From Candidatus Uhrbacteria bacterium RIFOXYB12_FULL_58_10 (lineage in GTDB: Bacteria > Patescibacteriota > Patescibacteriia > UBA9934 > GWF2-40-263): a DNA stretch of 64,000 bases. The notes under the pieces were generated by a model that had not been told where the DNA came from, did no database searches, and was given only the letters and a program-made list of their open reading frames with translations. A program made the translations under genes and the position numbers. Positions 1-64,000 of the stretch are shown here, piece by piece. The DNA lies in NCBI GenBank assembly GCA_943354165.1, contig CALRBH010000003.1, positions 5,149-69,148 of the forward strand, in the 5' to 3' direction. The stretch's first letter is position 1. Every line of letters begins with the position of its first letter.

Positions 1-23
1 TAATGTGCTAAGGTGAGGGGCGT

Positions 24-1142
24 ATGAAAGCGCCCCTCATTTTTGTTTTGTTTTCGCTTGTCCTGCTCGGAGCCGGTTGCGCTCCATCGTCGCCGTTCCC
101 TGAGCCGATGGCGATCACTCCCGAGCCCACGCACGCCGAACCTCTCCATCTCCCCACGCCGGAAGAGGTGCGTGGAATCTATTGGACCGGCCAAACGGCC
201 GGAACCAAGCGGGCGGATGAGCTCCTTGCGTACATGACGCAGACCGGTCTGAATGCGGCCGTCATCGATCTCAAGATGGACAACGGCCAGCTGGCATTCG
301 CTCCCAATGACGTTTCGCTCGCTCCCTATGCGATGGCAAAACCGGCGATCAAGGACCTTGAGGCGCTTCTCCTTAACTTAAAGGCGCAGGGGATTTATCG
401 CATCGCAAGAATTGCCGTCATGCGCGATTCTGCGTATGCGGCCATTCATCCGGACCTTGCCTTTCATTACGCGGGCGGTTCGCTGTGGCGCGACAACACG
501 GGGGCGGCCTGGGTGGATCCTGCGGCCGCGGACGTGGCGGAATACGCCGTCGCCTTGGGGAAGGAAGCCTATGCGCGCGGGTTCGACGAGGTGCAGTTCG
601 ACTACGTCCGGTTTGCTTCCGACGGAAAGCTCTCTTCCATCCGCTATCCTGTCTATGACGGGAAGAAGACGAAGGTTGCGGTGATGCAGGAGTTTTTCAA
701 GACCGTCGGAGGTGCGATGAAGGCGGACAAGATCCCCGTCTCGTTCGACGTCTTCGGCATGACGTACGAAACGAATGATGATTTCAACATCGGTCAGCGT
801 CTCATCGATGTCTATCCGGAAGCCGATTGGGTTTCGCCGATGACCTATCCATCGCACTATGCAAACGGATTTATGGGGTACAAGAATCCCGCCCTATTTC
901 CTTACGAGGTCCCAAAACATTCATTCGACTCCGGTGCGGCGATCCTCTTAAAAGAACTGGGGATTCCGGAATCGGAAAGCCGTTCGCATACGCGCCCTTG
1001 GATCCAAGACTTCGACATTGGTGCCATCTATACCGCCGCGCGCATCGAGGCACAGATCAAAGCGGTACGGGACGCGGGGGCATCAGGCTGGATGATTTGG
1101 AATGCGCGCAACGTGTACGAGCCGGCAAGGTACGTTCCGTAG
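24..1142 (+). CDS. Secreted lipoprotein with glycoside-hydrolase-like TIM-barrel domain (DUF4015/GH-like)
   Basis: 372-aa ORF with ATG start. N-terminal signal peptide with lipobox LLGAGC. Body resembles DUF4015/glycosyl hydrolase-like family proteins. Confidence 0.55.
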   Translation: MKAPLIFVLFSLVLLGAGCAPSSPFPEPMAITPEPTHAEPLHLPTPEEVRGIYWTGQTAGTKRADELLAYMTQTGLNAAVIDLKMDNGQLAFAPNDVSLAPYAMAKPAIKDLEALLLNLKAQGIYRIARIAVMRDSAYAAIHPDLAFHYAGGSLWRDNTGAAWVDPAAADVAEYAVALGKEAYARGFDEVQFDYVRFASDGKLSSIRYPVYDGKKTKVAVMQEFFKTVGGAMKADKIPVSFDVFGMTYETNDDFNIGQRLIDVYPEADWVSPMTYPSHYANGFMGYKNPALFPYEVPKHSFDSGAAILLKELGIPESESRSHTRPWIQDFDIGAIYTAARIEAQIKAVRDAGASGWMIWNARNVYEPARYVP

Positions 1143-1155
1143 TATAATACCCCCC

Positions 1156-2553
1156 ATGCCCCGTCTTCTTACTGAGCAGACGTTTTATCAGTACCTAAAA
1201 TGCCCGCATTGGGTCTATTTTGACGCGCATGCGGATGCGAAGAACCCACACGATCCGCTGCTTGCGGAGCTCGTGAACGAAGGGCTTATTGAGGAAAAAC
1301 AGCGTGCGCTTCTCGCGCACAAGCCCGACCTCGCCGAGGTTATGGCGGAGGATCCAGAGTCAGCCTTCAAGCAAACCCTCGCATTCATGCGCGAGGGGAG
1401 AGAGACTATTTATCGCGGCGTGCTCATTCATGGGCACTGGGTTGGCCATCCCGACGTGCTCGAGCGCGTAGAGGGGGCGTCGCATCTTGGCGGCTGGTAC
1501 TACGTAGCCGCGGATATCAAGCGCATGCGCGACGTGCGCGACGAGTATAAGTTTCAGGGCTGCTTCTATGCCGAACTGCTCCAACGCGTGCAGGGAATAA
1601 AGCCGTACCGTGGATACGTGATCACGCCGGATAACGAAGCGATCCCGTATGAGATCGAGACGTTCGAAGCGGAGTTTCGTCTGACGCTCGACGAGATTGA
1701 ACGCATTCTTGCGGGTCAGAAGCCGCCACATTTTTCCACGTCCGGGTGCAAGCAGTCTCCGTGGTTTATGGAGTGCCGTGGGGAATCACTCGCGTGCAAC
1801 GACATTTCGCTTTTGAATCGCGTGTGGCGTGAGGAAGTGGCGCGGCTTCAGGAGGCGGGGATCAAAACGATCGACGACGTTGCCAAGCGTTCCATCGTGG
1901 ATCTCGAAAATAAATGTCCGGACCTGCGTCCTGACAGATTGCTCACCATCCGTGATCAAGCCGTCGCCATTCGTGACGGAAAACACACCATCAAGGGCCG
2001 CATTGAATTTCCAAAGGCAAACGTCGAGCTCTACTTCGACATCGAAAGCGACCCGCTGCGCGACTTCGATTACCTGTACGGCTTCCTCATTTGCGAACGC
2101 GGAAAGGAAACGTACCAATCGATCTTCGCCAAGGACGAAGCCGGCCTCGAGCAGGCCTGGCGCGAGATCTGCACGCTCCTCGAGTCGTATCACGACGCGC
2201 CCATTTATCATTATGGCTCCTTTGAGGTCGATGTCCTGAAGAAGCTCATCAAGAAATTCGGTTCGTCTTCCATCGTCCGAGAGGTCGTGGAGCGGAACCT
2301 CATCGATGTAAACCAATCGCTGCGTCCGGTGGTGATCTTCCCATTGTCGTTTTATTCCCTGAAAGACATTGCGGCTTATCTGGGGTTCAAGTGGCGAAGC
2401 GATGACGCCTCGGGGGCGAACTCGGTCGTATGGTTTGAAAATTACCTCGTCAAGAAGGATCCGGAACTCAAGCGCAAGATCGTTGAGTATAATGAGGATG
2501 ATGTGCGTGCGACCAAGCTCGTGAAGGATTGGCTCGTAAAAAACGCCGTATGA
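1156..2553 (+). CDS. RecB-family (Cas4-like) nuclease, TM0106-type
   Basis: N-terminal QYLKCPHWVYFD motif and C-terminal Cys cluster typical of the TM0106 RecB-like nuclease family. RNase-H-like C-terminal YFDIESDPL motif. ATG at 1156 follows the upstream stop. Confidence 0.6.
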   Translation: MPRLLTEQTFYQYLKCPHWVYFDAHADAKNPHDPLLAELVNEGLIEEKQRALLAHKPDLAEVMAEDPESAFKQTLAFMREGRETIYRGVLIHGHWVGHPDVLERVEGASHLGGWYYVAADIKRMRDVRDEYKFQGCFYAELLQRVQGIKPYRGYVITPDNEAIPYEIETFEAEFRLTLDEIERILAGQKPPHFSTSGCKQSPWFMECRGESLACNDISLLNRVWREEVARLQEAGIKTIDDVAKRSIVDLENKCPDLRPDRLLTIRDQAVAIRDGKHTIKGRIEFPKANVELYFDIESDPLRDFDYLYGFLICERGKETYQSIFAKDEAGLEQAWREICTLLESYHDAPIYHYGSFEVDVLKKLIKKFGSSSIVREVVERNLIDVNQSLRPVVIFPLSFYSLKDIAAYLGFKWRSDDASGANSVVWFENYLVKKDPELKRKIVEYNEDDVRATKLVKDWLVKNAV

Positions 2554-2975
2554 GAGAAGATCATCGCCTCCTCGCCTTTTTCGTTCTCTGCTTTGTTGTG
2601 ATCATCACAGCGGTTACAGTTGCACTGAATCGCTCCGCCGTGATTCCGACCGTGCCGCTCGATGAGCTTCCCGTCGCTGCGCCGGTGAATGCGGTTGTTC
2701 CAACCGCAGAAGCATGCCAAGCTGCTGGAGGTGCCGTCGCGTATGAACGCGGCTCAGAATGTGTGAGTATCCCAAGCGTGACGGACGCCTGTGACTGGGG
2801 AATCCCCTGTTTCTTTCTGAGAAATGAACCTAATTGTCGCGAGGTTCGCCGTATGTACTGCTCCTGTACGAAGGCATCCCAGTGTCCATCGGGTTACGTG
2901 TGTAACACGTATGGACGCGAGGGGCGTTGCGAATCCATTCCCTCCTATCCTTATGCGCCGAAACCGATCCGTTAA
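2550..2975 (+). CDS. Hypothetical membrane-anchored cysteine-rich small protein
   Basis: ATGA start/stop overlap with the upstream gene. One TM helix followed by a Cys-rich ectodomain. No recognisable family. Confidence 0.4.
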   Translation: MREDHRLLAFFVLCFVVIITAVTVALNRSAVIPTVPLDELPVAAPVNAVVPTAEACQAAGGAVAYERGSECVSIPSVTDACDWGIPCFFLRNEPNCREVRRMYCSCTKASQCPSGYVCNTYGREGRCESIPSYPYAPKPIR

Positions 2976-3786
2976 TAAAATTTGGCTGGTTGTCCCGGTC
3001 ATTATTGCTGTTTGCGTTATCGGCTGGATGAAGCGCGGAGCTTTGATCGATGCGGCCAATGAAGCGGCGAAAACACCACTTCCCCCCGCGGTGAGTTTTG
3101 AGGAGGTCAAAAATCCTCCTCCGATTTCTGTCCCCGTTCCAACTCCACCTCCACCTCCAACTCCTGCTCCAGCCCCAACACCTGCTCCTACGCCCACTCC
3201 TACGCCCGCTCTTCCATCCGAAATCAACCTTGCGGTTCCATTTATCGTCCAAGCCCCGTTCGCCAACTGGGATGAAACCCATGAGGAAACCTGCGAGGAA
3301 GCGTCCGTATACATGGTCGCTCTCTACTACAAGGGCGTGAAGCCGGGTGCGACGAGCGAACAGGCGGCGGAAGACGAACTCCAGAAACTTGTGAAGCTGC
3401 AGGAATCGCTGTTTGGATATTTTGAGGACACGACAGCGAGGGAAACGGCCTTGTTTGCAAAACGACAGTACGCCCTCACGTCACGTCTTCTTGTTGACCC
3501 GACGCTTGAGGAGATCAAGAAGGAGCTTGCCGCTGGGAGGCCTGTCATCGTGCCGGCCGCAGGACAAGAGCTTGGGAATCCGTACTTCACGCCACCCGGC
3601 CCCATCTATCACATGATTGTTCTGCGCGGGTATACCAAGGACGGATTCATTACAAACGATCCAGGGACAAGACGCGGGGAAGGGTTCGTCTACTCCTTCG
3701 ACACCGTCATGAATGCCATTCACGACTGGAATGCGGAGGATATTCAGAAGGGAGGAAGGGTGGTGATCGTTCTAGAAAAGAAATAG
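2953..3786 (+). CDS. Membrane-anchored C39-like peptidase domain protein with Pro/Thr-rich linker
   Basis: Signal-anchor helix, PTPAP-rich linker, then a VQAPFANWDETHEETCEEAS motif resembling Peptidase_C39_2-like domains. Confidence 0.5.
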   Translation: MRRNRSVNKIWLVVPVIIAVCVIGWMKRGALIDAANEAAKTPLPPAVSFEEVKNPPPISVPVPTPPPPPTPAPAPTPAPTPTPTPALPSEINLAVPFIVQAPFANWDETHEETCEEASVYMVALYYKGVKPGATSEQAAEDELQKLVKLQESLFGYFEDTTARETALFAKRQYALTSRLLVDPTLEEIKKELAAGRPVIVPAAGQELGNPYFTPPGPIYHMIVLRGYTKDGFITNDPGTRRGEGFVYSFDTVMNAIHDWNAEDIQKGGRVVIVLEKK

Positions 3787-3862
3787 TTAGTAGTAAGTAG
3801 ATAGTAGTTAGTAGAGTTAGTCGACGAAAATCCTACTAACTACTTACTACTATCTACTAACT
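3785..3862. repeat. AGTAGWW-heptamer palindromic element, copy 1
   Basis: Left arm 3785-3820 (agttagtagtaagtagatagtagttagtag...), loop, right arm 3833-3862 (ctactaactacttactactatctactaact). Overlaps the TAG stop at 3784-3786. xseA ATG follows at 3874. Confidence 0.85.
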
Positions 3863-3873
3863 GCGTTTCGCAT

Positions 3874-5085
3874 ATGCCCGACCCAGCGGTTCTCTCCGTA
3901 GGCCAATATCTCGAACTAGTAAACGACCGCCTGCGCGAAGCGGCGGCATTTGAGTTTTCCATCGAGGGTGAAGTCTCGGATTTTCGCGTCGCGCAGGGAA
4001 AATGGGTGAGCTTCGATTTGAAGGATGAACTCGCGCAGGCCGTACTCAAATGTTTCATGACCGCCTGGCAGCTTCCGCATAAGGTCGAGGACGGGATGCG
4101 CGTGCGCGTGACGGGAGCCCCGAAAGTGTACGAACGGTTCGGGACATTGAAGCTCAATGTGCAATCGCTCGAGCTGGTGGGCGAAGGCGCGCTGCGCCGG
4201 GCGTATGAGGCGCTCAAGAAAAAGCTCGTTGATGAGGGACTCTTCGATCCTTCGCGCAAGCGCCAGCTCCCGCGCTTTCCCGAGCGCATCGGGCTCATTA
4301 CAAGCCGGGATGCCGCCGCATACGGCGACTTTTTGCGCATTGTGAATAACCGGTGGGGAGGGGCGGAAGTGATGCACGTGTCCGTTCATGTGCAGGGAAA
4401 GGAAGCGGTTCACGAGATCATCGAAGCCTTTCAGTACTTCAACGCGCTCGCTCCGGAGGATCGCCCTGATGCGCTCGTCCTCATTCGCGGCGGCGGCGGG
4501 CTTGAGGATCTCCATGCGTTCAATGATGAAGCTGTGGCGCGTGCGGTATACGGAAGCGCGGTGCCTGTTGTGTGCGGTGTCGGCCACGAACGCGACGAGT
4601 CGCTCTGTGATTTCGTCGCGGACGTGCGCGCGTCTACGCCGAGCAACGCGGCCGAGCGCGTGGTCCCAAGCCGCGAGGACGTCGGCTACGAGATCGCGAT
4701 GACCGAACGTCTGTTCGAGGACCGCATGCGCGAAATGATTGACCGGATGCGCCGGCCTATCGAACGGCTGTCGGCGAGCGCGGAACTTCTTGTGCAAGGG
4801 AAGGCGCTTCGCTTCTCGCAAGTGACGGGCAGTTTCGAAGCCAGCTTCAGCCGGTTCCTTCCGCGCGTGAGCGAACGTCTGCTCGCGAGCGAGCGCGTGC
4901 TGCGTTCCGTAAGTCCGGAGCGCGTTCTCGAACGCGGATACGCGATCGTACGTTCCGGCAAGGGAATCGTCCGCGATACGGGCGCCCTCGACATCGGATC
5001 CGATATTTCTGTACAATTGGCCGAAGGAAGCTTTGAGGCGGAAGTCCAGAGGGTGGAAGGCAAGGGGAAAACGAAATTGTTCTAG
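3874..5085 (+). CDS. xseA: Exodeoxyribonuclease VII large subunit
   Basis: N-terminal OB-fold and catalytic region typical of XseA. 403 aa. Followed directly by xseB. Confidence 0.9.
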   Translation: MPDPAVLSVGQYLELVNDRLREAAAFEFSIEGEVSDFRVAQGKWVSFDLKDELAQAVLKCFMTAWQLPHKVEDGMRVRVTGAPKVYERFGTLKLNVQSLELVGEGALRRAYEALKKKLVDEGLFDPSRKRQLPRFPERIGLITSRDAAAYGDFLRIVNNRWGGAEVMHVSVHVQGKEAVHEIIEAFQYFNALAPEDRPDALVLIRGGGGLEDLHAFNDEAVARAVYGSAVPVVCGVGHERDESLCDFVADVRASTPSNAAERVVPSREDVGYEIAMTERLFEDRMREMIDRMRRPIERLSASAELLVQGKALRFSQVTGSFEASFSRFLPRVSERLLASERVLRSVSPERVLERGYAIVRSGKGIVRDTGALDIGSDISVQLAEGSFEAEVQRVEGKGKTKLF

Positions 5086-5086
5086 T

Positions 5087-5296
5087 ATGGCCAAAAAACC
5101 ATTGCATTTCGCCAAAGCCTTTGAGGAGCTTGAAGCCATTACGGAATGGTTTGAGCGCGGGGACGCGGATCTCGAGGAAGGGCTCAAGAAGTTTGAGCGC
5201 GGCCTTGAGCTTGCGAGCGCCTGTCGCGAAAAGCTCACGGAGGTGGAAACCAAAGTCAAAGAGATTCGCCTTAAGTACACCGTAACCCCCGCGTAG
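5087..5296 (+). CDS. xseB: Exodeoxyribonuclease VII small subunit
   Basis: 69-aa helical protein (MAKKPLHFAKAFEELEAITEWFERGDADLEEGLKKFERG...) immediately downstream of xseA. Confidence 0.85.
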   Translation: MAKKPLHFAKAFEELEAITEWFERGDADLEEGLKKFERGLELASACREKLTEVETKVKEIRLKYTVTPA

Positions 5297-5297
5297 T

Positions 5298-5648
5298 ATG
5301 CAGTTAGTCTTTCGATGGGTCATCAACGCGCTCGCGATTCTCGTGATTGCAAACGTGGTGCCAGGGATCGAGGTCGCCTCGCTCTACACGGCGCTCGTTG
5401 CCGCTCTTGTTCTCGGCCTCGTGAACGCGCTCATCCGCCCGATTCTTTTCGTCCTCACCTTGCCGGTCACGGTCGTGACCCTTGGCCTGTTCGCATTCGT
5501 CATTAACGCGCTCATGGTGTGGCTCGTGAGCACGGTCGTGAAGGGATTCACGGTGGAAGGATTCGTTCCGGCGCTTATCGCCGCACTCCTTCTCTGGGTG
5601 GTCAGCCTCGCGACCAACTCCTTACTCAAACAAGCGAAGGAAACATAA
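5298..5648 (+). CDS. Phage-holin-4_2 family membrane protein (YvlD-like)
   Basis: 116 aa with four hydrophobic helices. The VINALAILV...LIRPILFVLTLP pattern is characteristic of PF04020. Confidence 0.55.
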   Translation: MQLVFRWVINALAILVIANVVPGIEVASLYTALVAALVLGLVNALIRPILFVLTLPVTVVTLGLFAFVINALMVWLVSTVVKGFTVEGFVPALIAALLLWVVSLATNSLLKQAKET

Positions 5649-5655
5649 ATTTCAT

Positions 5656-5680
5656 CCCCCGCCGTTGGCGGGGTTTTTCT
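5656..5680 (+). terminator. Rho-independent terminator
   Basis: GC hairpin ccccgcc-gttg-gcgggg followed by a T5 run. Confidence 0.6.
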
Positions 5681-5690
5681 TCCCCAGACT

Positions 5691-6398
5691 ATGAAGATTG
5701 AGAAACAACCTGTGATGGTGCTCTCAGTAGGTGGTTCGATCTTGGCACCGCAAAGCGGAATCGATACAGCCTTCATTAAGGGTTTCAAGAAGCTGCTGGA
5801 ACGCCACATCCACCGCGGCTGGAAATTCGTCATCGTCGTCGGCGGGGGAGCGGCGGCAAGGCAGTACCAGGCGGCGGCAAAGGACATTGGCTCCCTTACG
5901 CGCGACGACCTCGACTGGATCGGGATTCACGCCACGCGATTGAACGCGCACCTGTTGCGCACCGTGTTCCGTCGGCTTGCCCACCCAGTCGTCGTAAAAG
6001 ATCCGACGCGCATTCCAAAGAAATGGAAGGAACCAGTTCTCGTCGGCGCCGGCTGGAAACCTGGTTGGTCCACCGATTACGTCGCCGTTCGCCTGGCGAA
6101 ACGACTTGGAGCCCGTATGGTCGTGAACCTTTCAAACGTCGATTACCTCTACACCGAGGATCCAAAGAAGAACCCCGCCGCCGAACCTATCTGTGAGATC
6201 GATTGGCCGAAGTTCCGGAAGATGGTGGGAAGCAAGTGGGATCCGGGGATGAATGTTCCTTTCGATCCAGTCGCGTCGAAGCTGGCCCATGCGTCGAAAT
6301 TGCAGGTGGTTCTCGCCAACGGCACCAAGCTCGAAAATCTCGATGCGCTCCTTTCTGGAAGGAAGTTTTTTGGGACGATGATCGGGGAATCCAAATAA
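5691..6398 (+). CDS. pyrH: UMP kinase-like amino-acid-kinase family protein
   Basis: VLSVGGS...VIVVGGG glycine-rich motifs of the aspartate/glutamate/uridylate kinase fold. 235 aa, archaeal-type PyrH-like. Confidence 0.65.
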   Translation: MKIEKQPVMVLSVGGSILAPQSGIDTAFIKGFKKLLERHIHRGWKFVIVVGGGAAARQYQAAAKDIGSLTRDDLDWIGIHATRLNAHLLRTVFRRLAHPVVVKDPTRIPKKWKEPVLVGAGWKPGWSTDYVAVRLAKRLGARMVVNLSNVDYLYTEDPKKNPAAEPICEIDWPKFRKMVGSKWDPGMNVPFDPVASKLAHASKLQVVLANGTKLENLDALLSGRKFFGTMIGESK

Positions 6399-6440
6399 AC
6401 CCATTTGACGGGCGTCTTGATGAGTCTTGACGCCCCCAAC

Positions 6441-6472
6441 CCGGCCTGATATCCTCTTCCCATCAATCGAAT
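6441..6472 (+). promoter_or_regulatory. Candidate rplJL promoter (TTGACG-17-TATCCT) followed by a ~120-nt leader
   Basis: Sequence pattern only. The leader at 6475-6596 may be the L10 autoregulatory leader. Confidence 0.3.
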
Positions 6473-6596
6473 AGCCGCAGAAAACGAGCCGAAGGTCCTG
6501 AGCGAAAGCGAAGGATCTCCAGAAGTCTCGTCGAGGCACATCATCTCTTCTGCGACATTTTGGTTGGCAGAATTTTTTATTAACGTCCGTGTTTCT

Positions 6597-7097
6597 ATGG
6601 CCAAAAGCCGAGCACAGAAAGCGGCTACCATGAGTGGGATCACTGACATGTTCCGCTCCATGAAGTCCGCGGTGTTTACCAGTATTTCTGGATACACCAT
6701 GACGGATGCAGACGCCCTCCGTGCCAAGGGTCGCGAGTCCGGGGTTTCCCTGACGCTTGCGAAGAAGACCCTCCTGGTGCGCGCGCTGAAGGACGCCGGC
6801 ATCGAAGTGTCCAAGGACGCTCTCGACGGCAGCATCCTCTCCGCCGTGGGGACGGAAGACGAAGTCGCCGCCGCCAAGCTCATCGCTGACTTTGCGAAGG
6901 GCCGCGACGCGATCAAGATCGTGGGAGGATTCGTGGAAGGGAAGTTCATCGACGGACCGGCCGTCGTCTCGCTCGCGAAACTCGTGAGCAAGCATCACCA
7001 GCTCGGCCACGTGGTCGGCACGCTGAACGCCCCGATTTCCAGCTTTGTCCGCATTCTCGAGGCTGTACGGGTATCGAAGGAACCAGCTGCGGTTTAG
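6597..7097 (+). CDS. rplJ: 50S ribosomal protein L10
   Basis: MAKSRAQK... L10 signature. Precedes rplL. Confidence 0.9.
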   Translation: MAKSRAQKAATMSGITDMFRSMKSAVFTSISGYTMTDADALRAKGRESGVSLTLAKKTLLVRALKDAGIEVSKDALDGSILSAVGTEDEVAAAKLIADFAKGRDAIKIVGGFVEGKFIDGPAVVSLAKLVSKHHQLGHVVGTLNAPISSFVRILEAVRVSKEPAAV

Positions 7098-7100
7098 CGC

Positions 7101-7186
7101 AGTAAGTAGAAAGTAGTTAGTAGTAAGTAGGGTTTAACCCACGAACTGCCGACTACTATCTACTAACTACTATCTACTAACTAACT
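7101..7186. repeat. AGTAGWW-heptamer palindromic element, copy 2 (between rplJ and rplL)
   Basis: Left arm 7101-7130 (agtaagtagaaagtagttagtagtaagtag), right arm 7153-7186. The right-arm 30-mer ctactatctactaactactatctactaact is identical to copies 4 and 6. Confidence 0.85.
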
Positions 7187-7194
7187 ATCCAAAT

Positions 7195-7590
7195 ATGTCC
7201 GACGAAATCAAGAAGGAAGTTCCAGCCAAGTTCGCCAGCATCGTTTCTGAAGTGGAAAAGATGTCCGTGCTCGACCTCGCTGAGCTCGTGAAGGTGCTTG
7301 AAGACAAGTTCGGCGTTTCCGCGGCCGCTCCAGTCATGATGGCTGCAGCTGGCGGTGGCGCGGCTGTTGCGGAAGAGAAGTCTATCTTCGACGTTGAACT
7401 CACCGCTGCAGGTGCCGCTAAGATCAATGTGATCAAGGCTGTGCGCGAAATCACCGGTCTCGGCCTCAAGGAAGCCAAGGACATCGTGGACGCAGCTCCA
7501 AAGGCTGTGAAGACGGGTGTCGCGAAGGCTGAAGCTGAGGAAATGAAGAAGAAGCTCGAGGAAGCTGGTGCTACAGTTACATTGAAGTAA
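7195..7590 (+). CDS. rplL: 50S ribosomal protein L7/L12
   Basis: Ala-rich hinge and C-terminal domain ([13 protein letters not shown]) typical of L7/L12. Confidence 0.95.
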
Positions 7591-7591
7591 A

Positions 7592-7678
7592 CGACAAATA
7601 AAAAACGACAAACGACAAAAAAAGACAGAAACGACAAAGGGTAAAACCTTTGTCGTTTTTCGTTTGTCGTTTATCGCT
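7592..7678. terminator. Bidirectional terminator hairpin built from ACGACAA heptamers
   Basis: Left arm contains (acgacaa)n, loop gtaaaacc, right arm contains (ttgtcgt)n. Lies between convergent rplL (+) and the 7677-9854 (-) gene. Confidence 0.6.
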
Positions 7679-9854
7679 ATAAGTGGCTCAGGCGGACGGC
7701 GTAAAGCTTTGTTCCGGAGAGGATATAGGCAGTTTTTGTTGCTTCATCAATGATCACATCAAGCGCGTTTTCAAACGTGGGAGAGACGATTTGTGAGGTA
7801 AACGTTCCGGATTCCTTGGTATAGATCAGCAGACGCTTCTGCGCGGGCTCAAGGACATAAAGCCAGGTACTTGAGACGTCGGTCCAAATATCGGTTCCGG
7901 AGGACAGGGGTGGATCCACCACACTCGGCTTCCATCCCATCTGCCCACCGCTCGAGAACCGGACGACGTCCGAGCCTGTGAGGATGAAGACGGTGGCGTC
8001 GATGGCAAACGACCTGGCCTTTTCGAGGGTTACGGCTTTTGAACGAATCCACGGGCTTGGCGCGCTCCATCCACTGCCGGCGCGGGCGAACCGTTGGATC
8101 TGTCCGTCCGTTCCATTGGTTTCCAGGAGATAGAGTTTGTCCGCGTAAATCGTGAGATCGTTCCATGATGTTCCTGCCGCAGGAAGGAGGTCTGAGACAT
8201 GAAGGCCGTTGTCTTTGAAATCGAATCGCGAGAGGCCTGGTCGGTCGTCGAGGAATAAGATGCGGTCCGCGTCCAACGCAGCCTCGCGAGCGCTTCCTAC
8301 TTCGCCAATCGCGGCGATGATCGGCTCCGCCTTCTTTGCCGCCGGATCTATGCGGAAGACATGCTTGTCTGCCGAGAGGACATAAAGAAGTCCATCCTTA
8401 GAAATTAACGTACGGGCATCGGTGACCCCGAGGACGGCCAGGTCGGTGACAAGCGGAGGGTCTGGAATATTTACCGCCCGGCGTAGCTCATCAAGGCTCT
8501 GGGCAATGGACACCTTCAGCTCGTTTGCCGATTGTCCACGCTCTTCCGTGTCTGCAGGAAGTACTTCCGTAAGCGCAGATGCCTGTTGATAAAGGGCACG
8601 TGCTCTGGATTCATCTTGATAAATGACGGCCGCAGCGGCCTGTTCGCGCAAATCTCGGATCTGATCGATTTGCGCGGCATAGGTGGCATCAAGTTCCGCT
8701 GTTGCATGGGAACGGGAGAGGAAGGAGATGCTAAGAATGAGCGCAAAGACGACGCCGCCTGCGGCAACAAGAAGATATTTGCTACTAGGAGGAAGTTTAC
8801 GCAAGGATCCGAACGCCTTTGTGGCCGCCCGATCCGCACGGACCTTTACGCCTTCTGAGATGGCATAACGCGTCTCCTTATCAATGCCTTTTGGAAGAAC
8901 GGATTTTCCATGCCGCGTAATGCTTGCAATGCGTGTCTTTGTGGCAAGGAAGAGTCCGGAGATCCTGGCAGCCCTGCGCAGGAGGGCAGGCATCGTAGGT
9001 CGTTCGGCGCCGGCGACCTTTGGCTTTCGGCTGCGCAACCAGTTTCCGATGATGGTGAATGCGTTTCCCGGACGAGGACTCTGATCTTCAAGCAGACGTG
9101 TGGTTTCATCGCGTTTGTCGTGGAGGTTGGTAAGGGAACGCTCGGAGCTTGGCTTGGCCGTCTCAAAGGTGCTTCCGACGGAGGTGGCGCAGACCACGAA
9201 CACACTTACGCCCCCCTTGGGAGGGAAGTATTGGCGGATTTTGGCAGCAGCCCCGGTTGGCGGGAGCGTGGAGAGAATGGAACACAGCTCATCCGTGTCG
9301 ATGGTGGGCTGGAGATCCCGGTTGGCCACGCACAGCACGTCGCCTTCGTGCAGCTCGCCATCGAGCACAACCGCAAACGCTTTCTCCCAGGTGGGAAGTG
9401 CCTGTTCGGTTCGGATCGATCGTGACAGGTTGAACACCTGGTAGCGCTGCTGGGGCGTGCGATGCAGGAACATCGCCGTCACATCGCCGTTTCCGGAAAG
9501 GTACATCGTCTCTCCTTCCGCAATGCCGACCACGGCAAGAAAGGAGCCGATCGGCAACGACCACTCGGAATTTTTTACCGTGAGTGCGATGGTCTCGTTC
9601 AGCGAGGCTAAAAATTGTTCAAACCGGTGCTGAGCGTGTGCGTCCTCTCCAAACGAGTCGGCAAGGCGCTCAATGTGCTCCTCAATGATGGTCCGCAAAC
9701 GCTCCGCATCCATGGCGGATCGTCCCTGGGCGTCACAAAGCGCAAACGCGAATCCCATCCGCCCTTCGAGCGGTCGGACGATAACCATACGGCCCTCTTC
9801 CTTGCCTGCGAGGGGTGGATCCGTGAATTGTCCAGCTTTTAGCTCAATTTCCAT
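7677..9854 (-). CDS. Transmembrane protein with N-terminal cytoplasmic PP2C-like (probably degenerate) phosphatase domain and C-terminal extracytoplasmic beta-propeller-like domain
   Basis: 725 aa. N-terminal motifs resemble the PP2C fold (GFAFALCDAQG, YLSGNGDVTAMFL, GDVLCVANRDL) but lack the DGxGG metal-binding motif. One TM helix (YLLVAAGGVVFALILSISFL). Confidence 0.55.
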   Translation of the reverse strand: MEIELKAGQFTDPPLAGKEEGRMVIVRPLEGRMGFAFALCDAQGRSAMDAERLRTIIEEHIERLADSFGEDAHAQHRFEQFLASLNETIALTVKNSEWSLPIGSFLAVVGIAEGETMYLSGNGDVTAMFLHRTPQQRYQVFNLSRSIRTEQALPTWEKAFAVVLDGELHEGDVLCVANRDLQPTIDTDELCSILSTLPPTGAAAKIRQYFPPKGGVSVFVVCATSVGSTFETAKPSSERSLTNLHDKRDETTRLLEDQSPRPGNAFTIIGNWLRSRKPKVAGAERPTMPALLRRAARISGLFLATKTRIASITRHGKSVLPKGIDKETRYAISEGVKVRADRAATKAFGSLRKLPPSSKYLLVAAGGVVFALILSISFLSRSHATAELDATYAAQIDQIRDLREQAAAAVIYQDESRARALYQQASALTEVLPADTEERGQSANELKVSIAQSLDELRRAVNIPDPPLVTDLAVLGVTDARTLISKDGLLYVLSADKHVFRIDPAAKKAEPIIAAIGEVGSAREAALDADRILFLDDRPGLSRFDFKDNGLHVSDLLPAAGTSWNDLTIYADKLYLLETNGTDGQIQRFARAGSGWSAPSPWIRSKAVTLEKARSFAIDATVFILTGSDVVRFSSGGQMGWKPSVVDPPLSSGTDIWTDVSSTWLYVLEPAQKRLLIYTKESGTFTSQIVSPTFENALDVIIDEATKTAYILSGTKLYAVRLSHL

Positions 9855-9932
9855 GTTGTTCTTGATGATTCCGGTACCGTTGTGTAGATTATACGCAACA
9901 ATTCCGGGGGAGCCAACGTATCAATCCTATTT

Positions 9933-10547
9933 GTGTCGAATCCGGATTTCAAGCTTGAACATCTCTTTGGTTCAAAAACCCGCGCGCGTCTGCTCGGGCT
10001 CTTCTTGATGCACCCGGAAACCGCCTTCTTTGTCCGTGAACTGACCCGTAAAATCGATGCCCAGCTCAACTCGGTCCGCCGCGAGCTCAAGAACCTTATT
10101 GATCTCGGACTAGTGGTGGAACGCGTCGGGGACGTGCCTGTGAAAACCGGAGCTGCGCTTTCGGAAAAGAAAAAGTATTACATCGTGAACGTAGACTTTA
10201 TCTTGTTTGAGGATTTGCGCCAGCTGTTCAAGAAGGTCCAGCTGCTTTTGAAGAACGGTCTTGTTCAAGACCTGTCTAAGGTCGGAGGCGTTGACTACCT
10301 CGCGTTCACGGGTCGTTTTATTGAACGCACGGACATGCCAACGGATTTGTTCATCGTCGGATCAGTGTCCGTTGAAGACGTTCAGCGTACAGTGGCCGCC
10401 CTCGAGAAGGAACTCGGTCACGAAGTGAACTATACCCTTATGTCACGGGAGGAGTTCAAGTATCGTCGAGAATTGAATGATCGGTTCATCCAGTCCATTG
10501 TCCGTCCAGAGAACATTGTGACCGTGAACACGATTGATGTCGTATGA
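9933..10547 (+). CDS. Winged-helix DNA-binding domain protein
   Basis: GTG start. N-terminal wHTH (FVRELTRKIDAQLNSVRRELKNLIDLGLV). Overlaps the downstream tsaB-like start (ATGA). Confidence 0.5.
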   Translation: MSNPDFKLEHLFGSKTRARLLGLFLMHPETAFFVRELTRKIDAQLNSVRRELKNLIDLGLVVERVGDVPVKTGAALSEKKKYYIVNVDFILFEDLRQLFKKVQLLLKNGLVQDLSKVGGVDYLAFTGRFIERTDMPTDLFIVGSVSVEDVQRTVAALEKELGHEVNYTLMSREEFKYRRELNDRFIQSIVRPENIVTVNTIDVV

Positions 10548-10945
10548 CGCTCGTCGTATGCGGACAGGATATTACCCGTCTTGAGTTAGCCCTCTTGGAC
10601 GGGTCTTCTGTTGTTCAGGTGAAAACCGTTGCGGCCCCGCCTGAACAGTATCTTTCCACCATCGCCAAGTCGTTGGCCGCCTGGAACATCGACCCCGCCG
10701 ATCTCACGGAACTGATCGTGGTCTCTGGCCCCGGAGCGTTCACTTCAAGCCGACTTTCCACAACCTTGGTGAATACGTTTGGATTTGTTCACAACATTCC
10801 GCTGTTTTCCGTGGCAAACGAGGAACGCCTTCCTTTGGCTGTGTTTATAGAAAATGGCGCCCTCGCCAAGAAGGAATCGGTACGTTATGCACAGCCTGTC
10901 TACGACCGGCCCCCAAACATCACCTTGCCACGACCTGTAAAATAG
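10544..10945 (+). CDS. tsaB: tRNA threonylcarbamoyladenosine biosynthesis protein TsaB-like (short)
   Basis: VSGPGAFTSSRLSTTLVNTFGF matches the TsaB/YeaZ GPGSFTG-RIG motif region. Confidence 0.55.
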   Translation: MTLVVCGQDITRLELALLDGSSVVQVKTVAAPPEQYLSTIAKSLAAWNIDPADLTELIVVSGPGAFTSSRLSTTLVNTFGFVHNIPLFSVANEERLPLAVFIENGALAKKESVRYAQPVYDRPPNITLPRPVK

Positions 10946-10981
10946 CTTCAGAATAGAGGATATTCTTATCCACACACTTAT

Positions 10982-11671
10982 ATGGCCTCACCCGCGATGT
11001 CGTCGATCAGCGTTTTCCGTGATTCATTGTTCAGCCTTTGGCAGAGCGTTATTGAAGCGTTGCCGATCGTCGCTGGAGCCATCGTCGTATTCGTCCTCGG
11101 TCTCGTAGTCGCGGGTGTGCTCAGCCGCGTCGTACTGAAGGTGGTTGAAGTGCTTCGTCTCGATGAGTTGGTGGGGAAGCTAGATCTCAAGGCAACACTT
11201 GAGCGCGTAGGCATCCGCTTGCGCGTAGGCATCCTCCTTGCCTGGATGGTCCGTTGGTTCTTCATCATTGTCTCCCTGATTGCCGCCACCGATATTCTCG
11301 ATTGGGACCAGGTGACGGATTATCTCAAGCAGGTGGTCACCTACATCCCGAACGTGATCATCGCCGTCATTATTCTTCTTGCCGGAATCCTCCTCGGAAA
11401 CTTTGTCCGTGGCGTGGTGAAGTCGTCCGTGGAAGCCGCGAAGCTTTCCTCCGCGGAATTCCTCTCCGGCATGGCGAAGTGGGCCATCCTGGTGTTCAGC
11501 TTCATGGCAGCACTTGTCCAGCTCCAGATTGCTCCAGACCTCATCCGTACGCTCTTTACCGGGCTTGTGGCGATGCTGGCGCTCGCAGGTGGGCTCGCCT
11601 TCGGTCTTGGGGGCAAGGAGCATGCGGCACGCGTTATGGACCGTTTGCGCAAGGATATTTCCTCCAATTAA
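10982..11671 (+). CDS. Membrane protein with conserved-TM-helix repeats (MscS-associated TM_helix family)
   Basis: 229 aa with multiple hydrophobic segments and repeated charged loops. Family assignment is tentative. Confidence 0.5.
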   Translation: MASPAMSSISVFRDSLFSLWQSVIEALPIVAGAIVVFVLGLVVAGVLSRVVLKVVEVLRLDELVGKLDLKATLERVGIRLRVGILLAWMVRWFFIIVSLIAATDILDWDQVTDYLKQVVTYIPNVIIAVIILLAGILLGNFVRGVVKSSVEAAKLSSAEFLSGMAKWAILVFSFMAALVQLQIAPDLIRTLFTGLVAMLALAGGLAFGLGGKEHAARVMDRLRKDISSN

Positions 11672-11685
11672 GCCAAAGGACGATG

Positions 11686-11709
11686 AAACGGGGCATTGCC
11701 CCGTTTTTT
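11686..11709 (+). terminator. Rho-independent terminator
   Basis: aaacggggc-att-gccccgttt hairpin plus T-run. Confidence 0.6.
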
Positions 11710-11773
11710 CGATGAAATTTTGCCGTTGCCTTTGGCGCACAAGTCGATATACTCGATAGATACCTGATGGTGT

Positions 11774-12787
11774 ATGCCAGATATCCCCATGCCTAATAGT
11801 GCCGATTTTCTCTTGTACACCGGCCCGGACGGGGCAGTGCGGATTGACGTGTTCATGCGAGATGAAACGGTCTGGCTTACGCAGAAGCGGATGGCCGAGT
11901 TATTTGGCGTAGACAGAAGCGTCATTACGAAGCACTTAAGCAATATTTTTGAAGAAGCTGAGTTGAGCGAAAAAACAGTATGTGCAAATTTTGCACATAC
12001 TGCCGCTGACGGAAAAACCTATGAAACGCAGTTTTATAGTCTGGACGCGATCATTGCGGTTGGCTATCGCGTGAACTCCGAACAAGCAACGCAATTTCGT
12101 ATCTGGGCGACCAAGACCCTCAGTGGATACGTTGTAAAGGGGTTTGCGATCGATGACGAACGCCTTAAGAACGGACAGCACTTCGGGAAGGATTACTTCG
12201 ATGAACTGCTCGAGAAGATCCGGGAGATCCGCGCGAGCGAGCGCCGTTTCTATCAAAAGATCACGGACCTCTACGCGCAAGCAAGCATTGATTACGACAA
12301 GGCTTCCGAAACGACTTTTACGTTTTACAAGACCGTCCAGAACAAATTGCACTGCGCGATTCATGGGCACACAGCTCCTGAACTGATCGTGGAACGTGCA
12401 GATAGTGCGAAGCCAAAGATGGGACTTACGACGTGGAAGAACGCCCCTGCAGGGAAGATCCTCAAGTCCGATGTGGCCGTTGCAAAGAATTATCTGGAGG
12501 AGAAGGAGCTGACCGAACTCAATCGTGTCGTCTCCATGTATTTGGATTACGCCGAAGGGCAAGCGAAGAAACAACGGACGATGACCATGTGTGATTGGGC
12601 GGAAAAACTCGATGCGTTTCTTGCCTTCAATGAATACGATCTGCTGCGCGATGCGGGAAAAATCTCCGCAGAGGTGGCGAAGAAGTTGGCGGAGGAGGAA
12701 TACGAGAAATATCGCATTATCCAGGATCAGCAGTTTGTTTCAGATTTTGACGAGACGACGCGAAAATATCTTGAGGGAGGTGTATGA
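11774..12787 (+). CDS. RhuM-family protein
   Basis: N-terminal LLYTGPDGAVRIDVFMRDETVWLTQKRMAELFGVDRSVITKHLSNIF is the hallmark of the RhuM (PF13310) family, which is often island-borne. Confidence 0.75.
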   Translation: MPDIPMPNSADFLLYTGPDGAVRIDVFMRDETVWLTQKRMAELFGVDRSVITKHLSNIFEEAELSEKTVCANFAHTAADGKTYETQFYSLDAIIAVGYRVNSEQATQFRIWATKTLSGYVVKGFAIDDERLKNGQHFGKDYFDELLEKIREIRASERRFYQKITDLYAQASIDYDKASETTFTFYKTVQNKLHCAIHGHTAPELIVERADSAKPKMGLTTWKNAPAGKILKSDVAVAKNYLEEKELTELNRVVSMYLDYAEGQAKKQRTMTMCDWAEKLDAFLAFNEYDLLRDAGKISAEVAKKLAEEEYEKYRIIQDQQFVSDFDETTRKYLEGGV

Positions 12788-12802
12788 TTTTCCTGTTAGA
12801 CT

Positions 12803-14767
12803 GTGTGCAACCTTGACTCAAGATATCCACATATGCCCGAACGCCCCGGCCCTGGCCCAGAATTCCTAAAGAAGAAATACGACCTCCATAACACCCCGGA
12901 GGTCGCTTCGGCAGTGAAACGCACCGAGATTCGTACTGGCGAAAAGGCCCCGCAAGACCCGACTGTTCGCATCCAGAACTATCTCGACCGGCTCGAGCGA
13001 CTTGTCCTCGATACAGAAAAAACGCAGCGGCGGAAAAAACTGAAGGGAGGACGGGATGATGCCGAACGCCCACGAGCCATGACCTTGCTACGGGAAATGG
13101 TCATGAACAAATACGTTCGTCCTCAGAAGGAAAAGATGGCGCAGGCCGCTACTCGTGTGGAAGAACGCGCGGCAGGGGAACTCGGCATCAACATGCGTTA
13201 CACAGAAGAACAGCGAGAGCAGCGCGGCGACATCGCCGTAGAGGACGTGGAAGGCTCTCTCGACCAATGGATCAACTATCTTTCAGATCCGAACGAACCG
13301 TATCCGACCTGGTTTCGCTATTACGCCTTCCGAAACATTTTGGATCTGGGCGAGTACGACAAGGACAAAGGCGCGTTCCCAGAACGTTCTGCAGGAACCA
13401 TCCGCCTGTTTCCTGACATCGACCGGGGAGCCTTGGCCCACATGCAGGACCTTATCGAGGCTGATAAAGACTCAACCGTCTTTGATCGCTTACGGCATGC
13501 CCAGATGGAAACGCAGACACCGGCCGACCAGCTGCTAACCAAGGAAAAGGTTAAGGCGTTCGCAAACCTTTCCTTCGCCAAACAATACGCCGAAAGTATG
13601 AAGGAAGCGGGAGAAATCACTCCCGAGCTTCGAGCCGAAACCCGGGGATCGTGGGTGACATATCCAAAGGATTCAGACCCCGCTCCTTTGTGGAAGTCCC
13701 TTCAAAACAAAGGGGCTGCCTGGTGCACGAAAGGCTACGGCACGGCCGCGAACCAGCTGAAGGATGGAGATTTTCACGTTTATTACACCTTAGACAAGCA
13801 AGGGAACCCGACCATTCCTCGCATCGCCGTTCGGATGGTGGCTGAAAAGGTTTTTGAAGCGCGGGGAGTTGCCGACACGAAACAAAATCTTGAAGCCAAC
13901 ATGGCGGATATTGCTGAACAGAAGCTAAATCAGCTCCCCGGTGCGGAGAAATACCGCAAAGCAAGTGCGGACATGAAACAGCTCACCGACATCGGGAACA
14001 AGACTGAGAAGGAAACCGCTCTTACCAAGGCCGAACTAACGTTCCTATATGAGATCGATGGGTCGATCGAAGGGTTTGGGTATGGCCAAGACCCACGCAT
14101 AAAGGAGATTCAAGCCAAGCGTAATACCAAGGAGGATGCTCCTATTGTTCTTGACGTCGCTCCGGAAGAAATCGCCTGGAGCAAGAGTGAGATCGATCCA
14201 ATCCTCACCCGTGCCTACATCGGCCCATTGTTCCCGGGTGTATTCGAGATAAAAAATCTTGAACATTTGTACACAACTTTTCCTGCACGCGAAATTACGA
14301 CGACCACCCTCGAAGTCGGTGGGAAGACTCCGAAGCAATACGCCACCGAACTCACTAAGGCCGGTTTCAAGATTTACGACTACGCGCAGCAAATGCTCGA
14401 TAGAGCCGAGAAGGAAAAACTGTTTGTTGCAAAACGAAGTGAGAAAGATATTGTCCGTCTCACAGTAGCTGATCTCGGATTTTCGAATGGAGCCACGAAC
14501 CAGCAGATATGGGATCGCGGAATAGAGCTAGGCCTCGATCTGTGCCCTCCCGAGGTTGGACCAGAACTTCGTCTCTCCATGAAAGATCAACCACAAGGTG
14601 ATTATGTGGTTGTTATGATGAAACCCATCGCGGTCGCTGGTGGCGGCCTGGACGCGTTCGGCGTGTATGCGCGTGGCGGCGACCGCTGGCTCTTCGACGA
14701 CGATGGTCATCCCGGCCGCAGGCGGGATACCGACGATGCCGTTGCCTTCCTCCGTCGCAAGCATTAG
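12803..14767 (+). CDS. DGR target protein (variable C-terminal CLec/FGE-like region)
   Basis: 654 aa (alternative ATG at 12833). C-terminus ...YARGGDRWLFDDDGHPGRRRDTDDAVAFLRRKH resembles RGGSW...GFRL of FGE-type C-type-lectin folds that host DGR VRs. No signal peptide seen. Confidence 0.75.
   Translation: MCNLDSRYPHMPERPGPGPEFLKKKYDLHNTPEVASAVKRTEIRTGEKAPQDPTVRIQNYLDRLERLVLDTEKTQRRKKLKGGRDDAERPRAMTLLREMVMNKYVRPQKEKMAQAATRVEERAAGELGINMRYTEEQREQRGDIAVEDVEGSLDQWINYLSDPNEPYPTWFRYYAFRNILDLGEYDKDKGAFPERSAGTIRLFPDIDRGALAHMQDLIEADKDSTVFDRLRHAQMETQTPADQLLTKEKVKAFANLSFAKQYAESMKEAGEITPELRAETRGSWVTYPKDSDPAPLWKSLQNKGAAWCTKGYGTAANQLKDGDFHVYYTLDKQGNPTIPRIAVRMVAEKVFEARGVADTKQNLEANMADIAEQKLNQLPGAEKYRKASADMKQLTDIGNKTEKETALTKAELTFLYEIDGSIEGFGYGQDPRIKEIQAKRNTKEDAPIVLDVAPEEIAWSKSEIDPILTRAYIGPLFPGVFEIKNLEHLYTTFPAREITTTTLEVGGKTPKQYATELTKAGFKIYDYAQQMLDRAEKEKLFVAKRSEKDIVRLTVADLGFSNGATNQQIWDRGIELGLDLCPPEVGPELRLSMKDQPQGDYVVVMMKPIAVAGGGLDAFGVYARGGDRWLFDDDGHPGRRRDTDDAVAFLRRKH
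14631..14760 (+). repeat. DGR variable repeat (VR)
   Basis: Aligns with TR (offset 449 bp) over 130 bp. All 19 mismatches correspond to A in TR. The last ~40 bp are identical including unmutated As (IMH-like). Confidence 0.85.
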
Positions 14768-15079
14768 TACTTAGTCCTCGATTTTTTTAGATCTAGCCCT
14801 CAGTTCCTATGCCCTAAAAAACTTTTAGGATTTATACGTGTGATAGAATTGGAGAGGTAGTAGGCGAATCTTGCGAGAGATCACGGTTTCCCGCGGCCGA
14901 ATCCAGCATCTGTACATCGAGAATGTCTTCGATCACGGTTGGAGACAGGGTGGTGTATATGTCTTTCAAAAAATTGAAGATGCTTGGTGTGGGGTGCTAG
15001 GGCATTATGATGCCGAATTCGATTCAGCCCTGAGAATGGTCAAAGGGCGGTGTTTTGGAAGGCGCTCCATACATACGGA

Positions 15080-15209
15080 CGGACGCTGATGGCGACCTGA
15101 ACGCGTTCAACGTGAATGCGAATGACGGCGACCGCTGGCTCAACAACGACAATGGTCATCCCGACAACAAGCGGAATACCGACGATGCCGTTGCCTTCCT
15201 CCGTCGCAA
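15080..15209 (+). repeat. DGR template repeat (TR)
   Basis: Contains AAC/AAT codons (caacaacgacaat, cccgacaacaagcggaat) opposite varied VR codons. ORF 15055-15324 spanning it is probably not a protein. Confidence 0.85.
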
Positions 15210-15214
15210 CCACT

Positions 15215-15553
15215 TCATTTCTCTTCCGTCGCGGCAGACACGGAAGAGTTTTGTTTTTTGTTCAGTTGGCCGTCCCATCCGCCGAGGTTTCTTCCAATTT
15301 CATCTAGGAGTTCCGATAGCGTGATATATTTCTTGTTATCGAGCGATCCTGTTTCCCATAGGATCATCAGGAGAATTTTAGCCGTGTCGAGTTTGCGGAT
15401 CGCAAATCGGACCAGAGGAGATTTTTCCGGCTTCGGTAAAAAAGCAGCAACAGCAAGTGTCTCTATAACTTCTACAAATAGGCAATCTACCCGGATACCG
15501 AGCGAGTAACGGTGAGTTTTCGGGATCGTCTGGAGATAATTAAACCAAAGCAA
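15215..15553 (-). CDS. avd: Avd-like four-helix-bundle protein (accessory variability determinant candidate)
   Basis: ...KYITLSELLDEIGRNLGGW... closely matches the four-helix-bundle (IVS/Avd) family ending EIGKMLGGWIKS. TTG start; frame open to 15610, so helix 1 may start further upstream. Opposite strand to the RT. Confidence 0.6.
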   Translation of the reverse strand: MLWFNYLQTIPKTHRYSLGIRVDCLFVEVIETLAVAAFLPKPEKSPLVRFAIRKLDTAKILLMILWETGSLDNKKYITLSELLDEIGRNLGGWDGQLNKKQNSSVSAATEEK

Positions 15554-15618
15554 GTATGCACGTTTGGATTTCTCTAAAACTGGCAGTAATTGCGTTGGGG
15601 GGGGGAAAACTTAATTGA

Positions 15619-16620
15619 ATGTCGAATCGATTCGTCCATACGTACGAGGATATCATCTCGATCGAAAACCTGCTTGCGGCTTGGGAGGAATTTACGGTTG
15701 GTAAACGAGGACGGATTGATGTGCAGGAGTTTGGATTGAATCTGATGTCCAATATATTTGCCTTGCGTCGGGATCTTGTTGGCAAAACGTATGTTCACTC
15801 GCCGTATCATGCGTTTAACATCTCTGATCCAAAGCCACGGAATATCCATAAGGCAGCCGTAAGCGATCGTCTGCTGCATCATGCCGTTTATCGGATGCTC
15901 TATCCGTACTTTGACGCCAGGTTCATTGCGGATTCGTTTTCTTGTCGATTGGGGAAGGGGACGCATCGGGCGTTAGATCGGTTTCGTTCGTTCGCAAACA
16001 AGGTTTCACTGAATCACATACGAACGGTTTGGGTATTGAAGTGTGACATTAGGAAGTTCTTTGCGAATATCGATCACACCATCCTCTTAGGGATCCTGGG
16101 ACGATCAATCACTGACAAGGACATCAAGTGGCTGTTGGGGAGGATTGTCGGAAGTTTTTCGTCGACTCGGCACGGCGTCGGTTTACCGCTCGGGAATCTC
16201 ACCTCCCAGTTATTCGTGAATATCTACATGAACGAGTTTGATCAGTTCGTGAAAAAGAAACTGCACGTGAAGCATTACGTCCGATACGCTGATGATTTCG
16301 TCTTTCTGAGTGAAGATCGGAGCTGTTTGATCGGGGCCCTTACAGATATTGCTAACTTTCTCGGATCTCGATTGAGACTTTCATTGCATCCTGACAAGGT
16401 TTTTATTCAGACTTTTGCCTCGGGTGTAGATTTCCTTGGTTGGACCCATTTTCCTGATCACAGGGTCTTACGGACGACGACGAAACGGAGGATGATGAAC
16501 AGGATCAGTGAGGGGGTTGGAGATATGACCAAGGCCTCGTATCTCGGCCTGCTTATACATGGAAATGCGTTTGAAGCACAGCAGAAGATATCAAATACAC
16601 CTAACATCATTTTTGCTTGA
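15619..16620 (+). CDS. DGR reverse transcriptase
   Basis: 333 aa. Motifs FSCRLGKGTHRAL, VLKCDIRKFFANIDH, GLPLGNLTSQLFVNIYMNEFD (DGR-specific I/LGxxxSQ) and VRYADDFVFL (YxDD). Confidence 0.9.
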   Translation: MSNRFVHTYEDIISIENLLAAWEEFTVGKRGRIDVQEFGLNLMSNIFALRRDLVGKTYVHSPYHAFNISDPKPRNIHKAAVSDRLLHHAVYRMLYPYFDARFIADSFSCRLGKGTHRALDRFRSFANKVSLNHIRTVWVLKCDIRKFFANIDHTILLGILGRSITDKDIKWLLGRIVGSFSSTRHGVGLPLGNLTSQLFVNIYMNEFDQFVKKKLHVKHYVRYADDFVFLSEDRSCLIGALTDIANFLGSRLRLSLHPDKVFIQTFASGVDFLGWTHFPDHRVLRTTTKRRMMNRISEGVGDMTKASYLGLLIHGNAFEAQQKISNTPNIIFA

Positions 16621-16653
16621 TTTTCCACACATTTCTGCTAGGATACGCCCGTT

Positions 16654-18141
16654 ATGCAAGGCTTTTACGGGTATAGCTACGGGAAGATGCGTTTCTGGGA
16701 AATGCTCCCGGGCCTCCTCACCTGGGGAACTATTCTTCTGGCTATTCTGTTGTCCTTGTTTGCGCCAGTCGTCGCCATCGTCGCCATCATAGTCTTTGAC
16801 CTCTATTGGCTGACGCGGGTCGTCTATTTCGTCATTGTGCTGATCGCTTCGTATCGTTCCTACCGTCAGGCGTTGCGTGCGGATTGGAAACAGAAGCTCG
16901 GTGAAGTTTCAGGGGCTGACCGATTGCACCACCTCATCTTCCTGCCAACCTACAAGGAAGACCTTTCGATTATCCGTGCCACACTTCATGCGCTCGCGAG
17001 CCAAACCTTTCCGGCGAAGCGGATGATGATCGTCCTTGCGGGCGAGGCGAAGGATCATGAACGGTTTCAGAAAAACGCCGCCGCGGTGGTGCGCGAATTC
17101 AGTCAGGTATTCAAGCGCGTTATCATCACAGAACATCCATCCGGATTGCCAGAGGAAATTCCAGGGAAGGGATCCAATCTTCACTACGCCGGCAACAAAG
17201 TGGCAGAGATTCTCGCCAAGGAGGAACCAGCGCTTCGTGATGAAGACATCATTGCGTCTTCGTTCGATGTGGATACCATCGCGCATGCGGAATATTTTTC
17301 TTGTCTCGCGTATTTGTACGCGACAGTTCCGGATCCAACGCGCGCGTCCTATCAGCCGGTCGCGTTATTCTCGAACAACATCTGGGACGCTCCAGCCCCC
17401 GTACGCATCGCCGCGTTCGGGACCACGTTCTGGCTCATGGGCGAGCTCGCACGCAGCGAACGCCTTTGGACGTTCTCGTCCCATTCCATGCCATGGACCA
17501 TGCTGAAGGATGTCGGATTCTGGCAGAAGGACATCGTGTCCGAAGACTCGCGGATTTTCCTGCAGGCGTTCGTGCACTATGGCGGGGACTATCGCGTGGT
17601 GCCCATGTATCTTCCTGTGTCGATGGACACGGTCGCTGGCGTCGGCTACTTGGCATCGCTCAAGGCGCTCTACAAGCAGCAGCGCCGTTGGGCTTGGGGC
17701 GTGGAGCATCTGCCGGCGATGATCGCCGCGTTCCGCGTACACAAGGAAATTCCGTTCAAGCTGCGCGCCCGTGCCATCTTCAATCATGTGGAAGGCATGT
17801 TCACCTGGGCCACGGCTCCGCTCCTGATTTTCATCCTTGGGTATCTCCCACTCCAAATCGTTTCAGATCCGGAGGTGTTGGTTCAGGCGGCTCCGTATAC
17901 GCTGCAAGCGATTATGCGTTTCGCCACCATCGGTGTGTTCACTTCCGCGATCCTTTCGCTGTTCCTGCTCCCGAAGCGTCCGTCGTCCCATTCTCGTTGG
18001 ACGGGCCTCGTGATGTTGGCTCAATGGCTCCTGCTCCCGGTCACGTTCGTCTTGTTCGGGGCGCTGCCCGCCATCGATGCGCAAACACGGTTCTTGTTCG
18101 GTCGCTATCTCGGGTTTAACGTCACACAGAAAAAGCGCTGA
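16654..18141 (+). CDS. Membrane glycosyltransferase family 2 (processive beta-glycan synthase-like)
   Basis: N-terminal TM helices, GT2 core (FLPTYKEDLSIIRATLHAL, DVD, QxxRW-like QQRRWAWG) and C-terminal TM helices. Confidence 0.75.
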   Translation: MQGFYGYSYGKMRFWEMLPGLLTWGTILLAILLSLFAPVVAIVAIIVFDLYWLTRVVYFVIVLIASYRSYRQALRADWKQKLGEVSGADRLHHLIFLPTYKEDLSIIRATLHALASQTFPAKRMMIVLAGEAKDHERFQKNAAAVVREFSQVFKRVIITEHPSGLPEEIPGKGSNLHYAGNKVAEILAKEEPALRDEDIIASSFDVDTIAHAEYFSCLAYLYATVPDPTRASYQPVALFSNNIWDAPAPVRIAAFGTTFWLMGELARSERLWTFSSHSMPWTMLKDVGFWQKDIVSEDSRIFLQAFVHYGGDYRVVPMYLPVSMDTVAGVGYLASLKALYKQQRRWAWGVEHLPAMIAAFRVHKEIPFKLRARAIFNHVEGMFTWATAPLLIFILGYLPLQIVSDPEVLVQAAPYTLQAIMRFATIGVFTSAILSLFLLPKRPSSHSRWTGLVMLAQWLLLPVTFVLFGALPAIDAQTRFLFGRYLGFNVTQKKR

Positions 18142-18142
18142 T

Positions 18143-19192
18143 ATGACTACGCGCGTTATTGTCACCATCGTGGCCTGGAACGGCCTCCGGTATCTTAAGG
18201 AGCTTCTGCCATCCATGGATGCGCAGACGTTTCGGGATTTCCAACTAATCATCATCGATAATGGATCTACCGATGGCACGCTCGAATGGCTTCGCGCGAA
18301 CCATTCTCGCATCACCCTGCTTCGTAATACGCGCAACATCGGATTTGGTCCTGGGCACAACCAAGGAATTCGGTACGCGCTGGATCATTGGAAAGAGGCG
18401 CCGCTCGCTGACCGGTATATTCTGACGCTCAACCAGGACAGCATTTTGGCTCCCGCATTCCTTGATCGGCTCGTGGCCGAGGCGGAAGCCCACCCGGAAG
18501 CGGCTTCCTTTGGCGGGAAGCTCCTGCGGGCGTTCGGAGAGAACCTGCATGATGAAGTCATGCGCGAAACGGTAAAATCCGACATGATCGACACGACCGG
18601 ACTGACCGCGCACCGTAATCGCACATTTACGGAGCGCGGAGCAGGGGAGATGGACACGGGGCAATATAACGAAGCGGGGGAAGTATTCGGTCTTTGTGCG
18701 GCTGCCTGTTTGTATCGGGTGAGTGCGCTCGTTGAGGCGAAGTATAAGGAGGAATACTACGATCATGATTTCTTTGCGTACAAAGAAGATGTCGATCTCG
18801 CCTGGAGGTTGCGGTTGCTTGGGTGGGGTGCGCGTTACGTCCCCGGGGCGGTGGGATATCACTATCGCGGCGCCTATGGAAAGGAACAGATGGGTTGGCG
18901 TGAGCGATTAAAGAATCGCCGTGGGAAGGCTCAGGAACGGAATTTTGTTTCCACGCGCAATCACTGGAACCTGCTCATGAAGAACGAGCTGTTCGTAAAT
19001 GTGTTTCTCGCCCTGCCGTTCATCGCCTTTTCAGAAATTCGGCGTATCCTCTTTGTCTGCCTGTTCGAGCCCCGCACGATCCCGGCATTTTTCCAGGCGA
19101 TCGGACGTGTTCCGACGATGGCCCGTAAGCGACGTTCCATCATGCGGCGCAAGCGCGTAACGGCCATCGACCTGCGTAAATGGTTTATCTAA
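18143..19192 (+). CDS. Glycosyltransferase family 2
   Basis: VTIVAWNGLRYLKELLPSMDAQTFRDFQLIIIDNGSTDGT is a classic GT2 N-terminus. Confidence 0.75.
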   Translation: MTTRVIVTIVAWNGLRYLKELLPSMDAQTFRDFQLIIIDNGSTDGTLEWLRANHSRITLLRNTRNIGFGPGHNQGIRYALDHWKEAPLADRYILTLNQDSILAPAFLDRLVAEAEAHPEAASFGGKLLRAFGENLHDEVMRETVKSDMIDTTGLTAHRNRTFTERGAGEMDTGQYNEAGEVFGLCAAACLYRVSALVEAKYKEEYYDHDFFAYKEDVDLAWRLRLLGWGARYVPGAVGYHYRGAYGKEQMGWRERLKNRRGKAQERNFVSTRNHWNLLMKNELFVNVFLALPFIAFSEIRRILFVCLFEPRTIPAFFQAIGRVPTMARKRRSIMRRKRVTAIDLRKWFI

Positions 19193-19195
19193 CGT

Positions 19196-20017
19196 ATGGA
19201 CGTCTCCATCCTTATCGTGCACTACAACACCCCCGGCCTCCTGCGCCAGACCCTCAAAGGGATTCGCCGGAGCCTGCCTTCGGTTGTCCACGAGGTGATC
19301 GTGGTGGATAACAATCCAGACGCGCGCATTGGGGAGATGATGAAGGAATTCCCGGAAGTGAAACTCATCGAGAGCGCAAAGAACGCCGGATTCGGCGCCG
19401 GCATGAACGCGGCGATGAAGGTGGCGACCGGCCGATATCTTTTCGTCTTCAATCCCGACATCGCCCTTTTCTCCGGTGTGCTTGAGGAACTCGTGCGCTA
19501 CATGGACGCCAATCCAAAGGTAGGGATGTGTGGTCCGCAGCTTTTGAATCCAGACGGAAGCCTGCAGCTCAGCTGTTATCGCTTCATGCGCCCGATGACC
19601 GTCATTGGTCGTCGCGTGAGCTTCTCGCGCCTTGTACCAAGTGTCCGTGCGGATCTCGACGCCTACCTTATGAAGGATTGGGACCACAAGGAAACGCGCG
19701 ACGTTGATTATCTTCTCGGCGCCGCCATGTTCGCGCGCCGCGAGGCGATTGAAGCCGTCGGCGGATTCGATGAAGCGTTTTTCGTCTATTTTGAGGAGCA
19801 GGATTGGTGCCGCCGCTTCTGGAAAGCCGGGTGGCGTGTGGTGTATCACCCCGCAGCCAAGCTCGTGCATTATCACCGTCGCGAAACCGCGGAAGGCGGC
19901 CTGTTGGCGCAACTTTTGAACCCGCTTACCCACATCCAAATCAGAAGTGCGATATACTACTTCCGTAAGTACAGGAACGAACCGCATCCCTCTGCCGGGG
20001 TATGTCCCACCGCCTAA
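19196..20017 (+). CDS. Glycosyltransferase family 2
   Basis: ILIVHYNTPGLLRQTLKGI...VVDNNPD GT2 motif. Confidence 0.75.
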   Translation: MDVSILIVHYNTPGLLRQTLKGIRRSLPSVVHEVIVVDNNPDARIGEMMKEFPEVKLIESAKNAGFGAGMNAAMKVATGRYLFVFNPDIALFSGVLEELVRYMDANPKVGMCGPQLLNPDGSLQLSCYRFMRPMTVIGRRVSFSRLVPSVRADLDAYLMKDWDHKETRDVDYLLGAAMFARREAIEAVGGFDEAFFVYFEEQDWCRRFWKAGWRVVYHPAAKLVHYHRRETAEGGLLAQLLNPLTHIQIRSAIYYFRKYRNEPHPSAGVCPTA

Positions 20018-22023
20018 ATTTTCTCCATGAGCAGGAGCCGGCCTCGCACGCGCCCGTACATCATGCGCGCCAGGCTTCTCCTTCTTCGCGTCGCGCCCGG
20101 GTGATCGGGCTGATTGTTGTCGTGTTGCTCGCGGGCACCGTGTTCATTGGTGTGTCGGTGGCGCAGGTGTTCACCGGCGCCGTTGCTGGACGCGATGCGC
20201 TGTTTTCGGCCCGCGCAAAGGCGGAGGTATTGGATTTCGAAGGCGCCGCAGCGGATGTTGAACGTGCGCAATCGATGTTCGAACGGGCGGAACGCGGAAC
20301 GGTTGTGCTTACGCCGTTTACGATCATTCCGTTTCTCGGGCCACACATTGAAGCGGCGAATATTGCTGCGCACACTGGCGCCACGCTTTCCGCTTCGCTC
20401 AAGAATATTTTAGAAATCGGCGCCGATGTGGTCCGGCTCGCAGGGCTTACACGCGAGAATCTTTTCACGCTCGCGGAAGGCGCGGATCCGGGTATGAAGT
20501 TCGGCGACCTGCCGGGGGAGACGAAGCGCGCCATTCTCGCGCGTCTTGCGGCATCCGCCGGAGATTTCGAAGTGCTCGCGGCACGCATTCATATCGCCCG
20601 TGAAGAATTCGACCGGCTTCCGCAGGACGAACTGTTCGGGCCGGTGAAAACCGCTCTCGCACCGTTCTCGCGCCAGCTCGGCGAAGCGGAATCGCTCGTC
20701 ACGCTCGTGGCAAACACTGCGCGCATCCTCCCGCAATTTGCCGGACTCGACGGCCGCTCCGAGCAACTACTTCTTTTTTTGAACAATAACGAGCTGCGCC
20801 CTGGAGGCGGGTTCATCGGCTCGTTCGGGGAACTCGCGATGCAGTACGGAGACATCGCCGCGCTTGAAACGTTCGACGTATACGCGCTCGATGACAGGGC
20901 TCAGGCGTCCGTAAAACTCGTGCCGCCGCCAGCCATCACCCGATACCTCTCCTCCTCCAAGTGGCTCTTTCGCGATAGCAACTGGTGGCCGGATTTTGCG
21001 ATGAGCGCGCGCTTCGGCGTGGAACGGTATCGCGCGGAATACACGGCCGTGCACGGCAAAGACCGTGCCGTCAGTTCCGTCATCGCCGTCACCCCGACGT
21101 TCGTTTCAGATCTTCTTGCAATTACGGGGCCCATCGAGGTGCGCGGGCAGACGTTCCGGCCGGAGAACGTGGCAGACCTGCTGGAATACCAAGTTGGTTT
21201 CGGATTCGTGAAGGAGGGAATCCCGCTCGCGCAACGAAAGGAGATATTGGCCGATCTTGTTAGTGCGCTCAAGGATAAATTGTACGCGCTTCCGCTCGCT
21301 TCGTGGACCAGAGTGGCCGATGTCACGGAACGCGCGATTACGCGCAAGCAGTTCATGTTGTGGAGCGCAGATCCGCGCACGCAATCCGCCATCGAGACCG
21401 CTCACTGGGGCGCGCGCGTCTCGCCTGTCGCCGGGCATGATCTGCAGCTGGTCGCGGACGCTAACCTCGCGAGCTTGAAGTCTGACCCGGACGTGAAGCG
21501 TTCCATGAAGTACGAAATTTTCCGAAACACTTCCAAACAGTGGATAGGACGCACGACCATCCGCTACGTGCACAACGGAACATTCGATTTCAAGACCACG
21601 CGCTACCGAACGTTCATGCGCCTGTACGTCCCGGCCGGAAGCCAGTTCGTGCGCGCTACCGGAACGCTTGCGGATGACAAGCTGAAAAATCCGTCCAAGG
21701 CTCCCGGAACCGTGGACATCGGCTCCGAGATGGGGCTCACCGTGTTTGGGGCGTTCACGTCCGTTGAGCCGGGAGAAACGCGGGATGTTTCGTTCGAATA
21801 CGTCCTCGCTCCAAGCGTAGTTTCCGCCATCGAAGCCGGCGGCTATAAGCTCGATGTCCTGAAGCAGCCGGGCGCCCGGGAACGCGGGTTGACCCTCCAC
21901 CTCGACTTTGATAAGAACCTTACAGGCGCATCTCCGGGTGAGGACAGGAATGCCTGGGGAGATGACATATACGAATTGACGACATCGTTTGATACGGACC
22001 GCTCATTTGAGGCGGACTTGTAA
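20002..22023 (+). CDS. DUF4012 domain membrane-anchored protein
   Basis: Single N-terminal TM helix. LLLFLNNNELRPGGGFIGSFG motif typical of DUF4012, which is often found in cell-wall polysaccharide loci. Confidence 0.7.
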   Translation: MSHRLNFLHEQEPASHAPVHHARQASPSSRRARVIGLIVVVLLAGTVFIGVSVAQVFTGAVAGRDALFSARAKAEVLDFEGAAADVERAQSMFERAERGTVVLTPFTIIPFLGPHIEAANIAAHTGATLSASLKNILEIGADVVRLAGLTRENLFTLAEGADPGMKFGDLPGETKRAILARLAASAGDFEVLAARIHIAREEFDRLPQDELFGPVKTALAPFSRQLGEAESLVTLVANTARILPQFAGLDGRSEQLLLFLNNNELRPGGGFIGSFGELAMQYGDIAALETFDVYALDDRAQASVKLVPPPAITRYLSSSKWLFRDSNWWPDFAMSARFGVERYRAEYTAVHGKDRAVSSVIAVTPTFVSDLLAITGPIEVRGQTFRPENVADLLEYQVGFGFVKEGIPLAQRKEILADLVSALKDKLYALPLASWTRVADVTERAITRKQFMLWSADPRTQSAIETAHWGARVSPVAGHDLQLVADANLASLKSDPDVKRSMKYEIFRNTSKQWIGRTTIRYVHNGTFDFKTTRYRTFMRLYVPAGSQFVRATGTLADDKLKNPSKAPGTVDIGSEMGLTVFGAFTSVEPGETRDVSFEYVLAPSVVSAIEAGGYKLDVLKQPGARERGLTLHLDFDKNLTGASPGEDRNAWGDDIYELTTSFDTDRSFEADL

Positions 22024-22044
22024 TGGAGGGAACGGATATCGCGT

Positions 22045-23049
22045 ATGTTTGCAAAAAAAATCGGGATTGACCTTGGAACCACCACCGTACTTGTTTACGT
22101 ACCCAAGCGGGGAATCATCATTCATGAGCCGTCCGTCGTGGCCGTGAGCACTATCGATCAGAAAGTGCTCGCCGTGGGGAAGGAAGCTAAGGACATGCTT
22201 GGCCGCACGCCGGACACCATCGTCGCGCGCCGCCCGCTCAAGGACGGCGTGATTGCGGACTACCGCACCACGGAAGCCATGCTTCGCTACTTCATCAATA
22301 AAGCCCTCGGTGGGTTCCGTCTGTTCCGTCCGGAAGTGATGGTGGCCGTGCCGGGAGGCATCACCTCTACGGAACGCCGCGCGGTTATCGACGCGACGCT
22401 CGCGGCTGGAGCGAAGGCCGCGTACATCATTAAGGAACCGATCGTCGCTGCCATTGGCGCAAACATTCCTATCGGTTCTCCATCGGGCCACATGATTATC
22501 GATATCGGCGGAGGGACGTCCGAGATGGCCGTGATCAGCCTCGGCGGAATTGTCGCGTCAGAATCCGTGCGCATCGGCGGGGTGAAGATCGATGCAGCCA
22601 TTACGGAATACATCCGTCGCAAATACGGCCTTGCCATCGGGGAGCGCACCTCGGAGGACATCAAGATTCAGATCGGCTCCGCCATGTACATGCCGGACAA
22701 GCTCACGATGGAGGTAAAGGGACGCGATATGGTCACAGGCCTTCCGAAGATCGTGGAGATTTCTTCCGATGATGTGACGGCCGGCATCCAAAACGAACTC
22801 GAAGGCATTATCGCCACGGTGAAGGAAGTGCTGCACAAGACGCCGCCGGAACTTTCCGCGGACGTGATGGACAAGGGAATCGTGTTGTCCGGCGGATCGA
22901 GCCAGCTCCGCAACCTCGACACGCTTATTTCGGAGGCGACCGGCGTCCCAACGTTCGTCGCAGAAGATCCGCAGCAGTGCGTGGTGAAGGGAACCGGCAT
23001 CGCGCTCGAGAACCTCGAGTCGTATAAGCGAAGTATTTTTACGAGCTAA
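22045..23049 (+). CDS. mreB: Rod shape-determining protein MreB
   Basis: IGIDLGTTTVLVY..., actin-like ATPase motifs. 334 aa. Confidence 0.9.
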   Translation: MFAKKIGIDLGTTTVLVYVPKRGIIIHEPSVVAVSTIDQKVLAVGKEAKDMLGRTPDTIVARRPLKDGVIADYRTTEAMLRYFINKALGGFRLFRPEVMVAVPGGITSTERRAVIDATLAAGAKAAYIIKEPIVAAIGANIPIGSPSGHMIIDIGGGTSEMAVISLGGIVASESVRIGGVKIDAAITEYIRRKYGLAIGERTSEDIKIQIGSAMYMPDKLTMEVKGRDMVTGLPKIVEISSDDVTAGIQNELEGIIATVKEVLHKTPPELSADVMDKGIVLSGGSSQLRNLDTLISEATGVPTFVAEDPQQCVVKGTGIALENLESYKRSIFTS

Positions 23050-23054
23050 CGAGA

Positions 23055-23127
23055 GATAGTAGTAAGTAGATAGTAGTAAGTAGGCTGACGGAAAACTACT
23101 AACTACTTTCTACTAACTACTTACTAC
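23055..23127. repeat. AGTAGWW-heptamer palindromic element, copy 3
   Basis: Left arm 23055-23083 (gatagtagtaagtagatagtagtaagtag), right arm 23096-23127. Lies between the mreB stop (23049) and the GT4 ATG (23134). Confidence 0.85.
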
Positions 23128-23133
23128 GCACCT

Positions 23134-24255
23134 ATGACGATCGCGATCGACGCGAGTTCTGCGGCGAAGGGGGAAAAGACGGGGATCGAACGGTATGCGT
23201 TCGAGTTGATTCAGGCGATGAAGCGCGAACCGCTTCAGCCTGGCGAGCAGGTCGTTTTGTATTCGCTGTCCCCGCTGCCGGAACCGCTTTCGCAATTACC
23301 GGCTGGATGGAGTTCGAAGGTACTCAACTGGTCGTTCAATCGCGGATGGATGCAGGGAAGGGTGTCTCTGGAAATGCTTCGGCACGCTCCGGATGTTTTG
23401 TTCGTGCCCGGACAATCGCTCCCGATGTTTCTCCCAAAGAAATCCGTCACGACGATTCATGACCTCGGATTCCATGAAGTGAAGGACGCGTACACGTCGA
23501 AGCAGCGGAACGAGCAAGGCAAAGCCACGCGCCGCGCCGTGCGCCGTGCGACGAAGATCATTGCGCCATCGACGTTCACTGCGGATGAACTCGTGCGCAT
23601 TTATCACGCGAAACCAAATCAGCTCGCGGTCACGCCGCTCGCCGCGGATCCAGCCGTGTTTCACCGCGTCGACGAACCAGCCATTGCAGAGGTTCGCGCG
23701 CGTCATCGGTTGGGAAGAAATTATTTCCTGTACGTCGGCCGGGTGGAAACGAAAAAGAATATTGTAAATCTGATCCGCGCCTTCGACATCTTCAAATCCA
23801 CACGCGGGATCGGAGATCCGTTTGAACTCGTCCTTGCTGGGAAACCAGGCGTTGGCTATCAGACGATCCGTCCGTTCATCGATCTTTCCGTTAATAAGCA
23901 GGCGATCCGCGAGCTTGGGTATATTTCCGACACGGATGCGGCAGCACTCATGAGCGGAGCCATGGTGGTGACGTTCGTCTCTCAATACGAAGGGTTCGGC
24001 TTCCCTATTCTTGAAGCCGCCTTGTGTGGAACGCCAGTGATTGCTTCCGACATTCCGCCCTTCAGGGAACTCATGGGAAGTGCAGGGGCCGTGTTTGTGG
24101 ATCCGATCAATGCAGATGCGATCGCACGCATCATGACCGACCTCGTCCACAACCCGCCCATGCGTGAAGCGCTCGTGATGGAAGCCGGGAAGCGCGCTCT
24201 GCTATACTCTTGGCAGGAAACCGCACGTAGGACCTTCGCAGTGCTCAGGCGATAG
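23134..24255 (+). CDS. Glycosyltransferase family 1 (GT4-like)
   Basis: C-terminal EGFGFPILEAALCGTPVIASD motif of retaining GT-B glycosyltransferases. Confidence 0.8.
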   Translation: MTIAIDASSAAKGEKTGIERYAFELIQAMKREPLQPGEQVVLYSLSPLPEPLSQLPAGWSSKVLNWSFNRGWMQGRVSLEMLRHAPDVLFVPGQSLPMFLPKKSVTTIHDLGFHEVKDAYTSKQRNEQGKATRRAVRRATKIIAPSTFTADELVRIYHAKPNQLAVTPLAADPAVFHRVDEPAIAEVRARHRLGRNYFLYVGRVETKKNIVNLIRAFDIFKSTRGIGDPFELVLAGKPGVGYQTIRPFIDLSVNKQAIRELGYISDTDAAALMSGAMVVTFVSQYEGFGFPILEAALCGTPVIASDIPPFRELMGSAGAVFVDPINADAIARIMTDLVHNPPMREALVMEAGKRALLYSWQETARRTFAVLRR

Positions 24256-24333
24256 ATAGTAGAAAGTAGTTAGTAGTTAGTAGGGTTTCCTACGAATTAT
24301 CGTCTACTATCTACTAACTACTATCTACTAACT
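24253..24333. repeat. AGTAGWW-heptamer palindromic element, copy 4
   Basis: Left arm 24253-24283 starts on the TAG stop. Right-arm 30-mer 24304-24333 is identical to copies 2 and 6. The next gene starts at 24335. Confidence 0.85.
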
Positions 24334-24334
24334 C

Positions 24335-25120
24335 GTGATCCAACGTATGGACGAACTCCTCAGACATCTCATGCACCTCGGCCTCTCCGAAAAGGAAGCG
24401 GCCGTGTACGTTTCCGCGCTTGAACTCGGTCCTTCCACCGTTCAGGACATTTCGCATAAGGCCAAGGTGAACCGCGCCACCACATACGTGATGATCGAGT
24501 CGCTCGTCGGCCGCGGGCTCATGTCGAGTTTTATAAAAGGAAAGAAGCGGTATTTTTCCGCAGAGTCGCCGGACCGACTTTCCTCGCTCCTGCGTTCCGA
24601 GAAACAGGTGATCATCGAGAAGGAAGACGAACTGCAGAAAGCCCTCCCTATGCTGATGGCCCTTTTCAACGTGGAAGGAGCCAAGCCGCAGATCCGCTAT
24701 CTCGAAGGGCTCGAGGGGAAGGCGAGCGTGCGGGAAATTTTTCTTGGGCTGAAGGGGGAGTACGTCCAAATCGTTCCGCTTGACGACGTTCAGCAGAGGC
24801 CAGAAATCATGGAGACTCGTCCTAAACATATCGCGGACGTTGAGGCACAAGGAGCGTTTCATCGCGCGATTCTTGTGACAAGCGAGCAAGCCGCGGCAAA
24901 TCTCCCGCGCGTAAAAAATGGAGAGGTGCGTTATCTTCCTCCGGACAAGTTCCCTTTGCATGCCGAAATTACCGTCCGTGAAAATCACGTCTTCCTGTTT
25001 TCGTTCAAGTCGGCCACGCTTTCCATCATCATCGTCAGTAAGGAAATTGCGGACGCGGTTCGCATCATGTTTGATCTTGCCTGGCAGGGAGCGTCGGAAT
25101 ATCCCGTTCACAAGGTATAA
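24335..25120 (+). CDS. TrmB-family transcriptional regulator
   Basis: GTG at 24335 (or ATG 24347). N-terminal wHTH (LSEKEAAVYVSALELGPSTVQDISHKAKVNRATTYVMIESL) typical of TrmB. 261 aa. Confidence 0.7.
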   Translation: MIQRMDELLRHLMHLGLSEKEAAVYVSALELGPSTVQDISHKAKVNRATTYVMIESLVGRGLMSSFIKGKKRYFSAESPDRLSSLLRSEKQVIIEKEDELQKALPMLMALFNVEGAKPQIRYLEGLEGKASVREIFLGLKGEYVQIVPLDDVQQRPEIMETRPKHIADVEAQGAFHRAILVTSEQAAANLPRVKNGEVRYLPPDKFPLHAEITVRENHVFLFSFKSATLSIIIVSKEIADAVRIMFDLAWQGASEYPVHKV

Positions 25121-25124
25121 AAAA

Positions 25125-25340
25125 ATACGGATTCCTTGAGGGAATCCGCGTGCAGTCGGGAGCGGTCGTAGCACTAACCACCTTCGCCAGGGGACATCGC
25201 CTGTGTCAGGAGCCGATGGTGCCTCCGGACGGTCAGAGGGGTCATCGGACGGCGTTCCTGGTCGGTTTTCTTCATGGTGCTGCTCGTATTGTTCGTCGAG
25301 CCCGGATAGCCGACGGCCGCCACGCGTTGTGAGCGACTGC
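25125..25340 (-). ncRNA. Candidate small transcript (sRNA or 33-aa peptide mRNA), bounded by a promoter and an intrinsic terminator
   Basis: Minus-strand terminator hairpin cggattccctcaaggaatccg plus T7 run at 25128-25149. Unit length ~200 nt. Contains only a weak 33-codon ORF without RBS. Confidence 0.3.
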
Positions 25341-25342
25341 AT

Positions 25343-25371
25343 AATCTAGCAAAGGATTCCAATAATGTCAA
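25343..25371 (-). promoter_or_regulatory. Candidate sigma70-like promoter (minus strand: TTGACA-17-TAGATT)
   Basis: Read on the reverse complement as ccTTGACAttattggaatcctttgcTAGATTatg. Lies at the edge of an unusually AT-rich ~90-bp divergent region. Confidence 0.4.
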
Positions 25372-25443
25372 GGGAAACTGACAAGGAAATACATATATAA
25401 TACTAAGGAAATCTGTAAGAAGCTAAATATCGACCATGGACTC

Positions 25444-25472
25444 TTGACAGTTTCCGGCGATTGGGATAGTCT
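25444..25472 (+). promoter_or_regulatory. Candidate sigma70-like promoter (TTGACA-17-TAGTCT)
   Basis: ctTTGACAgtttccggcgattgggaTAGTCT. Divergent from the minus-strand promoter across the AT-rich spacer. Confidence 0.4.
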
Positions 25473-25479
25473 AGCGGGT

Positions 25480-25692
25480 CCCTCTGGAACTCCAGGGGAC
25501 ACCCGCGGGCTCATCCTGCGGTTAAGTCCTCCTTCGCTCCTGAAAGGGAGCTTCGGAGGATCCGCCATTTCTCTATTTGGGGAGTGGTGGGCGGACTAGT
25601 GCCGAGGAGAGAGTATCGGCATAAATCCCATCTTGTCGTGCCGGTTAAAGACCCGTTGTGAATTCAAACCTCACTCCGGGTCTTTTTCGTTT
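25480..25692 (+). ncRNA. Candidate structured ncRNA (~210 nt) with 3' intrinsic terminator
   Basis: No ATG-initiated ORF. Stable stems (gcgggt...acccgc; tcctcc ttc gctcc-tgaaa-gggagc ttc ggagga). Terminator agacccg...cgggtct plus T5 at 25650-25692. Class not identified. Confidence 0.4.
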
Positions 25693-25764
25693 TCCCCTTA
25701 AATGAAAACCGACCCCAGAGATTGGGGTCGGGCGGAACACTGGGAGAACCCAGTTTCCTGCGAG

Positions 25765-26301
25765 CTACTTCGTGAAGAACTCCTCCACGTCTTCGGTCGA
25801 GACGATGTCGACCATCGTTGCACGGCTGAGCGCCTTGGCGAAGATGGGCGAGCCCTTCTTTTTCAAGATGCGCAGGTGACGCATGGCTGCGTTGTTCAGT
25901 GCCTCGGGGCGGAAGTCGGCCGACACCAGGAGCACAGGCTCCTTGGTCTCGTCCGAGAGTCGGATGAGGACGTCAAAGCGCTCGTCCTTTTTGTTCAAGT
26001 CGACCCAGAAGGCGGCGGTCTTCAAACGGAGCCTGATTTCCTCCGCGGAGTCGAGTTCGAGGTCACGGAGCAACATCCAACACTGGTGGAGCATCCCCTG
26101 AAATTTGAGCGGGACGCCGTTCGGGATGTCGGGGTGCAGGATGTTTTTCGCGAGCTTCTGCTTCGGCGTCGACGCGGGCTTTTGGGCTTGCGTCTCGAAC
26201 TTCGGCTGCGGCGTGACTGCTTCGGCGGCGCGGATCTCGGCTTGCAGCTCGAGGTTGCTTTCGAACTGAGCGAGGGGGTTCGGGACAGTGGTCGTGGTCA
26301 T
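25765..26301 (-). CDS. Hypothetical protein
   Basis: 178 aa. ATG preceded by aggagag RBS 8 nt upstream. No recognisable family. Confidence 0.55.
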   Translation of the reverse strand: MTTTTVPNPLAQFESNLELQAEIRAAEAVTPQPKFETQAQKPASTPKQKLAKNILHPDIPNGVPLKFQGMLHQCWMLLRDLELDSAEEIRLRLKTAAFWVDLNKKDERFDVLIRLSDETKEPVLLVSADFRPEALNNAAMRHLRILKKKGSPIFAKALSRATMVDIVSTEDVEEFFTK

Positions 26302-26454
26302 GGGACTCTCCTGTATGTGGTCGCATTACTGCGACGTTCTGGATGGCTCATCGGGATGATGGCCAGGTCTGGACGGACGAGCGTGAGCTCATCGTTCCGG
26401 ATCCGGCACGCATCGTTTTTAGGCGATGCGGCGAGAAGAGTTGGTTGTGAGGTT

Positions 26455-26844
26455 CTAGTTGCTCAGGTCGATGCCGACGTTGGCGAAGTCCTGGTAGGCG
26501 CGCGGCAGGTACTCTTGGTACTCGGGCCGTTCGCCTTTCTTGAGGACGCGGGCGATGGCTTCGCGCAGCGTCTCCGGCTTGCCGGTGACGTCGATGCGGA
26601 GCGGGTCGGTGAGGAAGCCGTTGGCCCAGAGGAAGAGCTGCATGTAGCGCTCGTCCACTTTGGCTTGTTCTTCGACGAAGCGGTTGGCGACGTCCTGGAA
26701 CAGGCGGTCGGCAGTCCACTCGCAGAGGTCGGCGACGTGGATTTTCACGGCGATCGCGTAGATCGCGTTGGCGAAGTCTTCGTCGGTGTCGGGGGGCAAG
26801 TTGATGTTGGGTTCGGTGTGGGAAACGAGCTGGAGCATCATCAT
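26455..26844 (-). CDS. Hypothetical protein
   Basis: The C-terminal ~130 aa of the 210-aa ORF look protein-like. Start taken at MMM (26844); the upstream 80 codons look like non-coding read-through. Confidence 0.45.
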   Translation of the reverse strand: MMMLQLVSHTEPNINLPPDTDEDFANAIYAIAVKIHVADLCEWTADRLFQDVANRFVEEQAKVDERYMQLFLWANGFLTDPLRIDVTGKPETLREAIARVLKKGERPEYQEYLPRAYQDFANVGIDLSN

Positions 26845-27414
26845 GTGGAACCTGCTGGGGAACAGTCGCCGGGCGACCGCCGTGGGCACTTTTAGAGTGG
26901 CCAGGTATGAAGGGAAGAGATGTTCTTCCACTCGTATCTGGCCTCTCACTACACGTTGGCAGTGAGAGGCAGAGAAGCACGTGTTCAGCGCTTCTGTTGG
27001 GAACGTTCTGTGTCTGCATGGAGTACTCGGTGGTGATGACCAGTGGGCGCGGTCGGTGTTTGGAAATGGTTGTTGCCCAGCAAGCAATCAACAAGACGTT
27101 CTTATCAATTCTTTGCTAGGCCTGTGTCTCACGACAGCGGGCGAGTTTGGAAGGAAGGATTAGTATGCGATCTTCTTCTGCTGAGGCGGGAGTGCCTCAG
27201 CCTTCTTAATCGCGAGCGGTGTTTCGTACGTTTCAGGTTCGGGAATCTGGAGGGTGATGGCACATTGACCTGGGCAAGCCCTGGTGTGCGCCGTGGACAT
27301 CAGGCATATGGAGCGAGCGAGCCGAAGCCCGGTCAATCCATTTGATGTCCGTCCACTACGACCGAGGCCGCAATGGGGTTCACTCTCTCCCCCAGATTTC
27401 CGAACCCAAATTTG

Positions 27415-27593
27415 GTACAAAAAACCGACGGATGTCTGCACTCGTTTCTGTTAATTGAGTACAGGCATCCGCCGGCTCAGAATCACGTTTAGGTACGATG
27501 ATTCTAGGGATCGGTGAAAAACCAGATACTCTCTCCCGTTATGAAATTGTTTAGCTTCGGGCTTCGTAGTCCCTCGGCCGATGAACATTTCAA
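27415..27593 (-). ncRNA. Candidate sRNA or terminated leader (~180 nt) ending in an intrinsic terminator
   Basis: Minus-strand hairpin cggatgcctgtactc...gagtgcagacatccg followed by T6 (27415-27470). Contains only a 45-codon ORF with no RBS. No riboswitch class recognised. Confidence 0.35.
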
Positions 27594-27599
27594 CGCGCT

Positions 27600-27629
27600 A
27601 TTTATACCACATTTTGGCAACTTTGTCAA
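27600..27629 (-). promoter_or_regulatory. Candidate strong sigma70-like promoter (minus strand: TTGACA-17-TATAAA)
   Basis: Reverse complement reads gctcTTGACAaagttgccaaaatgtggTATAAAtagc. Confidence 0.45.
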
Positions 27630-27677
27630 GAGCTAAGCGAAGTAATTTGGCTGGGTTGGGGCTTGGAAAGTGTACGC

Positions 27678-27755
27678 AGTTAGTAGTCAGTAGAAAGTAG
27701 ATAGTAGAGTTATCCTTCAAAAACTACTAACTACTTTCTACTAACTACTAACTAA
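27678..27755. repeat. AGTAGWW-heptamer palindromic element, copy 5
   Basis: Left arm 27678-27707 (agttagtagtcagtagaaagtagatagtag), right arm 27724-27755. Lies upstream of holB (ATG 27779). This is the only copy not preceded by a plus-strand CDS. Confidence 0.85.
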
Positions 27756-27778
27756 AGATCCCATGCTATACTCCGCCC

Positions 27779-28696
27779 ATGAATCTCTTTTCCACCATCA
27801 TCGGCCATGAGCAGGCCAAATCCATCCTTTCCCGTCAGATGGAGGGAAACCAGCTTTCCCATGCCTATCTGTTTGTAGGCCCAAACGGGGTAGGACGGAC
27901 CACGATGGCCCATGCCCTCATGCGGGATTTTTTAGGCCTCGTCCCAGGGAGCCAGCTTTCGACCCACCCGGATGTCCTTTGTCTTGAGCGTGAGGTCGAT
28001 GAAGATGGAAAGCGTAAAACGGAAATCGTGGTCTCCGACGCCCGCACCTTCGTGGACTGGTTTTCGCTCTCACCCATTATGGGATCGCGCAAGGCAGCCT
28101 TCGTGGAAGAAGCGGAGCGTCTCAATACGTCGGCAGCAAATGCGCTCCTAAAAACCATCGAGGAGCCGAAAGGGGATACGCTTCTCATTCTTCGTGCTCC
28201 GTCGCTCGACGCGCTTCCGCTTACCATCGCCTCCCGTTGTCAGGTGATGCGCTTCGCGCCGGTGCCGATGAAGACGATCGCCGAAGCCGTCGAAAAACGC
28301 GGACTCGATAAAACAGAAGCGGCTTCCATTGCGCAGATGTCCTTGGGTCGCCCAGGACATGCCATTCGGTTCATTACGGACGGCGCCTTTCGCGCGGCCT
28401 ATGAAGTCGCACAGACACGTGTGCGCGAATGGCACACGTTACCGATCTATGCGCGCGTCCGAGCGGTCGCCGATCTTCTCCCAAAGGAAGAAGCCGACAA
28501 ACGCACCGTCCTTGAAGAAACGTTGAGCGGATTGGAACGCGCGGCACGTGCAGAATTAGTACGATGCGTGGAATCGGATCCGCAAGGGGCGCAGCACTGG
28601 AGCCAGGCTCTGACACGTATCCGCGACGCCCGTCTGGCCGCCTCGCATAACGGAAATCCCCAACTGTGTCTCGAACATGCCGTTTTTGCGCTATAA
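27779..28696 (+). CDS. holB: DNA polymerase III delta-prime subunit
   Basis: AAA+ clamp-loader motifs: HAYLFVGPNGVGRTT (P-loop), SRCQVMRF (sensor). Confidence 0.8.
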   Translation: MNLFSTIIGHEQAKSILSRQMEGNQLSHAYLFVGPNGVGRTTMAHALMRDFLGLVPGSQLSTHPDVLCLEREVDEDGKRKTEIVVSDARTFVDWFSLSPIMGSRKAAFVEEAERLNTSAANALLKTIEEPKGDTLLILRAPSLDALPLTIASRCQVMRFAPVPMKTIAEAVEKRGLDKTEAASIAQMSLGRPGHAIRFITDGAFRAAYEVAQTRVREWHTLPIYARVRAVADLLPKEEADKRTVLEETLSGLERAARAELVRCVESDPQGAQHWSQALTRIRDARLAASHNGNPQLCLEHAVFAL

Positions 28697-28718
28697 TGAT
28701 CCGAACTCATCACAACTT

Positions 28719-29777
28719 ATGAAACACATGAAACTTGCCGTGCCGTTTATTGCTCTCGCCCTTATGGGACTTGGATGCGGTTCAGGCGGCAGCGGTTCCA
28801 AGGCGGCGGACGGAGGCATCTGGAAAACCACAGATGCCGGCGTGAAATTTGCGTCCGCTAACGTACTTTCGGGCGGAAAGAGCATCGGCTCGCTCGCAAC
28901 GGCAAGCGTCATGAACATCGAGATGGATCCGCATGACAGCCAAATCCTGTATGCCTCCACGCGCGAACACGGACTGCTCGTTTCAGAAGACGGCGCCTCC
29001 ACCTGGCAGCAGCCGCGCCAGGCAGCGTTGCGGACCGGATCGGTCGTGGATGTGGAAGCGGATCCAAAGGAGCTTTGCACTGTCTACATCGCCACCCCCA
29101 AACGGCTCATGAAGTCCGACACCTGTCTGCGCACGCTTTATGAGCAAGTGTACGTGGAGAATCGCCCGACCGCCTCCATTACGGACGTGGAAGTGGACTG
29201 GTACAACGCCTCCGCAGTGTGGCTTGGCATGGGCAACGGCGACATCTTCAAGAGCGAGGACGCCGGCAAGACTTGGCGCAAGATCATCACCCTCAAAGGA
29301 GCGGTAACGCAGATGATGGTGTCCAATGCGGACAGCCGTCAGGTGCTGGTTGGGACGGATAAGGATGGCTTATGGAAAACGGTAGATGCGGGCGTCTCTT
29401 GGGTTCAAATTGAGAAGGAGTTGAAAGATTTCCGAAACGGCAATAAGGTGTGGTCTCTCGTACAGGACAAGACTTCGGCCACCGTAGTTGCCGCCACCCA
29501 GTACGGTCTCCTGCGTTCGCAGGATTTCGGCTCTACTTGGGAGGGAATCGCGCTGCTTACGGCCCCTGGCCAGATCACCATCAAGGCGCTCGCGATGGAT
29601 CCGGAAAACGTGAGCAGCATCGCCTTTGCCAGCCTCGGCACGCTTTATTCAACCACGGACGGCGGGGTCACCTGGAAGACAGTGAAGCTTCCAACGGCCC
29701 GTATTCCGGAAGTCCTCATTGCCGATCCGCTTCGTTGGGAAACCATGTACCTCGGCGTTTCCGCCCCACTCAAATAA
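28719..29777 (+). CDS. Lipoprotein with BNR/Asp-box beta-propeller repeats (Ycf48-like)
   Basis: Signal peptide with lipobox LMGLGCGSG. Repeated Asp-box motifs: TTDAGVKF, SEDGASTW, SEDAGKTW, TVDAGVSW, SQDFGSTW, TTDGGVTW. Confidence 0.7.
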   Translation: MKHMKLAVPFIALALMGLGCGSGGSGSKAADGGIWKTTDAGVKFASANVLSGGKSIGSLATASVMNIEMDPHDSQILYASTREHGLLVSEDGASTWQQPRQAALRTGSVVDVEADPKELCTVYIATPKRLMKSDTCLRTLYEQVYVENRPTASITDVEVDWYNASAVWLGMGNGDIFKSEDAGKTWRKIITLKGAVTQMMVSNADSRQVLVGTDKDGLWKTVDAGVSWVQIEKELKDFRNGNKVWSLVQDKTSATVVAATQYGLLRSQDFGSTWEGIALLTAPGQITIKALAMDPENVSSIAFASLGTLYSTTDGGVTWKTVKLPTARIPEVLIADPLRWETMYLGVSAPLK

Positions 29778-29780
29778 TGT

Positions 29781-30335
29781 ATGCATCCGTTCGTCGTCAG
29801 CAAGCAGTCCTCGTTTAAGGCCGTCATTGAACATCTCCAACACGAGCTGTCTTCATTGCGTACCGGCCGGGCCAATCCCGCCATCGTAGAAGACATCAAG
29901 GTGATGGCGTATGAGAGCACGATGGATTTGAAAGGCGTTGCGTCCATCACCGCACAGGACACAAAAACTCTCGTGGTGCAGCCATGGGACAAGTCGCTTC
30001 TGCAGGCGATTGAAAAAGCGATCCGCGACGCGGACATCGGCATCAATCCGGCCGTGGACGGCGGTATCGTTCGCCTCAACTTCCCGATGATGACGGAAGA
30101 GAATCGCAAGAAGCTGGTGAAGACCATGAAGGAATGGTGCGAAGAATCCCGCGTGGCCCTGCGCCAGGTGCGCGAAGCCTCCCGCGAGGAAGTGATGAAG
30201 ATGGAAAAGGCCGGCGACATCGGAGAAGACGAAAAGTTCAAGATGCTCGACGAGCTCGATGAGTACACCAAGGAGCTCACGCGCAACATCGATGAAATCG
30301 CCGAATCGAAGGAGAAAGAAATCATGACGATATAG
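29781..30335 (+). CDS. frr: Ribosome recycling factor
   Basis: 184 aa with typical RRF sequence (LRTGRANPAIVEDIKV...). Confidence 0.9.
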   Translation: MHPFVVSKQSSFKAVIEHLQHELSSLRTGRANPAIVEDIKVMAYESTMDLKGVASITAQDTKTLVVQPWDKSLLQAIEKAIRDADIGINPAVDGGIVRLNFPMMTEENRKKLVKTMKEWCEESRVALRQVREASREEVMKMEKAGDIGEDEKFKMLDELDEYTKELTRNIDEIAESKEKEIMTI

Positions 30336-30415
30336 AGTTAGTAGTAAGTAGTTAGTAGTAAGTAGTTTTACTTACGATCTTTCGACTACTATCTACTAAC
30401 TACTATCTACTAACT
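30336..30415. repeat. AGTAGWW-heptamer palindromic element, copy 6
   Basis: Left arm 30336-30365 immediately after the frr TAG. Right-arm 30-mer 30386-30415 identical to copies 2 and 4. glyQS ATG at 30423. Confidence 0.85.
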
Positions 30416-30422
30416 TCGCACT

Positions 30423-31745
30423 ATGTCAGAAGTCACCATGGATAAGCTCGTCGCTCTTTCGAAGTCACGCGGGTTTGTATTTCCGGGATCCGAAATTTAT
30501 GGCGGGATGGCCAACTCCTGGGACTACGGTCCGCTCGGAGCCGAATTGAAATTCAACGTGAAGAAGGAATGGTGGAAGATGTTCGTGCAGGAGCGTTTGG
30601 ATATGGTCGGCATCGATGCCGCGCTCATCATGAACCCAAAAGTTTGGGAGGCGTCCGGCCATGTAGCCACGTTCACGGACCCGCTCGTGGAGTGCAAAGA
30701 ATGTCATGAACGCTATCGCGCGGACCAGATCGATTTGAAGGCGGCGTGCGCCAAGTGCGGACGCAAGGGAACCTTCACGGAACCGTCGTCCTTCAACCTC
30801 ATGCTGAAAACCTGGATCGGTCCGAAGGAAGACGCCTCGGCCGTTGCGTACTTCCGTCCTGAAACTGCGCAGGCGATGTTCGTCGACTTTCCACAGGTTC
30901 TCCAGACTTCACGCAAGCGCATTCCATTCGGCATCGCGCAGATCGGGAAAGCATTCCGAAACGAGATCACACCAGGAAACTTCATCTTCCGCACCCGCGA
31001 ATTCGAGCAAATGGAAATCGAATATTTTATTCATCCATCCACTTGGGAGACAGTGTTCGAGGAATGGCTCGCCCAGATGAAGCGCTGGATCAAGCACGTC
31101 GGGATCGATGCGGCAAAAATCCACGACCTCGAAGTCCCTGCGGCCGACCTCGCCCACTACTCTAAGCGCACGGTTGATCTTGAGTTCGAGTTCCCGTTCG
31201 GGATCAAGGAACTCTACGGCATCGCGTACCGCACCGACTTCGACCTCAAGAATCATGGGACTCACACGGGGAAGGAGATCACCTATCTCGATCCTGAAAC
31301 GAACGAGAAATACACCCCGCACGTCGTGGAGCCAACCTTCGGTGTGGATCGCACCGTGCTCGCCATCATGTGCAGCGCGTACCACGAAGAAACGCTGACC
31401 GATGAAAAAGGCGAAACAGATACGCGCGTGGTGATGCGTTTCCCGAAGTCCATCGCTCCCATCAAGATCGCCGTCCTCCCGCTCTCCAAGAAAGACGAGC
31501 TCTCTTCCGTCGCACGCCCGCTCGCCGAGCGTCTCGCGAAGCTTTGGAAGACGGAATACGATGAGACGCAGTCCATCGGCAAGCGCTATCGCCGTCAGGA
31601 CGAAATCGGCACGCCGTACTGCATCACGGTGGATTTCGATACGCTGAACGACAACGCCGTCACCGTCCGCGACCGCGACACCATGAAGCAGGAACGAATC
31701 GCTCTTTCTGAACTGGAAGGATATCTCACAAAACAGTTCAACTAA
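30423..31745 (+). CDS. glyQS: Glycine--tRNA ligase (homodimeric class II, GlyQS type)
   Basis: N-terminal SKSRGFVFPGSEIYGG...WDYGPLG motifs of archaeal/eukaryotic-type GlyRS. 440 aa. Confidence 0.9.
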   Translation: MSEVTMDKLVALSKSRGFVFPGSEIYGGMANSWDYGPLGAELKFNVKKEWWKMFVQERLDMVGIDAALIMNPKVWEASGHVATFTDPLVECKECHERYRADQIDLKAACAKCGRKGTFTEPSSFNLMLKTWIGPKEDASAVAYFRPETAQAMFVDFPQVLQTSRKRIPFGIAQIGKAFRNEITPGNFIFRTREFEQMEIEYFIHPSTWETVFEEWLAQMKRWIKHVGIDAAKIHDLEVPAADLAHYSKRTVDLEFEFPFGIKELYGIAYRTDFDLKNHGTHTGKEITYLDPETNEKYTPHVVEPTFGVDRTVLAIMCSAYHEETLTDEKGETDTRVVMRFPKSIAPIKIAVLPLSKKDELSSVARPLAERLAKLWKTEYDETQSIGKRYRRQDEIGTPYCITVDFDTLNDNAVTVRDRDTMKQERIALSELEGYLTKQFN

Positions 31746-31786
31746 TTCCTTCCAAACCTCCCGGACCTCCAAAACCTTCCCAACCT

Positions 31787-33061
31787 ATGTCCGTCGCTCA
31801 CACGCTTCAAAACGGTTTTCGCGTCCGCCTCATTCCATTCGAAGGGACAGACGCCGCCACCGCCCTCATTCTTTTTAAGGTTGGTTCCCGCTACGAGTTC
31901 GAGGAAATCAACGGTGCCGCGCACTACGTTGAGCACCTCATGTTCAAGGGCACCAAGCGCCGCCCTTCGACGACCGATATTTCCAAGGCGCTCGACGGCA
32001 TTGGCGCGGAGTACAACGCGTTCACCAGCAAGAGCTGGACCGGCTACTACATCAAGGCCGAGGCGTCGCATCTTCCGCTCGCGCTCGACATGCTGCACGA
32101 CATGACCTTTCATTCCGTCTACGACAAGAAGGAGATGGACCGCGAGCGTTCCGTGATCATCGAGGAAATCAACATGTACCGCGACAACCCCATGATGCGC
32201 ATCGAGGAACTTCTCGAGGAGCGCATGTTCGAAGGTCCGCTTGGATGGAACATTGGTGGAAGCGAACATACGATGCGGACGATGACACGCAAGAATGTCC
32301 TTGCGTTCCGCGACAAGTTTTACACCCCAGATCGCGCCGTAGTAGTGCTGGCGGGAAAGGTTGGAGAGAACACCATGCCTGTCATCGAAAAGACCTTCGG
32401 ATCTGTGAAGGCTCATGTCGGTGATGCGGCCGCGCCGTTCGTTCCGTACCGCTTGCGCCCATCAACGAAAGGGCATCGGACGATCATTGAAAATAAGGAT
32501 ACGAAGCAGATCCAACTCGCTCTTGGATTCCCGAGCTACGCCATTGGGGATAAGCGCAATCCAGCCGTGAGCTTGCTTGGGAACATTCTCGGTGGCACCA
32601 TGAGCTCAAGGCTCTTTATCAACGTCCGTGAGCGTCGAGGACTCTGCTATTTCATTCGAGCGGGGAATGATCCAATGGAGGACGTAGGCGTATTTACCAT
32701 CAAGTCCGGCCTCGAGTCTGCACGCATGCCGCTTGCAACAAAGACTATTTTCCAGCAGGTGGAGCTCATGAAGAAAAAGGGCGTCACGCCGCGTGAAGTG
32801 CGCGAGGCCAAGGAAAACATCCGCGGCCGGCTGCTCCTCTCTATGGAAGACTCCTCGGACCGTGCCGATTGGTACGCTCACCAGGAACTGTTCCAGAAGG
32901 AGGTTAAGACTCCGGCACAATTCCTTGAGACCATCGCCAAGGTCACGCCCAAGCAGATCCAAGCCGCCGCGAACGACATTCTCAACCGCTCAGAAATGAC
33001 CGTCGCCGGCATCGGCCCCTTTAAGAATGAATCCGATTTCCGAAAAAAGTCCGCCCTGTAA
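31787..33061 (+). CDS. M16-family zinc peptidase (insulinase-like)
   Basis: Inverted zinc motif HYVEH plus downstream E. 424 aa. Confidence 0.8.
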   Translation: MSVAHTLQNGFRVRLIPFEGTDAATALILFKVGSRYEFEEINGAAHYVEHLMFKGTKRRPSTTDISKALDGIGAEYNAFTSKSWTGYYIKAEASHLPLALDMLHDMTFHSVYDKKEMDRERSVIIEEINMYRDNPMMRIEELLEERMFEGPLGWNIGGSEHTMRTMTRKNVLAFRDKFYTPDRAVVVLAGKVGENTMPVIEKTFGSVKAHVGDAAAPFVPYRLRPSTKGHRTIIENKDTKQIQLALGFPSYAIGDKRNPAVSLLGNILGGTMSSRLFINVRERRGLCYFIRAGNDPMEDVGVFTIKSGLESARMPLATKTIFQQVELMKKKGVTPREVREAKENIRGRLLLSMEDSSDRADWYAHQELFQKEVKTPAQFLETIAKVTPKQIQAAANDILNRSEMTVAGIGPFKNESDFRKKSAL

Positions 33062-33091
33062 CTACTGCCCACTGCCTACTCCCTACTGCCT

Positions 33092-33865
33092 ATGAAAACC
33101 ATTGTCGCCAACTGGAAAATGAACGTCGGAACCCGCGAGAGTATCGCGCTCGCTCGATCCGTCCTTTTGGTGCTGCGCGGGAAGAAAGTCATCCCGTCGC
33201 TGGTGGTCTGTCCGCCGTTTACTGCGCTCTCGGAGGTGCGTAAGATCGTCGCGCGTTCGCATGTTGCTCTTGGCGCGCAGGACGCGTCCTGGGAAGCGCA
33301 GGGGAACTTTACGGGCGAGATTTCACTCCGCATGCTCGCCGAACACGGCGTAACGCACGTGATCGTCGGCCATTCGGAGCGCCGTCGCGTTCTTGGGGAG
33401 ACCGATGAAATGGTCGGCAAGAAGTTTGCTGCGGTGCTTGCCGGTGGCCTGACACCTATCCTCTGCGTGGGGGAGACGAAGGCGGAACGCGAGGCCGGGG
33501 AAGCCGAGGCGGTGGTGCGCCGCCAGCTCACAAGCGCCCTGCGCGCGGCTGGAACCGTGCGGAAGGCCATCTGGATCGCTTATGAGCCCGTGTGGGCCAT
33601 CGGAACCGGGGTTTCCGCAGAACCGGCGGATGCGGTAAAGATGCATAGCGCGATTCGATCGATGATCGCCGATATTCTGCCATCCCTCAAAAACCAGGTC
33701 ACCGTGCTGTATGGGGGAAGCGTGGATCCCAAGAATGCCTATGCGTTTCTTCGTGAACAGGAAGTCGATGGCGTGCTCGTCGGCGGAGCGTCCGTGAAAG
33801 CAAACCAATTTGCGGAAATCGTGCAGGCAGGGGTACAGGTCATGGAGGCACAATCGGAAGTATGA
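33092..33865 (+). CDS. tpiA: Triosephosphate isomerase
   Basis: ANWKMN..., IVGHSERR, AYEPVWAIGTG, YGGSV motifs. Confidence 0.9.
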   Translation: MKTIVANWKMNVGTRESIALARSVLLVLRGKKVIPSLVVCPPFTALSEVRKIVARSHVALGAQDASWEAQGNFTGEISLRMLAEHGVTHVIVGHSERRRVLGETDEMVGKKFAAVLAGGLTPILCVGETKAEREAGEAEAVVRRQLTSALRAAGTVRKAIWIAYEPVWAIGTGVSAEPADAVKMHSAIRSMIADILPSLKNQVTVLYGGSVDPKNAYAFLREQEVDGVLVGGASVKANQFAEIVQAGVQVMEAQSEV

Positions 33866-34683
33866 TGTCACTCTTTTGGATCATTCCGCTCATCTTTTTT
33901 GCGGCAGCGAGCCTCGTTGCCCTCGTGGTTGTGATTCGGAAAATTCCGCAGCTCACTGTAGTGGACGCTTCTACTGCCGTAGGAGCGCGCGAGCACAAGG
34001 TGAAAGAGAACATCATCATGCAGCGGTTTGACCGCCTCGGAACGCAAAAGCTTTCCAAGGTCGCTTCGATGGCAACCGCATCGGTGCGTGGGGCCTCCAA
34101 TATCGGACGTCGCGCTGTGCAGCGTCTGTATGCCTTGGAGCAGTATTACCAGAAGCTCAAGAAGATTCCCGGCGCATCCGTCGCCGATCCTGACGCGGTA
34201 AAAAAACTTCTCGCTGAGGCGGAAGCCTTCACGAAGGAAGAGGAATACATCCAGGGGGAAAAGCGGTACATCGAAGTGATCGGACATAATCCAAAGATGG
34301 TCGATGCGTATGAAGGGCTCGGGAACTTGTACCTCAAGGCCAAGCAGCTCGGGCAGGCACGCGAAACGTTCGTGTTTGCGTTGCACCTCTCTCCGGACGA
34401 CGCAAGTATTCACATGAGTTTGGCGGATCTCGATGTCCTGGAAGACCATCTCGAGGACGCGATGAAGCACCTCAGAATTTGCGTGATCAAGCGCCCGAAC
34501 AATCCGAAGTACCTCGACACCTACATCGAAACCGCCCTGAGCGCAAAGTCGATTGAAGATGCAAAGAAGGGAATTACGAGCCTCAAAGCAGCGAACCCGG
34601 AAAACCAGAAGATTGAGGAGTTTGAGCGCAGGCTCGCGGAAATCACCCCATCCCCACCCACAGCACCTTCACAGGAGGCCTAA
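33862..34683 (+). CDS. TPR-repeat membrane-anchored protein
   Basis: N-terminal TM helix, then TPR-like helices (YEGLGNLYLKAKQLGQARETFVFALHLSPDD). Confidence 0.55.
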   Translation: MMSLFWIIPLIFFAAASLVALVVVIRKIPQLTVVDASTAVGAREHKVKENIIMQRFDRLGTQKLSKVASMATASVRGASNIGRRAVQRLYALEQYYQKLKKIPGASVADPDAVKKLLAEAEAFTKEEEYIQGEKRYIEVIGHNPKMVDAYEGLGNLYLKAKQLGQARETFVFALHLSPDDASIHMSLADLDVLEDHLEDAMKHLRICVIKRPNNPKYLDTYIETALSAKSIEDAKKGITSLKAANPENQKIEEFERRLAEITPSPPTAPSQEA

Positions 34684-34763
34684 GGTTTGTTACCATCGCG
34701 ACCAGCCTACGCTCTTGAGAGAGCTTCGGCTGGCAGGCGTTCCCTAAAAAAGAATGCCATAAC

Positions 34764-34839
34764 GCCGACATAGCTCAGTTGGTAGAGCGCATCCATGGTA
34801 AGGATGAGGTCATCGGTTCAATCCCGATTGTCGGCTCCA
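34764..34839 (+). tRNA. tRNA-Thr (anticodon GGT)
   Basis: Manual cloverleaf: acceptor gccgaca/tgtcggc, D-stem gctc/gagc, anticodon stem catcc/ggatg, loop atGGTaa, T-loop ttcaatc. CCA encoded. Confidence 0.85.
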
Positions 34840-34925
34840 GGGCAGGTACCCAAGCGGTCAAAGGGGGGAGACTGTAAATCTCTTGGCTTACGCCTACGTG
34901 GGTTCGAACCCCACCCTGCCCACCA
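34840..34925 (+). tRNA. tRNA-Tyr (anticodon GTA), type II with long variable arm
   Basis: Acceptor gggcagg/cctgccc, anticodon loop ctGTAaa, long variable arm, T-arm gggttcgaacccc. CCA encoded. Confidence 0.85.
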
Positions 34926-35011
34926 TCCTTCGCTCCTTGAGAGGAGCTTCGGCTGGCGGAGCCTGGCAGCGAATGCTGCCGCACCGCCGGACGTAGCCTT
35001 AGCGAAGTCCG
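34926..35011 (+). other. Highly structured 86-nt tRNA spacer containing the recurring gctccttgagaggagcttcgg hairpin motif
   Basis: Outer pairing ccttcgct/agcgaagg. Internal hairpins gctcc-ttgag-aggagc and ggcagc-gaat-gctgcc. Confidence 0.4.
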
Positions 35012-35087
35012 GCCGCCTTAGCTCAGCTGGTAGAGCAACAGTTTTGTAAACTGTAGGTCGTCGGTTCAAATCCGACAGGCGGCTCCA
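35012..35087 (+). tRNA. tRNA-Thr (anticodon TGT)
   Basis: Acceptor gccgcct/aggcggc, anticodon stem acagt/actgt, loop ttTGTaa, T-loop ttcaaat. CCA encoded. Confidence 0.85.
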
Positions 35088-35138
35088 TTGACAGAAACCG
35101 GCTGATCCCGTAAGGTTTCGGCAATTCACCTGATATAT

Positions 35139-35294
35139 ATGTCTCAAGATAATCTCATCAAGCTCGAGTGCATCGAGTGCAAGAAGGTTGGGTACAACAC
35201 CCACAAGAACAAGAAGATGCTCAAGGAACGTCTTGAGCTCTCCAAGTTCTGCAAGTGGTGCCGCGCCCACAACAAGCACAAGGAAACCAAATAA
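35139..35294 (+). CDS. rpmG: 50S ribosomal protein L33
   Basis: 51-aa ORF MSQDNLIKLECIECKKVGYNTHKNKKMLKERLELSKFCKWCRAHNKHKETK with the C4 zinc-ribbon pattern of L33. Below the ORF-track size cutoff. Confidence 0.85.
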   Translation: MSQDNLIKLECIECKKVGYNTHKNKKMLKERLELSKFCKWCRAHNKHKETK

Positions 35295-35332
35295 AAAAGA
35301 AGGCCGCCCAGAGAACCTGGGCGGCTTTTTTA
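35295..35332. terminator. Bidirectional intrinsic terminator
   Basis: A-run, hairpin ggccgcccag-agaa-cctgggcggc, then T6. Lies between convergent rpmG and the 35330-36037 (-) gene. Confidence 0.65.
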
Positions 35333-36037
35333 TAGGGAGTGACTCATCATAATGCGGACCGCACTCAAACGCTTTTTCATGGCACTCAAGTTGTGTGGTT
35401 CATGAGGATCCTTATTGACCCAGGAACCAACATGGGTGCTTCGCGCATGTTCGCCGCGACATCGAATAAGGAACAGCCCGTTCGCGAACACGACGTCTGG
35501 GCCGCCGTCCTTCGATTCACGCAGGATTCCGAGCTTGCGTGCCAGTCCCATGCTCGGAAAGCAGGGAAGGATCGGAAGGGATCCGTGGATGGTAATAGGG
35601 ATGGCTTCATCCCACGCGGTCCAGTGCTCGTTGGCAAACACGATGAGCGGAAGCGATTCTTCCAGACAAAATTGGATGAGAGGAAGCGTCAACATGTGCT
35701 GACGCTGCTTGTCATCCAACGGGGATGGAAGGGAATAAAAGGAACTGAAGGAAGCAATGAGACAGAGCGTTTCCTCCTTTCCGCGCTTCATGGGTTCGAT
35801 CAGCGTGCGGATTTCCGTACTCGGCGCAAAAACGAACGGATCATCTAGGAACGTGGGGACATAAATCTTATTCGGTCCCGGGGTCCCGTCAAATTCCTTT
35901 TCGAGGAGGTCGGGCAGGAATGTGACATGGAAAAGAGTATTGAATGTCGCCGTGTCGTCCGGCGGGGTGTCCGGATAGGAAAGATTTGCCGGATCCCCGG
36001 CAGGCGGCCGGGAATCGTTGGTCACAAGTATCTCCAA
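35330..36037 (-). CDS. Hypothetical protein
   Basis: 235-aa ORF with protein-like composition. Its plus-strand shadow ORF looks like junk. No family recognised. Confidence 0.4.
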   Translation of the reverse strand: MEILVTNDSRPPAGDPANLSYPDTPPDDTATFNTLFHVTFLPDLLEKEFDGTPGPNKIYVPTFLDDPFVFAPSTEIRTLIEPMKRGKEETLCLIASFSSFYSLPSPLDDKQRQHMLTLPLIQFCLEESLPLIVFANEHWTAWDEAIPITIHGSLPILPCFPSMGLARKLGILRESKDGGPDVVFANGLFLIRCRGEHARSTHVGSWVNKDPHEPHNLSAMKKRLSAVRIMMSHSL

Positions 36038-36130
36038 GTTGGTGAAGGTCGAATAGTGGTATATTCGGTGGTTTTGTCAATCCATTGCGCTTCACAAAAC
36101 CGAGAGAATCTGGCACACTGCGCCCCGCAG

Positions 36131-36204
36131 AGGGGCGTAGTGAAGTGGTATCACGCGGGTCTCCAAAACCCTCATTGTTGGTTCGATTCCAACCGCCCCT
36201 GCCA
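36131..36204 (+). tRNA. tRNA-Trp (anticodon CCA)
   Basis: Acceptor aggggcg/cgcccct, D-stem gtga/tcac, anticodon loop ctCCAaa, T-arm gttggttcgattccaac. CCA encoded. Confidence 0.8.
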
Positions 36205-36287
36205 GGCAACTGCCGCGGAGCCACAGATTCCACGCTCCGCGGCAACTGCCTGGCCTGCCATCGTATCGCAGAGTAAAATGGGTTCGT

Positions 36288-36578
36288 ATGTTTACGAGCC
36301 CATTTTACGTCTATGTCTGTATCAGTTTGAAGGACAAGAAACTGTATGTTGGCTCGACAAACAATCTTGAACGTCGACAAAAAGAACATGCGGATGGTCT
36401 TGTAACTTCGACCCGTCATCGACTTCCATTAGAACTGATTTACTACGAGGTCTACCTTCTTGAAAAAGACGCTCGTATGCGGGAAAGTTATCTGAAAGGT
36501 GGTGGACGAGCCCGAGCAAATTTATACTTACAGTTAACCGAAACACTTGCGAAGTATCGCCCAGAAATCTCCGCGTAA
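36288..36578 (+). CDS. GIY-YIG nuclease family protein
   Basis: FYVYVCISLKDKKLYVGSTNNLERRQKEH is the GIY-YIG/R/E core. 96 aa. The locus is locally AT-richer than its surroundings. Confidence 0.7.
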   Translation: MFTSPFYVYVCISLKDKKLYVGSTNNLERRQKEHADGLVTSTRHRLPLELIYYEVYLLEKDARMRESYLKGGGRARANLYLQLTETLAKYRPEISA

Positions 36579-36648
36579 ACAGTGGGGATTTTTGTTTCGG
36601 GGTAAGATCGTTGCGCGCATGTGGGTTTGTTGTTAACCTTTCAGAACT

Positions 36649-37143
36649 ATGTCCTCATTCCTGCACGATGTTCGTCGGAGCATATATGATCCTGCGTGGT
36701 ACGCATCATTGTTCCACATGCCTGCCAAGACGGCTTGGACGTATGCGGTAAAATTCCTCTGCACCACATTCGTCATCAGCTCCGTCCTGATTTCAATCCC
36801 GGTCCTCCGTGACCTGGAGGAGAAGACAGTTTCCAATGCCGCTATCGTACTTGCGACGGCACTCTTTTTTTCGATGATCGGAAGCCTCTTCCTGCTTGGA
36901 TTGAATCTGGTGTTTGCGTTACTTGTGATGGTGGTCGCACGTACGAAGAGTCGCTCCTGCACATTTCGCCAGGCATATCTCGTCGGGTTATTCGCAATGA
37001 CCCCCGTTCTTCTCCTCGAAGTCATTTCTAATATTGTGCTGAATTACACAGGGGTTTCGCTTCCGTCCGGCATTGGATTCAATATAGGTGTATTTCTCTT
37101 CTTCTTGTACCTGAACCTCTCCGGTCGTCGGATGGAGGGCTGA
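36649..37143 (+). CDS. Hypothetical multi-pass membrane protein
   Basis: 164 aa with 4-5 hydrophobic helices. Confidence 0.5.
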   Translation: MSSFLHDVRRSIYDPAWYASLFHMPAKTAWTYAVKFLCTTFVISSVLISIPVLRDLEEKTVSNAAIVLATALFFSMIGSLFLLGLNLVFALLVMVVARTKSRSCTFRQAYLVGLFAMTPVLLLEVISNIVLNYTGVSLPSGIGFNIGVFLFFLYLNLSGRRMEG

Positions 37144-37306
37144 GCCATGCATTCGTATTAAAGGAGAGTTCTAACCTCGTCCGCTAGCCCCTGCCACAAA
37201 AAATCTTGCTCAAAAAAGTAGGATTTTTTGTTTGGGAAGGTAGGAATGCAACAGATAGGCGAATTGCGCTTTAACAGGTAAGCTTCTTCCAAATTCTTTC
37301 TAGAGT

Positions 37307-39013
37307 ATGAACACACGTTTCAAACGATTTCAGGCTGGTCTCATTGGAATAGGTTGCCTCGCACTGGCGACGATCGCCTTTCATGTTTCCGCGGAGACCG
37401 TTGGATCCTGTCCCGTCCAGATGGGGAAGCCGTACCGCAGCGTGGAATCTTCCACGGTGTTTATTGTTACGCAAGAATGCGAAAAGCGTCCCGTCTTTAA
37501 CCCTGACGTCTTCTTTTCGCACTTCGCCTCCTTTAAGGACGTGAAGTTCGTGAAAGCGTCCATCCTCGCTTCTATTCCTGACTCCAAGCTCAAGTTCATG
37601 CCCTGGGGACCACTCCGGACATTTGGTACAGGTTCGCTTGTTAAAACGGTCACGGATCCAAAAGTGTACCTTTTGGTCGGTGCTAAAGCGCATCCCATCC
37701 GGAACGAACAGGGATTTACGGAACTCGGTCTGAAGTTTTCCGACATCGAAGACGTGACGGAGGACGTGCTCGTAAAATTTAAGAAACAGAAGATCGCTAT
37801 TCAAGGGACAGAAAACGTTCCGGAGTTCCTCGTATTTAAATATCCGAACAGCCCTGAAGTTTATTTGATTCGCCGCATTAACGGCGGCGAGCGCAAGCGA
37901 ACGCATATCACCACCATGGAGGAACTTAAGCGACTCGCCCGCTTGGATCGCATCATGGTTCTCCCACGTTCCGTTTCGTTCCCGCTTGATACGTCACCGA
38001 TCGCGACCCCTGTCACCGAACCAGTCGTGACACCAACACCAACACCAACGCCTACATCAGCTCCGACACCTACGCCAACAGCTGAACAGAGTGTCCATGG
38101 ACCAACCGGCGGGCCGCATATCGATGTATCCGCGATCCCGACAGGTCATCCTGGGGTAGATCATGTACGGATCATTCCGGCGCCGTTCGCGCGGAGAGTC
38201 GCGGATGGAGTTGGCGCATTCCGCACGCAGTGTCAGATGTCGCACATGAATTTTGACGACCCGATGGTCTTTCCAGGTCAGGTCGGTGCTTCGCACCTGC
38301 ACGCATTCTTCGGCCACAGTTCCATCGACGCGTTCCTGCAACCGGGACATCTCCGCGATGCGGGGGTGAAGAGCACGTGTGGGGGAGGTACCGCCAATAA
38401 TTCCGGCTACTGGGTTCCGGCCCTCATTGGCAAGGACGGCGTTCCGCTCGTTCCGACGAACAACATCGTGTACTACAAGAGCGGGTACGGCGGAGTGGAT
38501 CCAGAGGACGTGCAGGAATTCCCACAAGGGCTCCGCATGATCGCGGGGAACGCTAAATCGAGCGCATCACAACTGCCGCTTGCGTACTGGGAGTGCGTGG
38601 ACACGTCGAGCGAACATTTCGGCAGCATCCCAGCCACCTGCCCGTCAGGGACCAAGGAATTCCAGATGTCGGTAAGCTTCCCGCAGTGTTGGGATGGGAA
38701 GAACCTCGATTCATCGGATCACAAGAGTCACATGGCGTATCCGAATAACGGATGCCCATCAACGCATCCAGTGCCTGTTCCCGCCATCTCTTTCAATATT
38801 CGCTACGCCGTTCCTACAAGCGGAATGGCCAGTCTTCGCCTCGCCTCCGACATGTATTCGACGGATCTCCCGGGAGGACTCTCTGCCCACGGCGACTGGT
38901 GGGACGGATGGGACCACGAGATCGTAAAGAAATGGATGTTGAATTGCGTGAACGCCGGGATGGATTGCGGCGGGGGGCTTATCAGTGATACGGAATATCT
39001 CGAGCACGATTAG
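37307..39013 (+). CDS. Secreted protein with PT-rich linker and C-terminal DUF1996 domain
   Basis: Signal peptide. TPTPTPTPTSAPTPTPT linker. ...GASHLHAFFGHS... motif characteristic of DUF1996. Confidence 0.65.
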   Translation: MNTRFKRFQAGLIGIGCLALATIAFHVSAETVGSCPVQMGKPYRSVESSTVFIVTQECEKRPVFNPDVFFSHFASFKDVKFVKASILASIPDSKLKFMPWGPLRTFGTGSLVKTVTDPKVYLLVGAKAHPIRNEQGFTELGLKFSDIEDVTEDVLVKFKKQKIAIQGTENVPEFLVFKYPNSPEVYLIRRINGGERKRTHITTMEELKRLARLDRIMVLPRSVSFPLDTSPIATPVTEPVVTPTPTPTPTSAPTPTPTAEQSVHGPTGGPHIDVSAIPTGHPGVDHVRIIPAPFARRVADGVGAFRTQCQMSHMNFDDPMVFPGQVGASHLHAFFGHSSIDAFLQPGHLRDAGVKSTCGGGTANNSGYWVPALIGKDGVPLVPTNNIVYYKSGYGGVDPEDVQEFPQGLRMIAGNAKSSASQLPLAYWECVDTSSEHFGSIPATCPSGTKEFQMSVSFPQCWDGKNLDSSDHKSHMAYPNNGCPSTHPVPVPAISFNIRYAVPTSGMASLRLASDMYSTDLPGGLSAHGDWWDGWDHEIVKKWMLNCVNAGMDCGGGLISDTEYLEHD

Positions 39014-39082
39014 TTAGTAGATAGTAGTAAGTAGTTAGTAGGTTTCTTTTCGATAAACCCTACTAACTACTTACTACTAACT
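39013..39082. repeat. AGTAGWW-heptamer palindromic element, copy 7
   Basis: Left arm 39013-39042 overlaps the TAG stop. Right arm 39061-39082. Downstream small ORF ATG at 39093. Confidence 0.85.
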
Positions 39083-39092
39083 CTCGACCCCT

Positions 39093-39248
39093 ATGAACTG
39101 CCCAAACTGCAATAAGGCGATGAAATACCTGCGTGGAGATATGAGCACAGGCAAGCCGGGAAAGAAATATGATCGCTCATTCTATGAGTGTCGGTTTTGC
39201 GATGTCTGGGTGACAGTTGAGCTACCGCAGGAAAAGGAGGCTGAGTAG
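39093..39248 (+). CDS. Small zinc-ribbon protein (51 aa)
   Basis: MNCPNCNKAMKYL...YECRFCDVWV has a CxxC...CxxC pattern. Sits tightly between the element and engB. Not in the ORF track (<60 aa). Confidence 0.45.
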   Translation: MNCPNCNKAMKYLRGDMSTGKPGKKYDRSFYECRFCDVWVTVELPQEKEAE

Positions 39249-39266
39249 AGACAAATTGGGCTAGAA

Positions 39267-39857
39267 GTGGTAACTAGTACGGACATGATTGCTACGTTTC
39301 TCAAAAGCGTCACCGACCTGGCGGAGCTTCCATACGGGGAGAAGCCGCATATTGCCATGGTTGGACGGTCTAATGTGGGGAAATCCACCCTTATTAACCG
39401 TCTTACGCAGAAAAAGCACCTGGCGCGCGTGAGCTCGGCGCCTGGGCGGACGCAGACCATCAACCTGTATGACGTAGACGGGCGCGTCTACCTCGTGGAC
39501 CTTCCTGGCTATGGATTCGCTACGCGTTCAAAATCTGCCCGCGAGGTGTTCTCCCACATGATTTACCAGTACGTAGGGAAGACCAAGCAGGTGAAACTCG
39601 TCCTGCTCATCATCGACGCCCGCCGCGGCCTCATGGATCTTGATAAAGAGATGCTGGAATTTCTCCGCAAGTCACAGATCCCCTCGGTACTGATCACCAA
39701 CAAGATGGATAAACTCTCAAACTCGGAAGCGGGGGAGCTTAAGCGCACGCTCAAGCTCGCGTATCCGGATCTTCAGCTCATCCCGCACTCGGACGTGACC
39801 AGCAAGAACGTCGGGGAGATTTGGCTGGCGATTGAAAACGCAACTCGGGCGGCCTAG
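39267..39857 (+). CDS. engB: Ribosome biogenesis GTPase EngB/YsxC
   Basis: G1 GRSNVGKST, G3 DLPGYG, G4 TNKMD. 196 aa. Confidence 0.85.
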   Translation: MVTSTDMIATFLKSVTDLAELPYGEKPHIAMVGRSNVGKSTLINRLTQKKHLARVSSAPGRTQTINLYDVDGRVYLVDLPGYGFATRSKSAREVFSHMIYQYVGKTKQVKLVLLIIDARRGLMDLDKEMLEFLRKSQIPSVLITNKMDKLSNSEAGELKRTLKLAYPDLQLIPHSDVTSKNVGEIWLAIENATRAA

Positions 39858-41027
39858 ATGCCTATGAAAATCGCCTTCATTCACAATGAGAAAAAGATCG
39901 GCACCGGGGCGCACTACATCAATGACCTGATGAGCAAGTGCATGAAGGAGTCCGGTGTCACGGTGAAGAACTTTTATCCGACCCATCCGCTCATCGACCC
40001 GCCAGTGCATCTCAAAGGGCTTTACAACGTCCTGTTTTTCTACTCGCTTCTTGAGAAGAAAAATCAGATTCTTGGTTTTGACATCGTTCAGGGAACCACC
40101 TACACGCCGCTCGCGTTTCTCCCGTTTTCCATCCCGACTGTCAGTCATTTCGGTTCCACCACGTGGGGGTTCCTTCGGTCCGTGCCTGCAACGAAACCAC
40201 AGGAACCGCTCGGAGACATTTGGGTGCGATTGAAAAAGGACAGCGTGATCAAGCAGCTGAACCTGCGCACCAAGCGTCCGTTGCGCGACGTGGCGGAAAT
40301 CGAGAAGCTCGTGGCCACGCGCGTGGATGCGGTGATCGCCACCTCGGAAATCGTACGCAAAGACTTGCTCGATATTGGCGTTGAGCCGGACCGCATCCAT
40401 GTGGTTCCGAACGCGATTGAGGACTACTGGTTTGAAGGCAAGCCGCTGCAGATCGCCGAACAGCCTTCTTTGGTTTCGCTCGGCCGCATCGGTTCCGACG
40501 TGTTTACGCTCAAGCTGAAGGGGATCGATCGGCTGATCGACTGGTATCAAAACCATCCGTCGGTTCAGAAGCTCACCATCGGCATCACAGTGAATCATGC
40601 GCTCGTCAATTGGTTCCAGACCCATCTCCCAAACCACCGGTTTTTCCCGAACCTCGCCAAGGAACGGATCCCGGCACTGCTCGCAGAATATACGGGCGGC
40701 GTACTGCTCATTCCTTCCCGGTACGAAGGGTTTTCGTTGAGCCTTGTTGAAGGGATGTCCCAAGGCCTCATTCCGGTCGTGTATCCCGTCGGCATCGCCC
40801 CGGAGCTCATTAAGAACGGAGAAAACGGATTCCTCGTGGAGTCGCAGGCCGAAGGAAAGAAATTCATCAAGTACCTGCTGGCTCTGCCAAAAGAAGAACG
40901 TCTGCGTTTGGCGCTTGCGGCGCAGGAATCGGTAAAGAAGTTCAATTCGCGGATCATCACGAAGCAGCTCCTCGCCGTGTACGCCTCGGTACTCAAGCGA
41001 AAAGCTCGAGGTCCGTCGCCGTCTTAA
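39858..41027 (+). CDS. Glycosyltransferase family 1 (GT4-like)
   Basis: IPSRYEGFSLSLVEGMSQGLIPVV motif. Start overlaps the engB stop. Confidence 0.75.
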   Translation: MPMKIAFIHNEKKIGTGAHYINDLMSKCMKESGVTVKNFYPTHPLIDPPVHLKGLYNVLFFYSLLEKKNQILGFDIVQGTTYTPLAFLPFSIPTVSHFGSTTWGFLRSVPATKPQEPLGDIWVRLKKDSVIKQLNLRTKRPLRDVAEIEKLVATRVDAVIATSEIVRKDLLDIGVEPDRIHVVPNAIEDYWFEGKPLQIAEQPSLVSLGRIGSDVFTLKLKGIDRLIDWYQNHPSVQKLTIGITVNHALVNWFQTHLPNHRFFPNLAKERIPALLAEYTGGVLLIPSRYEGFSLSLVEGMSQGLIPVVYPVGIAPELIKNGENGFLVESQAEGKKFIKYLLALPKEERLRLALAAQESVKKFNSRIITKQLLAVYASVLKRKARGPSPS

Positions 41028-41043
41028 TGTATACTGGAGGCAC

Positions 41044-41445
41044 ATGAACCCGTTCCTGATTTTTCTCATCTATTCCGTGATCGGTTGGTTCCTCGATACG
41101 GCCTATCGGTCGCTGTACGACCACGAACTGTCCATTGGAAGTTATTTTAAGGCCCCGATCGCGCCGATCTACGGGTTCGGAGCGCTGCTGATTTTTTTTC
41201 TCCATCCGTACGTGGCTCAGGCCCCGCTTCTTTTGGAAGGCCTGCTGTTTGGGATCATGATCGCGGCGATGGAATATGTAGGCGGCGTGTATTGCGTGCG
41301 GGTACTCAGAAAAAAAATGTGGTGGTACAAGGGGAAGTGGACCATCGGCGGCCATACGCACGCGAACCGGATCTTGTTTTACGGCGTATTGGCCCTCATG
41401 ACCGTCTATATTGTTCATCCATTCATCGTAGCTCGTTTGCCTTGA
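41044..41445 (+). CDS. Small membrane protein (putative ABC-transporter type IV / PF06541-like)
   Basis: 133 aa, four TM helices. Similarity judged from motif memory only. Confidence 0.45.
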   Translation: MNPFLIFLIYSVIGWFLDTAYRSLYDHELSIGSYFKAPIAPIYGFGALLIFFLHPYVAQAPLLLEGLLFGIMIAAMEYVGGVYCVRVLRKKMWWYKGKWTIGGHTHANRILFYGVLALMTVYIVHPFIVARLP

Positions 41446-41938
41446 TCTTCTCGATGAGCGCTTCCGGTTCCAAGCGAATTTTAAAGGCACCGCCAATGGT
41501 GGCGTCGTACGTGGTGTGATGCGGGCGGATGACTTTTTCAAAATGTTCGCCTTGAAGTTCGAGGTCGGCGGCGAGTTCATCCATAGATCCGGACACGGGA
41601 AAAATTTCGATGTGGTCAAAGCCGCTTGCCTGGCTTCCGTCCGGTTTCTGATCGGAAAGTTCTAGGAACCAAATGTCGCCAAGCTCCGTGTTGATGGGCT
41701 GGGCGAATTTTATGATGGCGATGCGTCTTCCGGCGATGATCGACTGGTAGACGAATCCGCTCGTGGATTCGAAGAGGGCTCGCATCCGTTCGAACTCTGT
41801 CGAATCGGCGCACTTGTAGCAGATATGGTCGGCGATGGCAGATGGATGCATCTTCTGGTTCCAGGTGTTGAACATTTGGATGAACGGCTGTGCGGCTTCG
41901 AAAAAGTTTGCCACGGAAGCGAACATACTTAAATGCAA
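41423..41938 (-). CDS. VOC-family (glyoxalase-fold, YecM-like) protein
   Basis: 171 aa. Fold assignment tentative. Confidence 0.45.
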   Translation of the reverse strand: MHLSMFASVANFFEAAQPFIQMFNTWNQKMHPSAIADHICYKCADSTEFERMRALFESTSGFVYQSIIAGRRIAIIKFAQPINTELGDIWFLELSDQKPDGSQASGFDHIEIFPVSGSMDELAADLELQGEHFEKVIRPHHTTYDATIGGAFKIRLEPEALIEKIKANELR

Positions 41939-42927
41939 TACGTGCCATCCTTGTATACCACGACTCCGTCAATCGTGACGGTGGTAACATCGACGAATAC
42001 ATCGACATGATATCGGCTTGAGCGTTTCGGCATCCCCGCCTTCGCGTAAATCGTGTGCTTCTGGCCGAGGGAGAGGTGGATGCCGCACATGCGTTCGTAA
42101 CTACCTACGTCCACGAGCGTACGTGTCTTCGTGAGCGCGCGATTCATCCCGAAGCCGAGTTCACGGACCCAGACGGGTTCGTCGACACGAATCTGATCGA
42201 GAATTGCCAAGAAGGATTCTGGGGCGTCCGGTGCAGCGACGATCAGACCTTTTTCGATGATGACTGTGACAGGTTCGGGAGGGAAGGTGACCCGAAATTT
42301 TTCATCGCCGTACCCAAAAAGTTTGACGGTACCGTTCACACCATCGAGATTCATCGGTTCCGTAAACACTTCGCCAATAGGGAACATTCCACCGACATTT
42401 TTCATCTTCGAGTAGTCGCCGAGGTTCGGTTTTGCTGGTTCCATCGGTGTGTCATACACAAGCTCTGTTCCCGGGCAGGAGACGACAATGCGTTTAGCGT
42501 TGTTGATGAGCTCCATGAGTTTCGGTCCCAACGTCCGATAATACGTCGGATCATACGCAAGCGCGTCCACGTATGTCTCATGTTCGATGTCCGGAACGCG
42601 ACCGAGGTGAAGATGTTCGATCACTTTCAGTTTGCGATTGAACAGTTCAAGACGAAAGCGAAATTCGTTCAGGCGGAAACTCGACGACTGCACCATCACG
42701 ACGAGGTCGCCTGGCGACATGGCGTCGATCGCGCCTCGGACATCGCCCGGAGTCGTCTGTCCGAAGTCGATGAGCTGCGCGTCCGGAAGAATCGTCTTGT
42801 ACCCGGCGGTGAGGAGATTTCCGAGGACGGATTCCGTATCGAACACAAGTAGCGCCTTTGCAGGTGGGCTATAGGCGATGGCCGTAAACACGGTGTCCTT
42901 CAGGTTCTGTTCGAGGATGGATTTCAT
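41929..42927 (-). CDS. Hypothetical protein (possible aminopeptidase-like fold)
   Basis: 332-aa ORF with protein-like composition. Family uncertain. Confidence 0.4.
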   Translation of the reverse strand: MKSILEQNLKDTVFTAIAYSPPAKALLVFDTESVLGNLLTAGYKTILPDAQLIDFGQTTPGDVRGAIDAMSPGDLVVMVQSSSFRLNEFRFRLELFNRKLKVIEHLHLGRVPDIEHETYVDALAYDPTYYRTLGPKLMELINNAKRIVVSCPGTELVYDTPMEPAKPNLGDYSKMKNVGGMFPIGEVFTEPMNLDGVNGTVKLFGYGDEKFRVTFPPEPVTVIIEKGLIVAAPDAPESFLAILDQIRVDEPVWVRELGFGMNRALTKTRTLVDVGSYERMCGIHLSLGQKHTIYAKAGMPKRSSRYHVDVFVDVTTVTIDGVVVYKDGTYCI

Positions 42928-43020
42928 GCGAGGGACTCTAAACCAAAAACCTGGCGGTGGCCAGGCTTGAGACCCTTCAAGTCTGATGACCTTTAGGGTG
43001 ATTTCAGCCTAGGGCTGAAA

Positions 43021-43224
43021 TCACTTACAGCACTTGCACATCCCACAAGACATCTTCATCATCCCTGCGAGGATGAGCAGAACTGGCCAGGCGATATAAG
43101 CCGTACCTGCCTCCATGTAGCCGAGAGCCTTCAGAAGGAAGACGAGACCTATGAGGACGATGAGCAATGGGCCCATCTTGTGGTGCATGTAGCCGCACAT
43201 CCCGCCATGCATTCCTTCTAACAT
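43021..43224 (-). CDS. Small Cys/Met-rich membrane protein (hypothetical)
   Basis: 67 aa with two hydrophobic segments and a CGMCKCCK tail. Weak support. Confidence 0.3.
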   Translation of the reverse strand: MLEGMHGGMCGYMHHKMGPLLIVLIGLVFLLKALGYMEAGTAYIAWPVLLILAGMMKMSCGMCKCCK

Positions 43225-43304
43225 AGGTTGTGGATAAGGTATTCATACCTTCCAGTACACCTTAAAATATTCAAATTCGCCTCTTTCCACATTGAATCGC
43301 CATC

Positions 43305-44600
43305 GTGTTCATGAGACGATGCAGGGAATCCCTCATCGTTTTCCATATGAAGCACGATCCGCTGCGACAGCTTGTCCACCACATCAGTTTTCATCCGCGT
43401 GAACGGCTGGCGACGTTTCTGTCCCTCTCTATCCCCGAACAAGCGGAGATGCTTCGGCACGCGTCGAAACATATTCGCGCAGACATTCTTGCAAAGCTTC
43501 CAAACGATGCGGTCGTCGCCCTCCTCTCGTATCTCGATCCGGATGATGCGACCGACCTGGCGCGCCTGCTCTTGCCGCACCGCAGGGCGGAAGTGGTGAG
43601 GAACCTCAATGAGTCGCTCCAGCGCGATCTCACCGTACTTACCTCCTTTGATCCGGACACGGCGGCCGGCATGATGAATACGGATTACGTTCAGGTGCTT
43701 TCGACGAACACCATTGCGGAAGCAGCTGAACGGTTTAAGGTGCACGAGTCGCGCACCGGGCGTCCGCCGACGATCCTTGTGATGAAAGAGGGGAAGTTGC
43801 TCGGATACCTCCCGGGGCACGCCCTTGGCGTAGCCATGCCAAAGGATCACATCGAACGATACGTGAAGCACGTCTCAACGGTCGTACATGACGCCGACCA
43901 TTCCGCCGTCATCGATCTTTTCCGCAGTCACCCACATGACAAAGCCGTGGTGCTTGGAGTGCGGGGAAATGTCGTGGGAATTATTTTTGCCGATGACGTG
44001 CTCGACGCTCTCAAGGAACGCGAGACGGCCGCCCTGTATAACTTCGCCGGTATCCATGCGGAGGAAAGCGTCACGGATCCAATGTCGGTGAAGGTGAAAC
44101 ATCGATACAAATGGCTGATCATCAACCTGGGAACGGCATTTTTTGCGTCGTTCGTCGTGAGCCAGTTTCAGGATGTCATCAGTCAATTCGTATTGCTTGC
44201 CGTCTACATGCCGATTGTGGCGGGGATGGGCGGAAACGCTGCCACGCAAACCCTTGCGGTGATGGTGCGCGGAATTGCGCTGCGGAAAATCGATCTGCCG
44301 CACGCTTGGAAGGTGATGCGACGGGAAGTGGGGGCGGGGATGGTCAATGGCTTTATTAACGGCCTCATCGTAGCCACGGTCGTCATTGTGATGAACCGCG
44401 ATTTCAAAATCGCTTTCATCTTGGCGTTCGCTATGATGGCCAACCTCATTGTGGCCGCCTGCTTCGGAACCATCGTCCCGCTCATCATGCAACGGCTTGG
44501 GAAGGATCCTGCGGCCTCGGCAACCATTTTTATTACCACAGCGACCGACGTGCTCGGGTTCCTCGTGTTCCTAGGGCTTGCGCAGGCGATCCTGTTGTAA
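43305..44600 (+). CDS. mgtE: Magnesium transporter MgtE
   Basis: MgtE N-domain, tandem CBS, and C-terminal TM domain with PIVAGMGGNAATQT motif. Confidence 0.85.
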   Translation: MFMRRCRESLIVFHMKHDPLRQLVHHISFHPRERLATFLSLSIPEQAEMLRHASKHIRADILAKLPNDAVVALLSYLDPDDATDLARLLLPHRRAEVVRNLNESLQRDLTVLTSFDPDTAAGMMNTDYVQVLSTNTIAEAAERFKVHESRTGRPPTILVMKEGKLLGYLPGHALGVAMPKDHIERYVKHVSTVVHDADHSAVIDLFRSHPHDKAVVLGVRGNVVGIIFADDVLDALKERETAALYNFAGIHAEESVTDPMSVKVKHRYKWLIINLGTAFFASFVVSQFQDVISQFVLLAVYMPIVAGMGGNAATQTLAVMVRGIALRKIDLPHAWKVMRREVGAGMVNGFINGLIVATVVIVMNRDFKIAFILAFAMMANLIVAACFGTIVPLIMQRLGKDPAASATIFITTATDVLGFLVFLGLAQAILL

Positions 44601-44604
44601 TGAT

Positions 44605-45144
44605 ATGTCCGCCTCGCTCGAAGTCATCACCGGCTGCATGAAGTCGGGCAAGAGTGAAGAGTTCATGCGCCGCATTTCGCGCGCAAAGATTTTGCAGTTG
44701 GATACCATCATCGTGAAACCCATGCGCGACACGCGGGTGAAAGCACAGATCTGCTCGCGCAACGGCATCTGTATTGATGCGATCGAAATTGAAACGCCCG
44801 AGCAACTGCTCACCCTTGTCGAAGATCGCCACGCCATCGTCGGGATCGACGAAGCGCAGTTTTTTCCCGAGTCCCTCGTTGCCGTCGTGTCGAAGCTCGT
44901 CCATGAACGCAAGAAACGCGTGATCGTCTCCGGCCTCAATCTGGATTTCCGTGCCGAACCGTTTCCGGTGATGGCAAAACTCCTCGCCCTCGCGACGGAA
45001 GTGCACGTCGTAAAAGCCATCTGTGAAGCCTGCCGCAAGGCTGATGCGTTCCGTAGCCAAAAGATCGGCGGGAGTGCGGAGATCATTGAAATCGGGGATG
45101 TACAATACGAACCCAGGTGCTTAGAATGCTTTGTCCTTCCTTAA
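44605..45144 (+). CDS. tdk: Thymidine kinase
   Basis: P-loop GCMKSGKSEE. IDEAQFF. C-terminal CxxC...CxxC zinc ribbon. Confidence 0.85.
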   Translation: MSASLEVITGCMKSGKSEEFMRRISRAKILQLDTIIVKPMRDTRVKAQICSRNGICIDAIEIETPEQLLTLVEDRHAIVGIDEAQFFPESLVAVVSKLVHERKKRVIVSGLNLDFRAEPFPVMAKLLALATEVHVVKAICEACRKADAFRSQKIGGSAEIIEIGDVQYEPRCLECFVLP

Positions 45145-45155
45145 TTTCACATCAC

Positions 45156-45827
45156 ATGATCCTTCCAAAACATTTTTGGCCAACCCTTCTGGTTCTCGGA
45201 GTGATCGCCATCTTCGGCTATTCCTACGCCCTTCGTCCGCTTGCCGCGCCGAGTAAGGAGTCGGCGGTAGAATCATCGACGGAAGTGAATACGTTCCAAA
45301 TCGATCCGGCGGCTTCCTCCGCTTCGTTTACCGTTGGTGAAATATTGCGCGGCAAGCCATTCACGGTGGTCGGAACCACTTCGGACGTTTCCGGAGGCGT
45401 AAAACTCGATCCCAAAAACCTAGCGTCCGCGTCCATCGGGGAAATAAGGATCAACGCGCGTACCCTGAAAACCGACGCCGCAGGACGCAACTCCGCCATC
45501 GGACGCTTTATCTTGCAGTCCGAGAAACCAGAGAACGAGTTCATCGTATTTAAGGAGAAGAGCGTTGTCGGGCTGCCAAAGACGGCGACCATAGGTGATG
45601 AGCTCGCCTTCGATGTCATCGGCGACCTTACGGTGAAGGGGACCACGAAGGAAGTGAGTTTCCGCGTAACATCTAAGCTTGCAGACGCCGATACGCTTAC
45701 CGGACATGGGGAAGCCAAGATTCTGTACAAGGACTTCAACCTGACGATCCCTTCGGTTCCGTTCGTGGCAAGCGTGGAGGAATTTATGATGCTCTCGATC
45801 GACTTCACCGCTCGACACGCCAAATAA
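45156..45827 (+). CDS. YceI-family periplasmic protein
   Basis: Signal anchor plus YceI-like beta-barrel region (SASFTVGEILRGKPFTVVGTTSDVSGGVKLD). Confidence 0.7.
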   Translation: MILPKHFWPTLLVLGVIAIFGYSYALRPLAAPSKESAVESSTEVNTFQIDPAASSASFTVGEILRGKPFTVVGTTSDVSGGVKLDPKNLASASIGEIRINARTLKTDAAGRNSAIGRFILQSEKPENEFIVFKEKSVVGLPKTATIGDELAFDVIGDLTVKGTTKEVSFRVTSKLADADTLTGHGEAKILYKDFNLTIPSVPFVASVEEFMMLSIDFTARHAK

Positions 45828-45828
45828 T

Positions 45829-46764
45829 ATGCAACTCGCTCACGTAAAATACGTTCTTTCTGAGGAGGTCTTTACGGAGCATGCCGGCCGTGACGATTTG
45901 TTTTTGCTGTCGGTGAACCAGACGGCCACGTATCCGATGATCATGCTCACGGTGGCCGTTGTAGTCCTCGTCGCATTTGTGTGGGGAGGGAAGTTGAAAA
46001 TCGTAAAGCGCATTCATGAGGCGTTAGAGAAGAAGTGCAAGGAATACGAGCCACTCTTTCCATGGATGGCCCGATTGTCGCTTGGGATCGCCCTTATCGG
46101 CGCAGGATCGGCGGGTCATCTCCTGTCACCGGCACTTGAAGCTATTCCCGCCGTCGCCACCGCGGAAATCCTCTTTGGGTTCATGCTGCTCGCCGGGTTC
46201 CTCACGAATGCGGCCGCCTGCATGGTCCTTGTTCTGTGGCTGCTCGCCTTTTTCCATGGTCCATACGCGTTCGGTTCACTCGAGGTCGCGGCCCTTGCCC
46301 TTGTTCTTCTTGTCTCGCGCACGGAGAAACCTGGAATTGACGATCTGCTCGGCTTCCGCGCATCTCCGCACTTTGAACGGTTGACGAAATATACGCCGCT
46401 CATTTTGCGCGTCGGTCTCGGCTTCGCGTTTCTTTTTCTTGGGCTCTACGAAAAGATTCTGAACCCGCACGTCGCAGAAGAAGTCGTAAATCTCTACAAC
46501 CTCACGTCGATCGTTCATGTGAAGCCTGCCATGTGGGTTCTCGGCGCTGGCCTCATCGAGGCCGCGATCGGCCTCGCGCTCATTCTCGGCATCCGCACGC
46601 GCGCGGTCACCGCCATCGCCTTCTGTGTCCTCACCGCCTCGTTCTTCTTTTTCAGCGAAGACGTTTCCTCGCATGTGACAATTTTCGGCGCCCTCTCGAT
46701 CCTCTTCGTAACCGGCTCTGGTCCGCATGCGCTTGATGCGTGGATAAAGAAACAGGTGAAATAA
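45829..46764 (+). CDS. DoxX-family membrane protein (duplicated)
   Basis: Eight hydrophobic helices. DoxX-like pattern. Confidence 0.6.
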   Translation: MQLAHVKYVLSEEVFTEHAGRDDLFLLSVNQTATYPMIMLTVAVVVLVAFVWGGKLKIVKRIHEALEKKCKEYEPLFPWMARLSLGIALIGAGSAGHLLSPALEAIPAVATAEILFGFMLLAGFLTNAAACMVLVLWLLAFFHGPYAFGSLEVAALALVLLVSRTEKPGIDDLLGFRASPHFERLTKYTPLILRVGLGFAFLFLGLYEKILNPHVAEEVVNLYNLTSIVHVKPAMWVLGAGLIEAAIGLALILGIRTRAVTAIAFCVLTASFFFFSEDVSSHVTIFGALSILFVTGSGPHALDAWIKKQVK

Positions 46765-46765
46765 T

Positions 46766-47167
46766 ATGTCTGAAAAACGAAATCCTCCAACCGAAAGTAT
46801 GTCCTCCCCAGAAGTTTCCGAATCGCTCAAGCTTGCGAAAGAATATCTCGGAAAGAATGTCGAAGTTGTGATGGACCGTCCGCTTGGAAGCAAGCATCCC
46901 AAGCACGGCTTCGTTTACGAAGTGAACTACGGCTACATTTCAGGGACCAAGTCAGCGGACGGGGAAGAACTCGATGCCTATTTTCTTGGCGTCACAGAAC
47001 CAAAGGAATCAGCGAACGGCCGTTGCATCGCCATCATTCACCGGTTGAACGACGATGACGACAAGTGCATCGTTGTTCCAGAAGGAACCGAATTGACCGA
47101 CGAGGAAATCGATGCCCTTACGAGCTTTCAGGAACAGTTTTTCAAACATACGATTGTGCGGGAATAG
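46766..47167 (+). CDS. Short inorganic-pyrophosphatase-fold protein (PPase-like paralog)
   Basis: DRPLGSKHPKHGFVYEVNYGYISGT...DGEELD resembles the PPase core (PxNYGxIPxT..DGDPxD) in truncated form. Confidence 0.45.
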   Translation: MSEKRNPPTESMSSPEVSESLKLAKEYLGKNVEVVMDRPLGSKHPKHGFVYEVNYGYISGTKSADGEELDAYFLGVTEPKESANGRCIAIIHRLNDDDDKCIVVPEGTELTDEEIDALTSFQEQFFKHTIVRE

Positions 47168-47174
47168 TCGAGAT

Positions 47175-47678
47175 ATGCACCATCCGCAGAAAAACTACGC
47201 ATTTATCGACAGTCAGAATTTGAACCTTGCGATTCGCGCACAAGGATGGAAGTTGGATTTCAGACGTTTTCGAGTACATATTCAAGACAAGTATCACGTT
47301 CAAAAGGCCTATTTGTTTATTGGGTATATCAACGGGAATCAATCGCTATATACAATGCTGCAAGATGCCGGCTTCACTTGCATATTCAAACCGACATTAC
47401 AGTATAAGGACGGAACAACGAAAGGGAATTGTGACGCTGAGCTCGTTCTCTGGTCGATGATTGATTTTAAGGAATATGAGAAAGCAGTGATCGTTTCAGG
47501 AGATGGTGATTTCAACTGTTTGGTCGACTATCTCCTCAAGGAGAAAAAACTCGAGTGTGTATTGATCCCGGATCAACATCGATTTTCTGGCCTGCTGAAA
47601 TTTAAGAAGTTTCGGCCGTACCTTCGGTACATGAATGATTTGCGCGAGAGGCTTTCTACAAAAGAAAGGGCCCCGTAA
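47175..47678 (+). CDS. NYN-domain (LabA-like) putative ribonuclease
   Basis: YAFIDSQNL...VSGDGDF motifs of NYN/PIN-like nucleases. Locally AT-rich. Confidence 0.65.
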   Translation: MHHPQKNYAFIDSQNLNLAIRAQGWKLDFRRFRVHIQDKYHVQKAYLFIGYINGNQSLYTMLQDAGFTCIFKPTLQYKDGTTKGNCDAELVLWSMIDFKEYEKAVIVSGDGDFNCLVDYLLKEKKLECVLIPDQHRFSGLLKFKKFRPYLRYMNDLRERLSTKERAP

Positions 47679-47819
47679 GGACGAGACCTTACAGGGCTTG
47701 CTTTCCGTTGGTGATGAGGAAAGACTATCAGCATTTCCAGTTCCTGTCAACTTGACCCATCAACCAGTCACCCATACTGTATCTATCGTTTAGCCCCCTT
47801 ACCACCCTTACCACCCTGT

Positions 47820-48341
47820 ATGAACTATTCCAAACTTACCCCAGGAAAGGACGCTCCACGCGATATCTACGCCCTCATCGAAATTCCGATGGGTTCATCC
47901 ATCAAATACGAACTCGATAAGGAATCCGGCTCCATCTTCGTCGACCGTTTCCTATTTACTCCAATGGCGTACCCAGCCAACTACGGCGCCATTCCAGGCA
48001 CCATCGGTGGCGATGGGGATCCCGTCGACGTTCTCGTGATCGCGGACCAGTCCGTCGTTCCAGGAAGCGTGATTCGTTGCCGCCCAATCGGCGTCCTCAA
48101 GATGGAGGACGAGGGTGGCATGGATGAGAAGATCGTTGCGGTTCCGCACGACAAGCTCTCGCTCACCTACAAGGATGTGAAGGAACTCGGGGATCTTCCA
48201 GAGATCCAGGTGAAGCAGATGATCCACTTTTTCGAGCGCTACAAAGACCTCGAACCTGGAAAGTGGATCAAAGTTACAGGTCAAGGCGACGCGGCAGAAG
48301 CGATGAAATTGATTGAAGAAGGAATCGCTCGGGCGAAATAG
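47820..48341 (+). CDS. ppa: Inorganic pyrophosphatase
   Basis: YPANYGAIPGTIGGDGDPVDVLVI family-I PPase signature. Confidence 0.9.
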   Translation: MNYSKLTPGKDAPRDIYALIEIPMGSSIKYELDKESGSIFVDRFLFTPMAYPANYGAIPGTIGGDGDPVDVLVIADQSVVPGSVIRCRPIGVLKMEDEGGMDEKIVAVPHDKLSLTYKDVKELGDLPEIQVKQMIHFFERYKDLEPGKWIKVTGQGDAAEAMKLIEEGIARAK

Positions 48342-48347
48342 ACAAAC

Positions 48348-48382
48348 AGAAAAACGACTATCGAATATCGATAGTCGTTTTC
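48348..48382. terminator. Bidirectional terminator hairpin
   Basis: aaaacgactatcga-atat-tcgatagtcgtttt perfect palindrome between convergent ppa and the DEAD-box helicase. Confidence 0.6.
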
Positions 48383-48389
48383 GTTCCGG

Positions 48390-49925
48390 TTAAATAGGAC
48401 GCTTTGTTTTTCCGCGGCGCCAGCTGGTTGGTGGCTGGTAACGCTCTGGGTGGTTTTCTACCGGGTCCTTTGCGCGAGCCGGCGGTTTCTTGCCACGACT
48501 TCCGCCCTTGTAGGGTGGGCGGGAAGAGTTCGTTGATCCGGTTGAACCGGTCGAACCTGCTGATCGTGATCCGTATGAATTACCGGTGCGTGCAGGAGCG
48601 GATGTGCCTGTGCGTGCTGGATAGGCATTCCCTGTGCTTGTGCGTGCAGGGTACGAACTTCCGGTACGTGCCGGGTAGGCATTACCAGACGAACGCGCTG
48701 GAGCGGCGTTGCGGCCGTATCCGCCGGACGAACGACCACTCGATTGTCCGCCGCGGTATCCGCGGGCTGGTTCGCGTTCAATGTACGCGCCTGGAACGAG
48801 AGCCTCAGGCTTGTTGGTAGAAACGCGGGACTTCAGGGTGGTGCGGATCAGGCGTTCGATGAGGCGAATTTCGTTCTTCTCATCTGGCTGGACGAACGAG
48901 ACGGCCTTGCCGGTTTCTCCGGCACGGCCCGTGCGGCCGATGCGGTGCACGTAGTCTTCCGTCTGGTCAGGAAGATCGAAGTTCACGACGAGGGCAATGC
49001 CTTTCACGTCGATGCCACGCGCGGCAATGTCGGTCGCAACAAGTACGCGGACTTTTCCGGACTTGAAGTTGGCGAGCGCCATCTTGCGCTGGGAGAGCGA
49101 ACGGTCGCCGTGGATTTCATCGGCGGAGAATCCAGCCTTTACCAGCTGGAGCGCAAGGCGCTTGGCGCCAAACTTCATGCGGGTAAATACGAGCACGCTT
49201 CCGAGCTCCGCTTCAAGGATTTCCTTGAGTTCGGCAAACTTGGCGCGCTTCTCGACAATCACGATTTCCTGTTCCACGCGGTCCGCGGTGGAACCTTGCG
49301 GAGCGACCTCGATGCGAATGGGAGTACGCATGTGCTTGGACGCGAGGTCCATGATTTCCTTCGGCATGGTGGCCGAGAAGAGCATGGTCTGGCGCTCCTT
49401 TGGAATGAGGTCGAGGATGTGGCGAATCTGCGGCCAGAATCCCATGTCGAGCATGCGGTCCGCTTCATCAAGGATGAGCGTGTTGACCAGGTCGAGCTTC
49501 ATGGTGCGCTGCTCGAGGTGGTCGTTAAGACGACCTGGAGTTGCGACGATCACATGCGGCTTGGCGCCGAGTTCACGCTTCTGCATGCCCATGGAGGCAC
49601 CACCAATCACCACGGCGGTGCGAAGGCCGAAACCCATCGCGGCCTTTTTCAGCTCTTCATCCACCTGCAGAGCGAGCTCGCGGGTAGGAAGCAAAATAAG
49701 GGCCTGACCCTTGGTGCGCGAAATGCGCATGAGGGTTGGAAGGCCGAAGGCAAACGTCTTTCCCGTTCCTGTCTGGGCAATACCCACCACGTCCTTGCCG
49801 TCGATGGCGTGAGGAATGGCCTGGGCCTGAATGGGAGAGGGGATGGTAATCCCGCGGCGCGTGAGCGCCTCTACAAGCTTCTCGGACACGCCAAGTGCGG
49901 CGAATCCACTGGATTCGAGGGGCAT
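48390..49925 (-). CDS. DEAD-box ATP-dependent RNA helicase with C-terminal RG/Tyr-rich repeat tail
   Basis: Q motif, AQTGTGKT, DEAD, SAT, HRIGRTGR. C-terminal repeats NAYPARTG (x3). Confidence 0.9.
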   Translation of the reverse strand: MPLESSGFAALGVSEKLVEALTRRGITIPSPIQAQAIPHAIDGKDVVGIAQTGTGKTFAFGLPTLMRISRTKGQALILLPTRELALQVDEELKKAAMGFGLRTAVVIGGASMGMQKRELGAKPHVIVATPGRLNDHLEQRTMKLDLVNTLILDEADRMLDMGFWPQIRHILDLIPKERQTMLFSATMPKEIMDLASKHMRTPIRIEVAPQGSTADRVEQEIVIVEKRAKFAELKEILEAELGSVLVFTRMKFGAKRLALQLVKAGFSADEIHGDRSLSQRKMALANFKSGKVRVLVATDIAARGIDVKGIALVVNFDLPDQTEDYVHRIGRTGRAGETGKAVSFVQPDEKNEIRLIERLIRTTLKSRVSTNKPEALVPGAYIEREPARGYRGGQSSGRSSGGYGRNAAPARSSGNAYPARTGSSYPARTSTGNAYPARTGTSAPARTGNSYGSRSAGSTGSTGSTNSSRPPYKGGSRGKKPPARAKDPVENHPERYQPPTSWRRGKTKRPI

Positions 49926-50126
49926 ACTTCAAAAAAAGATAGCGACCCGACGCTGGGCCGCTTCTTGCGAATGCCACCAGGATCGAGTCCGTCCCGCATA
50001 AAGCGCGGGCACAACGCAGGAAGTATGCCATAAAATGGCTAAACCGTCAATGATCCCGGCCATGAGCTTGTCGAAGGGTTGCCCACCGCAACTTAGACGA
50101 GTAGGGTGGCAACGAGGAGGTGAACC

Positions 50127-50897
50127 ATGAAAGCAAGAATGCAGGTGTTGGCGTATTTCGCTCTTTTCGCTCCAGTGTTTGCTGTTTCCGTCCTGCATGG
50201 ATGGCTCATTATCCTTGAGAGCGGAACCTTGATGCGTCCACGACTGTCATGGTGGCGGCAACTGTGGGGAGGAGTATTTCTGAAGCTGTTCAGTTGGGTT
50301 GTGAATCTACGGATCACGTATGTGATGCCGTCAGAAGAAGATATTGGGTATCTGACCTCCGGCCCGTGCATCGTGGTATCGAACCATGCGAACGTACTGG
50401 ATGCGTTCCTGATTCCGTACGTGGAAGGGAAGCTCAGACTCGGTGAAGTCCGCTGGCTCATGAAAGAACCGCTCAAGCGTGCGTTCGGATTCGGGGCCAT
50501 GTTCCGCTATTCCGGGGCCGTGTTTCTTCAGCGGGAAAAAGGCTCAGAAGATATTTTGAATATCCAAGCAACGGCTGCTCATGCACGATCCCAAGGATTC
50601 TCGATGGGGATTCTTCCGGAAGGCACACGTGGCGCCGGCGCCCTGCTTCCTCCGAAGTCGGGCGGACTCAAGGTCATCGTGCGAAACATTCCCGATGTTC
50701 CCATCGTGAGCATCAGCATTGTGGGTGGTCCTCCGCTCGGATCAGGGAAGACGATGTGGGATGGGGTTGCGTTCTGCGGTCAGCGGATGCATGTCATCGT
50801 ACGGGTGCATCATCCGATCAAAGAAGAGCAGGTCGAGGCGTGGCTTGAGGACGAGTGGGAACGGAAACACGCAGAGCTTGCGGCGGGCCCTCCATAG
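50127..50897 (+). CDS. Lysophospholipid acyltransferase (PlsC-like)
   Basis: NHANVLD (HxxxxD) and PEGTR motifs. Confidence 0.7.
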   Translation: MKARMQVLAYFALFAPVFAVSVLHGWLIILESGTLMRPRLSWWRQLWGGVFLKLFSWVVNLRITYVMPSEEDIGYLTSGPCIVVSNHANVLDAFLIPYVEGKLRLGEVRWLMKEPLKRAFGFGAMFRYSGAVFLQREKGSEDILNIQATAAHARSQGFSMGILPEGTRGAGALLPPKSGGLKVIVRNIPDVPIVSISIVGGPPLGSGKTMWDGVAFCGQRMHVIVRVHHPIKEEQVEAWLEDEWERKHAELAAGPP

Positions 50898-50963
50898 CCC
50901 GCTTTTTTTACAAAGAAAAAGACGCACTGATGTGCATGGCAACCATGATTAAAGCTGAAGCAA

Positions 50964-52082
50964 TCAAGGGGAGAACGTGTTATCGAGCGCGCGCTCAGCT
51001 CCTTTCATGGAAGCATCCGTGAAATCCCAGAAAATATTTTTCGTGAAGTAATTCGTGACCCAGCCGTCTGGAAGAGAATTACGGACCGTGAACGCCAATC
51101 CTTTCGCATCGATCCACTGATGCATGGTTTTTCCGTCAGGACGATTGTGGGTCAATGCATCGTTCACCCCCATGTAACCAGCCCACTCGCTTGCGGTATC
51201 CACCCAGCGCTTATCAATCACAAGCTGACGCAATCCGCGCGTCGCTCGCAGAGCGTTGATCTCGCCGAGCCAATAGCGATTAAGCTCTACGACCTCGATC
51301 CCGGAAGGAACCGCTCCGATTTGAAAGGAGCTGGGAGTAATCGATTCGAACTCTCGCTCTATCAGAGGGGGAGCCGGAGGCATCAGCTGAGCTGAGTTCT
51401 GGGTGGGAGAACCGTCGAAGGCTTGATGAGAAGCGTTCGACTTGTAATCGCCGACAGGTCTGCATCCGTGATCCCTAAACTCTTCTCACGCATGAGCGTG
51501 TAGGCGGCCGGACCATCCTTCAAATAGAACACGCCGCCGTCTGGATGGATGTAATACGCTTCTCCGTGCAGCTGAACGCACAGGACAATGCGTCCCTTAA
51601 GCGAGTTGGTGCGCTCTCCTCCTTCACCAAGGAGGGGTTAGGCACCGCCATCGGGCGGGGCCCCGCCGCGGCGGTGGGGTGGTTGCCGTCGGTGTTGGAG
51701 CAGTCGTTGGTGTAGGGGTCGCGACGGTTGCGCCAGTGTGAGGGAACTTCGCTTCCACGATCGTACGGTCAGAATCCGTAAGCGAAATACTGCCCAGGTT
51801 CAGGAATGTGTTCCAAACCCAGCCAGTTGCTCCGCTCTGAAGGCGGATGAGATACCACTCATGATCTCCTGCGAGAACCATAACCTTCGCGCTGCTCGAT
51901 GCGGTCGCAACCACGGTCGTGTTCTCCTGACAGGGGCCAGTGTGCATGAATACCGCGCTCTTGATCGTCGCGCTTTCCGTCGCTTCACGGTAGGGCTCAG
52001 AGAAACATTCTCCCGCAAGCGCTGGGGCGGGGGAGGTAAAAGAGGCGACAAGGACGATGGCGAGCAATATTCGATATTTCAT
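50964..52082 (-). pseudogene. Secreted SH3b / PT-linker / unknown domain / CAP (SCP/PR-1) multidomain gene, split into three frames
   Basis: Minus strand. 52082-51628 has signal peptide, SH3-like domain and PT linker. 51627-51385 is protein-like in the +1 frame (LKGRIVLCVQLHGEAYYIHPDGGVFYLKDGPAAYTLMREKSLGITDADLSAI). 51383-50964 is the CAP domain in a third frame. First junction lies at a G/C homopolymer-rich run (51621-51675); second junction lies in 51386-51440. Confidence 0.45.
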
Positions 52083-52123
52083 AGAGAGGTGTATACTTCA
52101 TAACGATACGCTTCTAGCCGTAA

Positions 52124-53371
52124 TTGTTTATGAAACGCCCAACGCTTCTTCCTATTATCCTCACGGTATTCGTGGATTTGGTGGGATTCGGGATTGTAAT
52201 TCCCATCCTGGCGCCTCTCCTTATTTCGCCAGACAGTCCGGTGTTTTCGCCAGACACGCCGTTTGCCGTCCGTACCATCACCCTTGGTGTGATCATGGGT
52301 ATATATCCCCTTGCCCAGTTTTTCGGCGCGCCGATCCTTGGGGTATTCTCTGATCGGTATGGACGTCGATGGCCGCTTCTGTTCACGGTGTTTGTAAATG
52401 CCGTCTGTTACGCCCTGTTTGCTATTGGGATTTCCGCAGGTGCTTTATGGCTCATTATTGGAAGTCGAATCCTCGCAGGTTTCACGGGAGGAAACCTGTC
52501 GATTGCCTACTCGGCGATTGCGGACATCAGCAAGGAAGAGGAGAAGGCGCATAACTTCGGGCTGGTGGGCATGGCGTTCGGACTCGGGTTCATTATCGGG
52601 CCGATTATCGGCGGGCTGCTTTCCGGATCGGGGAGCGCGGCGATCTTTGGGGCGGCAACTCCGTTCTGGTTCGCGTTCATCCTTGGGATAGTGAACGTCG
52701 CCCTCGTGTACGTCCTGTTTCCGGAAACCTTGCAGGCGCGCGTGCGCATTCCCATGAGCCTGCTTACAGGCATGCACAATCTCCGCACGGCTTTTACGAT
52801 GCCGAACGTGCGCATCATGTTTCTCGTGGTGTTCCTGCTCACCTTCGGCTTCACGGCGTTCACGAACTTTTTTCAGGTGTACCTCATCGACAAGTTCCAG
52901 GTGACGGAGCTGCAGACGGGTCTCCTCTTCGGGTGGATTGGGATCTGGATTGCCCTTACACAAGGGGTGGTGACGCGAATATTTTTCCCAAAGACAAAGC
53001 CGACCTCCATTCTCACCTGGGCCATTTTCGGCCTCTCGATAGCCCTCATCGCCATCCTGTTCCCTGTGGAATATTGGCACCTGTATGTGGTAATCCCATT
53101 CATGTCCTTCTTCCAGGGTCTCACACAGCCGTATTCCACCGCCGTGATTTCGAACTTTGCAAATGCGGAATCGCAAGGGGAAGTCATGGGGATCAACCAG
53201 TCCGTCCAATCCATGGCGATGGCGATCCCCGCGCTTGCGGCCGGTGCGCTTTCCGCCTACTCGCCATCAGCTCCTATTATCGCTGCGGCCGTGGTAACCC
53301 TCGTGGCCTGGCTGGTGTTCGTCTTCGCATTTGACGCCAAACGCCGAACAAGGTTCCGTGAGGTTGCTTAG
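52124..53371 (+). CDS. MFS transporter (TetA-like)
   Basis: 12 TM helices. GxLSDRYGRR motif A. Confidence 0.8.
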   Translation: MFMKRPTLLPIILTVFVDLVGFGIVIPILAPLLISPDSPVFSPDTPFAVRTITLGVIMGIYPLAQFFGAPILGVFSDRYGRRWPLLFTVFVNAVCYALFAIGISAGALWLIIGSRILAGFTGGNLSIAYSAIADISKEEEKAHNFGLVGMAFGLGFIIGPIIGGLLSGSGSAAIFGAATPFWFAFILGIVNVALVYVLFPETLQARVRIPMSLLTGMHNLRTAFTMPNVRIMFLVVFLLTFGFTAFTNFFQVYLIDKFQVTELQTGLLFGWIGIWIALTQGVVTRIFFPKTKPTSILTWAIFGLSIALIAILFPVEYWHLYVVIPFMSFFQGLTQPYSTAVISNFANAESQGEVMGINQSVQSMAMAIPALAAGALSAYSPSAPIIAAAVVTLVAWLVFVFAFDAKRRTRFREVA

Positions 53372-53374
53372 CGT

Positions 53375-53800
53375 ATGCATACACGCGCCGCCGACTATTT
53401 ACGGGACCACGGATTGAAAGCCACCGCCCCGCGCGTGGCGATAGTTGCCGTTCTCCTTAAAGAGAAACGGCCGCTGTCCGTACAGGACCTGCTCGATGCG
53501 CTTCCAAAAAAGACCGCGGACCAAGCCACTGCGTATCGTTCGCTCGAAGCCTTCGCAGAGGCAGGTCTGATCCATCGATTGGATCTCGGCCAAGGAAAAG
53601 CGCTTTACGAACTTTCCGAGGAAGGGGAACATCACCATCATCTTGTCTGTACTTCATGCGGAAAAATTGAAGACGTGGAGGATTGTGAGGTGGAAGCGTT
53701 CGCGAGGCGTGCGCTTGAGGCATCGAAACGATTTGCCGAACTCCATCATCATTCGCTTGAGCTGTTCGGGATCTGTAAAGATTGCGTAAAAAAAAGATGA
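53375..53800 (+). CDS. fur: Fur-family transcriptional regulator
   Basis: N-terminal wHTH. HHHHLVCTSCGKIEDVEDC and ...HHHSLELFGICKDC metal sites. Confidence 0.8.
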   Translation: MHTRAADYLRDHGLKATAPRVAIVAVLLKEKRPLSVQDLLDALPKKTADQATAYRSLEAFAEAGLIHRLDLGQGKALYELSEEGEHHHHLVCTSCGKIEDVEDCEVEAFARRALEASKRFAELHHHSLELFGICKDCVKKR

Positions 53801-54580
53801 ACCACGAATGATCTCGTGATTCAGTGCGTGTGTGATGGTCAGTCGAGGGCCTTCTGCAGGCGTGCTCGTCTCTTTTGCCGGCTCTTCGACCGGAGGACCT
53901 TCGCTTGAGGAGACGGACAGCCCTTCAACGGACTTGAACGGGTTGTTCTCCCCAGAAAGGCTCGTGCCTTCCGGTGGCGTCTTCTCATCCGACACCTTTT
54001 CCTCCGGCGTTTTCCGGTCGTCGTCGACCACGTCGATCTCTTCCGTGGCGGCCGAAGGTTGCACAGGTTGCTGGATCGGATGGATCTCAGGGAGAACCAC
54101 CTCAGTGACATCGGCGTCGGGACCCACACGGCTGATGGCCCCATCTTCATGGGACATCACCAGTGGATGAGTCGCGCTTTTTTGCGTCCGGCCGCTTTCC
54201 TCGATCATCTGCGTTTTTAGCGCGCGAGCATCGCATCGGATCTTTGAGGCGTCTGACGATCTGTCCTTCACGGTCACCTTCGTGTCCGCGAAGCGAATCC
54301 AGTTTCCTCTCGAGCTTATCCGCACGAGATTTTGGACGTTGATGCGCAAACGGCGGTCAGGGAACTGAGCCGCGACTGCCTTCGCATCCAGACAGGAAAG
54401 CAGGTCGCCATGGCAGAAGAATTCCGTGATTTCCCCTGTAGGATCTTGATCCTTGAACGTGTGCGCAACCTGCGGAACCTCGTGTGTAGCATCGATGTAC
54501 CAGGCCGCAGGGTCGCCCGCGGGAATGATCGTGAACAGAAAGGCGCACATCTGCGCGGGGCCGATACAGATCGCGTTCAT
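53654..54580 (-). CDS. Hypothetical protein with acidic/Pro-rich disordered C-terminal half
   Basis: ATG at 54580 preceded by ggagga RBS. 3' end overlaps fur by ~147 bp on the opposite strand. Confidence 0.4.
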   Translation of the reverse strand: MNAICIGPAQMCAFLFTIIPAGDPAAWYIDATHEVPQVAHTFKDQDPTGEITEFFCHGDLLSCLDAKAVAAQFPDRRLRINVQNLVRISSRGNWIRFADTKVTVKDRSSDASKIRCDARALKTQMIEESGRTQKSATHPLVMSHEDGAISRVGPDADVTEVVLPEIHPIQQPVQPSAATEEIDVVDDDRKTPEEKVSDEKTPPEGTSLSGENNPFKSVEGLSVSSSEGPPVEEPAKETSTPAEGPRLTITHALNHEIIRGSSFFYAIFTDPEQLKRMMMEFGKSFRCLKRTPRERFHLTILHVFNFSA

Positions 54581-54694
54581 ATGTTCCTCCAGGGCTCGAT
54601 CCTGTCCCAATATATCGGTTTTGTAAATGGAAAAGAAACACGCCCCCGAGAGAGTGGGGGCGTGGAGCCAAGTGAAGGCCAAGGGCTGGAAGGA

Positions 54695-56008
54695 TCAGAA
54701 GAAGAGGTTACCGCCGAGCACTGAGAGGTTCCTGATGAAGGAACCATCGATGTTCGTGGCCTCGACGTCGTCGTCCCAGACAATGGCGGCATGGTCGTTG
54801 TCTTCTTCGTCAGTGATGTCGATACGAATCGAGTCGTCATCGATGGTACTTGCGCCTGTTGTGTCGACGCGGAGCACATAGGTTTTGGTTTGGCCGGCAC
54901 CGATCTCTTCCGAAGGATGGGACGCATCGTTTCGGAAGTCGATCAGTGCGAAGCCGAGAATCTCGCCGGCGCTGCATGGCTGCAGATCTGGGGTGAGAAA
55001 GGTCCAATCCGCGGCGTCGTCGAGCTTATCGCTCGCGTCGTCATTATTGAACAGTTCCCATTTTGCGGGGTCCGCAAAGTTTTCACATGCGTTCCAATCG
55101 TTGTCTGTAATATCGCTCGCATTGGCCTTGAACATCACCTGATGAAGGGTGACGAATCCGCGGCTGTCGGCGGCGACGTTGAAGCGCAAGGCCTCGTTGA
55201 ATCCCGGCACGGCCGCTCCCGAGGGGGAACCGGACGCGAGCGAGATCGTGGGTTTAGTCTTGCGGATCGTCATCGGCCTTCCGGTGACGTTGGCGTTGAC
55301 CTCTGATTCGGTCAGACGCGTTTCCGAGGTCAGGCCGAACGCTTCGAACGACCCAGGCGATACGGTGTCCAAGACGAGCTGGATCTGATCGCCCGAAGTG
55401 GCTCCCGACGGACCGACGACGTTCGTGTCGATGGTCATGTTGATCCGCGCGTTGCTCGGATCCTGCGGGAGCAGCAGCGACAGGTTGGTGAACCGGACCT
55501 GTCCTTCTGACAGGAATCCCGTCTTCGTCTGCGCGGCACCGCCGGTGTTGGTGTAAGAGATGCGGACCGCCGCAGCGACGTCGTCATCGAAAGTATTCTG
55601 GAACGAGAGTGTGTTCACCACGAATCCTTCAGCAGACGCGTGGAGGAAGAACTTGAGCACGCTCAAGTCCGTCGTGTTTCCGAGAATAATGGATTCTCTC
55701 GGACTGGTCGCATCGAGCGCGGCGGTGATCGGGCTCTCGCCTTCACCTTCGCCTTCACCTTCGCCTTCACCTTCGCCTTCACCTTCGGTGGGGGTCGGGC
55801 ATTGGCTCCGGTTGTCGACGATGCTGTCGTCGAGGCAGACAAAGCGCGTGATCTCGACGATCTCTTGATCGCAGGGATCGACGTCGCACTCAATCTCATT
55901 CTCGCCGCAGTAGCATTCGCGGACGGTCTCGGTCTTTACGACCTCGACGCGTCCGGCGCAAGCGCCAATCAGGGAGGCAATAAACAGAGACATGAAGAGA
56001 TTCTTCAT
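54695..56008 (-). CDS. Secreted lipoprotein with (Gly-Glu)n repeat
   Basis: Signal peptide plus lipobox LIGACAG. EGEGEGEGEGEGEGE encoded by a tandem repeat at 55738-55791. 437 aa. Confidence 0.6.
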   Translation of the reverse strand: MKNLFMSLFIASLIGACAGRVEVVKTETVRECYCGENEIECDVDPCDQEIVEITRFVCLDDSIVDNRSQCPTPTEGEGEGEGEGEGEGEGESPITAALDATSPRESIILGNTTDLSVLKFFLHASAEGFVVNTLSFQNTFDDDVAAAVRISYTNTGGAAQTKTGFLSEGQVRFTNLSLLLPQDPSNARINMTIDTNVVGPSGATSGDQIQLVLDTVSPGSFEAFGLTSETRLTESEVNANVTGRPMTIRKTKPTISLASGSPSGAAVPGFNEALRFNVAADSRGFVTLHQVMFKANASDITDNDWNACENFADPAKWELFNNDDASDKLDDAADWTFLTPDLQPCSAGEILGFALIDFRNDASHPSEEIGAGQTKTYVLRVDTTGASTIDDDSIRIDITDEEDNDHAAIVWDDDVEATNIDGSFIRNLSVLGGNLFF

Positions 56009-56426
56009 TTTCTTGTCTTTCTCGGCTCAATGGCCGGGGTTTGGTTGGGACAGGACAACTCAATTCTGCCCCTACAATATAGCACTTTTTTGATCTTTTG
56101 TCAATGGGAGTTAACAGATATTTTGGCTATGATTAGGCAAAAGAAACACCCTCCGTCGCTCGTGTGAGCTAGGGAGGGTGGAGCCAAGTGGCGGCTCAAG
56201 TCTGTCTTTCAGCGTGTGCAGCCTTCATCGACCTTGTCGTCGCAGTTGTTGTCGCGGCCGTCACACCGTTCGATGGCTTCGGGGTACATGATGTTGTTGT
56301 AGTCGTTGCAGTTACCTTGGTTTTCCGTGACACCGTCGAGATCATCGTCTCGATCCCGTGATCATTAGCTCGAGAGAGCGGCGGAAGGTGAGTCTGTTAC
56401 CCTCCGCCAGCGGTTGGCGGTCGTTG

Positions 56427-56894
56427 TCATGTTTCTTCGAGAAGCGCGTTGGCCTCCGCCTGGTTCAGGTTCGCGGTGGCGATGGCCTTCGCGAGATTCG
56501 GAACGATGAACGCGCCGTAGTCCCGGATGTCGTCAGCGAGGCTTGCCCCGCTCACGCCGGAACCGATCACGTAGAACCCATAGGTTGTTTCGTGGATGAG
56601 CTCGTATCCCGTTTGGGCGGCGAGCTTTTCCAGATCATAGAGGTTCCCAGTTCGGGGAATGCCTGCTTTGTCCGTGAAGATCATCATCCCACCCATGATG
56701 GGCAGGTCTACCTCGAAGTACGCGGTAATGACGTCCTCGTAGACGGTCCATCGGATCCGAAGCTTGTCCTGATCCGGGGCACGGAAGACTTCGTCGGGCT
56801 GGCGACACATGTCTTGGCTGAGTCTCTTCCACACGATGAGGAATGTCACCAAGGCAATCAATATCACAGTCAAGAACAATACTACCTGGTTCAT
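56427..56894 (-). CDS. Hypothetical membrane-anchored protein
   Basis: 155 aa with an N-terminal TM helix. Confidence 0.45.
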   Translation of the reverse strand: MNQVVLFLTVILIALVTFLIVWKRLSQDMCRQPDEVFRAPDQDKLRIRWTVYEDVITAYFEVDLPIMGGMMIFTDKAGIPRTGNLYDLEKLAAQTGYELIHETTYGFYVIGSGVSGASLADDIRDYGAFIVPNLAKAIATANLNQAEANALLEET

Positions 56895-57338
56895 GTGGAC
56901 TCCTGCTTGGCTAAGACAAAAAGAAAAGCCTGGGATGGGTACCAGGCTTACACCTAACGTTTTTAGCCACCTTTGGCCTTCAGGGGCGCGTGTATCGGCG
57001 GAGCGGGATGGAGAGGATGCGACGGCGAAGTTCGCCGTTGTGGAATTCCTTCCTCATCTCGCCGACCTTCGTCCGCACGGTTTGCATGCGGTTGGTGATT
57101 ATGACGATCCCCGCGATGCCGGTCACGACCGTGATGCCGACCGCAACCGTCGCCATGGAAACGAGCACGTCGCGCTTACGCGGCACGACGTCAGAAAAGG
57201 ACAAATCCTGCATGTAACCTCCTGGAGTGAACCGGCACTCTACCTGTGGACAACGGATCCGTCAATCCACCTTGCTTGTGCGGCATGGTCACGATAGTGT
57301 TCCTTCGGCCCTGTATCACACATTTAAAGGAGGATCAC

Positions 57339-58364
57339 ATGGCTTTGCAGGAGGTTCCGCGTATCGATCTTTCTCTCTTCAACACGCGCACGCGCGCGGG
57401 CCGCCAAAAATGCGGCACTGCCATTCTCGAGAGCTTCGTGGCCTACGGATTCGTACGGATCACCGGGCACCGCATCGGCATGAGTAAGCCGACGGTGCAG
57501 AACGTCTACGAGGAGGCAAAGAAGTACTTCGCCTTGCCGGAAGCGGAAAAGCTGATGCACATGTCGCCGTCCAAGGACTGCCAGGCGGGGTTCGCCCCGT
57601 TTGGACACGAACATGCGAAGGATTCCGCACACGTGGACCTCAAGGAGTTCTTCACCATCGGACAGGAACTCCCCTGGGGTCATCCGGTCCTTGATGACAA
57701 GCTGTACGTGCGGAACATCTGGCCGGACGAAGCGCGCGGCAACGAGAAGTTTCGGAAAGCCTGTCTCGATCTTTACCGAGAAGCCGAACAGCTCGCCGTC
57801 CTTATTCTCGGGTGCTTGTCGCTCGTTCTAGTGGAGGAAGAAGAGTGGCTGTCGTCGATGGTGTATTACGGCGACACCAAGATGCGGGTGATCCACTATC
57901 CGTCGCTTCGCAAGTGTCGAGAGCTACTCCCCGGAAAGGAGATCGATGGGGAGATCCGCTCCTCGCCGCATGAGGACATCAACCTGATCACGATCCTCCC
58001 ATGGGCGACCTCGGAAGGATTGCAGATCCTCACGCGCGAGAACGAGTGGCTGCCGATCCGGACGGAAGGAGAGGAGATGGTGGTGAACGTGGGCGACATG
58101 CTCTCGCGCATTACCAACAACCTGTTGCCGTCAACGACCCATCGAGTGGTGAACCCCGCGGACGAGAACGAGCATCGGCTGTCGATCCCTGTATTCATCC
58201 ATCCGCGACCTCGCGTGAGACTCGCGGTGCCGAAGGCGCTTCAGGATCGACGCCTGCCGTTCCCGCCGATGATCCTTGCCCGCACGTTCCTGTATGAGCG
58301 CTTGGTGGAGATCGGTAACATCGCGGATTCGGGCTTTGACCCTACGTCCTTGGAACGCGAGTAA
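57339..58364 (+). CDS. 2OG-Fe(II) oxygenase superfamily protein (isopenicillin-N-synthase-like)
   Basis: aaggagg RBS precedes the ATG. HxD...H iron-binding pattern (HEDINLITIL..., TTHRVV). Confidence 0.7.
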   Translation: MALQEVPRIDLSLFNTRTRAGRQKCGTAILESFVAYGFVRITGHRIGMSKPTVQNVYEEAKKYFALPEAEKLMHMSPSKDCQAGFAPFGHEHAKDSAHVDLKEFFTIGQELPWGHPVLDDKLYVRNIWPDEARGNEKFRKACLDLYREAEQLAVLILGCLSLVLVEEEEWLSSMVYYGDTKMRVIHYPSLRKCRELLPGKEIDGEIRSSPHEDINLITILPWATSEGLQILTRENEWLPIRTEGEEMVVNVGDMLSRITNNLLPSTTHRVVNPADENEHRLSIPVFIHPRPRVRLAVPKALQDRRLPFPPMILARTFLYERLVEIGNIADSGFDPTSLERE

Positions 58365-58433
58365 TACGCGCCCTTCTGTACGATCGCCTCCGTATCCACA
58401 CGGAGGCTCTTTTTTTTGGTACAATACGATCCT

Positions 58434-58907
58434 ATGAACCTTTCTGTTGGAACGGTCGCTCCGAATTTTTCTCTTTCCGACCAAGACAGCAAGATCCACG
58501 CCCTTTCTGACTACGCGGGGAAGTGGGTATTGCTGTACTTTTATCCGAAAGATGACACGCCTGGCTGCACGATCGAAGCCTGTACGCTCCGGGACTCTTG
58601 GAAAGAATTCGCTCCGCTGAACGCGGTTGTCCTTGGAATGAGCGTGGACTCGCCAAAGAGCCACGCGAAGTTCGTGGAGAAATACAAACTCCCTTTTACC
58701 TTGCTTGCCGATGAGGACAAAAAGGTCGTCGCGGCGTACGGCGTATGGGGAAAGAAGAAATTCATGGGCCGTGAGTACATGGGCATCAACCGCGTCTCCT
58801 ACCTCATCGATCCAGTCGGAACCATCGTGAAGGTCTACGAGACCGTGAAGCCCATGGAACATGCGAGCGAAGTCCTTAAAGATCTGGTAGAATTGCAGAA
58901 AGCCTAA
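58434..58907 (+). CDS. bcp: Peroxiredoxin Bcp (thiol peroxidase)
   Basis: FYPKDDTPGCTIEAC peroxidatic Cys motif. Preceded by an extended -10 tgGTACAAT at 58414-58423. Confidence 0.85.
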   Translation: MNLSVGTVAPNFSLSDQDSKIHALSDYAGKWVLLYFYPKDDTPGCTIEACTLRDSWKEFAPLNAVVLGMSVDSPKSHAKFVEKYKLPFTLLADEDKKVVAAYGVWGKKKFMGREYMGINRVSYLIDPVGTIVKVYETVKPMEHASEVLKDLVELQKA

Positions 58908-58916
58908 CCCCCACGC

Positions 58917-59093
58917 ATGCCGACGAAAAAAGAAGCCCTCAAACAGCGCCTTTCGGTTCTCGAAACCGGGATTGCCCAGGTGATGGAGCGCGTCGCCGGC
59001 ATTAAGGCGCGTATGAAGGACACAAGGGGCCGCATCGTCCGTGATCGGGACGCGCGGAAGATGCAAGCGATCAGAACTAAACTTGGAATCTAG
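58917..59093 (+). CDS. Small helical hypothetical protein (58 aa)
   Basis: ATG-to-TAG ORF sitting exactly between bcp and the next gene. Basic C-terminus. Confidence 0.35.
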   Translation: MPTKKEALKQRLSVLETGIAQVMERVAGIKARMKDTRGRIVRDRDARKMQAIRTKLGI

Positions 59094-59094
59094 T

Positions 59095-60198
59095 ATGGCC
59101 GAATCATTGCTCGAAAAAATGAAAGCCGCCCAAGAAGCCGCCAACCAAAAGCGGGCGGAGATGGAATCAAAACAAAAAGCCGAGCAAGAACAGGCTGCTC
59201 TTGAGGCGGCAAAATCTGTGAAAGAAGGTAAACGTTCGGAGTTGTCCGAGCAACAGGGACGCGTGGCTGCGGACGTCGTGAAAGCGGAGATTGCTGCCGC
59301 GGAAGCCGTCGATGTCGTCACGCAGGCAGAACTATTTGCCGCGGACCAAGGGGAACTTGTTGCCGATGAAGTAAAAGAACTGTTGGCGAATGCCAAGGCC
59401 GAGGCCACGGAAGCCAAGGCGATCGTGGAAGCCTTTCGTGGAGAGATGGAAAAGATCAAGGCAGAGCTCGCGCCACTCCTGAAAGAATCCGACCAGGGCG
59501 TTGATGAGGCAAAAGCGGAAGCTGTCGAAGCAAAACCGTCGCCTGGCGATCAATTGATCGCGGACAGGAACGCGTTCTCTGCGGCGATGGACAAGATATT
59601 TCCAGAGCAGCAAGGGCCGGCGGAAGCGACTCCGGAAGGGATTACGTCTGCGGGCGAGGCGTTAAAGGCAGAACGGGCAAAGGTCATGGAATCCGTTGGA
59701 GCGGTGGTTGCAGATGCGATCAAAAACATCGATACCATTCCTGGATCGCAAGCTCGAGATATTTTTATGAACACGATCCGGACATTGAACGCCGCCTCGG
59801 GTCCTGAAAATCGTCCCGACGCGCTTTCACAAGCCGTTGTGGCGGAAGGCCTCGATAAATTTTCTCCGGAGGAGAGTAAGAAGGTCTTGGAACTCGTCGC
59901 ATCACTTGGGAAGCTGCTTAATAAGCGTCGCGCGGAAACCGGTGATGCGTACGCGGACGATCAGGCCGAACTCTATGCGTTGGACGGGCTTGCGGCAGGT
60001 GCGCTCGAAAAGATGAGTAAGGAAGACCTTCAGGCCATTCGCGATAAGGTTGCCAAGGGATTCGATCAGAATAAGAATCGCGCGCCGTACGGAATGACGG
60101 GCGCGGGGACATCGGGATATTTTAAAAAGCAAAACGCCGTGAACAGCGATAGTTTCCTGGAAAATTTCGATCAGTTGATCTTGAAGAAGGCCGCATAA
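59095..60198 (+). CDS. Ala/Glu-rich coiled-coil hypothetical protein
   Basis: 368-aa low-complexity helical protein upstream of the HlyD-like gene. Confidence 0.5.
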   Translation: MAESLLEKMKAAQEAANQKRAEMESKQKAEQEQAALEAAKSVKEGKRSELSEQQGRVAADVVKAEIAAAEAVDVVTQAELFAADQGELVADEVKELLANAKAEATEAKAIVEAFRGEMEKIKAELAPLLKESDQGVDEAKAEAVEAKPSPGDQLIADRNAFSAAMDKIFPEQQGPAEATPEGITSAGEALKAERAKVMESVGAVVADAIKNIDTIPGSQARDIFMNTIRTLNAASGPENRPDALSQAVVAEGLDKFSPEESKKVLELVASLGKLLNKRRAETGDAYADDQAELYALDGLAAGALEKMSKEDLQAIRDKVAKGFDQNKNRAPYGMTGAGTSGYFKKQNAVNSDSFLENFDQLILKKAA

Positions 60199-60207
60199 GA
60201 ATCCGTC

Positions 60208-62082
60208 ATGCGCCGTTCCGTAAAACGACTCATCATCACCATTGTCCTCACAGCCCTCGCCGGTACTGTGGGATTTTGGTTCGCGTCCTCATCCAAGAAA
60301 CCTGCCGAACTCGTCACGGAGACCGTTCATATACGCAATCTTGTTCAGACCGTGGAAGCCACAGGAGCGATTGAATCGATCAGCGATGCCTCGCTTTCGT
60401 TCGATCTAAGTGGAACGGTGAAGGAAGTTTTTGTGAAAGTTGGCGATCATGTCGCGCTCAATGATCTTCTTGCCACGCTCGATACGTCAGAACTTGCCGC
60501 GGATGCGGAGAACGCCCGCAAGGCGGTGGAAAGCGCGCAGGCAAACCTTAACGCAAAGAATGCGGGAGCCGCGGATGTGACGGTCGCCATTTCGAGTGCG
60601 GGAGTCGCGGTCGCGCAGGCGAATCTCGCATCCGCAAAAATCGATGTGCAAAATGCCGAGCGAAAGTTGGCGTCGGCAATAACGCTCACGGAATCGGCTG
60701 TCAGACAATCTGAAGCAACGGTTTCAACGCGTCAAACAACACTCGCGAATGCCAAATTAAGCGTGGCACAGGACGAGAAGGAAACGGCCGAGGATTACGT
60801 GACGTCCTTGTATGATGCGGCCATTGCCGTGCGCAGCGGCCTGTCGGACGCCGACCGTGTGCTCGGGATCGACAACAGCCTTGCCACGACGGATTTCAGG
60901 AACGTCCTTTCCGTGACGGACGAGCAAGCGAAAATCAGTGCGGAAAACGCCTACCGCGCAGCAAAGATTACACGGAATGCCGCGGAGACCAAAGTATTTG
61001 CGCTGTCGTTTTCCGCACCCGCTTCTCAAACGAGCACCATCGTTCCGGCGGTTGAAGCCGCATTGAAGGATGCGGAAACCACTCTTCTCGAAACTCGTCG
61101 CGCCCTTGATGGTACCGTTATTGATACGGCAGATTTCAGCTTTACCGATTTGGTGAATTTAAAAACGGCCGTCGATTCCGCCCGCATCAACATCCAAGCG
61201 AAGCGTTCAGTATTGTTGAACGCCCGACAGGCTGTGCAGCGCGCGCGGATAGAGGGGGACGCATCGATTGGAAGCGCCGAGGAATCCGCCGTGGAAGCCG
61301 AACGAGCCTTTACGCAAGCAAAGGCCGATCGCGAGAATTCAATCGTCTCCGCACAGGCTTCCCTCGACGCGGCTCGTTCCGCGCTTGCAGTGCGCGAAGC
61401 GAATCTTTTACAGGATCAGGCGAGACTCACAGAGGCCGCCGCGCGCCCGCGCGCCGTAGATGTTGCCGCGCTCATTGCAGACGTTCAGCGTTCTCAGGCG
61501 TCCTATGAGGCATCGATGGCCCGGCTTGCAAAGGCCGAACTGCATTCGCCGATCGAAGGAACCGTAACGTCTGTGGAAATAGATCCAGGGGAACTCGCGA
61601 GCCCGTCCCTTGCGGCGATTGAGGTCGAGTCCAATGGGGAAGTATTCCGCCTTGTCGTGGACGTGGCAGAGGCCGATATCGCAAAAGTTCAGGTGCCCAA
61701 TTCCGCCGTCATCACTCTCGACGCGTTTGGCGAGGACGTTCTCGTCGTCGGGAACGTGACGAAGATCGATCCGTCAGAGAAGCTTGTTGAGGGAGTCGTA
61801 TTCTATCGGGTGACGTTGGACCTTACGGGAACTCTTCCGTCGGCTGGATTGAAATCTGGGATGTCGGCGAATGTGGTGGTTCAGACAAATGATCGGCAAG
61901 CGGTGGTTGCGGTTCCCCAGCGCGCGGTGCTTGAGCGCGCGGGGAAAAAATATGTGCGCGTATTCAACGGAGCGATCATTGAGCGCACGGTTACGACCGG
62001 ACTTCGCGCGGACAATGGTCTCGTAGAAATCCTCTCCGGACTCTCGGTCGGCGAAACGCTTATCGTGACCGTGCGTAATTAA
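60208..62082 (+). CDS. HlyD-family periplasmic adaptor (MacA-like) with long coiled-coil
   Basis: N-terminal TM, long Ala-rich coiled-coil, C-terminal beta-barrel (PIEGTVTSVEIDPGE...). Confidence 0.75.
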   Translation: MRRSVKRLIITIVLTALAGTVGFWFASSSKKPAELVTETVHIRNLVQTVEATGAIESISDASLSFDLSGTVKEVFVKVGDHVALNDLLATLDTSELAADAENARKAVESAQANLNAKNAGAADVTVAISSAGVAVAQANLASAKIDVQNAERKLASAITLTESAVRQSEATVSTRQTTLANAKLSVAQDEKETAEDYVTSLYDAAIAVRSGLSDADRVLGIDNSLATTDFRNVLSVTDEQAKISAENAYRAAKITRNAAETKVFALSFSAPASQTSTIVPAVEAALKDAETTLLETRRALDGTVIDTADFSFTDLVNLKTAVDSARINIQAKRSVLLNARQAVQRARIEGDASIGSAEESAVEAERAFTQAKADRENSIVSAQASLDAARSALAVREANLLQDQARLTEAAARPRAVDVAALIADVQRSQASYEASMARLAKAELHSPIEGTVTSVEIDPGELASPSLAAIEVESNGEVFRLVVDVAEADIAKVQVPNSAVITLDAFGEDVLVVGNVTKIDPSEKLVEGVVFYRVTLDLTGTLPSAGLKSGMSANVVVQTNDRQAVVAVPQRAVLERAGKKYVRVFNGAIIERTVTTGLRADNGLVEILSGLSVGETLIVTVRN

Positions 62083-62083
62083 T

Positions 62084-62797
62084 ATGTCGTCCATTATTCA
62101 CCTGACGAACGTGGTGAAGGAATATGTGAATGGCGACGTGGTGACGCCCGCCCTTCGTGGAATTTCGCTCGATATCGAGGCGGGAGAATATGTCGCCCTC
62201 ATGGGCCCGAGCGGTTCCGGAAAATCGACCCTCATGCACATCATGGGATTTCTTGATCATGCGACGCGCGGAGAATACCTGTTCGAAGGCGGTGACGTTT
62301 CCGTCCTCGATGACGATGCGCTTGCGAGAATGCGCCGTGACCGTGTCGGCTTCGTGTTTCAGGCATTCAACCTGCTTCCAAAGACGAGCGTCCTCGAAAA
62401 CGTCTCCCTTCCTATGATGTATGCGGGGGTCACAAACGGGGAACGTCGTCGTCGGGCCATGGAAGCGATTGAGGAGGTTGGATTAGGACATCGGGTGAAC
62501 TTTCTCTCCAATCAACTCTCCGGAGGAGAAAAGCAGCGTGTGGCGATCGCGCGCGCGATCGTAAACGATCCCGCGGTCATTTTTGCAGATGAACCCACCG
62601 GGAACCTTGATACGAAATCCGGAACTGACGTGCTAAACCTCCTGTCTGACTTAAACAATAAGGGGCGAACGATCGTGATGGTGACGCATGAGACAGAGGC
62701 AGCAGAACATGCAAAAAGAATTGTGCGCATGCGTGACGGACAGCTCCTCTCGGATTTGGTAACACATGATCGACGGACCGGTGGGTATAACAAGTAG
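62084..62797 (+). CDS. ABC transporter ATP-binding protein (MacB/LolD-like)
   Basis: Walker A GPSGSGKST, signature LSGGEKQR, Walker B IFADEPT. Confidence 0.9.
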   Translation: MSSIIHLTNVVKEYVNGDVVTPALRGISLDIEAGEYVALMGPSGSGKSTLMHIMGFLDHATRGEYLFEGGDVSVLDDDALARMRRDRVGFVFQAFNLLPKTSVLENVSLPMMYAGVTNGERRRRAMEAIEEVGLGHRVNFLSNQLSGGEKQRVAIARAIVNDPAVIFADEPTGNLDTKSGTDVLNLLSDLNNKGRTIVMVTHETEAAEHAKRIVRMRDGQLLSDLVTHDRRTGGYNK

Positions 62798-62798
62798 T

Positions 62799-64000
62799 AT
62801 GCATCGAGGCGACCTTCTCAAAACTTCTATAGCCTCCATTCTCCGCAACAAAGCGCGGTCGGTCTTAACGATCCTCGGCATCGTGATCGGTATTGCGGCG
62901 GTAATCCTCATGCTCTCCATTGGGCAGGGGGCGCAGCAGTACATTTTGAACCAGGTTTCAAACCTCGGTTCCGATGTGATCTTCATCGAACCGGCCTCCG
63001 GAGAAGGGACGAACGGTCCGCCGGATCCCTTTGTTGAACAGACCCTCACCATCAAGGACGCTACTGCCCTCGAAAAAAGCCCGTTTTTAGAGGCCGTATC
63101 CGCCGTCTACATTTCGAGCGCTCCCGCGAGTCACGAGGAGACAAGTAAGTTCGCCCAGATCGCTGGCGTGGACGAGGATTATCTGAAAATTTTTCCTGCA
63201 GACATCGGATTTGGAAGATTTCTGGATGCATCAGACGTTTCTTCCCATGCAAAAGTGGCCGTCCTTGGGATAAAAACCGCGAAGGATCTGTTCGGAGACC
63301 AGGATCCCATCGGGGGACGGATACAAATTAAGAATACGACGCTGCGGGTGATCGGGGTTTTCACGGAACTTGGGACGCAATTCTTCCAGAACTTGGATGA
63401 ACGAATTGTCATTCCGGTGACGACGGCCACCCGCGACATCTTTGGGGCAGACAACGTAAGTTTTATTTCGGCGAGAGCTTCGGGAGACATCGAACTCGCC
63501 AAGGAAGAAACCCAGTTTATCTTGCGTGACCGTCATAACATCAATAATCCCTCTGGCGATGTAGGGAAGGACGACTTCGCCGTCTCGTCGCAGAGCGATG
63601 CGGTCGCCACGGTCGCGGTTGTCGGTAACACGTTAAGTATTCTCCTTGCTTCGATCGCCGCGATCAGTCTCGTCGTCGGCGGGATTGGGATTATGAACAT
63701 CATGCTGGTGTCGGTCACCGAGCGCACGAGGGAAATAGGGTTGCGTAAAGCCGTGGGGGCGACGCGACGGGAGATTCTTTTACAGTTCCTCTACGAGGCC
63801 GTGCTCCTGACTTCCTTTGGCGGAGTCGTGGGTGTGGCTCTTGGAGTCGCGGTCTCCTGGACGTCAGCGACGATCGTGGCGCAGTTCGTCGACAAATGGC
63901 AGTACGTCCTCCCACCCGAGGCAATTTTCCTCGGCGTCCTTGTCGCGACGGTTGTGGGGCTCGTTTTCGGTGTCTATCCCGCCCGTCGTGCCGCAAAACT
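62799..64000 (+). CDS. ABC transporter permease (MacB/FtsX-like), truncated by window end
   Basis: Manual translation gives MHRGDLLKTSIASILRNKARSVLTILGIVIGIAAV..., a periplasmic domain, then the FtsX helix bundle. Runs off the window. Confidence 0.85.
   Translation, partial: MHRGDLLKTSIASILRNKARSVLTILGIVIGIAAVILMLSIGQGAQQYILNQVSNLGSDVIFIEPASGEGTNGPPDPFVEQTLTIKDATALEKSPFLEAVSAVYISSAPASHEETSKFAQIAGVDEDYLKIFPADIGFGRFLDASDVSSHAKVAVLGIKTAKDLFGDQDPIGGRIQIKNTTLRVIGVFTELGTQFFQNLDERIVIPVTTATRDIFGADNVSFISARASGDIELAKEETQFILRDRHNINNPSGDVGKDDFAVSSQSDAVATVAVVGNTLSILLASIAAISLVVGGIGIMNIMLVSVTERTREIGLRKAVGATRREILLQFLYEAVLLTSFGGVVGVALGVAVSWTSATIVAQFVDKWQYVLPPEAIFLGVLVATVVGLVFGVYPARRAAK

Follow-up and report, generated by a model that had tools for sequence, protein, structure and literature searches.

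What would the strong minus-strand promoter beside holB transcribe, when the RNA predicted to start there encodes no credible protein? The original prediction, made on the window (the whole 64-kb stretch of DNA analysed here), described an orphan promoter, a structured RNA of ~180 nt and an intrinsic terminator, separated by an empty gap of ~570 nt from the nearest same-strand gene, and took the unit for either an independent sRNA or a terminated leader. These are still the two leading readings, but the unit so described is incomplete because it lacks a second structured domain. We consider the chances about even that the locus specifies a new structured leader RNA, specific to a lineage of CPR/Patescibacteria that comprises Candidatus Uhrbacteria and its close relatives; it would act in cis, combine an attenuator (RNA1) with a junction module (RNA2) and respond to a trans factor. 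The features of the locus are collected in Table 1.

Table 1. Features of the RNA1-RNA2 locus and its surroundings; positions are those of the window.
Feature	Position	Strand	Basis or remark
TrmB-family transcription regulator gene	24335..25120	(+)	Pfam PF01978, E = 7e-13
Second downstream gene, 178 aa	25765..26301	(-)	all-helical orphan family
First credible downstream gene, 129 aa	26455..26844	(-)	paralogue of the 178-aa gene; lineage-specific orphan family
RNA2, 177-nt four-way junction	27233..27409	(-)	fold, covariance model, covariation
RNA1, ~177 nt	27419..27595	(-)	fold, nhmmer homologues, architecture in 15 loci
Intrinsic-terminator-like hairpin and U6	27419..27477	(-)	sequence, fold energy, covariation
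GGGAGAGAGU element of RNA1	27528..27537	(-)	two copies in the window, near-invariant across loci
Sigma-70-type promoter	27601..27629	(-)	TTGACA-17-TGgTATAAA
Conserved element CCCAGCCAAAT upstream of the -35	27641..27655	(-)	promoter-anchored comparison, 15 loci
AT-rich inverted repeat, 30 bp	27678..27753		repeat I1, 93% complementary
holB (DNA polymerase III delta')	27779..28696	(+)	Pfam PF13177, E = 3e-32; synteny anchor, divergent neighbour

The promoter has the perfect -35, the 17-nt spacer and the TATAAA originally described. On the minus strand the -35 hexamer TTGACA occupies 27629-27624 and the extended -10 element TGg-TATAAA 27609-27601, so that by its sequence it conforms to a sigma-70 promoter (-35 TTGACA, spacer 17 +/- 1 nt, TATAAT-like -10, optional TGn). 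Shuffled sequence would give 0.02 matches to TTGACA-N16-18-TATAAW; the 64-kb window has one, this promoter, and no other of that quality. Transcription of RNA1 is predicted to start near 27595. A rule-based scan called neither the promoter nor the terminator, since it requires T at position 6 of the -10 and a loop of 3-8 nt. When 15 homologous loci are compared with the promoter as anchor, the position of a yTC-TTGACA-N17-TGnTATAnT promoter is kept in all of them. The conserved element CCCAGCCAAAT is the right half of a palindrome, GCTAA-N3-4-TTAGC, recognised by eye; the palindrome lies 5' of the -35 in most homologous loci, at a variable offset of roughly 15-45 nt, and is a candidate operator. 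The AT-rich inverted repeat separates the RNA promoter from the start of holB (27779) and may serve as an insulator or bidirectional terminator.

RNA1 is composed, from the 5' end, of a nested hairpin (27592-27542, apical loop yCGAAG), ACAA, the GGGAGAGAGU element, a middle hairpin (27506-27478) and lastly the terminator hairpin and U-tract. The predicted fold (27596-27412) has an energy of -63.2 kcal/mol (z = -4.7 against dinucleotide shuffles), and the length and structure of the RNA thus agree with the original prediction. Homologues were identified by nhmmer in L021 (E = 8e-30), L003, L023, L025, L027 and L031, and the architecture is recognisable in 15 loci. For the 5' domain alignment with MAFFT/RNAalifold was unsuccessful, and the helices of this part come from per-sequence folds and inspection by eye. 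The hairpin and U-tract are as first described, with slightly refined coordinates: a 19 bp stem with one mismatch (27475-27457 / 27443-27425), a loop of 13 nt and U6 at 27424-27419. The energy of the hairpin is -34.0 kcal/mol (80-nt tail) or -30.2 kcal/mol for a shorter segment. Hairpin and U-run are kept in 15/15 loci, with hairpin energies of -21 to -50 kcal/mol; the U-run has 4-6 uninterrupted U in ~10 loci and is interrupted in the others (e.g. UUUCUGUUUUU or UUUUCGUUU). Compensatory changes occur at 16 of the 20 stem pairs. Judged from sequence, the element has the stable hairpin, the adjoining U-run and the conserved structure of an intrinsic terminator. The only coding candidate within RNA1, a 45-aa ORF (27588-27451), is not conserved and in the closest homologue, L021, is broken by TGA at codon 5; a small protein from RNA1 was rejected on this ground, as the original prediction had anticipated. 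The GGAGAGAG elements were likewise rejected as Shine-Dalgarno sites for leader peptides, because no ORF is consistently found 3' of them.

The unit does not end at the terminator. RNA2 begins 10 nt past the U-tract of RNA1 and is the better-supported half of the element; the gap to the next gene has the length originally given (575 nt from the U-tract to 26844) but is not empty. RNA2 folds with an energy of -93.8 kcal/mol (z = -6.2), more stable than RNA1. Its closing stem P1 is long (17-22 bp), the second copy of GGGAGAGAGU (27391-27382) forms a junction element, P2 is a variable hairpin, P3 contains two conserved internal loops (AUCAAAUGG..UUGACC / CUC..CCAUAUGCCUGAU) and P4 is formed by CACACCAG..GGUCAAUG; a GGAGAGAG element is found at the boundary of P1 and the junction. 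Covariance model R1 scores RNA2 at 149 bits (E = 1e-40) and finds no other copy in the 64-kb window. Covariation was assessed on 21 distinct copies from 14 sources (the window and 13 loci). Of the cells in this set 93.2% are paired, compared with 73.0% in shuffles (0/500 reach the observed value) and 37-50% in slid controls. Double changes are seen in 33/40 pairs, 8/12 pairs of P4 are compensatory, and the helices covary around a junction and internal loops of high sequence conservation. Since G-U pairs are many (one pair is G-U in 21/21 copies) and R1 scores ~120 bits lower on the opposite strand, the fold is assigned to the strand of the promoter. A separate promoter for RNA2 is not possible, because the domain starts only 10 nt after the U-tract.

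Nor is the unit an orphan: the same arrangement of promoter, RNA1, RNA2 and divergent holB recurs in ~15 distinct loci of Candidatus Uhrbacteria and relatives, and is followed by a gene cluster on the same strand. Units upstream of and divergent from holB are present in L003, L021-L034, L037, L127, L148, L152 and L154; L153 has a reduced form with RNA1 and without RNA2, and L068 a divergent form. The identity of the holB protein among these loci is only 34-63%, and the gene order holB-BNR-frr-glyS-M16 is conserved in all related loci. RNA2 is confined to this one syntenic chromosomal locus, where it occurs in one to three copies, tandem or dispersed (tandem copies in L003 and L037, three copies in L033, two in L127, L152 and L154), each 5' of ORFs on the same strand. 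In L127 and L152 the second RNA2 copy is also preceded by a long AT-rich hairpin like that beside holB. The gap from the U-tract to RNA2 is 5-25 nt in nearly all loci and holds no promoter; read-through of the terminator would therefore have to occur. A first metagenome pattern scan, which was too strict, gave 0 matches. The second pattern returned 117 stretches, mostly GA-rich chance matches, of which 6 proved real by nhmmer and represent three distinct sequences (L037 = L071, L127 = L134 = L150, and L148). The divergent L068 also came from this second pattern and was recognised in addition to the 6; L082 was rejected as a GC-rich false positive of the covariance model.

Long terminal inverted repeats (P1) and repeated copies that lie amid variable orphan ORFs behind a single strong promoter could also describe a DNA-level element, either a MITE or an integron attC-like recombination site separating gene cassettes. 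This explanation is barely credible to us, given a single copy in 64 kb, the restriction to one syntenic locus, the strand asymmetry of the model score, the invariant G-U pair and the 0 matches in a scan of viral contigs for the element. A MITE or REP repeat was rejected on the copy number and on the divergence, with compensatory changes, of the RNA2 copies within a locus. Rejection of attC was based on the missing GTTRRRY R''/R' cores at the P1 ends, on the four-way junction and on the lack of an integrase gene, the neighbours being holB and a TrmB-family gene; a transposase gene is likewise lacking.

The GGGAGAGAGU element connects the two domains. Its two copies in the window, one per domain, both fall inside the RNA1-RNA2 unit (0.16 expected), and it is nearly invariant among homologous loci. 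In RNA1 the complement of the motif lies on the 5' side of the terminator hairpin, at its pyrimidine-rich apex (GUACUC, 27462-27457); of all sites in RNA1, the upper 5' arm or the apex of this hairpin pairs best with the motif in 10/15 loci. As the register shifts between loci, tests of duplex energy replaced a column-based test of the pairing. Cognate motif/apex duplexes have a mean energy of -14.0 kcal/mol, compared with -8.5 kcal/mol (sd 3.2) for shuffled apices; the advantage over non-cognate apices (-11.8 kcal/mol) is small. By eye, variant motifs are matched by variant apices in L022 (GAGAGUGC/GCACUCUU), L021 (GAGUACGG/CCGUACUU), L033 (UUGGGAGA/UUUCCCAA) and L153 (GAGGAGA/UCUCCUC). The interaction between motif and terminator may be functional. 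Typical switching helices are far weaker than the terminators (-21 to -50 kcal/mol) and than P1 (17-22 bp), hence an 8-bp competitor is unlikely to unfold either. Constitutive partial termination, or a contact of the kissing or pseudoknot type, is a better fit than antitermination of the classical kind.

In the leader RNA that we propose, the near-consensus promoter, which is probably regulated, would drive RNA1; transcripts that escape termination would run straight into RNA2, and transcription would then continue into the cluster of rapidly evolving orphan genes. A putative trans factor, protein or small ligand, would recognise the GGAGAGAG element together with the folded junction and would set both the passage past the terminator and the stabilisation, processing or translation of the downstream mRNA. 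Attenuation leaders (the PyrR-binding pyr leader, T-box, terminator riboswitches) have the same order of promoter, structured leader, hairpin with U-tract and same-strand genes. The PyrR site is GA-rich and similar to the conserved purine element (GGGAGAGAG), which here is complementary to part of the terminator hairpin. Unlike in these leaders, the terminator stem (19-25 bp) could probably not be switched by a complement of 6-8 bp, there is no Rfam match, the regulated genes are orphans and an autonomous junction domain follows the terminator.

In the window the distance from RNA2 to the first credible ORF is 390 nt. The 129-aa protein encoded there aligns with the family of the 178-aa protein, for which only 3 relatives turned up when 1.84 billion representative proteins were searched exhaustively with HMMER; the AF2 model of the latter (pLDDT 74) has no fold match in the PDB. 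The downstream proteins gave no match to Pfam or PHROGs, a word-index search with a downstream protein found only the protein itself, and tblastx of the window against L003 gave low-complexity matches only. By all-vs-all BLAST the downstream proteins form small, patchy families that carry no transporter or enzyme signature and are far less conserved than the RNA; as they differ between loci, they offer no conserved regulated function from which a signal could be read. The TrmB-family gene lies at the far, convergent end of the cluster and is placed likewise in L001, L022, L153 and the P0003 contig, the comparison covering those loci with flanks that reach that far.

The alternative that RNA1 is an independent, abundant sRNA acting in trans, with RNA2 a separate stable RNA made by read-through and no regulation in cis, is possible, if rather doubtful. 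RNA1 is a complete promoter-to-terminator unit in 15 loci and persists without RNA2 in L153, its very stable terminators suggest efficient termination, and the conservation of the RNA far exceeds that of the downstream proteins. Hfq-binding sRNAs and sponges of the CsrB/RsmZ type are likewise strong promoter-to-terminator units; they end in a U-tail and repeat short purine motifs, which small hairpin loops often display. RNA1 has a U-tail and a (GA)n element, as would be expected of an Hfq-dependent sRNA with an A/G-repeat (distal-face) motif, and GAGAGAG, often displayed in the loop of a mini-hairpin of 2-6 bp and present 4-5 times in L068, resembles protein-sponge sites. In B. subtilis, Hfq binds (AG)3A, an (AG)n tract being the motif derived by SELEX (PMC3287200). 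If RNA1 acts in trans, Hfq or a CsrA-like protein could bind the repeated GGAGAGAG elements. Against such a role, most loci have 1-2 motifs per RNA, fused to a downstream mRNA, and RNA2, following the U-tract so closely and without a promoter, would require read-through. Its copies are moreover always 5' of ORFs in the same orientation, and neither hfq nor csrA is found in the window or the related Uhrbacteria loci, which cover a small part of each genome.

Known RNA families do not account for either domain. A scan of the 64-kb window at the Rfam 15 gathering thresholds detects 4 tRNAs only, an E-value scan of 27000-28000 yields miRNA-like chance matches on the AT-rich hairpin only, and the homologous regions (L003; 7 loci together) have no matches; the original prediction, which saw no convincing match to the TPP, ZTP, ykkC, SAM and FMN motifs, is upheld on this point. 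We found no published description of this RNA in the literature searched. Signature sequences of RNase P, SRP, 6S and tmRNA are absent by inspection, and ARAGORN finds no tmRNA. 6S RNA, a rod of ~180 nt whose large central bubble resembles an open promoter, was rejected: the minimum free energy structure of RNA1 consists of separate hairpins in series, RNA2 is a four-way junction and there is no Rfam match to 6S.

The conservation of the RNA2 junction and internal loops amid covarying helices raises the question of a ligand. RNA2 is a covarying, aptamer-like domain in the 5' UTR of same-strand genes or at intercistronic sites, always on the sense strand; it is found in tandem in L003 and L037, and RNA1 couples a conserved element to a terminator. 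RNA2, possibly with RNA1, could thus be a new class of metabolite- or ion-sensing riboswitch with the junction as aptamer, its repeated copies sharpening the response or allowing it gene by gene. We regard this as quite unlikely, as P1 seems too stable for ligand-dependent formation, no expression platform was found by which RNA2 could act on a ribosome-binding site, Rfam has no matching riboswitch, and the downstream genes, being unrelated or orphan, share no function that points to a ligand. The yybP-ykoY (Mn2+) riboswitch (RF00080) resembles RNA2 in its four-helix junction, in a conserved UUGAC-containing loop in the third helix and in a conserved strand, rich in G and A, in the vicinity of the closing stem (GGAGAGAGU against GGGGAGUAG). 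It was rejected, as RF00080 has no match at E <= 5-10 to the RNA2 copies of 8 sources (the window and 7 loci). P1 of RNA2 is also much longer, and no genes for a Mn2+ exporter, TerC or P-type ATPase lie downstream. Model R1 reaches <= 8.8 bits on the E. coli mntP leader, but the Rfam gathering scan missed this leader too, and the low score does not bear on the resemblance.

The multi-helix junction with strictly conserved unpaired nucleotides, and the tandem or repeated copies adjoining hypothetical genes, would also suit a new class of self-cleaving ribozyme. Twister, twister-sister and hatchet occur in tandem or repeated copies near hypothetical genes. RNA2, by contrast, is limited to one chromosomal locus, matches no Rfam ribozyme family and displays no identified candidate for a cleavage-site signature, and the ribozyme reading is highly improbable. 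A broader reading, in which RNA2 is a new ligand-sensing riboswitch or catalytic RNA restricted to CPR and, together with the RNA1 attenuator, controls a fast-evolving gene cluster, possibly for host interaction, is in our estimate unlikely.

Stems of 17-30 bp (P1, the terminator, the AT-rich hairpins) flank each module, modules recur between genes of one cluster (three in L033; two each in L127, L152 and L154), and the terminator lies inside the transcription unit. RNase III sites in the long stems, or elongation signals conferring terminator resistance in the manner of EAR (Bacillus eps operons) and put (phage HK022), could account for such an arrangement, EAR and put likewise being structured RNAs in or ahead of a long operon with terminators. 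Simple processing stems, however, need no conserved junction and loop sequences such as those of RNA2, and there is no similarity to EAR or put in sequence or in Rfam models, RNA2 being larger and a four-way junction; a role in processing or elongation by itself is very unlikely.

A large part of the diversity of bacteria belongs to Patescibacteria/CPR. To our knowledge, almost nothing is known about gene regulation in them, and no description of their native structured regulatory RNAs was found in the literature searched. The locus provides an RNA family supported by covariation, in which the promoter, the terminator, the shared recognition element and a modular junction domain are all defined; its place in the chromosome is constant, and the genes after it evolve too rapidly for annotation. 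The covariance model can be used over all CPR genomes to map the regulon. Should the broader riboswitch or catalytic reading hold, the RNA would rank among the earliest natural classes of regulatory RNA to be described for Patescibacteria in particular. Two matters become directly testable: whether a domain with a closing stem of 17-22 bp senses a signal, serves as a platform for proteins or directs processing, and by which signal or factor an ultrasmall episymbiont may gate its lineage-specific genes.

The noncoding unit, divergent from the DNA polymerase III delta' gene holB, consists of two structured domains, RNA1 and RNA2. The original prediction described a minus-strand promoter, structured RNA, terminator hairpin and U-tract with no credible protein inside, and this anatomy of RNA1 as a promoter-to-intrinsic-terminator unit is established; its extent was underestimated, the second structure, RNA2, having been missed. 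The 64-kb window has a single match to TTGACA-N16-18-TATAAW, where dinucleotide shuffles predict 0.02, and the RNA from promoter to U-tract (MFE -63.2 kcal/mol, z = -4.7) folds better than the opposite strand (z = -3.8). The only candidate ORF in RNA1 (45 aa) has no match in a Pfam search and is broken by TGA at codon 5 in L021, the closest homologous locus. The earlier description is thus accurate. A generic promoter/terminator scan listed neither the promoter nor the hairpin, since its rules call for a -10 box ending in T and for loops of 3-8 nt.

Features of the RNA1-RNA2 unit in the window
Feature	Position	Strand	Remark
Right half of palindrome, CCCAGCCAAAT	27641-27655	minus	left half not kept in window
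-35, TTGACA	27629-27624	minus
Extended -10, TGgTATAAA	27609-27601	minus	17-nt spacer from -35
Decamer GGGAGAGAGT	27537-27528 (RNA1), 27391-27382 (RNA2)	minus	one per domain
Terminator hairpin, 19 bp, 13-nt loop	arms 27475-27457 / 27443-27425	minus	~177 nt 3' of promoter
U-tract, UUUUUU	27424-27419	minus	directly 3' of hairpin
RNA2, four-way junction, ~20-bp closing stem	27409-27233	minus	starts 10 nt past U-tract

RNA2 has an MFE of -93.8 kcal/mol (z = -6.2), the MFE structure accounting for 22% of the ensemble, and begins 5-25 nt after the U-run in most loci; in L025 the spacer holds an inserted hairpin. Stem P1 (CUGGAG...CUCCAG, extended to 17-22 bp) is followed by the junction strand GGAGAGAGU, a variable P2 that is missing from one copy, P3 with two conserved internal loops and P4 of a short or a long type, the P1 return strand coming last. 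The RNAalifold consensus of 16 copies (MAFFT alignment) contains 40 pairs, 31 with compensatory changes. R1, a covariance model of RNA2, scores 149 bits on its one match in the window. Over 14 sources (the window and 13 loci) it detects 21 distinct copies, one of which, at 42 bits, lay outside its training set. In the model-based alignment standard pairs fill 93.2% of cells against 73.0% in column shuffles (0/500) and 33 of the 40 pairs have changed at both positions; as a control, a shift of the 3' partners by 1-3 columns lowers pairing to 37-50%. The short type of P4, aligned separately, has compensatory changes in 8 of 12 pairs. Since G-U pairs are invariant or frequent and R1 scores ~120 bits lower on the opposite strand, the structure is assigned to the transcript of the promoter's strand. 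The unit's status as a real structured RNA, conserved and strand-specific, is established; a repeat at the DNA level is a less likely reading.

Across loci RNA1 comprises a 5' hairpin domain, ACAA, a purine element, variable hairpins or pseudoknots and a 19-25 bp hairpin with a U-run. Automatic alignment failed for the 5' domain, whose structure rests on per-sequence folds and inspection; its stems vary (GGG/CCC, CCG/CGG, GCG/CGC, CAGGG/CCCUG) and the apical loop is yCGAAG in the window's clade. Compensatory changes occur in 16 of 20 pairs of the terminator hairpin.

The two domains have a purine element in common: the window has exactly two copies of the decamer GGGAGAGAGT, one in each domain (0.16 copies expected by chance). 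In RNA1 the element, GGGAGAGAG(U), often lies in a mini-hairpin loop closed by 2-6 bp and has its complement in a pyrimidine-rich stretch (UCUCUC, CUUUCUC and similar) of the upper 5' arm or apical loop of the same RNA's terminator hairpin. Cognate element/apex duplexes average -14.0 kcal/mol, against -8.5 (sd 3.2) for shuffled apices and -11.8 for non-cognate pairs; the window's own pairing (-10.1 kcal/mol) is among the weakest. In scans of the whole of RNA1 the apex ranks first among the element's partners in 10 of 15 loci and second in most others, and by eye deviant elements are matched by deviant apices in L022 (GAGAGUGC/GCACUCUU), L021 (GAGUACGG/CCGUACUU), L033 (UUGGGAGA/UUUCCCAA) and L153 (GAGGAGA/UCUCCUC). 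These energies, scans and matched deviations point, with moderate strength, to a real contact, as a kissing loop, pseudoknot or partial antiterminator; processing or antitermination modules are a less likely account of the unit as a whole. In RNA2 the element forms the strand linking P1 and P2, and in the divergent locus L068 RNA2 is cut down to P1 and the element, which is present 4-5 times; this suggests that the whole family shares the element as its recognition feature.

The window comes from a 90-kb metagenome scaffold (ENA ERZ28613056) whose holB, BNR-repeat, frr, glyS and M16 peptidase genes are closest to Candidatus Uhrbacteria (CPR/Patescibacteria). Related genomes, where the unit was to be sought, carry it divergent from holB in multiple Uhrbacteria loci. 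Searching with the noncoding region, nhmmer found a homologue in the Uhrbacteria MAG L003, directly 5' of and divergent from holB (38% holB identity), and others in L021, L022, L023/24, L025/26, L027, L031/32 and L033/34; L029/30 was recognised by eye. A degenerate DNA pattern from the conserved blocks gave 117 metagenome matches, mostly spurious, which after sorting by nhmmer added three distinct sequences (L037=L071, L127=L134=L150 and L148); L068, a divergent AT-rich relative, was recognised later. The unit is also present in the named Uhrbacteria assemblies GCA_026395055.1 and GCA_001791715.1, and was not found in the viral contigs scanned. Every related contig retrieved has the same gene order: TrmB-family regulator (+), hypothetical genes (-), the noncoding unit (-), holB-BNR-frr-glyS-M16 (+). 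In L026, from the Uhrbacteria assembly GCA_001791725.1, a gene carrying a 23S rRNA intervening-sequence protein domain (PF05635; 4926-5294) is inserted between holB and the BNR-repeat gene and is missing from the near-identical contig L025. In the more distant Patescibacteria assembly GCA_028710985.1 (L153) the synteny and the promoter are kept and RNA1 is short, with its motif and terminator; RNA2 is absent. On the minus strand of L153 two copies of a 45-nt hairpin, AACAUCCUGGCGGAUCACGCAAGUGGUCAAUCAAGAUGUU, flank the first ORF past the terminator (~4700-4745 and ~4010-4055); they may represent a cut-down or substitute module.

The promoter consensus across loci is yTC-TTGACA-N17-TGnTATAnT. 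A palindrome, GCTAA-N3-4-TTAGC, lies 5' of the -35 at a variable offset (roughly 15-45 nt) in most loci (L003, L021, L022, L025, L027, L033, L037, L127, L152, L153, L154) and is a candidate operator. The far end of the cluster keeps the TrmB-family regulator gene (window 24335-25120). Beyond the palindrome on the upstream side, GTCCAG...TTCCTGACA is common to many loci. Between the holB start codon and the promoter (window 27678-27753) there is an AT-rich inverted repeat of 30 bp, 93% complementary, with AGTTAGTAG-like units; comparable long AT-rich hairpins precede second RNA2 copies in L127 (~2090-2234) and L152 (~2050-2130), and such hairpins have only weak miRNA-like Rfam matches.

Across loci RNA2 is followed by at least one ORF with a good Shine-Dalgarno sequence, the first credible one in the window being 390 nt away. 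The two genes downstream in the window encode paralogous proteins of 129 and 178 aa from a small all-helical family, for which a search of 1.84 billion representative proteins found just three relatives; Pfam and PHROG searches gave no match, and no PDB fold neighbour was found for the AF2 model (pLDDT 74). Since different orphan proteins, with small hydrophobic peptides, follow at other loci, the RNA is much better conserved than the proteins it precedes. RNA2 is repeated in tandem (L003, L037) or dispersed (L033, with three copies, L127, L152, L154), and every repeated copy sits 5' of same-strand ORFs. A public gene call, a 397-aa plus-strand ORF (window 25702-26895) with no Pfam match, is antisense to minus-strand genes 26844-26455 and 26301-25765, both with real homologues, and is probably spurious; strand composition there is strongly biased (GC skew up to +0.25). 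In L127 (~4130-4260, minus strand) the same ~35-nt hairpin-plus-SD block (CCCAGACGCGArCCAyCGAGUUCGCACGGAG) precedes each of two small ORFs that follow one another past RNA2, which indicates local duplication of a translation-initiation cassette. A small hairpin, (A)ACGAAGCUCCGCAAGGAGC(A/G)AAGUGGGG, occurs in L025 (~3480-3510, ~3590-3620), L027 (~2850-2890) and L029 (~2960-3000) as an insert at differing tolerant positions of RNA2 (the P3 loop, the strand before the P1 return) and in the RNA1-RNA2 spacer, which is suggestive of a miniature mobile hairpin repeat in these genomes.

The original prediction had seen no convincing match to TPP, ZTP, ykkC, SAM or FMN motifs, and scans of the window and of homologous loci against Rfam 15 bear this out: the family is absent from that database, the sole gathering-level matches in the window being a tRNA cluster (Thr-GGU, Tyr-GUA, Thr-UGU, Trp-CCA; 34764-36204, plus strand), and no description was found in the literature searched. 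RNA2 resembles the Mn2+ riboswitch yybP-ykoY in its four-way junction, GA-rich strand and UUGAC loop. Both checks on this resemblance failed: RF00080 gave no match and there are no Mn2+-related genes downstream. The Rfam gathering scan also missed yybP-ykoY in the E. coli MG1655 mntP 5' UTR (L155 7200-7700), where a match was expected, and this cross-check is therefore of limited value. 6S RNA, MITE/REP elements and attC sites each have a defining feature that the unit lacks.

The unit is a new two-domain Uhrbacteria RNA family with strong covariation support. From the sequence it is established that RNA2 would be producible by read-through alone, and a cis-acting leader is the most likely function. 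RNA1 would control how much read-through takes place, with RNA2 acting on the mRNA 3' of it; both would depend on a putative factor that recognises GGAGAGAG in its structural context. Such a unit would work similarly to an attenuator leader, although it belongs to no curated family. The extreme stability of the terminator and P1 disfavours a textbook riboswitch mechanism and leaves room for the main rival, that RNA1 is an independent sRNA or protein-binding RNA; its (AG)n tract and U-tailed terminator match the binding preference of Gram-positive-type Hfq (PMC3287200). A ribozyme is among the less likely readings. The finding is real and more substantial than first reported; the structural evidence is strong and the lineage poorly understood.
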